Made by a program: the position numbers and the translations under genes | The notes under the pieces: model-generated | Told to the model about the DNA's origin: nothing | Database searches by the model: none | The model's input: the letters and a program-made list of their open reading frames with translations, nothing else | Shown: in pieces, positions 1 to 64,000 of the stretch | Layout of the letters: each line of letters opens with the position of its first letter | Numbering within the stretch: the first letter of the stretch is position 1 | Source of the DNA: Trichoplax adhaerens | Lineage: Eukaryota > Animalia > Placozoa | DNA length: 64,000 nt | Direction: 5' to 3' | Assembly (NCBI RefSeq): GCF_000150275.1 | Contig: NW_002060943.1 | Span: 11,842,878-11,906,877, forward strand

Positions 1-267
1 AAGTTAAATGAATTAATGAATGAATGAATTTATTATACAAACACACACGATAGTCGCTAACTCTACTCAAAAGTAATCAAGTTATTAGCCTAGCACAGAG
101 ATATTACAGCTTAAACTGCTTGATTATACATTACATGAGCGTATTCATCCGATCATACACAACATATTGATTGGTTATAATCCATCGCGCTATATTCCAA
201 TCAAGTGCGAGAACATGAACGAAGGAGGAAGTAAAAGAGAGTTGAACGAGTAATATTGATGTCATAG

Positions 268-450
268 CTACAGTGTACAGTACAAAGGAAGTCTATAGTA
301 CACTCCAGTACTGTAGCATAGTGGAAGAACGGTACTGGTGGCTTCCCCTGTGCACAGCGTTTACACTAGATAGACCTGTCAATAAAAAGACCTTTTTGAA
401 TAAAGTAGTCTACAGTACAGTATAGTTCGTACAGTGTATAGTACTGTAAA
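268..450. repeat. TACAGTA/TACTGTA-rich low-complexity tract upstream of MTIF2
   Basis: Clustered tacagtgtacagtac, cagtactgtag, tacagtacagta and tagtactgta, 200-400 bp before the MTIF2 ATG. Confidence 0.7.
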
Positions 451-662
451 CCATACTGGCCTGCAGACTGCAGTTGAGCTGAGCAACTTGATTGCAATCA
501 TGGAGAGCAGTGTGGAAGACGCTGCAGAATGATCAATTTAAATAGTCCACTGTCCGTTAATTTGCAATTCAATCCATGAAATAAATTGTATTCAATTCAA
601 GCTAATCTTAGTTAGAACTTGAATCTTCAACTATTTTATCCTTATACAATACTTGGCATAAG

Positions 663-3600
663 ATGATGATACGCTCCAACATTCTCAACTTGGTGACTCC
701 GAAAATTGCACAGGTACACCGCCGACTGCATGAAGAGTCTGTTAGAATAGTTGTATATCACAAGTAGACGAGATATTCTTGTGCAGTGAGATTGATAGCT
801 AGAGCAATACTAAACTGTAAATGCATCATTACCATGTAACAAACGATGAATTGATTAGATCATACTGTACGCGTATAGAGTACAATTTTATGGTGATATA
901 CCTTTCAGCAGCAATGTACAGTAGAATTTCTTTCTGTCTCTTAATATTGCGATTGACGTCATTATCTTAATCTAGTTTGGCCTTTGGCGACCGCCACTGT
1001 TGCTGCGGCTTTTTTCTTCTAGTCAAGTCAATTATTTCGCCAAAAAGAAATCCAAGGAAGCTAAAAAGGTATATCTTAACTTATTCTGGAGTATTTGAGA
1101 TGTTTTACCAGTAGACTGCCTGTACCATATTATAATGCGGTATCAATGAATGAATCGTTTCTCTTAAGTCAAGAGTGTGTATTGCATATCCATTTAGTTA
1201 TCGTCAACACAAATCCTACTACGCTCTAACATGAGCCTTCTCCAGTTTGCAAATGAAATCAAGGTAGAGCCAGGTAAGATTTCTTATTCTCTTTAAAATT
1301 ATCAGAACCGTCAAACTGCTAACTGCAGTATTGAGTTCGCCGTAATGCTTATGCTTATTATTAAGTCTACAACTTTCTTGATCGATATAATTGCATGTGT
1401 ATCTTATATTTGCCTCTAAGTTTATGCTCAAACTGAAATGATTCATGAATTGAAACTAACTATATGATACAAATATCCGTGCAAAATCCTTTAAAATTAT
1501 CTACAATATACCTACATCATTCCTTTCAGAAATTTTATGCCGAAAACTGCAAGAGTTAGATGATACCAATCAATACAAGATGGATACAAGTAAGCATTAG
1601 TCGTGCCTTCGTACAAGATCTCACTACAGTTTAAATATGTTACTCACTGTTCCAATTGCAAACTTATCAATTTCATTAATCGAATTCCATGGGTATATAC
1701 TGTAGTAAAGTCGTATGAGGTGCAGTGTAGAATGATAAAACGAAAATCAATTGACTTTTAGTATTATCCTTTACATGATGAGATGCTCGCCTAAGTCATT
1801 GAAAATTGGGTTGATTTTGTTAATATCCCTATTCTAGTCTTAAGTAGAGATCTGCAAGATTTACTATTATTAGAATATAATATAGCAGCTGACGAAATAT
1901 CTCACGGTACATCCCCTAGCAGGTAATGTTAATATGATTTCACCATCGATATGTTGTTATGGATGCAATTTGGTACATTGTTTAATGGACGTCTAATAGT
2001 AATCTTTTATTATCGTAGTGTATTAGAGGATAAGGCAGCATTGGTAACTCGACCACCAGTTGTAACCATCATGGGTCATATTGATCATGGAAAAACAACA
2101 CTTTTAGATCAGTTACGCCACACGTCAGTTGCAGCTGGTGAGGCTGGTGGAATTACTCAACATATTGGAGCATTTTTAGGTCAGTATTAGAATTTCTATC
2201 TTACCCTTAGTTGCTACTGCTACTACTTTGTATTGCATTATTATTGGAAACAGTATTTAATTAACAGATGCGTAATGATAATCTTTGCACCTCAGTTAAC
2301 GTCGCAGAAGGAAAACAAATTACCTTCCTGGACACGCCTGGTCATGCCGCTTTCACTTCTATGAGAGCTCGCGGAGCTAACGTTACTGATGTTGTAGTTT
2401 TAGTAATTGCAGCTGATGATGGAATTAAACCACAAACAACTGAATCTATAAAATATGCGAAATTAGCTGGAGTACCGATTATTGTGGCAATAAATAAAAT
2501 TGACAAAAAAGGTACAAATATTAGTAAAGTTAAATTAGAGTGTTTACGAAACGGATTGCAATTAGAAGAATATGGAGGAGAAATTCAAGCTATTGAAGTT
2601 TCTGCCCTGAAGGTATCTTGTTAACTATTGACGCGAACTCTTCTTCCTGTATCCGTTATAACTGAAATTTATTAACGGTGTATTGATTATGGTAGGGGAC
2701 AAATTTGGATAACTTAATCGAAGCTATATTAATACACGGCGAAATAGCTAACTTGAGAGCTGATCCTACATCTACCGTAAAAGGAGTCGTTATCGAATCG
2801 AAAGTTGATAAAGGCTTGGGGTTTGTCTTTGTTAGCGATATATACATGTTTTCTGATAAATATGAAAATATTCGCTCATGTCTCTCTTCTGGTAGGAACG
2901 TTTCAACTGTTTTAGTGGAACGTGGAACTCTGAGGAAAGGGCAGTTTTTAGTCAGCGGCTCTACTTTTGCAAAAGTAAGCTTAAATGTTTGTCTATTGAA
3001 TATACGTATCCCAGCGGTATGATAAGTTTATGACTATATTACTTTATACCAAGTATTCATTGCTAATAGGACGAACTGTAAGATTATTTATTTTAGTAAG
3101 CCTAACATTTCTATCACCTATCCGATTTCCTATCTATAAATAAAAATTTGAGATGTTATAGTTAATGATTTCAGATTATCAAATACTATAGAAAATTTTC
3201 TTCTATCCTTTCAACAGGTCAGATTACTTTTAAATCACGCCGGCAAACAAATTAAAGAAGCGTTACCTTCTCATCCAATCCAGGTTGCCGGATGGCGGAA
3301 TTTACCTGAAGTAGGAGATGATGTAATACAAACCAACTCAGAGGTAAAGCAACAATCTAATTCATATTAGCTATTAATATTATGTTAAAATACAAATTAG
3401 TTACAGGAAAATATATATATGTAATAGCTAAATTTCTGACATTAGCCGCAAACTTATAGCATTACAATGCTTGATTCTCCAGCCTTATCATGTCTTGCCA
3501 TTGTTTTTTAAGGCTGAGTCTCGCGAGTTGATAGATATTAGGAATTTAATATTAAAAAGGCGTCGAGAAGAAGCTAATTCGGTAGTAGCGCTTAAAAGGA

Positions 3601-4724
3601 AGCAATCAGAAGGTGTCTTGAAAAACAAAAATAAGGGAGATTCGATCTTGGATACGGCCGAGGAGCAAAATGAACTGCCTAAGCTTGCTATTGTTTTAAA
3701 AGGTATACAGCATTACTAAAGTTTACATTTCATCGTATTACTGTAGTTGCCACGTAGAATTTCATGATGGTATTTCTCATGATTTTGTAATAATAAGGAG
3801 ATGTCACTGGATCCGTAGAAGCTGTTATAGAAGCTATACAAACTTTTAAATCGAACGCTATCGAGATCAAGATACTCGAATCAGGCGTTGGACCTATAGT
3901 TGAAAGTGACATCGAATTGGCTGATTCTTTTCAAGGCATGTGTCATTAATTTTTCATGGAGTGTCCATAAGTATTGCACTTTCGATTAACTTTATTCTCT
4001 AAACTTGACTTAGGCATTATCCTAGGATTTAACGTTAAACCAACGAAAGAATCTAGACAATTAGCCAAAAAGCTGGACACATATATATACTCTAGTAATA
4101 TAATTTATAATCTGCTGGAAATTGTTAAGGTAGTGCTTTAGAAGTGTATTGTGAAGTAACTCTGTAATCATTTAAGATCACTACCGGAAAAAAATAAGCA
4201 TTAGTATTAATCATATAATCAAATATATTAATCAACTAAATTTTATTATTCCTATTTCAAACTTATAGAAGGAAGTTTTGGCTAGATTGCCGCTAATCTC
4301 AAAGGAAGAATTTGTAGGAGAGGCTAATGTATTACAAATATTTGATATTGGTGTAAGTAACCGTAAGACGGTACAAGTAGCTGGATGTCGTATCTTAGAG
4401 GGTGCCTTGCAGAGAAACGCAGTATTTCGAGTTTCTAGGAATTCTGAAGTTGTATATGAGGGTTTGTATTTTACTATATCGTATAGTCTTTATATTCAAT
4501 TTTACCTTTTTAAAGCATTTGTTGAACTACTGTATATAACATTCTTCTTATTTATGATAGGTCCAGCTAATTCACTGAAACATCTGAAAAACGATGTGGA
4601 TATAGTTAAAAAGGGTCAAGAGTGTGGGATTAGTTTCGGAAATGCATGTACAGTTGAAGAAAATGACAAAATAACTTGTTTTACTATCAAAAAGACCGAG
4701 CAAACTGTTGATTGGGATTTTTAA
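663..4724 (+). CDS. MTIF2: Mitochondrial translation initiation factor IF-2 (multi-exon)
   Basis: Spliced reading [10 protein letters not shown]|[31 protein letters not shown] (Arg/Leu/Ser-rich presequence-like), then IF2 G-domain motifs [56 protein letters not shown], the GDVTGSVEA motif, and C-terminal VAGCRI...[22 protein letters not shown]...VDWDF* (TAA 4722-4724). Confidence 0.95.
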
Positions 4725-5723
4725 GGATATTGGTAGATTTTTAAATTCCTCGGGTATTTCATAACAAGTTATGCTATTGCCTCAATGAACATTATTTAGG
4801 TCTGAATTAATTTTCTTGATTTTGAATTTGGTTATGAGATACCTGATAATACTCTCATGGATTAACCTGGTCAATGTCATTTTTAGCAAATTTATTATGT
4901 GATGATGTATGTTATTTATACACCGTACTACTAAAATTATGCAATAAAGAGCGATATTATTATAGAAATTAAAAGTAATATTGTGCATTACACAGCCGTG
5001 CGTGCTTTCCTCATGCGGATCTACCCTAAAATTCCTCAATAATGGAACTTTATTGTTGATTCAACTTACCTAATTTTAAGAAATATGCGTGTTTTAAATA
5101 TGAAACTTTACAGGTTTATCCTATGTTAAACGATAAATTTTCGTTGTAAACTGAAGTCAAATGTAACATAGGCTCTATTTTTAACCTTGGTTCCGATCTC
5201 TAGAGAGCGAACAATTTCAGTAATTCACATACAGAAACTCAAAAAAGTTATCGTAGGTAAAACCGAAAGACCCCAATGTACACTGAATAGTTAAGTAATC
5301 TAACCAGAATTACGAAGGATTATCGGAAGCCAGACATAAGAACACTAAGAGTTTCAGTATACAAGTCTACACCACCAAGGGCAGGCCTAAGATACCCTTC
5401 GATTTGCAATATTACTTAGGTCAATGTACTATTTGTGCAGCAAATTGTGCTTTAACGTAAAAGAACATGCCGAATTCTCTTCTTTTCCATTAGTAGCACG
5501 AATAATAAAGCAGGATACAAGTGATTGGAAGCAATTCCATACGTCATTTCTAGTAGTAGGATATAACTGATAGCTTTGCAGCAAGTTTACAGTGGTTAAT
5601 CGACGATCGATGCTGATTAAAATTGACAGTTTTTATTTTGTTACACCACTATCATCTCATAATGATTTACAGTACAAATGCGGAAATGAAACAATGCATA
5701 AGTATTTAACGTTATAAAATGCA

Positions 5724-6490
5724 TTACTTCTTCTTTCCACCTTTGGCGGACTTGGCTTTTTCTTGTTGCTGCTCCTGTGTAAATACGAATGTTGCACCAC
5801 ATTTTCCACAATATTGACGATCAAAATGATTTGCCATAAAAACACCAGCTTCATAAGGGCATTCACGACGTAAACGGGTAATTTTGCCATTTTCATCCAC
5901 TCTGTAGTACTTTAATACAGCCAATTTTACCTTCTTTTTCTTATGCTTGTTTTTCTTGGGTGTCGTGTAATTCTTCTTCTTACGTTTTTTAGCACCACCA
6001 AGCAAATTCAATGTCAAATCTAGTGTAGATTCTTCTTCAATACCACATCCTGCGATCAGTTGATAATCTTCTAGCGTTCTACCAGCGTATGTCAATCGTT
6101 GCTGATCACATAAGACGCCTACAAGTATGAACAATGTCCTTAATATTCTATCCTACGATCGACATAAAGTACCCGTAAGCCGTACATGATCTAAATCTAG
6201 TGCCTGATATTGAGTTCAAAGATAGTCAGTACTGTACTTGTTACTGTACGTATTTAGTGTCTACTTCATCGATCAATATTAACCTTCTCTGCCTTCAATT
6301 AAGTTCTTAACATCTTGGATAGTTTGGTCACCAGTCACCTAAGGATAACGTAAAACGTTGTCGATTCAGTTTATTTTTTTATTGGTTAGTGAAAGCTTTT
6401 CGTCTGATCGAAATCATAAGCGTCTGATAATCATGCAGTTACCTGGAGAGTGATCGTTCGACCGTCTATTACTCTAGTGAAAATCTGCAT
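5724..6490 (-). CDS. RPS27A: Ubiquitin-like protein / 40S ribosomal protein eS31 (S27a) fusion
   Basis: Exons 6490-6443, 6338-6284 and 6118-5724 splice to a 76-aa UBL ([10 protein letters not shown]...LNLLGG) followed by [45 protein letters not shown]...FDRQYCGKC, the eS31 signature. Probable 5'UTR intron about 6667-6499; AATAAA on the minus strand near 5637-5632. Confidence 0.95.
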
Positions 6491-6711
6491 TCTTCTACCT
6501 AAATTGGCCAAAATTAATAATGGTTTTAACTCTACTTTACAAATTATTAACGGCAATCGAACTTACTTAACGGATTAACTCAAGGATAAGTCAAAAAGTA
6601 ACCGATAATAAGAAACGATTCTAATACAGTTATAAAATAAGAATATTATTTTGCAAATCCAAATTACCTTTCCTCCTCACTTTACAACACTACACAGTCA
6701 GCCACGCGACA

Positions 6712-6752
6712 TGAAGAGAGAGAAATCCCACAAAGCCATGCGATATTTTATA
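6712..6752 (-). promoter_or_regulatory. Ribosomal-protein-type core promoter: TATA box plus polypyrimidine (TCT/5'TOP) initiator
   Basis: Minus strand reads TATAAAA (6752-6746) and, about 30 nt downstream, TTTCTCTCTCTTC (about 6724-6712), then a short non-coding exon ending in AAG|GTAATT. Confidence 0.7.
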
Positions 6753-6762
6753 AGGCAATTAT

Positions 6763-6965
6763 GCGCCGGCGCAGTATGTCTATGAGCGGACCATGCGCCA
6801 TAAGAGTAGTACGATACCATATTAACTGGAAGTCTGTATGTACTGTACTTCACTGGTGTACTGTACACTATATAGTGTACGGTGATCTACAAAACGAATG
6901 CGATGCTTGAAAACGGCTGTACGCCGGCGCAGTAGGACTATGAGCGGGGCTGGCCACGAGCCATA
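6763..6965. promoter_or_regulatory. Duplicated GC-rich motif CGCCGGCGCAGTA-n3-CTATGAGCGG in the RPS27A/STPG4 divergent promoter
   Basis: gcgccggcgcagtatgtctatgagcgg at 6763 and acgccggcgcagtaggactatgagcgg at 6921; conspicuous in AT-rich DNA. The regulatory role is inferred from position only. Confidence 0.5.
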
Positions 6966-7270
6966 CAGTACTGTACACTGTACACTACTGTACACTTTGT
7001 ACAGTATAATACTGTACAGTACTGTACAGTACTGTACATACAGTATAGTCAATTATGGACTACTTAAAGAAAACCTTCCAAGTATCTGTCCATCAATATG
7101 GTTTTTACTTTTTACCATAGAGATATAAGAAGAAAGTTTTTATTTCTTTATGATTTAACACTAATTTTTACTGCGGTTTTTGCCAGTTGAAAAGTACGCT
7201 TATACAGTACAGTACTGTACATTGTACACTGTGGTTTACAGTACAGTACTGTACTGTACGGTACTGTAGT
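6830..7270. repeat. Mixed-orientation TACAGTA/TACTGTA tract
   Basis: Ten TACAGTA or TACTGTA heptamers in 6961-7050 alone; further clusters at 6838-6880 and 7201-7268. Confidence 0.9.
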
Positions 7271-7459
7271 TCCTGGTTAACTACATGACGGGAATTGCCT
7301 ACAGCAGTATAAGCTTTCGTATCGGAACATAATATCCCTGATCTAGCAATCTGAAGTTAAAACCTCGGACATACAGATGCGCGGACATATTGTATATCAG
7401 CTACGTAAGCACTACAGGTACGCAAACAAGCAACAGGTAAATTACTCATCCTGCACTTG

Positions 7460-7473
7460 GTTGTCTTGGAGAC
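7460..7473. promoter_or_regulatory. Candidate RFX X-box
   Basis: GTTGTCTTGGAGAC resembles the 14-bp X-box (GTTGCCATGGAAAC type), about 340 bp upstream of the STPG4 ATG. Confidence 0.4.
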
Positions 7474-7812
7474 AGCGACTATTAACTACGATATGGATGA
7501 GTTACGACTGTAACTTTTTAAGTAAATAAATTATCATTTCTCTCATTTTGAGATGCTTCGTAATCGTATATCACGTAGCACAATGTACTTGTTGTAAAAT
7601 AAAAGTAGATGCGTAAGCTGATCAAATAGAAATTTATTCGTTTCCGAACCGGGCATCTAAATTAAAGTACTGTAATACGAGTCATTATCATGCGATAATA
7701 TGATAACTCAACAGCCGAGATTACAATTAGTAGTTTAATCATTGCCAATTTCGCCATCACAATATACAATACATTAGAATTATCCTCCCGTTTAAATCCT
7801 ACCAAATTAAGT

Positions 7813-10286
7813 ATGACAGAAATTATTGAAGAGAAAAAACATTTTCAAACTTTTCCCCGACGTAAAGGACGGAAATCTGACGTTCATAGCGAAAAGCACA
7901 AGTCTATATCTGCTGCTAAATTAAAAGCATTATCCAAACCCAAGGTAAGGAAGTATTTTTTAATTAATTAATTATTTACTTAATATCGCGAAAAATCGTA
8001 GTACATTATACGATTATTAGTCATCAAGTTCACCAAAATGGTTAATATGCCCTGATGTGATAGATACTCTTGCAACTTTTTTGGTTATTTATTTTAGCAT
8101 CGACCACCAGTATTAGGACGAAAGAATGTAATATCTGAAAGAGAATGGTGGAGAAAGGAAATTAAAGTAAGTAAATAAGCTAGTAGGTAATGGCTACTAA
8201 ATACTGTAAATACCCCAAAATTGTTCTTGGTACTTAGTATCACAGTATTATGCTATATGATAGTGTTGCTATATACTGAGAACTTGCTTTAGTGCAGTAA
8301 GTACTATTTCAACGCTCTTTTGAATATACGAATCGTTCAATCAAGATAATTTATCCAGTATAAAGTCATCGCATACCATTCCACTATTATAAATAGACTG
8401 TGCAATGATGTGAATCTGTTAGTAAGTAAAAGATTACATTACTATGCAATACGATCATAATAATATTATTGGTTATAGCTTTTATAGCATTCGGACCATA
8501 GCACTTATTTGATAAATTTTTTGGCTTAAATTTCTGGTTCTAGGAGATTTATAAATTTAACCAAATAAAAATATTCTACTCTATTGTAAATCATTACGAT
8601 CAAATATAATTATTGTCTTTTAAACCATTAATTTTAAGCAAACTAATCTGCTAATTGATGAATAATTTGCATTAAGGACACTCCCGAACCTGGGGCATAT
8701 GATATTCCAACTTTTGTCGATGATCTACATCGTAAGCAGCAGTGCTATAGCTTTAAAACAGAGTCTCGTGAAAAGAGATTACCACTAATCCTAGAATATA
8801 GCAAAAGCGGTCAACAATTATTACCTGGAGCTTATGATAAAGAAGATTTTCTAGATGTATTACAAAGATCGCGTAGAACATATTCTTTTAAAAGTGTTGA
8901 TAGAGAAAAGAACGCTAACATTGGCGTTTATGACAAGGTTCGAGCACATTTACTTAATTATTGCGCAAATAACGTCATAATTCTCATATTATTTGCTAAA
9001 TAAATACGTAAGTCAGTAATCTGAAATATACTTACTGACAAACTTTTCAAACTGAAGCATATTATTGTCAGCATATTCAAGTACATTCACTTTATTTAGC
9101 AACCTTTTATTTACTGATCGCTATAGGAAGTAGATACTAATCCAGCACAATATGAAATTGCAGATTTTGCAATTCACAAAGAACCATCTAGGTAATTTGA
9201 AGTAGTTTAATTTGTGCATAGTAAGGGTGTGATACCTTACTTCGTTTTCGCTAGTTAAGAAATCTATTTCATTATCGTAATTTACTGTCGTTATTCCTTT
9301 TGGTAATATTATACATTTATTCTTAAAACCAGACATGCAGCATTCAAGTCTGTCATCAAGAGATTCCCTCCCGTTCCTTTTAGACCGGTAACAATTTATT
9401 ATAATTAACGATATTTTAAGATAACTGAATTTAGCTAATATTTCAACTACAACAATAATCTACTTTAAACGTTATGCACTCACTACAAGGTGTATACCAT
9501 ATTATATAGCTAGAGTGAAAGTTACGATCTATTACCAACATGTATTTAATTCTCCTTCACGCGGTCACACATACAGTAGGCTAGGAGTATAACTTGTTCT
9601 TTTCATCAAGTTGGCCTTCAGTTAATAAATACGACAAACCGTAACAGTTATAGAAAATTATGACATACGTGTAAATAAAATACAAGCCGTAGCTCCGAGG
9701 GTGTAAAGATTTATACTTCTTCATTTAATATTGCGCACATCTGTATACGAGTACAGTATACAATTATACATCTACACACACCCTTATTTGCTACAATCTA
9801 TTATGCAATTAGTTTGAATCTGTCCTATCAGTAATGAGATTGTAAAACATAGCTACTGTAATTAGCTGAAATCATTACAAAGATTCTGCATCAATACAGA
9901 TAACTAAGGGCGTCAGCAATTCTAAAATAAAACGCTTTATTGTGTTCACTTATGCAACATGTACATGTAATATTCAGGCATATGGACCTGGGCCTGGCGA
10001 ATATCAAATCCCAGAAAAAAAGAGCAATACATCATGTGTTTCAAGCTTTAGATCAACTATTCCGCGATTATCATCATCAAGCACCGTAAGTATCTAAATT
10101 AATATTATTTTAAGTAATACTAAATGTCGATCTCATCAGTTATAATTAACTAACGATTGGTTACAGAAAGTACCCGGACCAGGAAGTTATCTACAAACTT
10201 ATCAAGATCCAAATATAAATGAAATAGAGCGATCTAAAGGAGTATGTGGTTCATTTTTTCATACGATTGCACCTAGCAAGAAGTAA
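7813..10286 (+). CDS. STPG4: Sperm-tail PG-rich repeat (SHIPPO-repeat) protein, STPG4/C2orf61-like
   Basis: Missed by the ORF track. Seven exons: MTEIIEEKK..|..ISEREWWRKEIK|DTPEPGAYDIPTFVDDL..YSFK..LPGAYDKEDFLDVL..TYSFK..|..NPAQYE..|..AFKSVIKRFP..|..GPGPGEYQIP..SSFRSTIPRL..|KVPGPGSY..FFHTIAPSKK*. Motif order matches recalled STPG4 (EREGWWR..DTPIPGTY..DFLDLL..ATYSFK..GPGPGHY..KTPGPGAY). Confidence 0.85.
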
Positions 10287-10897
10287 AATTGCTATATAGT
10301 AGTAAAGTTGTAATGAGGACAAAGGAAACGTCAATCAGATACATTTTAAGTAACAACAAAAAACTATTGCAAAATAGGTATATTTAGGACTAAAAATTAA
10401 TTTTATTACCAAATGTTCTCACTTTTTGTACAGTGTAAAGTTTGAAAATCTGTTGTAGTGAGCAAATCGCTAGAACAGTTTTAACATAGAGGGCTATAAA
10501 ATAGTTACTACCAGCCTGTTGTCTTATTATGATATTTAACGTATGAAGGTTTGTTTGGTGTGAGATAAGACAAAATTTATATTTTGACAAAGGAAACATA
10601 CTTAAAAATATATTCTTTAACGTGCAAATATATGTAATTTTAGTAAATATCTACATACAATACGTCTATGGTATTTATATATACATCGGCTACTAGCATA
10701 CATTGCAAGAGTATATAACAAACAGAAAAAACTGATTAATTCTTAAATCCAGTAACATTATATCGTAAATACTAATTGAGGCATTATCAACATTGTCTAT
10801 TCTAAAAACTTATCCAATGTAAATTCATGTTTTGAAAACTGTCGTTTGTATTTCTTTCATTAATTCATCTCATGGATATTGACTGACGACGAATGTA

Positions 10898-13800
10898 TCA
10901 ATCTAAATAAATTGCGCTATAGAATAAAATGAAGAAACCGGGCTAGTAGATTCGAAATCAGAAGCAAGTAGAAAAACTTCTGCCGCGGTATCGTTACAAT
11001 TGCGTTCTTGTAGGATGGCTCCGAGTGCATTCCTAATCGTAATTTAAATGAGTAACTTAGCAAAAGGATACTACAAAAAAATTCCAATTATCGCAATATT
11101 TACCAAGCACAATGCGCTGCTGGTTCAACTTTAATTGCTTCTAGGAAAAATTTTTCAGCCATATCAAGATTACCGAGTTCATGATGAGTAAACCCCTTCG
11201 TTTTAAAAAATATTTGATTAATATGCTTATAAAAAACGATACCGATAACAAGTTTTCAATAAACTACAGCAGTTTATTCTTGGTGTTACACACCCAATCT
11301 AACTAGTATTCGTACAATGCCATTGTATTACTGACTGTAATTTATTCACAGACGAATTTAACTCAATCAAACCTACCAGATGTAGGAGAGTGTTAAAGTG
11401 ATCGTGATTTCCAGCTAGTACATTATCATAGTATTGCTTTGCTTCTCTCAAGTTACCCTTACTTTCAAGCAATCTTCCATACTGAAACATACAAAGTTTA
11501 AAAGTGAACGATATAAATGATATAAACATATATCATCATTCATATCATAAGCTTGTATTCCTTACATAATGCATTACATCAACCGATTTTGAGCTGATCA
11601 TGCTCGCTTCTTTTATGCTCATTTCCGCATCACTTAATCTTCCAAGCTGGATATAAATATCCGCTTACAATATCAACAAAAGTAGGAAAAGAGTCTTAAC
11701 ATGGATGATTTAATTGTTTATGGTATTAACGTTAGTTACAGTACTTACCAATTGATAGCCAAATTTTGGTTAATAAGCGAGGAGTAAGCTCAAAATCCAA
11801 GTACGACGATAAACCTTTGCTGCCAGTGGTACTAATTCCAGATAGGGATGAAGCGTCATCACTGTATGCAAGCTGGTTATAGCTAGCTGTGCTGACAATA
11901 TCTGATCTTGCTTTATTTTCGTGCAGTCTGGCTTTTTTCGATAGTAAATGGTATTTTACTAGGATAGTTTTATAAGTATCTAAGGCCTGATTACCACTGA
12001 TATAAACCTCTTCTAGCTTTGCCTTTAAAAACATCAGGCTGATATAGCAATAGTAGACGAGACGATTATTTATACATCGATATATAATTTTAAATAATTA
12101 GTGTTTCATTAATTTCATAGCATACCTAAAATTGTCAGGATATTCAGTAGCAGCTATATCACATATGTCTAATGCTTGTCTGCCCTATAATGCAATTTTT
12201 AAGTAAATGACATTACACTACTACAGATAATGAAGTATTATATTTAAAATCTTCCAAGTATTACGTTAAATTATTTATGGAATATAAACAGTAATAGGCA
12301 ATAGATTGAGATTATTAGTTCTACCTTTTTCTGTGCTGATAGAAGTAAAGCTGCCAGATGCAAACATCGTAGATCAGTCCTATTAAGCTGCAAGGCTATT
12401 CTATTATAGTGGACCGCGTTTACGATCTATTATATGAGTATAGCGAATAAGAATCTCAAGAATGTATATTTAGAGAAGCAAGATAATTCTTACATCACGG
12501 ATGAACGCATAATTTAAGGCTAAGTGAAAACTAGTCCTGTAATCTCCAGGTGCTAGTTCGTATGCCCTAAACACAAAGATATCGTCATTAGCACAAATGC
12601 TTAATCAATAATTAACTGGGTATTCGTTTCAGAATATGAAGTTGTATATGGTATAAATTATTGCAGTAACTGACTTTTCAAGTGAATTTAAAGCTCTCTC
12701 CTGTAATTTCTTTCGATGATTAATTAATAGTACTAAAAAATTAAAGAATGATAGTTTTGTTAGATGCAATACAACTAAAAATACCAAAAAGAGTGCATTT
12801 CAATAACAGTTAACCTGAAGAAGCTTGTCTACTGTAAGTGATGCCGAGAATAAGATGAGCATTTGCAAGAAGATGGCGAGACTCCTTTTGGTCAATAACT
12901 TTGGATGCATAAAATTCCGCATCATCTACCTAATAGTACAGTTGTAATAGAAAGACAAAGTTATCTTAGATCTCCGATATCAGAACAAGAAAAATCAAGT
13001 AAAACCGTATATACGTATAACTAACGTTGTGTAAATGATTAAGAGAAATCTTTGCAATTGTAAGATTCACAATTGAATTCATTGGAGAAAGTATCAGGCA
13101 CTTTTTCAGTGCTAGCATTGCCCGATCGTACTGTAAAATAAGATATCGTCAGTACAAGACGAATGCCCTCTTACGGAAAGGGTTACTTCGGTTAGTATTC
13201 ATGATGTACGGTACCTTTCGATTAGCTATTAATGACAGAGAAAACTGAAACCATACATGAAAAATGTCCATCGAGTACTTTAACGCCCTTTCATAAACCT
13301 ACAATACAGTACATGGTATTTAATTAGTGTTAATATCTTATCTAAGGAGTATATCTATTAACGATAACTACGATGATAGATATCAAAGGACGTAATAATA
13401 AACTCGGTTTACAATAACGCTATTTAATTTATCTTAATAAGATACTTATTTTAGCTAATACCTATATTAAATATAGTAACAAACCTCCGCAACGATAGGA
13501 ATTAATGACCGACGCATGAGGACTACAGCAAGTAAATCGTAAATATTCCTAAGACGGTTTAAATTGCTAAAACCTATGTTTTCAATGTCCTTGATGGTCT
13601 ATGAAAGATAAGGTAGGGAATCTCTATTACTTGAAGGTCATGAGTGTAAGATACAAATAGCAATAGCTTGGCTTACCAGCATTTCCGTAATCAGTGACAG
13701 TAATAATACTTCTTCAGTAATATCGTCAGGAAAATATAAATTTTTTCCATTAAGAGACGGTTTTACCCAAGAATACTTTTGGTTTGCGAAATCCATAATG

Positions 13801-16430
13801 CTTTTAAGAGTAACTGGAAGATATTTATGGTCACTCATTCGGAATAAGAGGATTTCTGCTAAGTGATAGCTTAACAACTATAGTAACGAGGTAACAGTCT
13901 TTTAATTGAGCTTATCAGCACTGTTAATTTTAAAATTGACACATTAAAATAGTATCGAATATACTTACTGCTCGTAAGCGGAGAAATAAATTTGAATCGA
14001 AAGCCACTAATAGAAATCTTGATCGTCTGATGACATCACTAGTTGAACTAATACGAATAGTTTAAGCCATCTAAATTTTAATCCTCTTTAATCAAGAGCC
14101 AATAAACATTATGCTCTATTTTCTAACTTTACAACTAATGTTAGATCTATCTTGGTTATGTAAACTACAATAGATGGACGATTAAAGTACAGTCTATACC
14201 ATTTATCTAGCAGTAGCGACGGCATGGTACCGATACATTCTTCAAGAAATTCTCCAACTACAAATTTTGAGGTTGAATCCCTTCTTTCTTTGTTGAAATT
14301 ATTTGATACATCCAGTTTCATCATTAAACTACTTGCACTTTCATAACACTTGATAATATCGGCAGAAGTTGAGCGTAACTTGTCCAGACATTTGCCTGTA
14401 ATTCAATATGTACAGAATTATACGAAAATGCTCGGATAAAAGTCACAGACTTTGCTATTTTATAGTGTAAACAGTAAAGCTTAGCGTTTATCAACTATAC
14501 AGTAGATGCTTGATAATAAAACGAGTAGACGTTGCTATTTAGTGATTTACCTTTGTAACAGTATGCTTCGCAAACAGTTCGTATAAACCATTTGTTCGAA
14601 TTATCAGAAATATCAATTGATTCTAGTTGTAATTTGGAGTATAATCTAGTGGCATCTTTGAATAGATTTAGATAATAGCAAGTCTTTGCTAACAGGAGCA
14701 AACTTTCCTGTTGATATTGTTGCTACAATGATTAAGAGAGAACGATCAACAGTTATATATATATAGTATCAAAATGAAGAAAGAATGCTAATTTGGATAA
14801 ACTGTATAGTTATAATCGCACTATGTTTGTATAATTAGCAGAAATATCAATACAGTTAGCCTACCTTTATCTTGGTATCGTTTCCAATGCTCATCAATTG
14901 CCTTTTAAGCCTGGATAAAGCTTCGTTTCGTTTATCGCTTGGAATAGAGTTAGCAGTAATTAAAATTTCTAATTCGCCTTCAATTGTAATTAATTTCTTA
15001 AAGATACCTATAGCAGAAAATGAAACCGAACATGAGTCTAAAGTCCTAATTTCAAATAAGTATCATTGAAGTAAATCATTGCCAGTATATGCATATTTCA
15101 TCTAGGAAAAATTATCCATGCTAATAATTGTGATGACAACAAAGGGAAGTTTTTATTTTAAAAAAAATGCTTTAAAGTCTGCTATGTTACAGAGCAATGA
15201 CGTTATTCGCGTAGTACGTGTGAAAGTTTTCGGTTATCTCTTGCACGTACTGTATACAAATGTTGTACAGGTAATTGGTGACTGCTCCTACAATGGCTAA
15301 TTATAATGATACTCGTTTGCATATCGTGATAGCACAGCGAATTCAGCTGCTACACTTGCAAAGGATGATGAATTACGTTGAAGCATTTAGTGATCAAAAT
15401 TTGGTCAAAGATATTGAAGAATTTGTACATTCTGTTTTTATTTAATTTTACGCGCAGCCCAAAAGGGAGAGTGCGTGAAAACTATGGATTATTTGTTAAT
15501 TGTCATCATACCATCATAGTCTGTCGGTCAAAAGATTACAGAGATAGTCATTTCTCTTTGATCATTAACAGCAATTTTACACGATTTAAACAGTGTTGGT
15601 TTGATGATAATATCGAGAATATTTATGGATCGTTGAGAATTTATTTACCTAGTCGAGATTTTGTGTTCGCTTTAACAGTATAGATTCATTTTTACAAGTA
15701 ATTAGGGAGTACTTTGGAAATTATTACTCTGACAACGTGTTTAAACAACAAATTTGCTAAAAAAAAGTAATAGAGTAAGTTGAAGCATATACCACCAATC
15801 CTTAAACATTGAATATCTCATGGCTTGTTTTGTCTCACTGCGGTACCGATGCACTCAGTTGTAGAATGAATAGACAGAACGACAAATATTAGGGCAAGAA
15901 GGGAAATTATATGATTGTCTTGTATTGCAATGTTATCTTAAAAATTATATGTATGATATGGATATTTTGTGCTTACCATCTTATTAATTAATTACGGTAG
16001 AAACCATATCGATTTTGAACAATGTTGATTAATTATATCGGTTAAACGATTAAACGATAAGGCAGCTGCTCTACTGTACGACAATACTGGTGGCATCACT
16101 CATTCATTGCTAATAATGCGGTATCGAAAATGCTAACTGCTTATGGTATGATAACATACCCGTATGTGCATAATTTCAGCTAATTTCAGCTAGTGTATTT
16201 TCTTGGTTAACAATGTCATCAAATTAAGTCTGAATATAGCATAATTAGAACATCGAAATAAGAGGATTTGTATTTCTCATGACTGGTTAAAAAACTCTTT
16301 TTTTTATTTGTAGTTGCAACAACTTACTTTCTTCTCTGATGCTATCAGCGATCGATGCCAATTGATGCCAATCTCTTTCATTACGCGCTTTTTCAACGCT
16401 ACTTTCAATGTCTAATTTCTTCCTACTCAT
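10898..16430 (-). CDS. TTC7: Tetratricopeptide repeat protein 7 (PI4KIIIalpha complex scaffold)
   Basis: First exon MSRKKLDIESSVEKARNERDWHQL; internal YFPDDITEEVLLLSLITE, FHLALNYAFIRD|..HLAALLLSAQK|..ATEYPDNF|SLMFLKAKLEE, IWLSIADIY; C-terminal TPRs ending FLLASDFESTSPVSSFYSAIYLD*. All match recalled TTC7A/B segments. Confidence 0.88.
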
Positions 16431-17063
16431 TCTGATTCTTTACCATTTAAAGGCTAACTACTATACGATGAGATACTTTTTGGCTGATTTAGTTAGTCAG
16501 CCAGTCAATATTGTTAGAGTTATAATATTAAAATCATTCGAAAACAGAGTCTTAAGAATAGTCTCAAAGAAGGAATCCAGTAGCGAATACAAGTCGTATA
16601 TTTTGCAAAGAATGGCCAATGAATTGAATTCTACAACATGGTGTAATTCAATGCGGGCGTATCCATCACTCCCTCAGTTTATTCTATCGAAAAAATACGC
16701 GCAATCCTTCAGTGTGTGCCACCCAAATTCGATTGGATTGGACAAGGTATAATTTCTAGCCTGGAGCATCTTATCCAATGTAGTCCATTGGATAAGATAC
16801 AGAAATGGAAAAAATTCGGATTATCCTAAAGCTTGATGAACCCCAGTGAAAATTTCTTTTGACACGAAGAGAGTAAAACTACATGTAGTGTAGACTCGTA
16901 CAGTACGTTGGTACGGACAGCGAAATAAATGATAAGGTAGTCCAGTATAGAGATTTATATTGACCGTGTCCGTTGAATAGGAACTTTCTTCTTCAGTCTT
17001 GGGTGAACGAGGAGGGTACGGTACAGTACCCATTGGAATCGATACGCAAGATAAGGGGCTGAC

Positions 17064-17817
17064 GCCTGACCACAAACACTTCACTACAGTCTATTATTAT
17101 CATGCAGGTCAGAGAGAAATGTCATTGACGTCCGATAGGTGACACACAACGATACGCTGACTTGGATGAGTGACCAGTCCACTTCAACTCGAAAATGTGA
17201 CTCTCTATTGGACAGTACGTACAGTCTATACAGGGCGAGTATCAAGACCTTCCCATAGGCCTGACCACGAACACTTCACTACAGTCTATTATTATCATGC
17301 AGGTCAGAGAGAAATGTCATTGATGTCCGATAGGTGACACACAACGATACGCTGACTATTGGACACTGGACAGTACGTACAGTCCATACAGGGCGAGTAT
17401 CAAGACCTTCCCACAGGCCTGACCACGAACACTTCACTGCAGTCTACTATTATCATGCAGGTCAGAGAGAAATGTCATTGACGTCCGATAGGTACTCGGT
17501 AAGGTGACACACAACGATACGCTGACTTGGATGAGTGACCAGTCCACTTCAACTCGAAAATGTGACTCTCTATTGGACAGTACGTACAGTCTATACAGGG
17601 CGAGTATCAAGACCTTCCCACAGGCCTGACCACGAACACTTCACTACAGTCTATTATTATCGTGCAGGTCAGAGAGAAATGTCATTGATGTCCGATAGGT
17701 GACACATAACGATACGCTGACTTGGATGTGTGACCAGTCCACTTCAACTCGAAAATGTGACTCCCTATTGGACACTGGACAGTACGTACAGTCCATACAG
17801 GGCGAGTATCAAGACCT
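17064..17817. repeat. Tandem array, 4 copies of a ~195-bp unit (158-207 bp)
   Basis: Units start gcctgaccac at 17064, 17259, 17417 and 17624; near-identical apart from indels. Lies in the TTC7/PACS divergent gap. Confidence 0.95.
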
Positions 17818-17832
17818 CACTTGGACTGGACG

Positions 17833-18000
17833 ATACTGTACTGTACAGTACTGTAATGCCGAGTCTCCTTACTGCCTTAAATGTGTACAGTACTGTACAG
17901 TAGTACAGTATACAGTATACAGTAGATATACAGTATACAGTATGACATACTGTATATACGTACATTGTACACTACTGTACTGTACTCCAGTACAGTGTAT
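17833..18000. repeat. Mixed-orientation TACAGTA/TACTGTA tract
   Basis: Dense tactgtactgtacagtactgta...tacagtagtacagtatacagtatacagta, about 200 bp upstream of the PACS ATG. Confidence 0.9.
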
Positions 18001-18194
18001 TAAGGCCGTGGATCGGTGTCAATCAGCTCAATGCTCATCGATCTTTGTTAGCCAATTGCCTTCAATTCACTGCACATTTCAAAGGCCTTTTTACCTATTT
18101 TGCTGGCTTTTACTTCATAGTGTATGTGGCAAAAGAAGTGAATTATATTAATCAACAGATTCTAGTGATTATACGTACCATTAATGACACATTA

Positions 18195-21100
18195 ATGGCT
18201 TCCCCAAAGAAATTTACCGGTGTTTCTTCTTTGGCTCCTCCACCTATGAAATTTTTTGCAACATGGGAAGTCGATCGTGCTCAACCCAATTGTGTTCCAA
18301 GGTAATTACTTGCAATAACCCAGTTTCAATGGCAAATTTGTTCATTTCACTAATATGATTTACCTATTTATTGGCCTTGACACTCTATAAACTGTAATAG
18401 GAGTGATATAGTCGTACTATCCTTCGTATTAAATTAGGACAGAAATGATTTACTACCTTCTTCAAAATGACTACAAGTAATGTGCAATCGATTGTATCAG
18501 CCATGATTTAAATGCTATAGTACAAATATTGAATTGTTGCAAAATAGCAATTTCCGAACAGATTGCAAAAGATTTAATTATTATAGTATTGTTATTATTC
18601 AAGTTGTCTTTCACCTTGGCCTCCAATATCTTCATTATGAATCGTTAAAATGCTAATCTAGATCACAAAATTCGTAACATAATATTATTCGATAATAATC
18701 CATCAAAGCGATTATCGTGTCTAGTGCTTACTGGATCGACATACAGTACTCGGATACTGTAATAATAGAAAGAGAGTATTTACTCTTGCCTATGATACCA
18801 ATCGACAACAATCATGACAATTGACCATCAAAGCCTTTGCAACGGATTAATTAAAATTATAAGGAAATTGTATTCAAGTAGTCTATGCCTACTTCACTTA
18901 TTATACTGTTCAATTATACTTGAAACGAGCTAAAGGAAGATAATATATTGAGCACTCTAGGATCGAGTTACAGTATCCCGTCAATTAAATAAAAAATCAA
19001 TCAACTCACAGCAATTTCCTTGATTCATCATATAGAAATTTGGCATCAATGATCCTAAATTTTGTTATTCACTATTTCTGTTTTAAATTGTAAGCCTAGT
19101 CGCTGAGCAAGATATTACAAAATGTGAAGTACTGTAATTCAGTAGCACTGACGATATAATTGAAGTTTTATATGCTGTGCAATGATCTAGGAATGTATAC
19201 GATTGATACCACATTTTATGGTGTAATATTGTCTGGCTAATATGTACTCTATGAGTACGAATTTCATCATACTAGATTTCTTATCAGCCTTAAATACAGT
19301 AACCAAATAAGATCACTTATATATCTATTTGAAAATCAACACCTTGGTACTCGATGTGATTGATATGTTCCATTTCACGATGTAAATGTGTACGCATTAA
19401 ATTTTATAGTACGGTATTCGTATTTGATAAAACCTTTCAATATCGTTTTCTTTAGTAAATTGAATGGCTGCTTAGTTATATTAAAACGCCGATACTCTAT
19501 TGGCTGCACAACACGATAGGCTGTATAAATTCAGCTCATACAAGTATTTTCACCTTATACTCTGTTTGAATACAACTCTCCAAATCCGCAAAGTATAATT
19601 TATAACTAATTAATAAGACTGCTAGAGTTAATAGAGTATAATAGAATATAAGCATGTAAATAAACCTTCGTATCTCATGCAGCAAGGCATATCTTGTACA
19701 TCACCGCTAAACTACAGTACTATACGGCAAAAATTTCATCGCCAGTCTCGATTGTGACAGCAATTTTGTCCAGATTTTGAGACACAGATACAGATTGATT
19801 TTAAAATTTATTCAAAAATTTATTCTTCTACGAATAACTCTTAATATTCCTCAAGTTCGTACGCTGATCAATTCTAATTAAATTGATTATTGTTGATCTC
19901 AATGTTAGGCTGTGCGTTTTACGAATAACTCGATTGGAAATTACTCAAGACATAGGATCAACGGATGGACAAACAGTCTTTATTGGATTATCCTTTAAAG
20001 TATACAGATACGATAAATTAATGCCTTTTAAAGTAATAGCTCTCAAAATTATACTCTATCATACATTCATCTTCACTCGTACAGCGCTTTAACCGTTAAA
20101 ATTTAGTTTTACTGTGATCTCATTAACCCCTAGTTCAATTGAAATATAATTATCTACAACTTTTACATTTGTATATTAGATGTTGCTAAGAGCTACCAAT
20201 GTGTATGCTTGGTAAAGTATGTTAATTATATAAGTCAGTTAGTAATATAATTTTTTTATTATAAATGATATCCCATTGGATGGCAACCTTAGAACAAGCA
20301 CACATTACGGTCTGGAGAAATACCCTTGAAATCAAGCAACAAAGGGACCGATATCGATCTAAGTATTACCTTTACAGTTCAGGTATGTAATTATATCATT
20401 CGTATATTAACTTATTCCAGCTGCCATTTCATACCCTAGTTGATAGCTTTTTAGGATGAAATATTATTATGCATACTTTATACGGGCTTACTGCAATCTA
20501 CTACATTTAGAGAAAACTGTCCAATATTTGACTTGGAATGGTAAAAATTTGTCAGTTTATTGTCGTTCTCTTTAGTAACTATAATATGCCATTCATAATT
20601 TCATACCAAATCAGATCATGGCATTGATATTGTAAAATTGACTTACTTGTTTTATTGCTAAATTACAAAATGTTAGATCTAATATGTAGGTTCCTCTTAA
20701 GCGTGTATCGTATCGTATTTGTATAGAGACCTTAATACATCAAGACGTTTTCTATTCTGCCTATAGTATCCGCATTACTTAAAAGAGCCCGGCTGTCATA
20801 TGAAAGTTATACTGCAGCGGCGAAAAAGATACAAAAGGAAAGCTATTTTAGGGTTTAAAACTCTAGCATTCGGTTCAATCAATATGAATGAGGTTGGTTG
20901 ATTACAAAAAATTATCGCCACATTGATTTCTGCGCTGATTATTTTATTGTGTTATATTACCTTAGTCAGAAATTTTATTTTGCTACATTCTATAACATAC
21001 TGTAAATGTTCATTTATTAATGTATAGGTTCTACAAAGTCCAGTTAAAGACAAAGTCGTTTTACAATTATACTGCAAGGATTCTAATTCTCATGTCGCTC

Positions 21101-24100
21101 AAATTGTAATGTCTTCTGTCATAAGGTACCTTTCTCTTCCTTAAATTATTCGAAACTATCGTAGGATAAATAAAGTGCTCGTAATGCCTCACATACAAGC
21201 GGCATTATCGTTAATTTCATTTGCTATTACACACACGTATTGATTAATTATTATTGTATTCGCGTATAATACAATTTCCATCATTTGCTTTTCCAAACCC
21301 CTGCTATTAATTCGCTTAATACATTTACGAGTATAATATATCAAATAACAACAGCAATCGAATTTAATTAATCATATCGTTATAATATTGCAAACAACTA
21401 AAGTCAACCAGTAGAGGTGGATTTGGAGGATGACCATAACCGAGCCCTACAAATGCCAGGTGATTTAGATAGAACAAAGTTTATCTATATTTAGTTCGCT
21501 TACCTAGTACCTACAAGTACTTAGCGATATGTTATCTATATCAGGTGCTATGAGTTCTGACGAAGACATAGATTCTTCTGATCAAGACGATGAAGTTTAT
21601 GATGAACACACTGGTCAAAAGTCTAAAAGTCGCTCTCAGAGAAAATTTTCATCTAAGGTTTTGAACTCTTCCCATCATATTTTGTTTAAGATTTCTTATA
21701 TGCTTACAGTTAGAAACCAATCAATAATTTTGTCGTCTCAGAATGCATTCCGTCAAAAGTTTCAAGAATTTTTACGAAAATTTAAGGTTAATGATGAGGT
21801 AACCTGATTTTATTCTACCGTCGCGTTCTTCATGTCGTAAATGTAACGCCTTAATAGAAAAACAAGTACTGTATTGCTAAAAAGATATTTACTTTAGACT
21901 TTAGAAGATACAGGCATCGCGCCTCGGAATGCTGAAGCCTACTTTCCTGACGATTCAATTTCAGAAAATGATGATTCGGCTGACTTTCAATCCACAGACA
22001 GTGCCAGCGATGACGAAAATCCTTATACTCCGAAGCCTGCTTTAAGGTTTATTTAGCGCTGAACTATCTTGTCAGTTTTCAGATTGCAACTAGATCCTCG
22101 TTAGATATAACGTAAAACCAAACATTGATATTTGTAAAATAATATTTTCAGACCTTTCTATCTATCAGCTGATGTAACAAATCGTGAAGATGTCGATCCT
22201 ACCAGTTCTCCAAAGGTTAAGGACTGACAGTACATAATGACTGGCTGAGATAGTGATAATCGCACATTATTTGCACACAGACTTACTAATAGTGTTCTAA
22301 AATTTTAACTGTTACAGTTAAATTTATGAAAGCTAATTGAATATGTATTAAAAAATTAAAATTTGTAGGCAAATAATCCAAGTGGGGCTCAAACAATTGA
22401 AAATCGTCACGCAAGCGCACAAATGCCTGTAAATATGTTATCGTTATGGTGTAATTATGGTATTACGTTCACTGACAATTTCGCTTCATATTCTAAGCCT
22501 AATTGCTTTTTGCTTAGGTGTCTGATTCTGATAACTCGAATAATATGTCAACTATCGTAAGGGAAATATCCGCATCTGGCTCACTTACACGTAGCTGGTC
22601 GATTTCTTCACTAGATGATTCGAAAGGCAGTAACGAAAGAAATTCAATTTATAGAACTTCAAGCGTTGGCCTAGATAATAAGATAAAGAGGGACAAATCT
22701 GTAAGCTACTATATCATTTGAGTTGTTGCCGCACCATTATAGACACTTATAAATTTACAAAACTAAAACATTAACGTTATATTTTAGCCATCGGCCTCGC
22801 CTTCTAGTTCAGGAGTCATTGAAGTTACACCTCCGGCTTCATTTACTGAACAGTTAATCAGCGTTGTAAAAAATACAGACCAGTATCCAGAAAGTATCAT
22901 ACTGATAGATGCTTCTAGCGATTATGGATTGGTACGTAGCGCAAAAAATTTACTTCATAAAATCATGGTTATGCATGACCAAAACTAAGAAAAAACTGAT
23001 GTATCTTTAATAATATTTAGTTAATAGGTCAGTCTATGCCTTCAAAGCGCAATTGTTCGATCAATGTTAATGGAGCCGCAGACGTTAGAACTGTAATGAT
23101 TGCAATCATTTCCAAAATTCAGAAATTGTAAGTAGAATACTGTTAGTTCTAATTGGATTCAAACGTGTACGTCATCAATGCATGGATTACCCTAAGAAAA
23201 GATAGTTAATTACTTTTTACTTTAAAACATGAAAACTCCTTTTTAAAGTTGCAATCATCATTCCGTAAATCCACCATTAATGAAAGTGACCTTAATTGGT
23301 GGACAAGAACTAATGGGCATGACTGTCAAAGCTTATGTAGATGAGTTCTCAACTAAGCCTCCAGAATGGCAAAACTTTATTACGTTTCTCTTAGTACCTA
23401 CTGGTTAGTATCTTAACTATGTAGGAATAATCACTTTGTAATGATCTAATACCTCTATCTCTGCTGCATTTATTATTTAGGTCCAAATCCGATATGTGAT
23501 TATCTCGGTAAAATCGATCAAAATTATAGCAAGTCATTCCTTGACACGAAATGGAAAGAAATAATACTCGATTCCGATGGCAAATCTGATAAAGGTATAC
23601 TATTGATTATCAAAGTTTTGGATAAAGAATCTATCAACGATCAATATTATAGGAAAAACGTAACTGTATAACTGATATATGGCCATTGAACCTTCACAGC
23701 ATCAAACATTGATCATCGTGTTTCAAGATATATATCACGCGTTAAGGAAAGTAAACAATTTCCTATCGCTGAAGCGCTGATATCTTGCAAGCAAGATAGG
23801 TAGTGATATTCAACATCCTATTCATCCATAGATTTAATATAATAATGGCCACATTGCTAATATTTTCAAATATCATAGCATAAGTAGTAAAGAATCCACT
23901 TCGGAAGTTTTTGTACCATTTATAGCAGTAAGTTATGTGCTTCAATTCTTATATCATTAAGCTACTACATATCATAGAGCTTGCAATACTTCTCATTTAG
24001 AATGTATTGCATACTAAATTATTTCTTTATATCTATTTATAGACGGTTGGAATTGGTATCCAAGATACTGGTACAATTTCAGGGATTAGTGGTAGGATGC

Positions 24101-25067
24101 TGCATGACATGGATTGACTAGTTCTCTTTAATTTATTGAATCTTTTAATTTGTAACGCAAGTAAATTATGCTCATGTGATAGATCCTAGCGGTAATTATA
24201 ACGATGATAAATCACTATCAGTCAACAAAGACCTTTCTGTAAAAGAATTAATCTCTCAAAGTCCCAGGTATAAAATTTAATTTTTACGGCTGAATTTTCG
24301 AAATGTTATGTAACCTAATATTGGACACCTTATGATCGTAATTAATCATATCACGTGTAATGATTAAGCGGAGCTGGCGAACACCTCGATCTTCAGGTTG
24401 ATTATTGGATTACGGGAGGAAAGAAAGAATCTGCAAAGGTTGGATTATTTCTGACTTTCGCAGTACAGTAAAAGGTTATATCGTCATATATTGTGAGATT
24501 AACTGTAATATTTTGCTGTTACAGTCGAGTATAAAAGGTGGCTTTAAAAGTTTAATGATTCGAAGGCTTTCTAACGAAAATGCACCTAATACCCTTGCTA
24601 TGGAAGCCGTTACAAAGGAGAAGAAAAAGGCCGGTAATAAGTATAATCAAAGTAGATTTCATAATCTAATATCATGTTATCGCACCTAGTCTATACAGAT
24701 TGAGTTACTCTGTTACTGAAGGCCATTTTAATTTTTAGTTATAGTTAGGCTTAAAAAAGTAAAAGAAAGTGGAATACCAATCAATGCTATGGTCAGCAAG
24801 TTGATTTGCACGACAAAATCGCAATCTAATAAGTTGACAGGTTAGTAATGTTGGCAATGCAGGTACTTACCGCACGATCACTCAGTATCATTAAAATTGT
24901 TGAAAGAAAGGTAATATTATTGATAATATTTAATTTCAGCGATCGTTGATGGAGTGGAGTGGAGTAGTGTGAAATTTATATCGTTCTCAACAACTTGGAG
25001 AAGTCATACTAAATACTTTCCTGTCGGTGTCTTTGATAAACTGGAAGCTACCGAAACAGTATGTTGA
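18195..25067 (+). CDS. PACS: Phosphofurin acidic cluster sorting protein (PACS1/2 family)
   Basis: [19 protein letters not shown]|[14 protein letters not shown]|[35 protein letters not shown], acidic cluster [39 protein letters not shown]-terminal [31 protein letters not shown]. Confidence 0.93.
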
Positions 25068-25512
25068 TTTAAAGGTAAATTTTCGATCCTAACTTTATTA
25101 CATAAATTAAAGCTTCAATTTGTCATGAAATTTCTGCTCTTTGTCAAAATTCTAACCTATTAATTTACTTTTATTACAGCCTTGATAGCACATTACGTAC
25201 ACGTTTCCAAGTATCCCGTCTATTTCATCATTATCATTTGTATAAATTACATATTAAACTACAACAGAATCAGTAACGAATTTTACCTGCCACAACTTTA
25301 GTAAGGTACGCTAGCTTACATAATGCCGGTTTTACTTACCTTTCAAGTAAATCTCTACATTCTAATACGAATTAATCTTGACTATTACTACTATACTATA
25401 CTTCAATGAACTAAAAATCATTTCAACTCAACGTACAAGTTTAATATCATCATCCAATTATAATTATTAATGCGATTCCAATCTTTAAAATATTACTTTT
25501 AAAGTTGTAAGA

Positions 25513-28500
25513 TTAGTACTTGTAATTGAATTTCATCCTCACAAGGTACTTCATTCTTATTTGTGAGACATCGTAAACGATATATCTAGGTATAGAGTTA
25601 AGTTTGAAAACATAAAATCTTAATAATTGTATTTGGCTATTTTACTGTACAGAATATACGTATAACGATTAAATTTTTCATAACATTATAAAGTGATTTG
25701 GATACTCGTTGTATAATAAACTGGAATTAGTCACTTTAGACTTTGATGATTTGCCTAATGGTACCACGGTGCCATTTTCAAGCGTTATAGCTTGTGATGG
25801 ATTTGGTGCTGTTCCTCCGAGACCTACATCAATAAGCAAACTCAATTAATCTTACAATTTTACAATATTTGGCATTTCTATGTGTATAAAAAGCATACAG
25901 TATAATATGTACGCGTATGTATGCGTTATAATATGAATAAAATTTCTAAAATCTGAATTACCTTTAGTGCTATGCGTATCCTTTGGTAATTTTGTGATAT
26001 ATTTAGACTGCTTTAGCTCATGCCTGAGAATTAATTATACACAACTCTATTACTATACAAACAACCAATAACAATTTAAAAACGTTTTAACTCAATCCAA
26101 TCTACATTACTTACATGTTACCAAGGGCTACTTCACAAAGTAGTAATAATCCTGTTGGACTTCCAGAATTTGTATTGCAGTAATTTGCACTCTGCAATTA
26201 AACCTTGTCAGTAAGCTATAGGATGTTTATCTATAATAATTAATAATTATTCCTGATGATAATCGTTCATACTCTACCTTTGATACCATATCTAATAAAT
26301 AAAAGTATACATGAATAAACATCAGAAAGAGCATACTTTAAATTAATTATACACTACTTTAACAATCACTAATTAACTAGAATCTTTAAACCTGCAAAGT
26401 AGACCCCTTTGCCAAACATGTATCCGGTCTTACATTCAATTGTTATTCCAAAAATAAATATTCAAATCAGCAAATCAATTCGATTGGTATATAAACAAAC
26501 AACATAAGGATATACTTAAAATTGACTACCAGTATAACAACATTTACAGCAACTTACAACAGGTGCTTCAGGAGGGGCAATTCTCAACCCCTGCGACAAT
26601 ATACCAACAAAATTTGTAACACGAGAGCCATGCCATAATAGCATCCGGTTATGAAAATCTTTATAGTCTTCGTATCTTCCCTCTTCTCCATGCCTATTAA
26701 CTTTAAACACCTATAATACAATAAATATCAATTAATAAATTCTCAACTTCTACATTATTAATATTATAACGTTATACAATAATTAAATTAATATTCACCT
26801 CTTTAACTTCTAACGTATATGAACTATGAGTTGAAGCATGAGTATTTTTAGTATATTTTTGTACCATTTCAAACTCGTCACTTCCATAATCTAAAAGCTA
26901 TAACAGCCACGAATAGTAAAGTAATTAGAATGTTGATAAAAAATAAACTTTAAATAAAATATCAACAACTTTATAGATATTTACATCAAGATCTGTTTTT
27001 AAGCTCTCATAGTGAGTATCGACAGGATCCTTCCCGGAGTCTTTTGCTGTTTTAATCAAATTATAAGCAACGGCAATATCCAATAGATCATCCAACATGG
27101 ATGTCTTGGCCTATAGCAAATTAAATACTTGTTAATCATACGACTGAGTCTATCTTGAAGGAATAGCTTAATATAATCCAAATAATATCAGTATACAATC
27201 ATCTAATATACTGTACAAATAATAACTAAATTAGTCTTTATATTAATAGATTTATACACAACATAGTTAACATCATAGACGTATATATATATATAATACT
27301 TGTATCAATTTTGGATCATCTAAGATAGCAGGTGCTTTCAATCCAAAATCGTGCGGAATCAATGTGTAAAATTTATTCGTTGCATCCACAATTTTAGTTC
27401 GACTGCTTTGATTTGAAATAAGCTGTTGCAGTTTAATGATAATTGTAATTAATAATTATATAATATATCAGTGTTACTCAATAAGTAAAATAACAAATAT
27501 TCGATCCATAAATAAACTGCTAGTATAATACGTCTTACATCTTGCAGGTTACCAAGTACTTGATACGCATCTTCAATCTGTTTTTTTGATAAATTTCCTA
27601 ACGGCATCTTCTTCAAATCAATCTTATTATACAGATAAAGGATACCAAATGTAAAATTAAAATTAAACATTTTTAGGAAACTCATTCAATATAATACAAA
27701 ACTTTATCATTATATTTACCTCAAACTCGATAAGAGCTGCTTTCATAGCTTGTACATCAAAGATTAGCTTAATGAGATCGATTATTGCAGAAGGTAACTG
27801 ACTACAGCTGCCAGCTGCTACTGCACTAGCCTGAAGTGCTTCGTCATCCTATTGCCAAATATTCATTATATTATTAAATTATTGGGATAAAGACAATATT
27901 GATATTCAAACACTATCGTAGCTGATTTACGAGTATACTTACCTGGCCATAATCTATATCAATCGGATAGAACTTGCCAGGTACTTTTTCGAATGAATTT
28001 CGATTACGAAAGGTATTTCCTAATTAATAACAGGCGTAGTTCTGTTTTAATTGAAGTTATTGGTGCATACAAAATTTAGTTTAAGTAATAAGCTTTAAAT
28101 TCTTTTTACCTGTCTTTTCATAGTAAACTGCTTCAAATTCGGATACAACTTCATGTTTATGTAATTGCTATTATATTAAAAAAATTAAGGTAATAATAAT
28201 GCGAACATAAAGTCACAACTAACCGCAATATGACCGATAAATAATTATATAAGTGTATTTCTACTAAAAATCATGCATTACTTCAACTTTTTTGCCACCA
28301 ATTTTGGTACCGACTCGACCCCAAGATCGAAAAATGAAATATCTAATCAGTTGCAAGGAAAATATAATTGATTACTCTACCATGGATGTTTTGTTATATT
28401 ACTCAATTTTCGACATTTACTTATTTCCGACATCACTCCCTAAAGCTTGAATTTTATAAAACGAATTAGTACCACGTATAATGTCGACTAATCCAAGAGT

Positions 28501-31500
28501 GACACTATAGACAGCATTGTTTGGGCCTTCTAGTACATGGCAAGTCTCTGCTTTTCCTATTTATTGTTGAGATTGCAAACAGAATTATACTCCAGCTCAA
28601 TAAATCTAATAAAGATTTCTCTATTAGCAACGTTGGTAACACAGTATATTACAAGCATCTACAATAACTGAAACACACACAGTATATTGCTTAAACATTG
28701 TCTTTGTCTTTGTTCAATGTAATATTTACTTGTTCTTATGCGGTAACTTGAGTACCTAGCAACAATCTTTTAGCATTCTAACCTGACTGTGGATCTACGG
28801 CCGCTTTACCCTTCACTTTCATTTTGATAACGCTACTCTTACCTATACAACAATACAGAACTTTTTAACAATCCGTTAAACTATATATATATATAAAAAT
28901 TATTCATTGGGCTGCTTACTTTTACTAGAAGCAATTTGTACATCCTAATAAATGATTACGAAACATTATTGTTAGTATATTATTTGCTTGAAATTAAATA
29001 TCCTTTAATAGTTACAAATAGGTAATTATACTGTATACCGTTCCATCAGTCCAATCAACAATATTGTGTTTAGATACAAGTGCTTTCGGATCTCCGTCAG
29101 TAACAGCAGTCAAGAAATCTTCATCAACGATAGGCAATTTTAATTCCCTAGCTTCTTTTATTTTCTTTCCGTTTTTCTTCACTTCGCCTAGGTTACAAAT
29201 CGTAACCAGGTCATGTCTTAGTACAGTTCTATACTTACACCAGATGGCATGTTAAGTTAAAGTTAAGCATATCTACTAGGCATGTGTGTAACAAAATAAT
29301 ACTGTAGCAAAGTAGTTCGTTGATCATTTTTCAATACCATTCGAGCTGATACACAGTACTATATCTGAAGAAAGATCCTTTTCAACGGTTCCACCTAGAC
29401 TTTCAATATCTTTTTTAAGTGCAGCCTAACAAAATTGTTCAATTCAGTTATGCTCAATTGAAGTTATTACCAAGTCTACAGCATATGTAGAGTCTATCAA
29501 TACAGCAAAGTGAATATCAATCTACCTGGGTTTTACTAAGCTTGCCAATGATTACAATAGCTACACCTTTAAGACATTTCTCTTTTCGTTTCTCTTTTCT
29601 GATAATAAATATATATCAAGAAAGAGATTGCAGTAGAATTCTGATATCCCACATTAGGTTTACTTATGATTAAAATCTAAGTGATACATAAGGCTTCGCC
29701 AATTGGCAACAACATCCTAATATAGGATCACTTAACAATTCGCTCATTCTTAAAATTCAATAAATTACTTAGGTGCAACAGCGGACGGTGTTGTTATAGC
29801 TGTTGTAGGTGTGGTTGGAGCTTTTTGCGTTAACTTTGGAAAAATTCTTTCTCCTGCCTTGAATTTAAAATCCTTCCTGAAATGACCATCAGAAAATTCA
29901 ATTTAAATAAATTGTTACGCTGAATAGCAGATTTACAGCAATCTTAACGTTAAGTAAGCAAATTGTTAACCATAGATTTGACAATAAATCACTTTATATG
30001 AAGATGTTTACGGTAGGTTTATTACTCGGTGAAACCTACAAAAAGTCCGAATCATTGCGAAGACTTTTAGAAATCTTCCAAGGCTTTCTTTTTGGTGCTT
30101 GTGTCTCAAACATACACTTTGTCCAGCTAGTTACATTACCAGTGCAACGATATCCATTACTGGAAGAACTACAATTTGAGACAAAATTAATTAGATTAAT
30201 TATTGGGCGTAAGTATCCTATATATTAAGAATAAGAATTTTCCGCAATGGGGGCCCCTTAAAGCATTTTTTGTATTTAATAATCATTATACATGTACTGT
30301 ATTTACAACATGCTACCAAGGTTTATATACTAATTAATAGTTTTATACCTGTACACTAGTTGTCCGTCTTTACATTCCTCACATTGTTGTAGCGCACCAA
30401 ATGCCATTCCATCAGTACAGCACTCTAGCAGCTAATATTAAGTAATTAATTACATTGGAGAATAAGAAAACTTACTAGTTATTTTAAGATCGCAATGTAG
30501 TCTTTCTAGCTTAATAACTACTGATAAAGAATTATGCAGTAATTAATATCAGCAGCATATATAATATAATTATAGACACTGTCTCAACCCATAATGGTCA
30601 AATTAGCAATAAATCGTTGCGACTTGTAAACCGTAAGGTCAGGTAGCGAATAAACTATACTATACTATACATCCAAAATGGAAAGGTTAAACGGACAACA
30701 ATCCTATTAAGCAATTGGGTAAAAATAGCTATATATAATTTTACTAGTAGATTGGTAGCTTACTCTGCTCTCGCCGCTAGGAATATTTTGATTGTTATTG
30801 CATAGCATAGTTCTTAACATGTCTAGGGTACAAGTTTTTTTCAATTTATCGTGAATACCCCATAAAAGCTTACTTTGTTCCTAAACGATTAGGATTATTT
30901 ATATGAATTGCACATTTTCAAAAATCAGGGTGTTCAGTATAATTGATAATCATCGTTAAAGTTTGCAACCTTTAATTTGGACTCTTCATCAATTTCTTCT
31001 TCAGTTTTCTGTTTTTTCGCTGGTTGATCGTTCTTACTTGCATTACCTCGCTTTTTCCCTTTAGGTTTCTCTACTCTGTTTGTATTATTAACATGTTAGT
31101 TGGTAGTTTGCAATTGCACCATTGAAATATAGTAACTAGTGCCGCCTTTAGATACAAAAATCTAATTTACTTTGTTGCGCCTAATAAGTCTGTTAATTCC
31201 TTTTGATCTGGCTTTTTCAATTTCTTAAAGTCCTTTAACGACTCAACACCGACAGTATCTGGAATATCTAAATCACTTCGAATATCTTGAAAGCAACCAG
31301 GATGGTACCAATATGTTATAAAGTTTAACATTGCAACACGAGAATCTGGATCAGGAGGCCGATCATGTCCTATACGGACATCGTCCTAATATACCATATC
31401 GAAAAAGTTTTGAAGATAAAGAATTTGATTTAACAATTAAAACCAATTGCGAAGACCTCAATGATTACCTTTTCGATAATTTCACCACAACATCTGCAAG

Positions 31501-33808
31501 AACCACGACTAGACTTTGCGTATTCCGTTTTTAAGCCAGTAAAGTGAATAACATTTCCTTGCGTGCTGCTGTTACCGGATACAATATTTTTTCTTAATTT
31601 CTCTTGGTCATCCCATCGTAACGATCCAAATCCACCGATATCTCCTTCACTACATGCGCTATTTTTCTTAAAGAAACAACTGAAATGATACCAATTGGGG
31701 ACCTAACAATAGAAAGGAACGCTTTAAAATCATTAAGCTGGCGTTACATCAGACCTAGATTCTTTTACTAGCTCAAAGTTGCCAAGGAAATATCCATAAT
31801 ACAGTAGTTAAAACATTTTCAACTAAGAAATTATCATGACAAATTCAGACTATCGTTATATGATGAAAAGATTCTACTTCGTAAGGAAATCGACTAAATG
31901 GTTTAAGCGAATATTGAATACCTGGATTTTTAATTCAGTTAACTCATGAAGAAAAGCCTGATAGAAGCTGTACTTTTATCAGCCATATACTTCAATCTGA
32001 GCAAATTAAAATTAGCTGTAGTCCTGAAATGCAGCACTCTACATGCTGTAAACTATGTCATTATGCGACATCAGCAATAAGCATATTAATAAAGTATTCT
32101 GTACTATCCAATACGTCTTAGGCTCTCGGTCTAATAATACAAAATTAATTAATGACTATTATTTTTGTAACTAGGCCTAACTGCATTTATTAATTAATTC
32201 TGCACTGAAAGTGAAGCACTTTAAATCTTAATTTCACTGGAAGCAGCGATACTGCATAATAATGTTCAATTGCGTTATTATAAACAGTCAGTGTATCCTT
32301 TCTGCAAAGCAGTAAGATTTACTGCTAAAAGGCTCTACATGGTTTTCAATTATAGTTTAAGATCTATTAAAAGCTATCTTAACATATTCAGATCTAACCT
32401 TTCCGTCAAAATGCATGGACTATAAAGAAAAGAGAAAGAAATAATAATAATAAGAACTTGATGAGAAATAGAGAAATGACGTTGAAACTTTAGCTGTCGA
32501 CATTAAAATTACCAATTAGACCTTTTAATATTCAACTTTATTTCAAGCAGTATAATATGTAATTTAGCGATCGTAAATGACGAAAATTATTTACTTGACA
32601 CACATCCAATAACTCCATAGCAAAGTAGCATAATAATAAATAAAGTATGATATGCAGCACACTAGTGAATATAGAGTATTAAAATTCTGTAAATGATGGC
32701 ATTCCGCAATGTAGAGAACAGAGAATGTCAACTACTGTAGTCAAAAATAATATAGAATGAAGGTAATACTGTGATCTAGCTGATACAAGTATCAGCAAGG
32801 GGATATCTTCAATTAAACTAGTCATTTACGATAGTCAATATACGAGACAAACAGAACTATACTCGTAAATATCAAACAGGGTAAAAGATAGATCGCTAGC
32901 AAGTAGTTGTAAAGTAAACGATGAGAAGGGAATACGGAGCCGCAGGGAGACCATGATGAATCAAGTTAGTAAAAGGGCAAAAATTGCATTTGGATTGAGC
33001 TGAAAACTTGAATGTTATTCACTGCTATTCATGCACTCTGTCGATATTCTAGGAATTGTCAACATTGCCGCTTGCTGATCTTGCAGTCATACCAATTCGA
33101 TATAAAGGAAAAATGAGAAGGCAATCTAGCACGGATATAAGATACAACATATATCGAATTGTACTGGTGAAAGATACCTTACTACTGTACTAAATCAAGG
33201 ATAACCACTTGCTGAAAGAGGAGAGAAAAGTAAGTCCACCCACCCTAGTGGATTGCGTGAGTTCAGCAGATGGTTTCTACTTTTGGTGCAATGGAAATAT
33301 TTGTAGATTTGCAGACGCTGTAGCATTACCAACAAGTGGTTCAGTTCAAAAGATGAGAAAGTAATGGGGCAGAGATCTTCATGCAAAACAAAACGATAAC
33401 ATGAACTGTATCAGTCGAACATGATAACATCTATGGATTAAATTTGTATTTTGGCCATTAGGTATAAAAAAAGATTCCATTGAAATGATGGAGAAAAACA
33501 TGTGGATCGCATGACATGCATGGAGTCGATTGTTGTGGTTGGCTATCTTGTGTCATGGGGTAGTAGTATGCAACATGGTAGCAGTTTAAGCGAGTTGTGG
33601 AGTATAGGATGATTATTGTCACAAGTAGGTAAGTTAACTAGATTGCAGTTTGATGAAACAATATCTGACAACTTGTCTCAGCTCGTACCTGCACCATCAC
33701 TGCTAAACGGAGAGTATCTTTGCCAATGTTGCTACGACAAAGTTTGCACGCAGCTCGGTTGGATTTTGCATATTCTGCTCGGAAAGGCAAGTCGTTACTA
33801 TCAGTCAT
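25513..33808 (-). CDS. PARP1: Poly(ADP-ribose) polymerase 1
   Basis: ZnF1 ([23 protein letters not shown]), ZnF2 ([20 protein letters not shown]), PADR1/Zn3 ([25 protein letters not shown]), BRCT, WGR (FRSWGRVGT), regulatory domain ([22 protein letters not shown]) and catalytic H-Y-E ([36 protein letters not shown]); stop TAA 25515-25513. Confidence 0.97.
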
Positions 33809-35292
33809 CCTGTCTTGACTAGAAAAAAAATGGCTCTCTTTAACTAAAAAGTGAAAACTTGTGTCCGTCAGATACAAGGATTAGACAACAATAAAAAATT
33901 TAATCCATGCTGAAAAGGAACCAAATGATTTCTTCCCAAGTTAAGACCATTTCGTTCGTCTGTTTCAGCTGGCCAGCATGGCTTCGTTGCACAGCGACAA
34001 CAAAACATCGTCTTGATCTCCAATTTGAAAATAACTTGCAACTATCATCTAGTCCAACACCCAATCCTTATCCACAGTCATCATTATCGACTATCATTGC
34101 ACAACATAGGTTGGATACTTACATGAATCTCCTGACTTTTAAGAACAAGTTATGAGACCGGAAAGTTGCTACTACAAGACTGCGAGCTAAACGATCACGC
34201 GGTTGCTTGTCCGAACTTGTTACACAACGACTATCATTGGTACTCGCGATGTTATTGTTTTTGCCGATGCCTATACAACATGATGTTATGATTGCCAATC
34301 GGCTATAGTACAGTATATCAACAGGATAAATGATTATTCTACTCTATTGTATTGGCGGCGCGGATTATATGTATACTGGATGGCCATCCTGTTCTATAAA
34401 TGGCCGATGGAGGCTTGATTGGCAGTTGCAATCATGAGAGAAAATCAACGTCGCGATCTAAAACTAGTGGAGCTAGAGACTGTAACATGGCCTATTGGTG
34501 TTGCCATGACTGACAATGGCGTTGTGTGCTGTCTGTCAGCTTTCATTTCCTTCATTTGCTATTTTGAGGAAATGCATTGCTAGCTAGAGATTTGTTATGG
34601 TCCCTAGTCCCAGCCTTTTGCATAAATTACTTTCTACACGACAGTAATTTATGCAAAATGGCTACGGCTATTGGAACAAGGCCAAACGGGTTGGTAGTGG
34701 TAGGCGTTGTACATGCATGTGATCATATTACAGTTGTCTACGAATTAAAAGGAAAGAGAAGGACAGACAATTGCAATGCTCTGGTAGTACAGTAGTAGTG
34801 TAGAAGGCTCTCTTATAAAATTGCATCTATTCTATCATGGGGACTCCATGACTACTAGAAGCTTAACGATACTGGAACCTCCATCCAACGATGGAGGTAC
34901 GGTACAACAACGACTAATAAAATAGTCCATGGAGGCATGATGGACGACTACTGCAGTAAATTTTCCATGTTTCTAGGAGTCCATGGAACAAACTAGAACT
35001 GTACTGCAGTGTTGGTTGCTGTCAGCTGCTGCAACTTTCATCTCTTTAATATTAACTTACAGCATACAGCTGGAAAAGTATAGCAGGAAATCAATTTCTA
35101 TTCCTTGTAACCATAGCCTAGTAATTGGACTGGAATGGATAGCGTGTTATCTTATTGATCGTTTTTGCAGCCGATACCTGCTGTGATAGCGCAAGATAGC
35201 CATTCGTTATTATTTTATGAATTTGAATACTGTGCAAGATTGTATAAATGACTTCTTAATTAGTAACAAGTTTGACCACCGAGTGCAACGAA

Positions 35293-36105
35293 CATTCTGC
35301 CTGTAGGAGAATATTACTAGTAATAACATAAGATTTGAGAATTTTCAAGTTAGCGTATCCAATCTATTTCTGTAGTCCCTAACTAATAATGGACACCTTG
35401 TACTGTAAAGCGCTATTTCGCGGCGGCCTAGCTAACAGTAAAGTTCTTGTCATCTCTCAGAGGATGACCAGACTCTTTTTAAGATGGGGTAGTATGGCTA
35501 CATTCTGCCTGTAGGAGAATATTACCAGTAATAACATAAGATTGAAGAATTTTCAAGTTGGCGTATCCAATCTATTTCTGTAGTCCCTGACTAATAATGG
35601 ACACCTTGTACTGTATTAAAGCGCTATTTAGTGGTGGCCTATTGCATGCATGCTGTAGCCAAACTAGCTAACAGTAAAGTTTTTGTCATCTCTCAGAGGA
35701 CGACCAGACTCTTTTTAAGATAGGATAGTATGGCTACTGTAGGAACTGTATTAACAGAATCGCAGACCACGAGTAGGAAACCTCCTTTCCTGCTAGTGCA
35801 TGCATGCTGTAGCCAAACTAGCTAACAGTAAAGTTCTTGTCATCTCTCAGAGGACGACCAGACTCTTTTTAAGATAGGATAGTATTGGCTACTGTAGGAA
35901 CTGTATTAACAGAATCGCAGACCACGAGTAGGAAACCTCCTTTCCTGCTAGTGCATGCATGCTGTAACCAAATTAGCTAACAGTAAAGTTCTTGTCATCT
36001 CTCAGAGGACGACCAGACTCTTTTTAAGATAGGATAGTATGGCTACTGTAGGAACTGTATTAACAGGATCGCAGATCACGAGTTGGAAACCTCCTTTCCT
36101 GCTAG
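35293..36105. repeat. Compound tandem array: 2 x ~208-bp unit overlapping 3 x ~154-bp unit
   Basis: cattctgcctgtaggagaat at 35293 and 35501; tgcatgcatgctgta at 35643, 35797 and 35952; a shared ~70-bp core (tagctaacagtaaag..agtatggcta) occurs four times. Confidence 0.95.
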
Positions 36106-36620
36106 TTGTCTATGATAGTGCTTGCGTCCATTAATTTAGCACCAGGATTGCCGTGATCCAACTTGATCCATTTTAAGCAAATCTTGTCTAATCGGATTAC
36201 CCTTCCCACGCTTGTAGCCGACATGATACTGCAGTACTTTGATCCATACGAGTACAGTCCTTGTTTATTTACAGACGGATAGCCATTTTAGCTCCATTGT
36301 GCAAATATCTACTCTCTATTCTTACTGTTTTACTCACGTGTGCTCCTCTAGCGTAGAGGGTCTCTAGTGTATATTACTCCACCTTGAACAAACTGCATGC
36401 ATGACTAATGCATGATTGCATGTTGTCAACAACGAGCATACCGTATTCTATCACAGTGTTGCATCGCCATCATCGATATTAAATAGAAAAGAAAAGTCGG
36501 TTAGCGGCCATTGACGGACGGTTCTAGAAATCTTCAAGCAAAAACGTTAGTTGTTTGTAGGCAAATTGGAAAGTTGATTTTTATCTCCCCATTTGGCCGT
36601 CCAAAAGTTTGGATACAATC

Positions 36621-39600
36621 ATGTCGCTTGCTGGTCGAGCTACTCGCCTACCCGCTTCGATCGTGACTTCTGCTCATGGTCTTCGATATTATAGCAAAAT
36701 GAAACATGCCTATTCCAACTATCAAACTGTCAACATTATTGGTTATCCTTTCTCTATCGGCCAGGTAAAACTGATCGATCTGATGACAACTTTTTCTAGA
36801 GTGTTATGGTAGAATAATAGGGACGGAAAGAATTCGATATACGGTCAATATCAATCCAACGAATAATGTACACCAATTCAATCCAACTGACTGGCTAGAT
36901 AGCATTCATCATGATAATTAATCAATGATATTTACCAATAAATTATAAAACATACTGAATAGAAGTTCATCACAGTGTGGGTATACCATCAGACTGCACA
37001 AGTAATCGCAGACTAGAATGAATTGGCCTACTGCACTCGATGCTCAGATAAATGAAAAATAATATTGATGATATTTTTACTTGATGCGATAGCATGAAGT
37101 CTCTTTACTGCACATATGGCCATACGCATACAGTCATGTCTTTGCACAATTTTGCGTTCTTGATAAAACCTAATTTTTACGAGTAATTCCTTTTTCTAAT
37201 CGCTTCATTTACGACTGCTTACTGCCATCTTTGAATAGCTACAGTAATAGCAATAGCCGCCTTATCGACTATTTATCATACAGTATTTTTAAATAAATGC
37301 TCAAACTACGTATTCCTCAACTTTAGCATACAGTGTGTACGATCACTAGCCTAATTGGAAATGTAAAACCTTACGACAGGAATAACTTCCTGTAGCTTCA
37401 TGTTGCTCGCCTAAGACTTAACCCAACTTTACTTCGTTAACGTCTTCAGCATTCTTCACTATACTCTACAGGCTGCATCAAATAGTACTTTGCATACTGC
37501 ATATGATCACTAGCCTAATTGGAAATGTAAAACCTTACGACAGGAATAGCTTCCTGTAGCTTCATGTTGCTCGCCTAAGACTTAACCCAACTTTACTTCG
37601 TTAACGTCTTCAGCACTCTTCACTATACTCTACTGGCTGCATCAAATAGTACTTTGCATACCGCCTGCTATTATTGACGTACACTATGCTGTATTAGATT
37701 ATTGCCTACACTATCGCTAGTACATATTTATATATCTATATTCTACACGACATTGCTTGAAAATGCCATGATGATGCTGATTGAATATCGGCATACGTAC
37801 TATGCGTAGCAATAAATAATAATACACAAGATCATAACTTTTCGCCAAATGACAATTTGAGTTGGTAATAGCCAATCCAGCGGAGATCTGATGCAAACTA
37901 GACATCCTGCATTTCCCAATGACGTAATAACAATTGCAATTATTTTGATACTGGAAGTCCAATACTACTGAACAGTAATAATAAACATCCAGTCGGGATG
38001 ATTATGCCTGCCTAGATGCTTCTTACTGATCCCAATTTTATTCTTGTTCGTTTCTATGTTGTAGTTCCTTGTACTGTATAAATAATTATAATCGGACTAT
38101 GGAATATAGTCGTGTATAGCACAGCTTGAAATCCATAATTCAGCAATCTAGTTTCATCTTCTGGTACGTGTAGTATGCGATCTCAATCCTTCCAATCCAT
38201 GATAAATAATTTACACCTTAGATATCTCACACACAAGAAGCATAGTACCAGACTAGGCACTTAAACTTCAAGTTTATTAGTCATACAGTACATCGTTTTT
38301 CTTTTTATCGGTATGATATTACGCCAAGCAGATTAATTTATTTTGCATGTAAATATACAGACGAAATGTAATAATATTTATTTCCATCATACGCGTATTT
38401 AGCCAATCGATGGAGTACATTTAGGGCCCGATGCAATGAGAGAATATGGCATTGTTCAACGGATAAAACGCGACGCAGGTAAACTATCCTATTTACTTTC
38501 GTATACATTATTGATCATTATCTAAATTATTTACACTGCAAGTGTTATAATATCGTTATGATAATTTAAGCTGAAAGATTAACATATGAGTAACGTTAAA
38601 ATTAGGAAGAAAAGTCCGGGACCTCGGTAACATTCTATTAGACAATAGCAGGAAAGGAGAGCAATTTGGTATCGTCAAAGATCCAGCAACCGTCAGTGCA
38701 GCAAGTAAACTGGTAAATCTAACCCATCTAAACCTTGTTTATTATATAGCATTGTCATCCATTAGCATCGTTGATGTATCTAATTGTGATTTATTCTCGT
38801 ACGCGTATGAATAAATGCATTATTACGCTATTCCAAGGTGTTAATTAACCATCGGTGTCCTATCCGCGTACAATACTTATCTAACTATCCACATACACTA
38901 TGTATACGAGTGTACTGTATGCTGAATTATTGATATCGTAACACAGTTAAAATAGCATGATCAGAAATAGAACCGATAACTATATTATGAACGTCCTAAG
39001 CCACTGTTATAGATATACGTATGATACAACTGATCATCAATACCGGACTTTCTTATTCTCTTTAAAGCTTAGCGAGAAAATTCAATCAGTTTTAGAAGAC
39101 GATAGTTTGCCGATAACTATAGGCGGTGATCATAGGTAAGTTGCTTTGTCTATAGTGCTATCGGTAAACTACTGTAAACAACTTTTGTAGCATATTGAAC
39201 AAGTGACAACAATCATAATTTAATAAGTCATGTATCATCACGATAATATTATGAATTGGCTGGATAGAATGCTCATTCCTTAATAAATATATGATTACTA
39301 AGCAGTTATTAAATTTTAGTTTAAATATCAGACTTAAAACTATCATCTAACCTCCACAATAGTGGTTCACCTTAGTTGTTGCAGTACTTGCTAAAATTCA
39401 ATTCTTATTTACGACATAAAATTTATATATTGCATATCTACAAGCCTCGCTATTGGAAGTATTCATGGTCACACTGCAAGAATAGATGACCTTTGTGTAT
39501 TATGGGTATACTGCAAAAGATCTTAATACAACTTTGGATATCTGTATGCTGCACAGTCACAATGTTTGTTTTTGTTATTACAATTTCAGATTGATACACA

Positions 39601-40915
39601 TGCTGATATAAATACTGGAGAAAGTACAGTAACTGGTAATATGCATGGAATGCCACTATCAATCTTAATGAAAGAATTAGAGGTTGGCATTTTAATTTCT
39701 TCGGAATTCAATTGTTATTATTCGAGTGGTCGATCAACAAATAGCTATCTAAAATTGATCGTTATAGCAAGATTCGTGAAATTTGTTGTCTTATTTTAAA
39801 AATTAACATTTTTCTTTTATTAAAGAAAAAAAGAATACCAGGATTTGAATGGGCTAAACCTTGGTATATAACGATAAATTCTTCAAATGAGATATTACAA
39901 TTCGTTATCAAATCGTTTACTTACGTGAAATGACGCTAGCCATTTCTAACAAGTATATTATTACGTGTAATATTCCTGTGAATTTATTTGATTAGTATGA
40001 CTGCGAAAGATATTGCATATATTGGCCTAAGAGACGTTGATCCTGAAGAATTGTAAGTAGAAAATACGTCTGTTTTAACATAATATTAAGAAAATATACT
40101 AGAGCAGCGCAAAATTGAATTATATTACACTGTTGCAGTAAGTACATAGAAGACATTGGCATTCATATGGCTACTATGGCTGATATCGATCATCATGGTA
40201 TGGGATCTGTCTTTGAAAGAGCTCTAGACACTATAAATCCAAGGTAAGAATAAGTTATTATGCAAAACAATAAATGATATAGAGATAACAAATTACATTT
40301 ACAGAAAGTGTATAGCTGAAATTTATTCCTTTGCCGAACTTTAGTTGATGCAATAATTAATCAAAGCTTTCATAAATACTCGGTAGTGATTCCTTTTGTA
40401 TTACAATTCTTAAAACTGCCAATTCGTTGTTACATTTGTAGACGTGATAGACCTCTTTTCGTGACGTGGGATATAGACGTTTTTGATCCTTCAGAAGCAC
40501 CAAGTACTGGCACTGCCGGTTAGTCAAGAATGTATAATAAGATTTGATAGCATTAGTCCAATGTCATGCACACCGTTATGTAATATACCAATTTTTATAG
40601 TTCGTGGCGGTCTTACATTGAGAGAAGGATTACATCTGGCGGAGCAAATCGCTAAAAGTGGTTCGTTAGTAATATCTATATAAAATATCTATGAACCCTT
40701 GTGATCTTTACTTATTGTTTGACATGATTATGACGGTATTTATTTACCTCTGAATGTCTGTCCTTTCAGGCTTATTGGTTGGATTTGATCTCGTTGAAGT
40801 AAACCCGAAGATAGGTTCACAAGAAGATGTTAAAAAAACTATGGATACTGCTTGTTTCATCATCGAGGCACTACTTGGTAAAACTAGAAGGGCCAATGTT
40901 TACCAGAAACGTTAA
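36621..40915 (+). CDS. ARG: Arginase, probably mitochondrial (type II-like)
   Basis: Presequence-like MSLAGRATRLPASIVTSAHGLRYYSK; IIGYPFSIGQ|PIDGVHLGP; Mn-ligand motifs GGDHS, IDTHADINT, TGNMHGMP, YIGLRDVD, WDIDVFDP..TGTAVRGGLT, DLVEVNP; stop TAA 40913-40915. Confidence 0.95.
37341..37660. repeat. Recent 165-bp tandem duplication in arginase intron 1
   Basis: gatcactagcctaattggaaatg... at 37341 and 37506, differing by only a few substitutions. Confidence 0.95.
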
Positions 40916-41695
40916 AGTAACAAACAATTCAATCGATAATATAACAAGCTTGTCACAGCAGAATCGTCGAATGTCAGCTTAGAAGCAATTATATCATGAC
41001 TATTGCTCAAAGGCGAACCTTTTCTATTAACTTTGCTTTTATCTTCATCTCTTAACAGATACGATACAATACTCTTATGACCATTTATCATAAATAATCG
41101 AATAACTTGCTTACAGTTTTATGTTGCCATAACTAGGCGACATGATGAATTGTTAGATTATTCTCCTTCAAATCGTATCAACCGCTGGGTTCAATACTGT
41201 TATAGCTAATATAATGAATTATGGTAGTACAATAAATTGATGATATTGTAACGATCTTAATTAATAAACAACAACGACGTTGCTCATATTATCATCTACT
41301 GCATTTCAGTAGCATTCTGTGTTACTTGACGGTGCAAATTAATGACAAGTAACGCGTGTATAGCAAAAGCCATAAGGTCAAAAATAGCCAAAGTTACGAT
41401 ATTTCACAAAAACAAGTTAACCTTTTATTTAAGTCTGTGCATACAAAAGTTACATTCCCTAATTAAAGTAATCAATTGAGTAAGCCAATAAAACTCTTAT
41501 ACGTGGTGTAGAAGAAATATCCGATGATATAATTACTCAATTTATACATGGAGGTCTACCGCTGTACCAAAGCTCTAAGGTTGACCACTCATCTCGTACA
41601 AAATTTTTATAGATTGGTAGTCTGAATTTTTTATACTTCATTCATAGCAAAAAAATTTTTTTTTGTATTACAAATTTTAATCATTCGAAGTAATT

Positions 41696-44272
41696 TTACT
41701 TGAAGGAAACTCCAAGTTTTTCCAAAACTTTAATCCCCTTTTCTTGGTACTCTTCGCGAGTCATCCAAAATTGTGGATTATCTTTCATGATATCTGATAA
41801 AACAGCACCTCCCAGAAACACCATGTGCTTACGTCTTGGAGGATCTTCAATGCGGATCTTGAATTTCTAGTTCAGTATGAGATGATATTTGTTAAATTTT
41901 AGAAGGTAGTCAGAAAATTGACTTGGTACAGTGCATTCTATAGAAATTCATTATACCCTTACCGATAACTGCGCAGTGTTTCCTTTCAAGACCCTTTCCA
42001 AATACAGCTGCTTCAATTCACGTTCTAAACGCGATGGTAAACCCGGGTACATTGTCGATCCACCAGATAGAACAATATGCTTATAAAATTCAGGACGAGT
42101 ATCAATATCGGCAGCATTAATTGCATTGAATAATACTTCTGCGACTCCACCACTTTCAACATTGACCAAATGCGGTTGAAATAGAATTTCAGGAGCTTCA
42201 AATCTTTCTCCACCTACTTTAATTACTCTACCGTCAGGTAGCTAGTGGTAGATGAGCCAATGAAATTGAAAGCAATCAAGATTTACAAGGTTAATAATGG
42301 AGGGAGACTTCTAAGGTGTACAAAGGATTCATCAATACAGTTTATAGTCTTATTTATTACCGTGTAAGTTTCAACCAGAACCGTAGTATCCAGCGCCAAC
42401 TTTTGCTCTTGCTCGATATTATAGCTGATGAATTAATTCATTTTTGTGGCTTAGTGATATAGTGTATATAGCAGAAAGGTAGAGAACGAGACCATCATTG
42501 AGTCAGCATGGAAGTAAAAACTTACCCAACGTAGCATAACTTTTCTTTCATAATGCGAACAGTTTCAAAATCGGCTGAATGATTGAACGCATAGCCCCTA
42601 AGCAGCAACAATTTAATTAAATAACGGGTAATATCGCGACCAGCAATATCTAAACGGCGAGTAAGATGAGGCAGTGAAAAGCCTTCATAAACTGGACATA
42701 TGTGAGTGACACCGTCGCCAGAATCCACCACAACACCCGTTAGTAATCCTAACATAGTAGTCACAATTTATATTACAGTTATTTTATATACGTATTGTAT
42801 ATGACAGCTCTTTTTTTTTTTAATTAATCCAAAAGCTTGATCACTCTACCTTGAGCATAGAGGGTTAAAACTGCTTGAATAGCAATATAGCAGCCTGCAA
42901 AACCATACTCTTCAAAAATTGTCTAATAATGATAATGGGAAAATAAAGCAAAATCAACTACTGCAAATTCAGACCTTTGAGTAGTAAAGGAAAGCATACC
43001 AATACAAGCAATAACAAGATGGACAAATTTTTATACTTTATGAGCTTTGCTTTAGGAAAGCATCCTATAGCACAAGCGAGATGACAGGACAGAATTGAAA
43101 ATTGCAAATTATTGCACCTGACTGGTTTGACGTACAAAAGTACACTAAATTGCTACTGCTTTCGTATTTGTTGGCGTAATCACCTCAGAATTATTCTATT
43201 ATTAGAATGTATATTGTAAAGTATTTCTATCATCATGACTATCGCCATCGAGACGCGTAACTTGACTGCCTATCACAGTAAACTGTTATTGTTTTAATTT
43301 GTTTTCAAGAAAGCTATTGGTATATCGACCATTTCCAATAGAATGAGCAATTAAGTTATACCTCAATCATTTTCTCTCTATTTTTCATGGGATTCATAGG
43401 AGGCTCGGTTAATAAAATCTTGAAGAAGGAATAAGAGTGATTTTTTACAATTGATTCGTTCAACATGATGGAGATTCCATGTAACATGATAGTGGAAAGA
43501 ATAGCATCCATACCTTGCATTTTTTTGCATCTATTTTCAGCTTGTTATCAAATGTATAATTCCAAACATGTTTCATATCATCCCAATTTCGGACAATTCC
43601 GTTATCCATAGGATAGTTTATATCCAGCATTGATCGTAATTCACTGGCTTCATCACCAACCATTAAGTCCTATGATGGCCAAAAAAATGGATACATAAAC
43701 TCAACGAAGGCCAGGCTAAAGAAAAAAATCCAATGAACAGTCTATCCATTCAACATGGATTGTACATAGAAAATAAATTGTACAGACTAATGCCATTGAT
43801 GAATAACGATATCGCAATCCATTGGCATTGCAAGTTTAGAATATAGCAAGGTGTTTTCGGCCATCTACTGATGCGTGTTAGGACAATCGACGACAAGACA
43901 GTGTATGCGCGCATACCATACCTTGATTTCGATATTACCAACTTTGGAACTGGAACGAATTAACGGTCGGCCAACAATGGAAGGGAATATATGGGAAGGA
44001 AAATTGGAGCCCGCATAACCACATTTAACGAACTAGACAATCAAGTAGAGAAATAAAATAGAGAATGAAAGAAAGAAATAGCCGCCGTTACTTTGCCTAA
44101 TGGACTGTAAGTCTCAAACTAGGCGTGTTTGGTTGTAGCCAATTTATGAGTGCAATGATTTTCAATCGGGAAAATACAAATTCCATCACTGTCTTTCTCC
44201 CTCTAACATAATCCATAGACTTACCCCAGTACCGTTGTCACAAACAACGATTTTATTCCCTTTAGCATCCAT
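41696..44272 (-). CDS. ACTR2: Actin-related protein 2 (Arp2/3 complex)
   Basis: Nine exons: [16 protein letters not shown]|[23 protein letters not shown]..|[15 protein letters not shown]..|[15 protein letters not shown]..|..[18 protein letters not shown]..|..[28 protein letters not shown]. These segments are Arp2-specific. Confidence 0.97.
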
Positions 44273-44918
44273 TGGAATCAATTGAAAAAGCAACAAACGA
44301 CTTGGCAAGTAAGCGACCAAGTTGCTTCCACTGCAATAAAATGGAGCTCGTCCGCTGGATACCGCAAAACTACGATAGTCCTACTAGTGGTGCCTTGTAT
44401 ATATACACAGTGTTGACTAGTTTGACGTGACTGCGAGGTTCCCTTTGGGCCTGGTACTGGCCATCATGGATTCCACCAAGTTTATACCGAAAGTTACCAA
44501 ACCAGTCTTGCAGTCTATAGTCAGTCATTGGTGACAGGCTACAGGCTACAGCAGTCCTTCTTCCCTGGAAGATACAATGCCATAGTCAAGGTGCAGTCCT
44601 GGGCTACAGTACTAAAAGTACCTTTCGTACGGTAGACCAGGGTACTATACACTGTAAAGGAAGGGGCTCGGAGTACCAATACTAGTCTTAGAAATGCACT
44701 CATGGACTACTAAAAGAAGAGTGGTCTTCTTTTAGTATGGACAGTGCTCTACAGTACAGTACTGTCCACATCTCGATCTCTCTACAGTGTACAGTATATC
44801 TCTTTACAGTACCTTTGTCCGTTGCGTACTGTACACTGTACAGTACTGTACGTTATGTTGGTGGTAGTCGGTATACCGAAAGTTACCAAACCAGTCTTGC
44901 AGTCTATAGTCAGTAGTA

Positions 44919-45635
44919 GTACTGTGGACGTTAGCCAGTTTTAATGAACGAACGTACGAACGTCCAATTTGAACGTCGGACGTTCATTGAACGTACCAAC
45001 GTACAGTACACAGTGTTAACACTACAGTATATACATAGTGTACACTGTACAGTACAGTACAGTACGGTATAAGACTATACAGTACTATACACTGTACTGT
45101 ACAGTACATACAGTAGTACTGTACGTAACAGCGTAGAGTATACTGTAGTCATGACTAGTACTGTGGACGTTAGCCAGTTTTAATGAACGAACGTACAGTA
45201 CAGTACAGTACGAACGTCCAATTTGAACGTCGGACGTTCATTGAACGTACAGTACAGTACAGTACCAACGTACACAGTGTACAGTGTTAACACTACAGTA
45301 TACTGTACTGTATACATAGTGTACTGTACTGTACACTGTACAGTACGGTATAAGACTATACAGTACTATACACTGTACATACAGTAGTACGTAACAGCGT
45401 ACAGTACAGTATACTGTAGTCATGACTCTGAAATACAAAGTGTTGTAAAAGACGTTTGTACTACTGTACTGTACTGTATGTATAGTATTGGGGTGGGATT
45501 ACAGTATACAAACTGACTGTATACACTGTACAGTACAGTTCGTCGACGTCCGATCTGACAACGAACGTACAGTACATACCGAACGTCCAAAATCGAACGT
45601 CCGTTGGACGTCCAATCGCTCGACGTCTACAGAAC
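44919..45635. mobile_element. Putative non-autonomous DNA transposon (MITE-like) with duplicated left arm
   Basis: Interrupts copy 2 of the host repeat. Imperfect terminal inverted repeats GTACTGTGGACGTT / GACGTCTACAGAAC; flanked by TAGTCAGTAGT at 44907-44917 and 45636-45646; subterminal GAACGT/GGACGT clusters at both ends; 44919-45157 is duplicated at 45158-45425. Confidence 0.5.
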
Positions 45636-46150
45636 TAGTCAGTAGTGGAGTTACAATACACTACTTCCCTGTATGATAGATACAATGCCATACTGTAGTC
45701 AAGGTGCAGTCCTGGACTACAGTACTAAAAGTACCTTTCGTACGGTAGACCAGGGTACTATACACTGTAAAGGAAGGGGCTCGGAGTACAGTACCAATAC
45801 TAGTCTTAGAAATGCAGTCATGGACTACTAAAAGAAGAGCAGTCTTCTTGACTGGTCTTCTTTTAGTATACATTGTACTGTACAGTACTGTCCACATCCC
45901 GACCTCTCTACAGTGTACAGTATACAGTATCTCTCTTACAGTATCTTTGTCCATTGCGTACTGTACACTATACTGTACAGTGTACAAGGTGTAGAATTTT
46001 TTTCTAGATAAATCAGTGAATATTTTTATGATTTATTTTCGAATAAAACCCATAAAACTGTATATCTGCTTACACACTAAATATGATAGTACCAAAAATG
46101 TGCTAACTACCCACACTAATTGCCGTGCCCAGTGTAGTATACAGTACAGT

Positions 46151-46472
46151 ACAGTAGGTTTAATTCTTTTTAGCAAGGATTGACATCGCGTACGTCATTC
46201 ATCATGGGCTACACCAGTCCATCTTCCAGTACCCTTGTCTATTGTGTACTGTACTGTATGTTATGTTGGTGGTAATCGGTACAGTAGGTTTAATTCATTT
46301 TAGCAAGGATTGACATCGCGTACGTCATTCATCATGGGCTACGCCAGTCCATCTTCCAGTAACCTTGTCTGTTGTGTGCTGTACTGTATGTTATGTTGGT
46401 GGTAATCGGTACAGTAGGTTTGATTTTAGCAAGGATTGACATCGCGTAAGTTATTCGTCATGGGCTCCATCT
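46151..46472. repeat. 130-bp tandem repeat, about 2.5 copies
   Basis: acagtaggttt..agcaaggattgacatcgcgta at 46151, 46281 and 46411. Confidence 0.92.
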
Positions 46473-46736
46473 TGCGGGGAACATGCAATGCCATAGTCAA
46501 GGTCCAGTCCAGTCCAGTCCTGGGCTACAGTACTAAAACTACCTTTAGTACGGTAGACGATGGTACTGTACACTGTACAAGACGGGACTTCCAGTACCAA
46601 TACGACTGTAGTCTTAATAGAAATACACTCATGGACTACTAGAGCGGTCTTCTTTTAGTAGTACTGTACAGTACATATCTCTTTTCTGGTCAAATTATTT
46701 GCGAACAAACGCGTATTTGTGAGTGCACCGTCAATC

Positions 46737-47240
46737 ATGTCATTGCCATCATTCTGCCTGTTTTCCTATGCAGTTTTGATGTCACTGTTGTCAGTGTCCT
46801 TGCCTTCGTATGTGTTATTTTTACCGTCATCATCATTCTGCATGTTTTCCTATGCAGTTTTGATGTCACTGTTGTCAGTGTCCTTGCCTTCGTATGTGTT
46901 ATTTTTACCGTCATCATCATTCTGCATGTTTTCCTATGCAGTTTTGATGTCACTGTTGTCAGTGTCCTTGCCTTCGTATGTGTTATTTTTACCGTCATCA
47001 TCATTCTGCATGTTTTCCTATGCAGTTTTGATGTCACTGTTGTCAGTGTCCTTGCCTTCGTATGTGTTATTTTTACCGTCATCATCATTCTGCTTGTTTT
47101 CCTATGCAGTTTTGATGTCACTGTTGTCAGTGTCCTTGCCTTCGTATGTGTTATTTTTACCGTCATCATCATTCTGCTTGTTTTCCTATGCAGTTTTGAT
47201 GTCACTGTTGCCTTCGTACGGGCTATTTTTACCGTCACCG
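46737..47240. repeat. 84-bp minisatellite, about 6 near-perfect copies
   Basis: tcattctgc(a/t/c)tgttttcctatgcag at 46749, 46833, 46917, 47001, 47085 and 47169; period is a multiple of 3. Confidence 0.97.
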
Positions 47241-47883
47241 TCTGAGCCTTCTGGTCCACCCGAAATCCCTGTACCGGTGCGTACTATACACCCTAAATAG
47301 TGGGGTTACAATACACTAGTGTAGAGCCATGAACTGCATAGTAAAGTACAGCATGTACAGCATAGAGTCCTTCAATGGAGTCAAAACGCGATAAAACCCG
47401 ATCAAATGGTTGATTTTCCAACCCGAAATGACTGCAATCGCTATACAAACACTGCATCACAACCACAATTACTTAACCTGGATTTCTCCGAGCTCCAGTT
47501 AGGTTCAAGTCGGGTTTCAGGTTGATCTTTGAAGGACACACTGGTACACGGTAGAGCACAGTTAACTGAAGCTGATGGAAATCATTCAAATCTACTGTAC
47601 TGTATTGCTTGAAATAATCAAGTCTTGATGCAAGTCCTGTAGGACAACGAGTAATAATGCCATACAAACGCGTCTACTGTAAATCTTTCTCATCTTGAAT
47701 CTTGTTGATGAATTGATTTTCATCTACTGCATTGCGCTTTTCAGTGAGTTAGTGACAATTATTTTGCTCACGACTTTTTGCATAGTACTTGTCCTTTTCC
47801 TTTGTTATTAGCTAGTAGAGGTTCCTACCGTAGCAGTGCAGGTGAATGTGTGCAAAAAAACTGTCGTCTCCCGCTCGTGTCGC

Positions 47884-48130
47884 TCTACAGTACAGTGTAC
47901 AGTATACTGTTACCTTACTACTGTACATTGTACTGTAGTATCATCACTTACAAACTCTCTCCAATTTAAGTATCACCCCCAGTCCGGTTTGCACTCTGGC
48001 AGTTCAAACGACTTTGTATAGTAAGGGAGCCGCTGCAATACCATGGATGGGAAATTGGGGTGACATTTTAACCTTCAATTATAAATCAATGGAATCAGTA
48101 TACTGTACGTATGGACTACTGCACTGTGCT
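47884..48130. repeat. TACAGTA/TACTGTA tract directly upstream of EXOSC5
   Basis: ctacagtacagtgtacagtatactg..tactgtacattgtactgtagta..cagtatactgtac, ending about 25 bp before the ATG. Confidence 0.8.
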
Positions 48131-48152
48131 GTGCTGCTCACATCTCTACAGC

Positions 48153-50231
48153 ATGATGGAGCTGGCCGACAGTCCAACACAGAAAGTTCTAAGCATCCGT
48201 AAATTAAAATGCAAGCAAAATTTACTTCGCAATGCCGATGGATCTGCTCGATTTTCACAAGGTAAGACAATCTTAAGGCATAGTTAAGCTTACATATCGT
48301 ACCACATATGTATAGTATTTCTACTGCTGAAATAGGTCAGCACTATTCCCCCCACGGCCATGCAACTCACAGTGGAGCATTGCAATCAATGAAACAGTCT
48401 ATCATATCCATTTTAGCAAGTAGAATTGCAAAGCATGAAATGAGAAAAAATGACTAACCTATCTTCATCGATGGGTTCCATTGCTGTCTTGCATTCGTTC
48501 GTTACTTAAAAATTCAACCAATGAGTTGTACTCTGCCTCCCCTCATATCCTCATGTTGAAGCGATGTCTTAGCTAGTAGGGATATAAATGATACGCGTCT
48601 ATGAAATAGAATATATTTACAATTGATGCAGAGATCAGATAAATCATCTGATCGTGACTTATTTAAAAGAATACTTCAGCCAATATGGAAATGCTGTCGA
48701 CATATACTTGCTATGGTCCTAATTCAATGTTAATATCGGATAATATCTTGAATGTGTTACTATTTAGGTGATACAACTGTCATTGCAGCCGTTTATGGCC
48801 CGGTGCAAGCTATAGCTAAAATGGAAAAACTCGAAGAAGCTACCGTAGAAGTTATATTTCAAGATACCAGTGGATTACAAAGTAAGGATGAGATTATAGT
48901 CAACAAAAATTACAATTAACCAAGCGATATCTCCATTCACTGTCTAAATGATAGGATACTAAAATTTTCTATACTTTACATGTGTATAGCGATTCATTGT
49001 TTAGTATGATCAACGATTGCAAAATAAGGACCAGATATACGTAGTTTACCTGAACTAATATTTCCAAAAATACTTTTAATCTATCGGTCAATAAAATCAA
49101 GTCTTTTAAAATAATCACTTCAAATGTAGATATGGGAATAAGTGCAGGGTACAGTAGATGTGTAAAATCATGTATGCTACCGATTCGCTATCTTACGGAT
49201 TGTGCGATTTTGACACTGCTGTCATGGCAATAATATAGTATATTGTACTAACTAACTAACTTTTAACTTATCTTCAATATAGGCTGCGATCATAGAAAAA
49301 TGGAACAATTTATTAAGAATAACTGTAAAGAAATCATACTTACACACGCTTATCCTCATACTGCAATTTCCATCATCATTCAGATAGAAATAGATGCTGG
49401 ATCGGTATGATATAAATGTGCAAAACATTTCTGGTCTAAGGCTTCCATAGACAATTATTTTTTTTTTTTAATTTAATTTATTGAACGTACCTACAGTTTA
49501 TTCAATTTTCAATCATAAATCAACATCCTAGTAGTTTCATAGTATTTACTGTAAATGATTACTAACATTATCAACCGGTGCAGTGTACAAATATTGCTAA
49601 AAATAAATAGCGTACATTCAGTCATGATTACACAGCGATGCTTGTAGAGGACGCAATCGCCTTCGTTATTCTGCTAGTTATTGTACACACTGTTTAGTAC
49701 GCGCTTAATTAATGCGATGAGATGACTTAGCTACAAAATTTCTCATTAACAATGATGATATTTACCATTTAGCTCTTATCGTGTGCTCTAAATGCATCAA
49801 TTATGGCCCTGATGAATGCTGCTGTGCCATTACGATATCTAATAGGGTGTGTTAGCTGCGCTGTATTAGGGGAGGATATTATTTGTGATCCGACAAAAGA
49901 TCAGGAAACAGTAAGCTATTATCAGCTGTACTAATCATAGTCAAAAGCAACCTATATCTTTTTACTAGCTATAACTCATATTATGCCTTTATAGACAATG
50001 TTATTAACTACTACACTTCCTATAACCCTGTAGACATCCAACTCCATAACTGCAGTAGTGCTCGATAACAAAAGCTTTGATGTAATTGGAATATCCTCTC
50101 AGTCTGGCGTTATAAAGATACCAATGTTTAGGAAGATTATCCAGACAGCCCGTGTAGCAGTGGAGAACATATTCGACTTTTACAAAGTATCAGTTCAAAA
50201 AAACTTAGAAAAGTTAAATAATTTGCAATAG
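48153..50231 (+). CDS. EXOSC5: Exosome complex component RRP46
   Basis: Missed by the ORF track. Five exons: MMELADSPTQKVLSIRKLKCKQNLLRNADGSARFSQ|GDTTVIAAVYGP..ATVEVIF..|..AYPHTAISIIIQIEIDAGS|LLSCALNASIMALMNAAVPL..DPTKDQET|..KLNNLQ*. RNase PH fold with Rrp46-type motifs. Confidence 0.9.
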
Positions 50232-51059
50232 AACTCTCTAAATAATGTATTTAATTTGTAATATCTTTCGAACTAAACAAGAATTTGTCAAGCGTTCATT
50301 CCTCAGCTACCTGAGAAATTCCTTTACCAATTACGGTATACTCCAGTAGTACGACAGTACTAACGGTTTATTGACAATATACTTGTGTATTGAAATCTAT
50401 TCCATTCGCCAGGTATTATATGAGTACTCTCCAATTGAATATTTTATACCACAATCATTTCAACAATATTATCGTCCACTGTAAATAGTTGGATGAAGAT
50501 AAACATTTATTGCACATTATAAATGATCCAAATTAGCTATGAATATATCAGACTTGGTGAAGTTTTAAACATTTCTGTAAAATTATGAATGGACTATGGC
50601 TTCACATGCCTTTTCGCTTCAATTATAGTTATTATTATATAAATTAATTAAATTATTCTATTATACAATAATGTTTGTATCGATATCTTTGAAAGTTTAA
50701 ACGTTATAGGGTATAATTAAACTTTTATGCTTTTGACACAAAGATAATGAGATTTAAATGGATTGACACATACAAGGTTCAGTAAGTGAATTTATAAATA
50801 GGGATGTAAAGCTTTATGAAACTATGATGCAATGTACTGGACACATATATAAATTTTACACCCTAAATTGATATACTGCACTATACTCAAAGATGGTTTA
50901 AAATACTGTACCTAAGCATCACATCCGGACTTTAAATAAATACAGCACATCGATAAATAATTCACGGTACAATCAATATGATACGAATACACGTAGTCTA
51001 ATAGAATTTTATTTACAGTATCCGTAATGTTATGAAGCCATCATTTACATGATAACTTA

Positions 51060-52190
51060 CTACTGATTATATCCTATAGTTGCTATTTTCTACCAACTGT
51101 AAATAGCGATTCCCAATGTTACTACCATCTCCATTCACAGCGTTACGACGATTAAAAGCAGAAAAGTTGAGTAATTTAGTACAGCGATTTTTGCATGATA
51201 GACGTTTATTTCAACCTTTACCCTTCAAAAATTATAACCAATAGGCATTCAATAGCAAGTTGTAAACACTTGAAATGTTCTAGATGCAATCGTGAACATA
51301 ATGACCATAGTTACTCAATACTTTTACTAGTGATTGCATTCTATAACTGCTATGACGATATCAAGTAGAAGAGTTGACTAATTTATTATAAAGATTTTTG
51401 CATGATTAGCGATTTATATCTATCTTTGCCCATCAAAAATTGCAAACCAATATACTGTATATTCAATACCAAGTTGTAAACACTCGAAGTGTTTTAAGCG
51501 CAATCATGAGCATGATGACCACAACTACTCAATACTTCCACTATTGATTGCATCTTATAGTTACTATGAGATTACAAGCAGAGGAATTGCGTAATTTATT
51601 ACGTTCTAAAGATTTTTGCATGATAGGCATTTATTTCAATCTGTACCGATCAAAAATTGCAAACCAATGTGCACAATAACAAGTAGGATATACTCGAAAT
51701 ATTCTAAACGCCATCATGAACATGGTAACCAGCTAATCTATACTTTTACTATGGATTGCATCCTATACAGTAGTTGCTATTTTCTACTAACTTTAAACAG
51801 CGATTCTCAAGATTACTATCATCTGCATTCGTAGAGTTTTAACAATTACAAGCTAAAGAGTTGAATAATTTAGTACGAAGATTTTTGCACGATTGGCGTC
51901 TATTTCAACCTGTTCTGATCAAAAATTGCAAACCAATATGCATTCAATAGCAAGTTGGATACACTCGAAATGTTCTAAACGCCACCATGAACATGATGAC
52001 CATCGCTACTTATTACTTTCGCTACTGATTACATCCTATCATTACTATTTTCTAAAAACTTTAAATCATGATTCTTAAAATGCTGTTATTAGCACCCATA
52101 GTCACAGGTTCATGAACATTACACGTAGAAGAGTGAAATAATTGACTAAGGGGTTTTTTTCTGGTAGGCGTTTTCAATCTGGTATAATTG
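51060..52190. repeat. Old degenerate tandem array, about 4-5 copies of a 205-275-bp unit
   Basis: gatttttgca(t/c)gat..tttcaa..caaaaattgcaaaccaat..caagttg..acactcgaaatgttcta..catgatgacca recurs near 51187, 51393, 51611 and 51880, with a remnant near 52152. Confidence 0.85.
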
Positions 52191-52541
52191 TAGTTAGACA
52201 ATAGAAACATTTAAAATTCTTGCTTATAAATATGTTAATGCATAGAAACTATTAAAGGATTTCGTCATGTGTATTATATCCTATAGCCTAAATCGTTGTA
52301 TGAGGAGTTTCACTACCAGTCCCCTCAGGTAAAATCTACAGAACCCTTCAAAATCTTACTACATTAATCAATCAGTCCCAATAGTAAATAGTGAGAATAG
52401 AGCATCAAAACATGAACAACAACAATCAAACCATTTATTAAAAATTGCTAATCCAATAGAGGAAAAATACAAGCAAGTACGAGTTAATTAGTGAGTTACC
52501 AATTGGATAAATCCTTGGAGAGAATATTAACCCAGGATAAC

Positions 52542-55500
52542 ATGAGCGATTCCGCTCACTCTTTGAGCAACGATCAGGAAGAATATCAGTTTGTCCGTGT
52601 ACTCGGTCGAGGAGCTTTTGGCGAAGCAGCACTATATAGAAAAGCGGAAGTAAGGACTAAGTAGTCAATTCTAGAATATCGCTATTACTCCTATCGTTGT
52701 ACCAGAAATATCTACAATCGATTGAAACGATAATTGCTACTGGTATAATATGGGATCAAGAAACAGATGAAATTTAACGCGGAAATAGCGATAAAATGTC
52801 ATTTATTTGAATTGATCGATTATGTCATAACTTTTACGATTCTAAGCAAATTTTGAAAATTGAACTTAATTCAATCTTGGATACATTATCGATATGCTTA
52901 CTTTGAGAGTTATAGACTACAGCCCTACATATAATCTTGTATATTTTCTGTACGCCTTTTTAAAAGTTTAATAGGATACGAACTACTGTATTCGCGAGAT
53001 ACTTGTGTTATTATTACTATCAGTAGTAGAGTCCTCAGTCGTTGGAAATGGTCAGTATTGATAGTCAACATGGTCAATCTGTCCTATTTCACTATCCATC
53101 CTGTTGAATTATGATTCAAATCTTTAAATCGCAATGCTAATTTTACTCTAGTTGTAATTCACAACGAGATTTTCACTATCATGATCTTAGTCAAAGTCTT
53201 ACTGCCTTAAAATATCTTCCATACGCCCGTAGTAGAATAAAAATCTGCTCGACTATGCATGATTAGAAATAACTGGCAATACTAACACACTAAAATCATA
53301 ATTCTAAATGCCAGAAATAACCTAATTGCAATGGATAATTAATTAATCAAAATCTTGTCCTCAATAATATCAACCCTTTCGTCCGGTTGGATTAGATTGT
53401 TTTATTGAAATACAGTTTACGCAAATGGGCCTTTCCATAGTGGTAATTTTAGTCTTAAGCAAGGGATCAGATCGCTAACGTCGAATATGGATAACATCCT
53501 TGCGTAAATGAACCTTTCCATAGTGACAGTTTTAGTGTTAAGGAAGCGATCAGACCGCTTACATCGAATATGGACAACATACTTTTACGCTAATTTAATA
53601 GATTAGCTAATGAAACAATGTCTAAATGGACATACATCTCCATAACCTTACTAAGCGTGCAAAACTTACATCCACATTCAGTAAAACTGCATTGTTCAGC
53701 GATCTAGAAGTATGTGGCCAACCATAAATTAGTGTTATAACAGAGATTACTGACTCTTCGATAATAATCCATAACTGCAAATAAAAATAAAAACTAGGTG
53801 TAAACTGTATAAGAAAATATCTAGCTTTATATCCAGTCAAAAGCACTAATAACTCAACTTCAGTGAATATTTCAATTAGCCATCATTATTTCCTGACTTT
53901 GACCATAAACATAAATGCTACGTTACAAGTATATAAATCTATCGATGTGTATGTATATCCAGCTATAGTTAGAGTTCTATTTACAGTTAGTAAAATCCAG
54001 TTAGTGCCATCAACTCAATACAGCTGCTTGCTAGCGAAAGTCGAAGATAAATATCATCACAATATCATCCTGTAGTACCTCTGCTATAATGTTTTACTAC
54101 AAATTGCAAATTGTCGCAGTCTTAATAGTAGACTAATCAGAAGTTCAAAATAAATCTTATGTAAAGCTACTTCATATTTTTAAATCCAGTTATTGGTACA
54201 AAGTAGCAACTAAGTGAAAGATCATTTATTCTAGAGTTAGAAGTAAAAGATTAAGCTCTTTTACTGCATCCTGTTTTGCCTACTATATTATAGTAGAAAA
54301 TGAGAATGGAATTTTTCAATTCGGATCTCATGAATATTTTAGGGATTCAATGTAACGCTGTAAAAATTAATTTAATTGGCCGATGAGTAGCAGCTATAAT
54401 CATAAATTGATTCTGTTATTGTTATAGTCCTTCGAGCTAATAATTTATAGCATAAATTGATCAATTTTGCTCAATATTAGGATAATTCGCTAGTTGTGTG
54501 GAAGGAAATTAATTTACACAGATCGAGTAAAAATGTTGAAGATAGCGCACTCCATGAGATCGAGATTTTATCTCTATTAAATCATGACAATATTGTGACT
54601 TATTACAACCACTATATTGATGACGAATCTCTCTTTATCGAAATGGAATATGCTAATGGTGAGTAAATAGTCGTTAGATTGTTTAAATTTGCAAAGACAG
54701 TCACTTTCATGACATCATGTTATCATCTATTATATTTTAAGACTAGACTGATTCTGCTAACAAATAGTTTTAGAGTTGAGAACAACCTTTTTTACTCATT
54801 ATTCAGGGGGAACATTGCATGATAAAATCAGAATTCAAGAAAGTGGTCAACTCTTAGATGAAGAAGTACTTTTATTTAAAGTTTAAATCATCATGATACT
54901 TTCAATTCAGTAATTTAATCTTATAAAATTTAGCTATTACCTTAAGTGATTATCTATCCAATCTCTCTACTTGTGGCTACATTTTAATCTTGCATTTATT
55001 TAAAGTCGTGATTTGGTAATAACCTATTGTAGGTTGTTTTATGGTATTTCTATCAGCTGGTTTCTGCTGTAGCTCATATTCACGATTTTGACGTTATACA
55101 CAGGTTTGAGCCAGAATAACATCCTTAATATATATGTGATATGTTTATATGCATTTGTGTACTATCAAATCTTCTAATTATTATGATGCTTTTTCCGCCT
55201 TATAATATAAATTAGTAGTAAAATACATTGCAATTACTCGGTATATTGAGAGTTTAAACTTTACTCTATAATGATTCTGTAGCATCAGGGATGCCAAGAT
55301 CTCCATAAAATAAGCAATAGAATACATTACAGCACCCAATTTGTTAGCAGTAATGGATTTTATTTCTTTTGCTCTTTTCGTCTGATCAGAAATGTTAAGA
55401 CCTGTATATAAGTAGCATAGAGATAATATATAATGTACCCCTTCATCATTTCGCAATCGCTAGAAATAATAAAATCGATATAATTTAGTTTCTAGCACTT

Positions 55501-58500
55501 GATTTATTAATAAAGAATCAAAGATTCTTCGAATGAGTTTAGTGATCAAGTATTACAAGGTATTTTTTAACTAAATTCAAAATTATAACAATTAAAGAGT
55601 AACTTTGCAGTAATATATTACATATGCACTAGCAAAGATACTTATATTTTTGTATCATTTTGTAATTGCTAGCGATAGTAAATCCTTTGATATTTAAGAA
55701 CAAAATTTTTTAATACTAACTTATTAATTATGACGGAGGTTTATTTCTTCAATCACTTTGTAATAGGGATATCAAGACCTTGAATATCTTTCTGACAAAA
55801 TCAGAAATTGTTAAATTAGGAGATTTTGGTATATCTAAAGTTTTAGATGGCGAGAATCGGTTAGCAACTTCTGTAAGTATAATACCCACGAAACATAAAA
55901 TAAATGACTATTTACCTTCGGTCTTGTTATTAATCAGCTATCTACGCCACAAAAATGAACAAATTCATTACTCTACCGTTTGTAAGGTTCATAAAGGTCT
56001 TTTAATGTTGCCATTATTAGATTGTTGGAACCCCTTATTATATGTCGCCAGAATTAGTCAGAGGAGAGCCGTAAGTAAAATTAGTAATTATAACAAGTTA
56101 TGATTGTAATATTCTCAAAGACCAATTTTTATAACAATATATTAATAATCAATAATATGCGTATATATATATAATCAATGCTTATACTTATTTCAATCCA
56201 TTATGATATATTACAATTTTTGTTTCAAAGTTGATTACAATTTGTCTTAGCAATCAATCGTACATATACGATCAGAAATACGATACTTAGATCATTTAGC
56301 CGATATTAACATATCCATTTGGATTAATATGTGATTAGTATGCAAATGGACATGTATTTTAAAACTGATTATGACTTATCTTGGCTATGAACTCAACAGA
56401 TACGACCTGAAAAGTGATATTTGGGCCGTTGGATGTGTCTTATACGAACTTTTAACTTTATCGAAGACATTTAATGCCACGGTAACAAAATTACCCTTTA
56501 CAAATTGTGAAATATAAGGCCAATATTCTCCACTATATTAGATTCTTACATGGATAATCATTAAACTTTCTGAGTTGTGTTAGAACTGTATAACAGATGA
56601 AATACCATTTCTAAATTTCTCAACACCGTTAGACTTTTATTATCGCTGCTTCTTCATTGTCTTAAACTATCTTTGCATATACATAGAATCAATTAAGACT
56701 TGCGGCTGAAATTGTCCGAGGAGAAATAAAAGACATTAACGAAAAGGTTAAGCCAATCATTCAAGGCCTCTACTCAATATGAGAATGGCAAAATTATGAT
56801 AATACTAATAGTTTTCAATTTTAACTTTTTCTAGTATTCTGAAGAGATAACCGAATTAATTCATCTCTTACTACACAAAGTAAGTAACATTTTAATAAGA
56901 TCTTAGCTGCCACGATTTGTTTTAAAACTTTACCTAAATATAGTATTCATGAGCCTTATTCGTAAATATATACAGTGACAGTATACTCTAATGCAGGATG
57001 ATTAGATTCATTATTTTGAGTAAGGTAGCTAATTAAAAGGGATACAATGTTCTAGGATCCTAATCAACGCCCATCAATGATGGAAACGCTTAAAAATCCT
57101 TTATTGTCATCAAGAAGAGAGTAGGATGATGATTGCCTTGCAGAATGTTAAATATTGGTGTTAACTGCAGTTTCTAAGCTACTATTATTATCATTACATC
57201 TTAAAATTACCGATATTTCTACCCTTTTAAAACATATTGTCGTTGCTTATAGATTATACGATCAAAAAATAAACAGTTTGCAGTCTTCCAAAATACCACG
57301 GTAACAAATAACAAATATAATCAAAACTAATACCGTTAGCAATTGTTAGTTAATCCTAGCATCATATTGCGATTTCTAATTGCTGATATTTTAGTATTTT
57401 GATCAGAAATTTTTGGACTAAATTACATTTTTTTACTCAGGGTGCCATCGAATTCCGGTGCTACTGAGCCAGTACCAGTAGTTATATCAACGGAAAGCGA
57501 CGTAAAATAATATTTTTTTTTAACTCTAAATCAATCGTTTAACATTAAAGTTCTAACCCTACTCGATTCTATAAGAAGCTTTTAATAAATCTTAGCGGCT
57601 ACATACTCAGTAATAGTATATGTATCAGTAGTCTATTTACTCTGATTGAATCGTTTTGTAGGTCTATTACTGGGGAGGTGGAAAATTTACACCACAAAAA
57701 TTAAACATCTTCAAGGGCGAAGACCGTGCTACACAGGTTAATCCGCTTAGATCTTCATATCTTACTGATCCAATTCTTCAAGCAGTAACCGTTGATACTA
57801 TTTCTATTCCCTAACCATGTCAAAATAAAATGTAGCATATTTAACAAGGTTTACATATGTTACGAATAAGATCATTTGGACGCAATACTTACAAATACAA
57901 GTACATCATGTAATTTCATCATAAAGCTTAAAATATCATCTTGAATCATTTATATTTTAGGTATCTGCTGGCAAGACACATTACGCTGTTGTTACAGTTG
58001 AGAAAGGCGTTTTTACCTGGGCTGTATGTAAAATGATGATATTCATAATAATATAATTGTAATATTTGAATATCTATCCGTATTGATTCAGTTATCATAG
58101 CCTAAATTTATATGATGATGCCATTACAGAACACACAAGGTGGCCAACAAATGGCTGGCCAACTGGGCCATTCCGATAAAGCATCTTACCGGGTTCCGAA
58201 GCGTGTTGAAATCTTTCATAACGAAGTCATTAAACAAGCAGTTTGCGGTGATGAATTTACTCTCTTTCTTTCAGGTATTTTCTTTAATGATTTCATCCCA
58301 TAAAGTAAGGACACTCTAACTTCCATTCCACCTACTTATAAAGATGCTAAAATGTTGTACCGTATTGATGCAAATAGACAATGGCGCCCTATATTCGTGT
58401 GGCTCAAATTATTATGGCTGTTTGGGGCTTGAAGAAAATGAAGAAAACGAAGAAGACGATGATGGTTATGTTCTATCTCCAACAGCTATTGAGCTATTTA

Positions 58501-61500
58501 GCAATATAAAAATATCTCAAATTACTTGTGGAGAAAGTCATGTCTTAGCCTTAACAGGTACATTCTTATTTTTAAAATGGATGATCAATGCTGAAAATAG
58601 CTAAATTGCTAACAGTTTGATATTATTAACTCTTTTTAAAGATGATAAGGAGGTTTATAGCTGGGGCTGCGGAGAATTCGGTGAGTGCATTTCTTTGCGA
58701 TCTATTGCTTAGCTTAATGATATAATTGATAGTATTATATGACAATACTGATCGTTCGATTAACAGTTAAATTCATTTTATTCCTCAACTTAAATGTTTC
58801 TGGTTAACATTTCAGGTCGTCTTGGCCTTGGTTCTGAAGACGATTACTTTTCTCCACAAAAGGTAAAGATAAATCAAGTTTGCCTGTTCTATTTCTGGTT
58901 AAGTAATAACGGTAATAATATAATCTATTTCTATTAGCTACAAATTGCAAGTGCAGGCAAAGGATTAATAAAATCAGTCCACTGTGGCTCGGATTTTTCC
59001 TTTCTTTTAACAATTTCTGGTCGAGTAATAGCTTTCGGAAATAATGAGCATAACCAATTAGGCCTTAATTCAACTAAGAATACAATTACGAGAAATAAAC
59101 CCCGAGTACGTAATTATTTTAATGGATCGAAATTTAATAATATTCTTAATTTACTGTTAAGCTTGATCCTATTAGATCATTTTTAAAAGTTCGAGCTTAG
59201 ATCGACTAATAAAATTTGATTTTGATAGCCTAAATCGCGACTAGATGGTTGTTATTGCTTTTTAATCATACAAGAGCTAGAACATCCTCTTCGTCTAGCA
59301 TTGCTTATTATATAGAATTAATAGCGTTTCTCTATTCTTCTTTAGCATACCTCAACATTGCATTGCAGCCTTACTCCCATGGCGGTGCGCGCTCTTAATA
59401 GGTGCTATGGAGTTTTATTTGACTAAAAGAGAACACTTTGAAATATCTCTATACGAAGATCTTGTTCATTTTATGTGGTTATAGATACAAATTAAGCAGT
59501 TCTGATTTTCTATATTACCTACAGATACGACATTAATTATATCGCCGCTGGACAATCACATGCGGCTTTAATTGATAGTAAGTTAATTGATTTAGCTAAA
59601 CGAGATAAATGACCAAAAATAGAATACCAATATAATTTTTAGTATATGCTTCACTTTGTATGAGTGTTAAGAACATAGCTGCTAGATTCTATTGATTACA
59701 TTCAATTTAAATTTGGTTATTAGTATCAGAAGACTTGCGAATTTCCACAGTAGATCATTTCTAAATCACTTCTGAGTTAGTTTAGGTGCTAATTTTAATT
59801 TGAAACTAAAGTAGCAGATTTGATCCATTAGCAGGCATATTCAAGGAACAACAATATTAAGTATTTGTTAAACCAGAATTTTAGCGATATAAACCCAGTA
59901 AATAACGTATACAGGTAGAATGATAGAGACAAACAGAATCATTACTGAATCGGCCAGAATGTACAGTAGATATACCTAGTATTAACATGAGTAACTACGC
60001 TACATTTGATGACAGTTGTTATTTCGGTAGAAAAATGGTTGAATGTCAATTCGGCAATTCCTGGTAGTAATATTTTAAGAGTTATCACTAGCTCCTAGAT
60101 TGTTCTCACAAAATGCTGTAGAAAGGTAAGCCAAGTAAAGTGGATTGAGATTGCTTTATTTTTTGTATCCTTTCTAGAATTTGGCCGTCTAATTACCATG
60201 GGTTCTAACAAATGTGGGGAAAGAGGAATCGGAAATTTTAAACAAACTATAAATCCAACTATTGTTTCAGGAGTATTAAGTGGTAAAATCGTTCATAAGG
60301 TAGCCTGCGGTGATTCTTTTACCGTCATCGCTACAACAGGTATAAATGATCACCAACATGATCGATACTTTCAACTGATTAACAATTTTTTCGCCAGTCT
60401 AATGAACTAATGTCGTTGCCTTATTGCTGTAGGAAATCAATTGTATTCTTGTGGCTGGGCAGAAGATGGCAGGCTAGGCATTATATTACCTCCATCAGAG
60501 AAAGGAGTCAATAACGGATGGACTCATCCTAGACCGATATTTGGATCACTTCATCACGTATCGAGCTTAAGCTGTAATTACTGGCATACTATTGTTGTTG
60601 CAGGTTAGATTTATCTTTTACTATTTTAGTTTTAAAAACTAAATAATATAATGATTTACGTGGGCCTTATAACGATTTCATTAAGGTAGATCTTCATGTT
60701 GATGTAGTATTTATACCAGTCACACGATCATTTCATTCGTGAATTCTTTTCCAATGTAGAAAAAGTATTAAATACTCGTAAAGTAGCTAAAGGAGCTAAC
60801 CATTCCACCTCATCAGATGCTGAAGATATAAGTATGTAAAGCATGTAAAAGAAAATTTTAATCTCATCGAATGTAACATTTTTAAGATATATAGGATATA
60901 TTCATTTTCTCTTTGTATGTATATGTAATATTAAATAATATCGCAATCTTTCAATACTATGATTTTCGGGCGAAAGAAATAAATCGAACGATACTTCTCG
61001 AATGTAATATTTTATTAATGTCATCTCACATAGTTCAATAATAGCGTAGGCTATTGTAGTCTTTCAGAGTATAATTCTAACATGAAAGCATGATGAAGCT
61101 ATAATAACTAATTTTAAGCCATATGAGCACATTATAAATAAAATTCCATCGGTTTTCTTCATGTTTAGAGAAATAATGTAATCGATGTATTATATATAAT
61201 TTCAATTAACTACTTTTTTTCAGTTACATTGTTGGCGGAGCAAAGTTTAGAAGATCCAAGTTTATTATTAGGTACCAGCAATAGTGATAATAGATCCTCA
61301 GCAGGTATACGTTCGGATTCCGGAATCCCAAGTAGTGACATGATTGATATCACTAATGATCGCTTACAAGATGATCGCAAAAAGGTAGGAGTACTACAAA
61401 TTATAGTTGTTTCACATACTTGCTGATGCATAACAATTTAATAAATTTGCTAATGGATTTATCAAAATGTAATAGGTTAAATTGCATGGTGAAAATAGTA

Positions 61501-62397
61501 TTCCAAAATTAGCATTGGGCTCACAATCAGCTTCAAATTCCCGATCCAAAGTCCCTGATTGGTTACGTAACGTAAGTTGTCGTCTTATAATTAAAACTGA
61601 TCATATACATAGATCTTTATTTTATATAATATATCTTTATTACATTTGATAAAATGTTGAAATATTGCCGATTTTAGGAATTAGATAATGGAGAGCATAT
61701 ACCTATCGTGCCTAAAAGTGATAGAAATACTAGAACAACCCTTGATACATCTTTACCAGATTCATCAGATGGGTAATCTAATTATTAAATACTGCAATAT
61801 TACTACTAACATTAAGTTATGAATAGGATAATAATTTACTTTTGATGATGTTTGCGTTAGTTTCGAGTTCTCGACCGACGATCAAAATTTCGATTTGGTA
61901 AGAATAATATTATTGTACTATTTATAGTAGGCATACACGTATAAAGTCTATGTTGCACAGCTTTATATTAAAGATAGCTACTGCTATTTCTTTTTTGTTG
62001 AATATTATTTATTTAGAGTGCAACTGATTATACCAATGCATCACGTAGCCACGGAATGGATTATGGAACGATTGATATAGATAAATTAATAGCAGGTATC
62101 ATCATCGAAATACAGTTTAACTGGCTTTTCTAAGATAATAACTTATCTGTCTTTACCTTTAGAAGAATCCACGGATCAAATTAAAGGAATTGTAGAATTA
62201 TTATTATCGAGAATAAATCAGCTAGAAGAAGATAATGAAAATGTAAGGAAATACTGATTCATTCCTTAATAATATTATGTTATTATTATTAATAATCTCG
62301 CCAAAAACTGAATTTTTTTTGTTTGATTTAGTTAAAGAAAACCGTGGCTGCGAAAGATGTTAAAATAGCAGCTTTATTAGCTATGTTAGACGATTAG
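52542..62397 (+). CDS. NEK9: NIMA-related kinase 9 (kinase + RCC1 propeller + coiled coil)
   Basis: [18 protein letters not shown]|[12 protein letters not shown] (NEK9-type VVWKE), [26 protein letters not shown]; RCC1 repeats ([43 protein letters not shown]); C-terminal [15 protein letters not shown] and coiled coil; stop TAG 62395-62397. Confidence 0.94.
53430..53585. repeat. Diverged 83-bp tandem duplication in NEK9 intron 1
   Basis: cctttccatagtg..gatcaga..tcgaatatgga(t/c)aacat at 53430 and 53513. Confidence 0.85.
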
Positions 62398-63884
62398 CCC
62401 ATACTATAAGATAGGTAAAATTTTATGGATAGAAATCATGGCATACGTTTTACCAGATTGTAAAAAAATTAAGTAATTTAACGAGTTTGCGATTGATAAA
62501 TAAAATGAAAATTTATCAGATATAGTTATATCCTCCATATTTCGCGACAAGTACAGTAGTTGTAATTTACATCACATTTTTCATACACTATTTAGACACA
62601 TCGTCGTTCACGACATTATAGCATTCTGATGAATGCTATAAATCTTAACTATTGCATATACTGTACGATCATTAATAAGAGATGCTTTAGTTTATTGGAT
62701 TGCTGCAATTGATATTTTTTGAATTAGAATTATTATTCAGTTTAAGGTAAACTTGCACATAGAATAAATTGCACTCAAAACTATCAAATAAAACTTTTGG
62801 TCAAATCTGAATTGTCACAATGTTATTTGATATATAACCTGATAGGCAAATAATCTTAATCAGTAACCTTTTAATTATGATTTTTTAACATTTGCATTAA
62901 CTGATCTATTATTTAGGACAATTTTTAAAGCCTGTTTCTGCTTTATACATATCCATTCTGTTACAATTTGAAGTAAAATCGCTTAAGTGAGATTGAAGGA
63001 AGTAAATATTTATCTCAGGAATGATACAAATTCTACGTTAACTGATTGTGGACTTAATCACTAAATCATCAAACTGAATATGAAACTTATCCAAGGCATA
63101 TTAGGCTTCAATCTTAAGCTGTAGCCTACGCAAAGCTGTATAAGACAATATCTACAATATCCATCATATTCGTATGTGTAGTTATGAATGTGATGGGAAG
63201 TGATCTGCTTAAAGGTCTCAATTAGCTTATGATTCGAATACCGTAATAAATCGATTACAAGTAGTTTCTAGAAATTTTCACTGTTCTCAAATCATGTCGA
63301 TTTATTGTCGATAACCGGTACATACGGTAGTACATTGAAAACAAATGATTATTTAGGCCACTTTAAGCACTAATTCTCGATTGTAACCTTAGCTAAATGG
63401 ATAAAGATGAAACATTTTATTTCACCGTTTCTATTACAATATAACTATATTTATTACAATGATTGGAGGAAATCTTCTATTAGTAGTCATAGGCTTGTTT
63501 TAAGATCAATATTAGAATGATACAGCCTACTACAATGAATGTTAAAGCTGGTTGAAAAGTTTTACCTTATACATTTATGTTTTTCATATGTATGTACACT
63601 ATTAATACGTCTATGAATATATATATATATATGTTGCGGACAAGGTCCAAAATTATATTTAAATATATATGAGTAAAGATATTTATCTCTATGACAATGT
63701 CTTGAACCAAGATAAAGTTAAATAGATTACCTAATAAAATAAAATAATATAAATCGATAAAATTTCAAGGGTGTTCTTTAATCTTTTGAGCTTGAAGGAT
63801 AGCAAAAATCAAATTTTATAGTAAACATTTCTGGATATACCGTAAGCATTTATTGCGTCTCATCCCAACACGATTGCTTGTGGG

Positions 63885-64000
63885 TTACCTTTTGATCGTT
63901 CTTTTAAATGGGGCTGGGCGATTTTTGATGTCTTTACATTTTGGTATGTGCCTTTCTGCGGCGGTCTGGTTAAATTTTCGTTGGCAATGTGGGCATTGGA
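63885..64000 (-). CDS. ZC2HC1C: Zinc finger C2HC domain protein 1C-like, 3' end only (gene continues beyond the window)
   Basis: Minus strand reads QCPHCQRKFNQTAAERHIPKCKDIKNRPAPFKRTIKR*, a terminal C2HC finger followed by KxIKNRP as recalled for ZC2HC1C/FAM164C. Confidence 0.8.
   Translation of the reverse strand, partial: QCPHCQRKFNQTAAERHIPKCKDIKNRPAPFKRTIKR

Follow-up and report, generated by a model that had tools for sequence, protein, structure and literature searches.

The sole eS31 (RPS27A) gene of Trichoplax adhaerens carries a diverged ubiquitin-like domain, probably a cleavable pro-domain

We analysed a stretch of 64,000 nucleotides from Trichoplax adhaerens (NCBI RefSeq assembly GCF_000150275.1, contig NW_002060943.1, positions 11,842,878 to 11,906,877 of the forward strand), hereafter called the window. 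It encodes on the minus strand (6490..5724) a gene with three coding exons, the third of which spans 6118-5724 (Table 1). The product consists of a ubiquitin-like domain joined via Gly-Gly to the basic N-terminus of the ribosomal protein eS31 (junction GG/AKKRKKK). The splice sites are GT..AG throughout, the codon of Gly-35 straddles exons 2 and 3, and the codons of the two glycines closing the domain lie at 5999-5994. The spliced product is identical to a database protein of 165 residues named "Ubiquitin-40S ribosomal protein S27a [Trichoplax sp. H2]" (P0001): exon 3 matches it with 100% identity over the full query, and exons 1-3, with the Gly-35 codon completed across intron 2, account for the complete protein. 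In this region the window and the H2 contig hardly differ. The protein was matched by the Pfam profiles for ubiquitin (PF00240, E=4e-17, residues 3-72) and for Ribosomal_S27 (PF01599, E 1.8e-21 to 2.8e-21, 75.6 bits for a cut-off of 22.3), in both cases far beyond chance. A preliminary description of this DNA had given the sequence of the 76-residue domain, which the exon translations reproduced exactly, and had placed introns after coding nucleotides 48 and 103, which we confirmed; its boundary at 5995 was one base off, since the domain ends at 5994. When the gene and the sequence upstream of it were scanned with Rfam, no family was matched inside the gene and no intronic snoRNA was found.

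Table 1. Features of the eS31 gene and of its 5' region (positions in the window).
Feature	Position	Strand	Remarks
Palindrome TGCGCCGGCGCA, upstream of the inferred transcription start	6762..6773	-	No differences between the window, the H2 and H4-like contigs and the third lineage; flanks vary
Inferred non-coding first exon (5'UTR)	6668..6722	-	Donor GT 6667-6666; hardly varies between lineages that differ by 0.4-0.8 in synonymous divergence
Inferred 5'UTR intron	6499..6667	-	GT..AG; conservation low relative to the flanking exons
Coding exon 1	6443..6490	-	48 nt; codons 1-16, MQIFTR start; donor GT 6442-6441; same boundary as in RPS27A of the coral Porites
Intron 1	6339..6442	-	104 nt, phase 0, after coding nt 48; also in Porites (L040) and placozoan contigs L032 and L041
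Coding exon 2	6284..6338	-	55 nt; codons 17-34 and first base of Gly-35; has the sole lysine, K27
Intron 2	6119..6283	-	165 nt, phase 1, after coding nt 103; same in Porites
Exon 3, ubiquitin-like part	5994..6118	-	Residues 35-76; final ten residues and junction do not vary among the three placozoan lineages
Exon 3, eS31 (ribosomal protein S27a) part	5727..5993	-	AKKRKKK start; Pfam Ribosomal_S27
Stop codon TAA	5724..5726	-	Read from sequence and translation

The gene is probably preceded by a non-coding first exon, whose boundaries we placed using the GT/AG dinucleotides and the conservation of the region. This putative exon starts with a pyrimidine-rich, TOP-like stretch (CTCTCTTC) and contains an upstream open reading frame of four codons (ATG TCG CGT GGC TGA). 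The palindrome TGCGCCGGCGCA, around 40 nt further upstream, may have a regulatory role. Together, the conserved exon and the palindrome would fit an actively transcribed ribosomal protein gene. A second, similar motif (CGCCGGCGCA) is found near 6914-6923. Dense palindromic repeats of the TACTGTACAG type occupy the positions 6960-7057 and 7191-7270, and similar repeats flank two of the orthologues described below (L032 and L041). They gave only sub-threshold microRNA-like matches in Rfam, which would agree with simple repeats that form hairpins.

Searched in six frames with the Pfam profile, the genome (105.6 Mb in 1414 contigs) contained a single eS31 locus, i.e., this gene, and a genome search with P0001 found neither a second copy nor a pseudogene. 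The canonical Ub-eS31 paralogue that the preliminary description had considered was thus not found in this genome. Canonical ubiquitin is encoded elsewhere, in the six tandem repeats of a polyubiquitin gene (contig C1375) and in the ubiquitin part of the Ub-eL40 gene (contig C1385). These copies differ from each other at about 7-20% of their nucleotides, always synonymously, which indicates that selection at the protein level still keeps ubiquitin constant in these genes. There was no sign of recent homogenisation between the two loci (G000:C1375:62280-63635 and G000:C1385:292115-293615). FUBI-eS30 is a separate gene (contig C1401), in which the FUBI domain is encoded in one uninterrupted exon. 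We also found on another contig (G000:C1404:1462703-1463857, plus strand, equivalent to L008:1039-2193) an open reading frame of 384 residues with five tandem, mutually divergent ubiquitin-like domains, which are not separated by GG. Its last residues are CCVM, a prenylation motif of the CaaX-like type, and its product may be a membrane-anchored poly-ubiquitin-like protein.

The domain fused to eS31 aligns with canonical ubiquitin over the full 76 residues without gaps, and 37 of these are identical, the value that had been obtained by manual alignment. Six of the seven lysines are changed (K6R, K11R, K29L, K33R, K48R and K63E), leaving K27. Four of the six losses are charge-conserving replacements of lysine by arginine. 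None of the four residues of the recognition patch is kept (L8I, I44T, H68D and V70T), and the tail reads LNLLGG (R72N and R74L, with G75 and G76 retained). The preliminary description had listed the six lysine changes, the retention of K27 and the changes I44T, H68D, V70T, R72N and R74L, and all of them hold in the alignment. Hence, the domain lacks the features of ubiquitin proper: the seven lysines, the L8/I44/V70 patch and the R72/R74 tail. The hydrophobic core, for which we used a list of 14 ubiquitin positions from general knowledge, is identical to ubiquitin at 12 positions, for only 25 of the other 62. This contrast indicates that the residues determining the fold are kept while the surface was rewritten. 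The core and the ungapped alignment also make it likely that the domain retains the ubiquitin fold. Its similarity to the FUBI of Trichoplax is lower (27/76 identical residues).

These characteristics are largely shared by other placozoans. Our sample covers three lineages, i.e., Trichoplax, an H4-like lineage and a third lineage, Polyplacotoma not being among them. The H4-like orthologue was found in two metagenome contigs (L032 and L033) with the same three coding exons, and its spliced product is the GenBank protein of Placozoa sp. H4 (P0122). The third lineage, found in assemblies of sequencing runs (L041 and L042), does not differ in gene structure, and its tail-to-tail neighbour is again an IF-2 gene. 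The DNA of the conserved junction had no exact match in the JGI metagenome contigs, which thus provided no further placozoan lineages. The three lineages have in common K6R, K11R, K29L, K33R, K63E, the altered patch, and the invariant last ten residues of the domain followed by AKKRKKK. Position 48 is an arginine in Trichoplax and in the third lineage, but a lysine in H4. The near-lysineless state put forward in the preliminary description is therefore accurate for Trichoplax, but it is not absolute across placozoans.

The reading frame and the splice sites are intact in three independent assemblies. We estimated substitution rates with the Nei-Gojobori method, exon by exon and omitting the split codon 35, between placozoan lineages whose synonymous divergence is 0.4-0.8. 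The dN/dS of the ubiquitin-like domain was 0.28-0.34, significantly lower than 1 (p=0.002-0.016), which excludes the neutral evolution that the preliminary description had proposed to check for. The dN/dS of the eS31 part was 0.07-0.13. The domain changes about four times faster than the ribosomal protein to which it is fused. The domain is thus under purifying but relaxed selection. The locus is presumably expressed, to judge by the GenBank protein of H4 and by the conservation of the 5'UTR and the promoter. For H4, PMC6067683 mentions an EST library, and the H4 record therefore probably rests on transcripts.

The IF-2 neighbour is an MTIF2-like gene of a mitochondrial initiation factor, encoded tail-to-tail with the eS31 gene (positions 663-5700 of the window, plus strand; also L034:4769-6767 and L041:3283-5205). 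It is kept in all placozoan contigs that are long enough, and Porites has a protein kinase gene in its place. We therefore rejected this synteny as a support for orthology beyond the phylum; it holds within placozoans only.

The zinc ribbon of eS31 is eroding in placozoans (window 5727-5860, minus strand; L032:1130-1210; L041:1060-1150). The four cysteines of the ribbon are kept in all of the 21 non-placozoan sequences that we aligned. In the three placozoan lineages three residues between the first two cysteines are missing. Trichoplax has also lost the second cysteine (CPYEAGVF...CGKC), and thus lacks a four-cysteine ribbon, and a single one of the four cysteines is left in the third lineage (RESPNEPGVF...CGKSG). 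The strong purifying selection on eS31 is observed despite this erosion.

In yeast, production of the 40S subunit is promoted by having ubiquitin fused to eS31 and again by cleaving it off, and ubiquitin that remains uncleaved on eS31 impairs 40S function. R72 is one of the main residues by which the ubiquitin E1 recognises ubiquitin, whose tail and I44 patch are read by most deubiquitinases. These facts, the conservation of the GG junction, the retention of the core and the loss of the signalling surface together make a cleavable pro-domain the best reading of the data. We regard it as probable that the gene is the sole functional RPS27A (Ub-eS31) orthologue of Trichoplax and that its domain is a diverged pro-domain, cleaved off and not used as a source of ubiquitin. 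Cleavage, a chaperone role and the lack of conjugation are what we infer here from the residues kept and lost. The ubiquitin-coding part of the gene has escaped the constraint that holds ubiquitin invariant. The domain would be produced as an N-terminal pro-domain that aids the folding of eS31 and its entry into the nascent 40S subunit, before a protease of the deubiquitinase type cuts it off at GG/AKKRKK. Once released, it would not be charged by the ubiquitin E1 and would be unable to build chains, hence it would not contribute to the ubiquitin pool, which the polyubiquitin and Ub-eL40 genes would supply. Since the tail and the I44 patch are altered, processing would probably need a tolerant or adapted enzyme. 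An analogy is provided by the cleavage of FUBI in human cells, which is carried out by USP36 and USP16 (PMC10611586). The preliminary description had proposed a tag for ribosome biogenesis that does not form chains and might have a protease of its own; as a functional reading this is plausible.

Alternatively, the domain might never be cut off and would then be a permanent, ribosome-bound ubiquitin-like domain of eS31. The changes in R72, R74 and the I44 patch, on which most deubiquitinases rely, could be read in this way, but the GG is invariant in all of the divergent fusions that we aligned (G75 and G76 are found in 23 of 23 canonical and divergent sequences), and the yeast phenotype of uncleaved eS31 also speaks against it. 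The precedent is the fusion of Giardia, reported to be uncleaved because of G75A (PMC11354881), whereas the GG and the AKKRKKK that follows are strictly conserved in the three placozoan lineages. Permanent attachment is therefore less likely in placozoans, and we consider it an unlikely explanation.

The preliminary description had treated the divergence of this domain as exceptional. This premise was wrong, since the ubiquitin fused to S27a is the known exception to the invariance of ubiquitin (PMC10457151), and since divergence of a similar degree was seen in mites, thrips and many metagenomic sequences. PMC10457151 cites highly divergent S27a-fused ubiquitins for Caenorhabditis (Jones and Candido 1993) and for another 12 species, among which six protist phyla are represented (Catic and Ploegh 2005). 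Trichoplax belongs with them: its sole S27a gene carries a highly divergent ubiquitin, its polyubiquitin is canonical, and its ubiquitin part evolves faster than the ribosomal part. We found no mention of the placozoan case in the literature searched. It is thus apparently unreported, while both the phenomenon and the explanation usually given for it can be found in the literature.

The closest parallel in animals is UBL-1-eS31 of nematodes (Caenorhabditis ubl-1, also listed as a chain of the PDB entry 9bh5), likewise an orthologue of RPS27A whose ubiquitin moiety has diverged in the presence of other, canonical ubiquitin genes. It arose in an independent event in another phylum; our comparison with it covers the gene and its arrangement. 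Set beside it, the placozoan domain keeps the full 76 residues, aligns with ubiquitin without gaps and ends in GG. Among protists, Giardia, Plasmodium, Toxoplasma and Cryptosporidium have divergent ubiquitins on S27a that change faster than the ribosomal part (Catic and Ploegh 2005; Catic et al. 2007, both cited in PMC10457151). The domain of P. falciparum is more diverged than the placozoan one (24/76 against 37/76 identities). The Giardia variant, which differs from the placozoan domain by its G75A change, keeps the ubiquitin fold and was proposed to retain the chaperone role only (PMC10457151). FUBI-eS30 (FAU) is comparable in having a lysine-poor ubiquitin-like domain that ends in GG on a protein of the 40S subunit, and its cleavage is needed for 40S maturation. 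It differs in ribosomal partner and in origin: FUBI is by definition fused to eS30 and orthologous to FAU, whereas the placozoan domain sits on eS31.

Matches to exon 3 provided further divergent fusions. Those of mites and thrips range from 27/76 identical residues in Tetranychus urticae (P0065) and 32/75 in Dermatophagoides farinae (P0071) to 51/74 in Aceria tosichella (P0096) and 53/74 in Thrips palmi (P0105). Together with the metagenomic sequences (P0010 and relatives), they resemble the placozoan gene in having a near-canonical eS31, a domain with 27-53/76 identities to ubiquitin, and a conserved GG. Across the divergent lineages examined the same changes recur: the seven lysines are reduced to between one and five, R72/R74 have disappeared in most cases, and K27 and R42 usually persist. 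The mite, thrips and metagenomic domains nevertheless form separate long branches from canonical ubiquitin, and most of them keep K6 and the zinc ribbon, both of which changed in placozoans. One metagenomic group (P0010-P0014, P0017, P0020-P0023, P0027, P0029, P0030, P0033 and others) is large and diverse; its domains have 73-74 residues, end in LVPTLPGG or LVPSLVGG, and sit on an animal-type eS31. A word-based search with residues 1-76 of the Trichoplax protein retrieved only placozoan proteins and one unrelated ubiquitin-like protein, and few words of five residues were shared with any sequence.

This recurrence bears on the possibility that the domain, once released, acts as a new signalling protein or as a modifier that can be conjugated, served by an activating enzyme and a protease of its own, as proposed for FUBI. 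Such a role would account for the retained GG terminus, the ten C-terminal residues that are invariant across lineages, and the purifying selection acting on the remodelled surface (dN/dS of about 0.3); the predominance of lysine-to-arginine changes (four of six losses) also resembles a selective removal of acceptor sites more than random decay. Yet fewer lysines, the loss of R72/R74 and a conserved GG are found in many unrelated lineages, which fits a common relaxed state better, and the domain changes about four times faster than eS31. We thus find a new modifier rather improbable. The same selection on the surface and the same C-terminal residues might also be due to the binding of a specific partner, and thereby to a function beyond that of a passive pro-domain. 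In a bolder version, to which we give still less credence, selection would have made the domain of placozoans a ubiquitin-like protein in its own right, which has a recognition surface of its own and a protease or partner that evolved along with it. Its change would be coupled to that of a restructured, partly zinc-free eS31 at the beak of the 40S subunit. If this were true, the domain would be a lineage-specific module of ribosome maturation, and more than a relaxed remnant.

The origin of the domain can be traced in the gene structure. In the RPS27A gene of the coral Porites (L040), which encodes canonical ubiquitin, the first two coding introns follow nucleotides 48 (phase 0) and 103 (phase 1), i.e., both positions and phases are identical to those of Trichoplax. 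The structure of the Trichoplax gene thus marks it as an orthologue of canonical animal RPS27A. The FUBI domain of Trichoplax lacks these introns, and the placozoan domain is closer to ubiquitin than to FUBI. These observations support the view, already suggested in the preliminary description, that the domain diverged in place from ubiquitin and was not swapped in; the divergence would have preceded the split of the sampled placozoan lineages. We also built a maximum-likelihood tree of the domains, including ubiquitin and FUBI as suggested earlier; it rests on 76 columns, so that most forks are weak, and leaves out NEDD8 and nematode UBL-1. The placozoan pair occupied its own branch from the node of canonical ubiquitin and did not join FUBI. 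If the domain had come from FUBI or another ubiquitin-like gene, through a swap or by gene conversion, this would explain the FUBI-style N-terminus (MQ[IL]F.R) and the scarcity of lysines, which FUBI shares, but such an acquisition is very improbable given the introns, the identities (37/76 to ubiquitin against 27/76 to FUBI) and the tree. Cnidarian, mollusc and crustacean orthologues have canonical ubiquitin in the eS31 gene. This supports the earlier proposal of an independent conversion, so the placozoan change is independent of those in other phyla.

It is equally improbable, and effectively refuted, that the domain is a neutral, functionless remnant or the locus a pseudogene or an assembly artefact: the domain does evolve far faster than canonical ubiquitin, and the zinc ribbon of eS31 is also eroding, but this is the only eS31 gene of the genome, its frame and splice sites are intact in three assemblies, the dN/dS is significantly below 1, 12 of the 14 core positions are conserved, as are the 5'UTR and the promoter, and its uniqueness, purifying selection and conservation in three lineages therefore exclude both a canonical paralogue and neutral decay.

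Since the phenomenon and its usual explanation are in print, the placozoan gene opens no new question. Through this gene, an early-branching animal phylum joins the organisms whose S27a-fused ubiquitin has escaped extreme conservation, and the shared introns are clean evidence that the change took place in situ. The recurrent loss of lysines and of R72/R74, and the recurrent retention of the fold core, K27 and the Gly-Gly, suggest which features of the domain are needed for its ribosomal role and which serve ubiquitin signalling.
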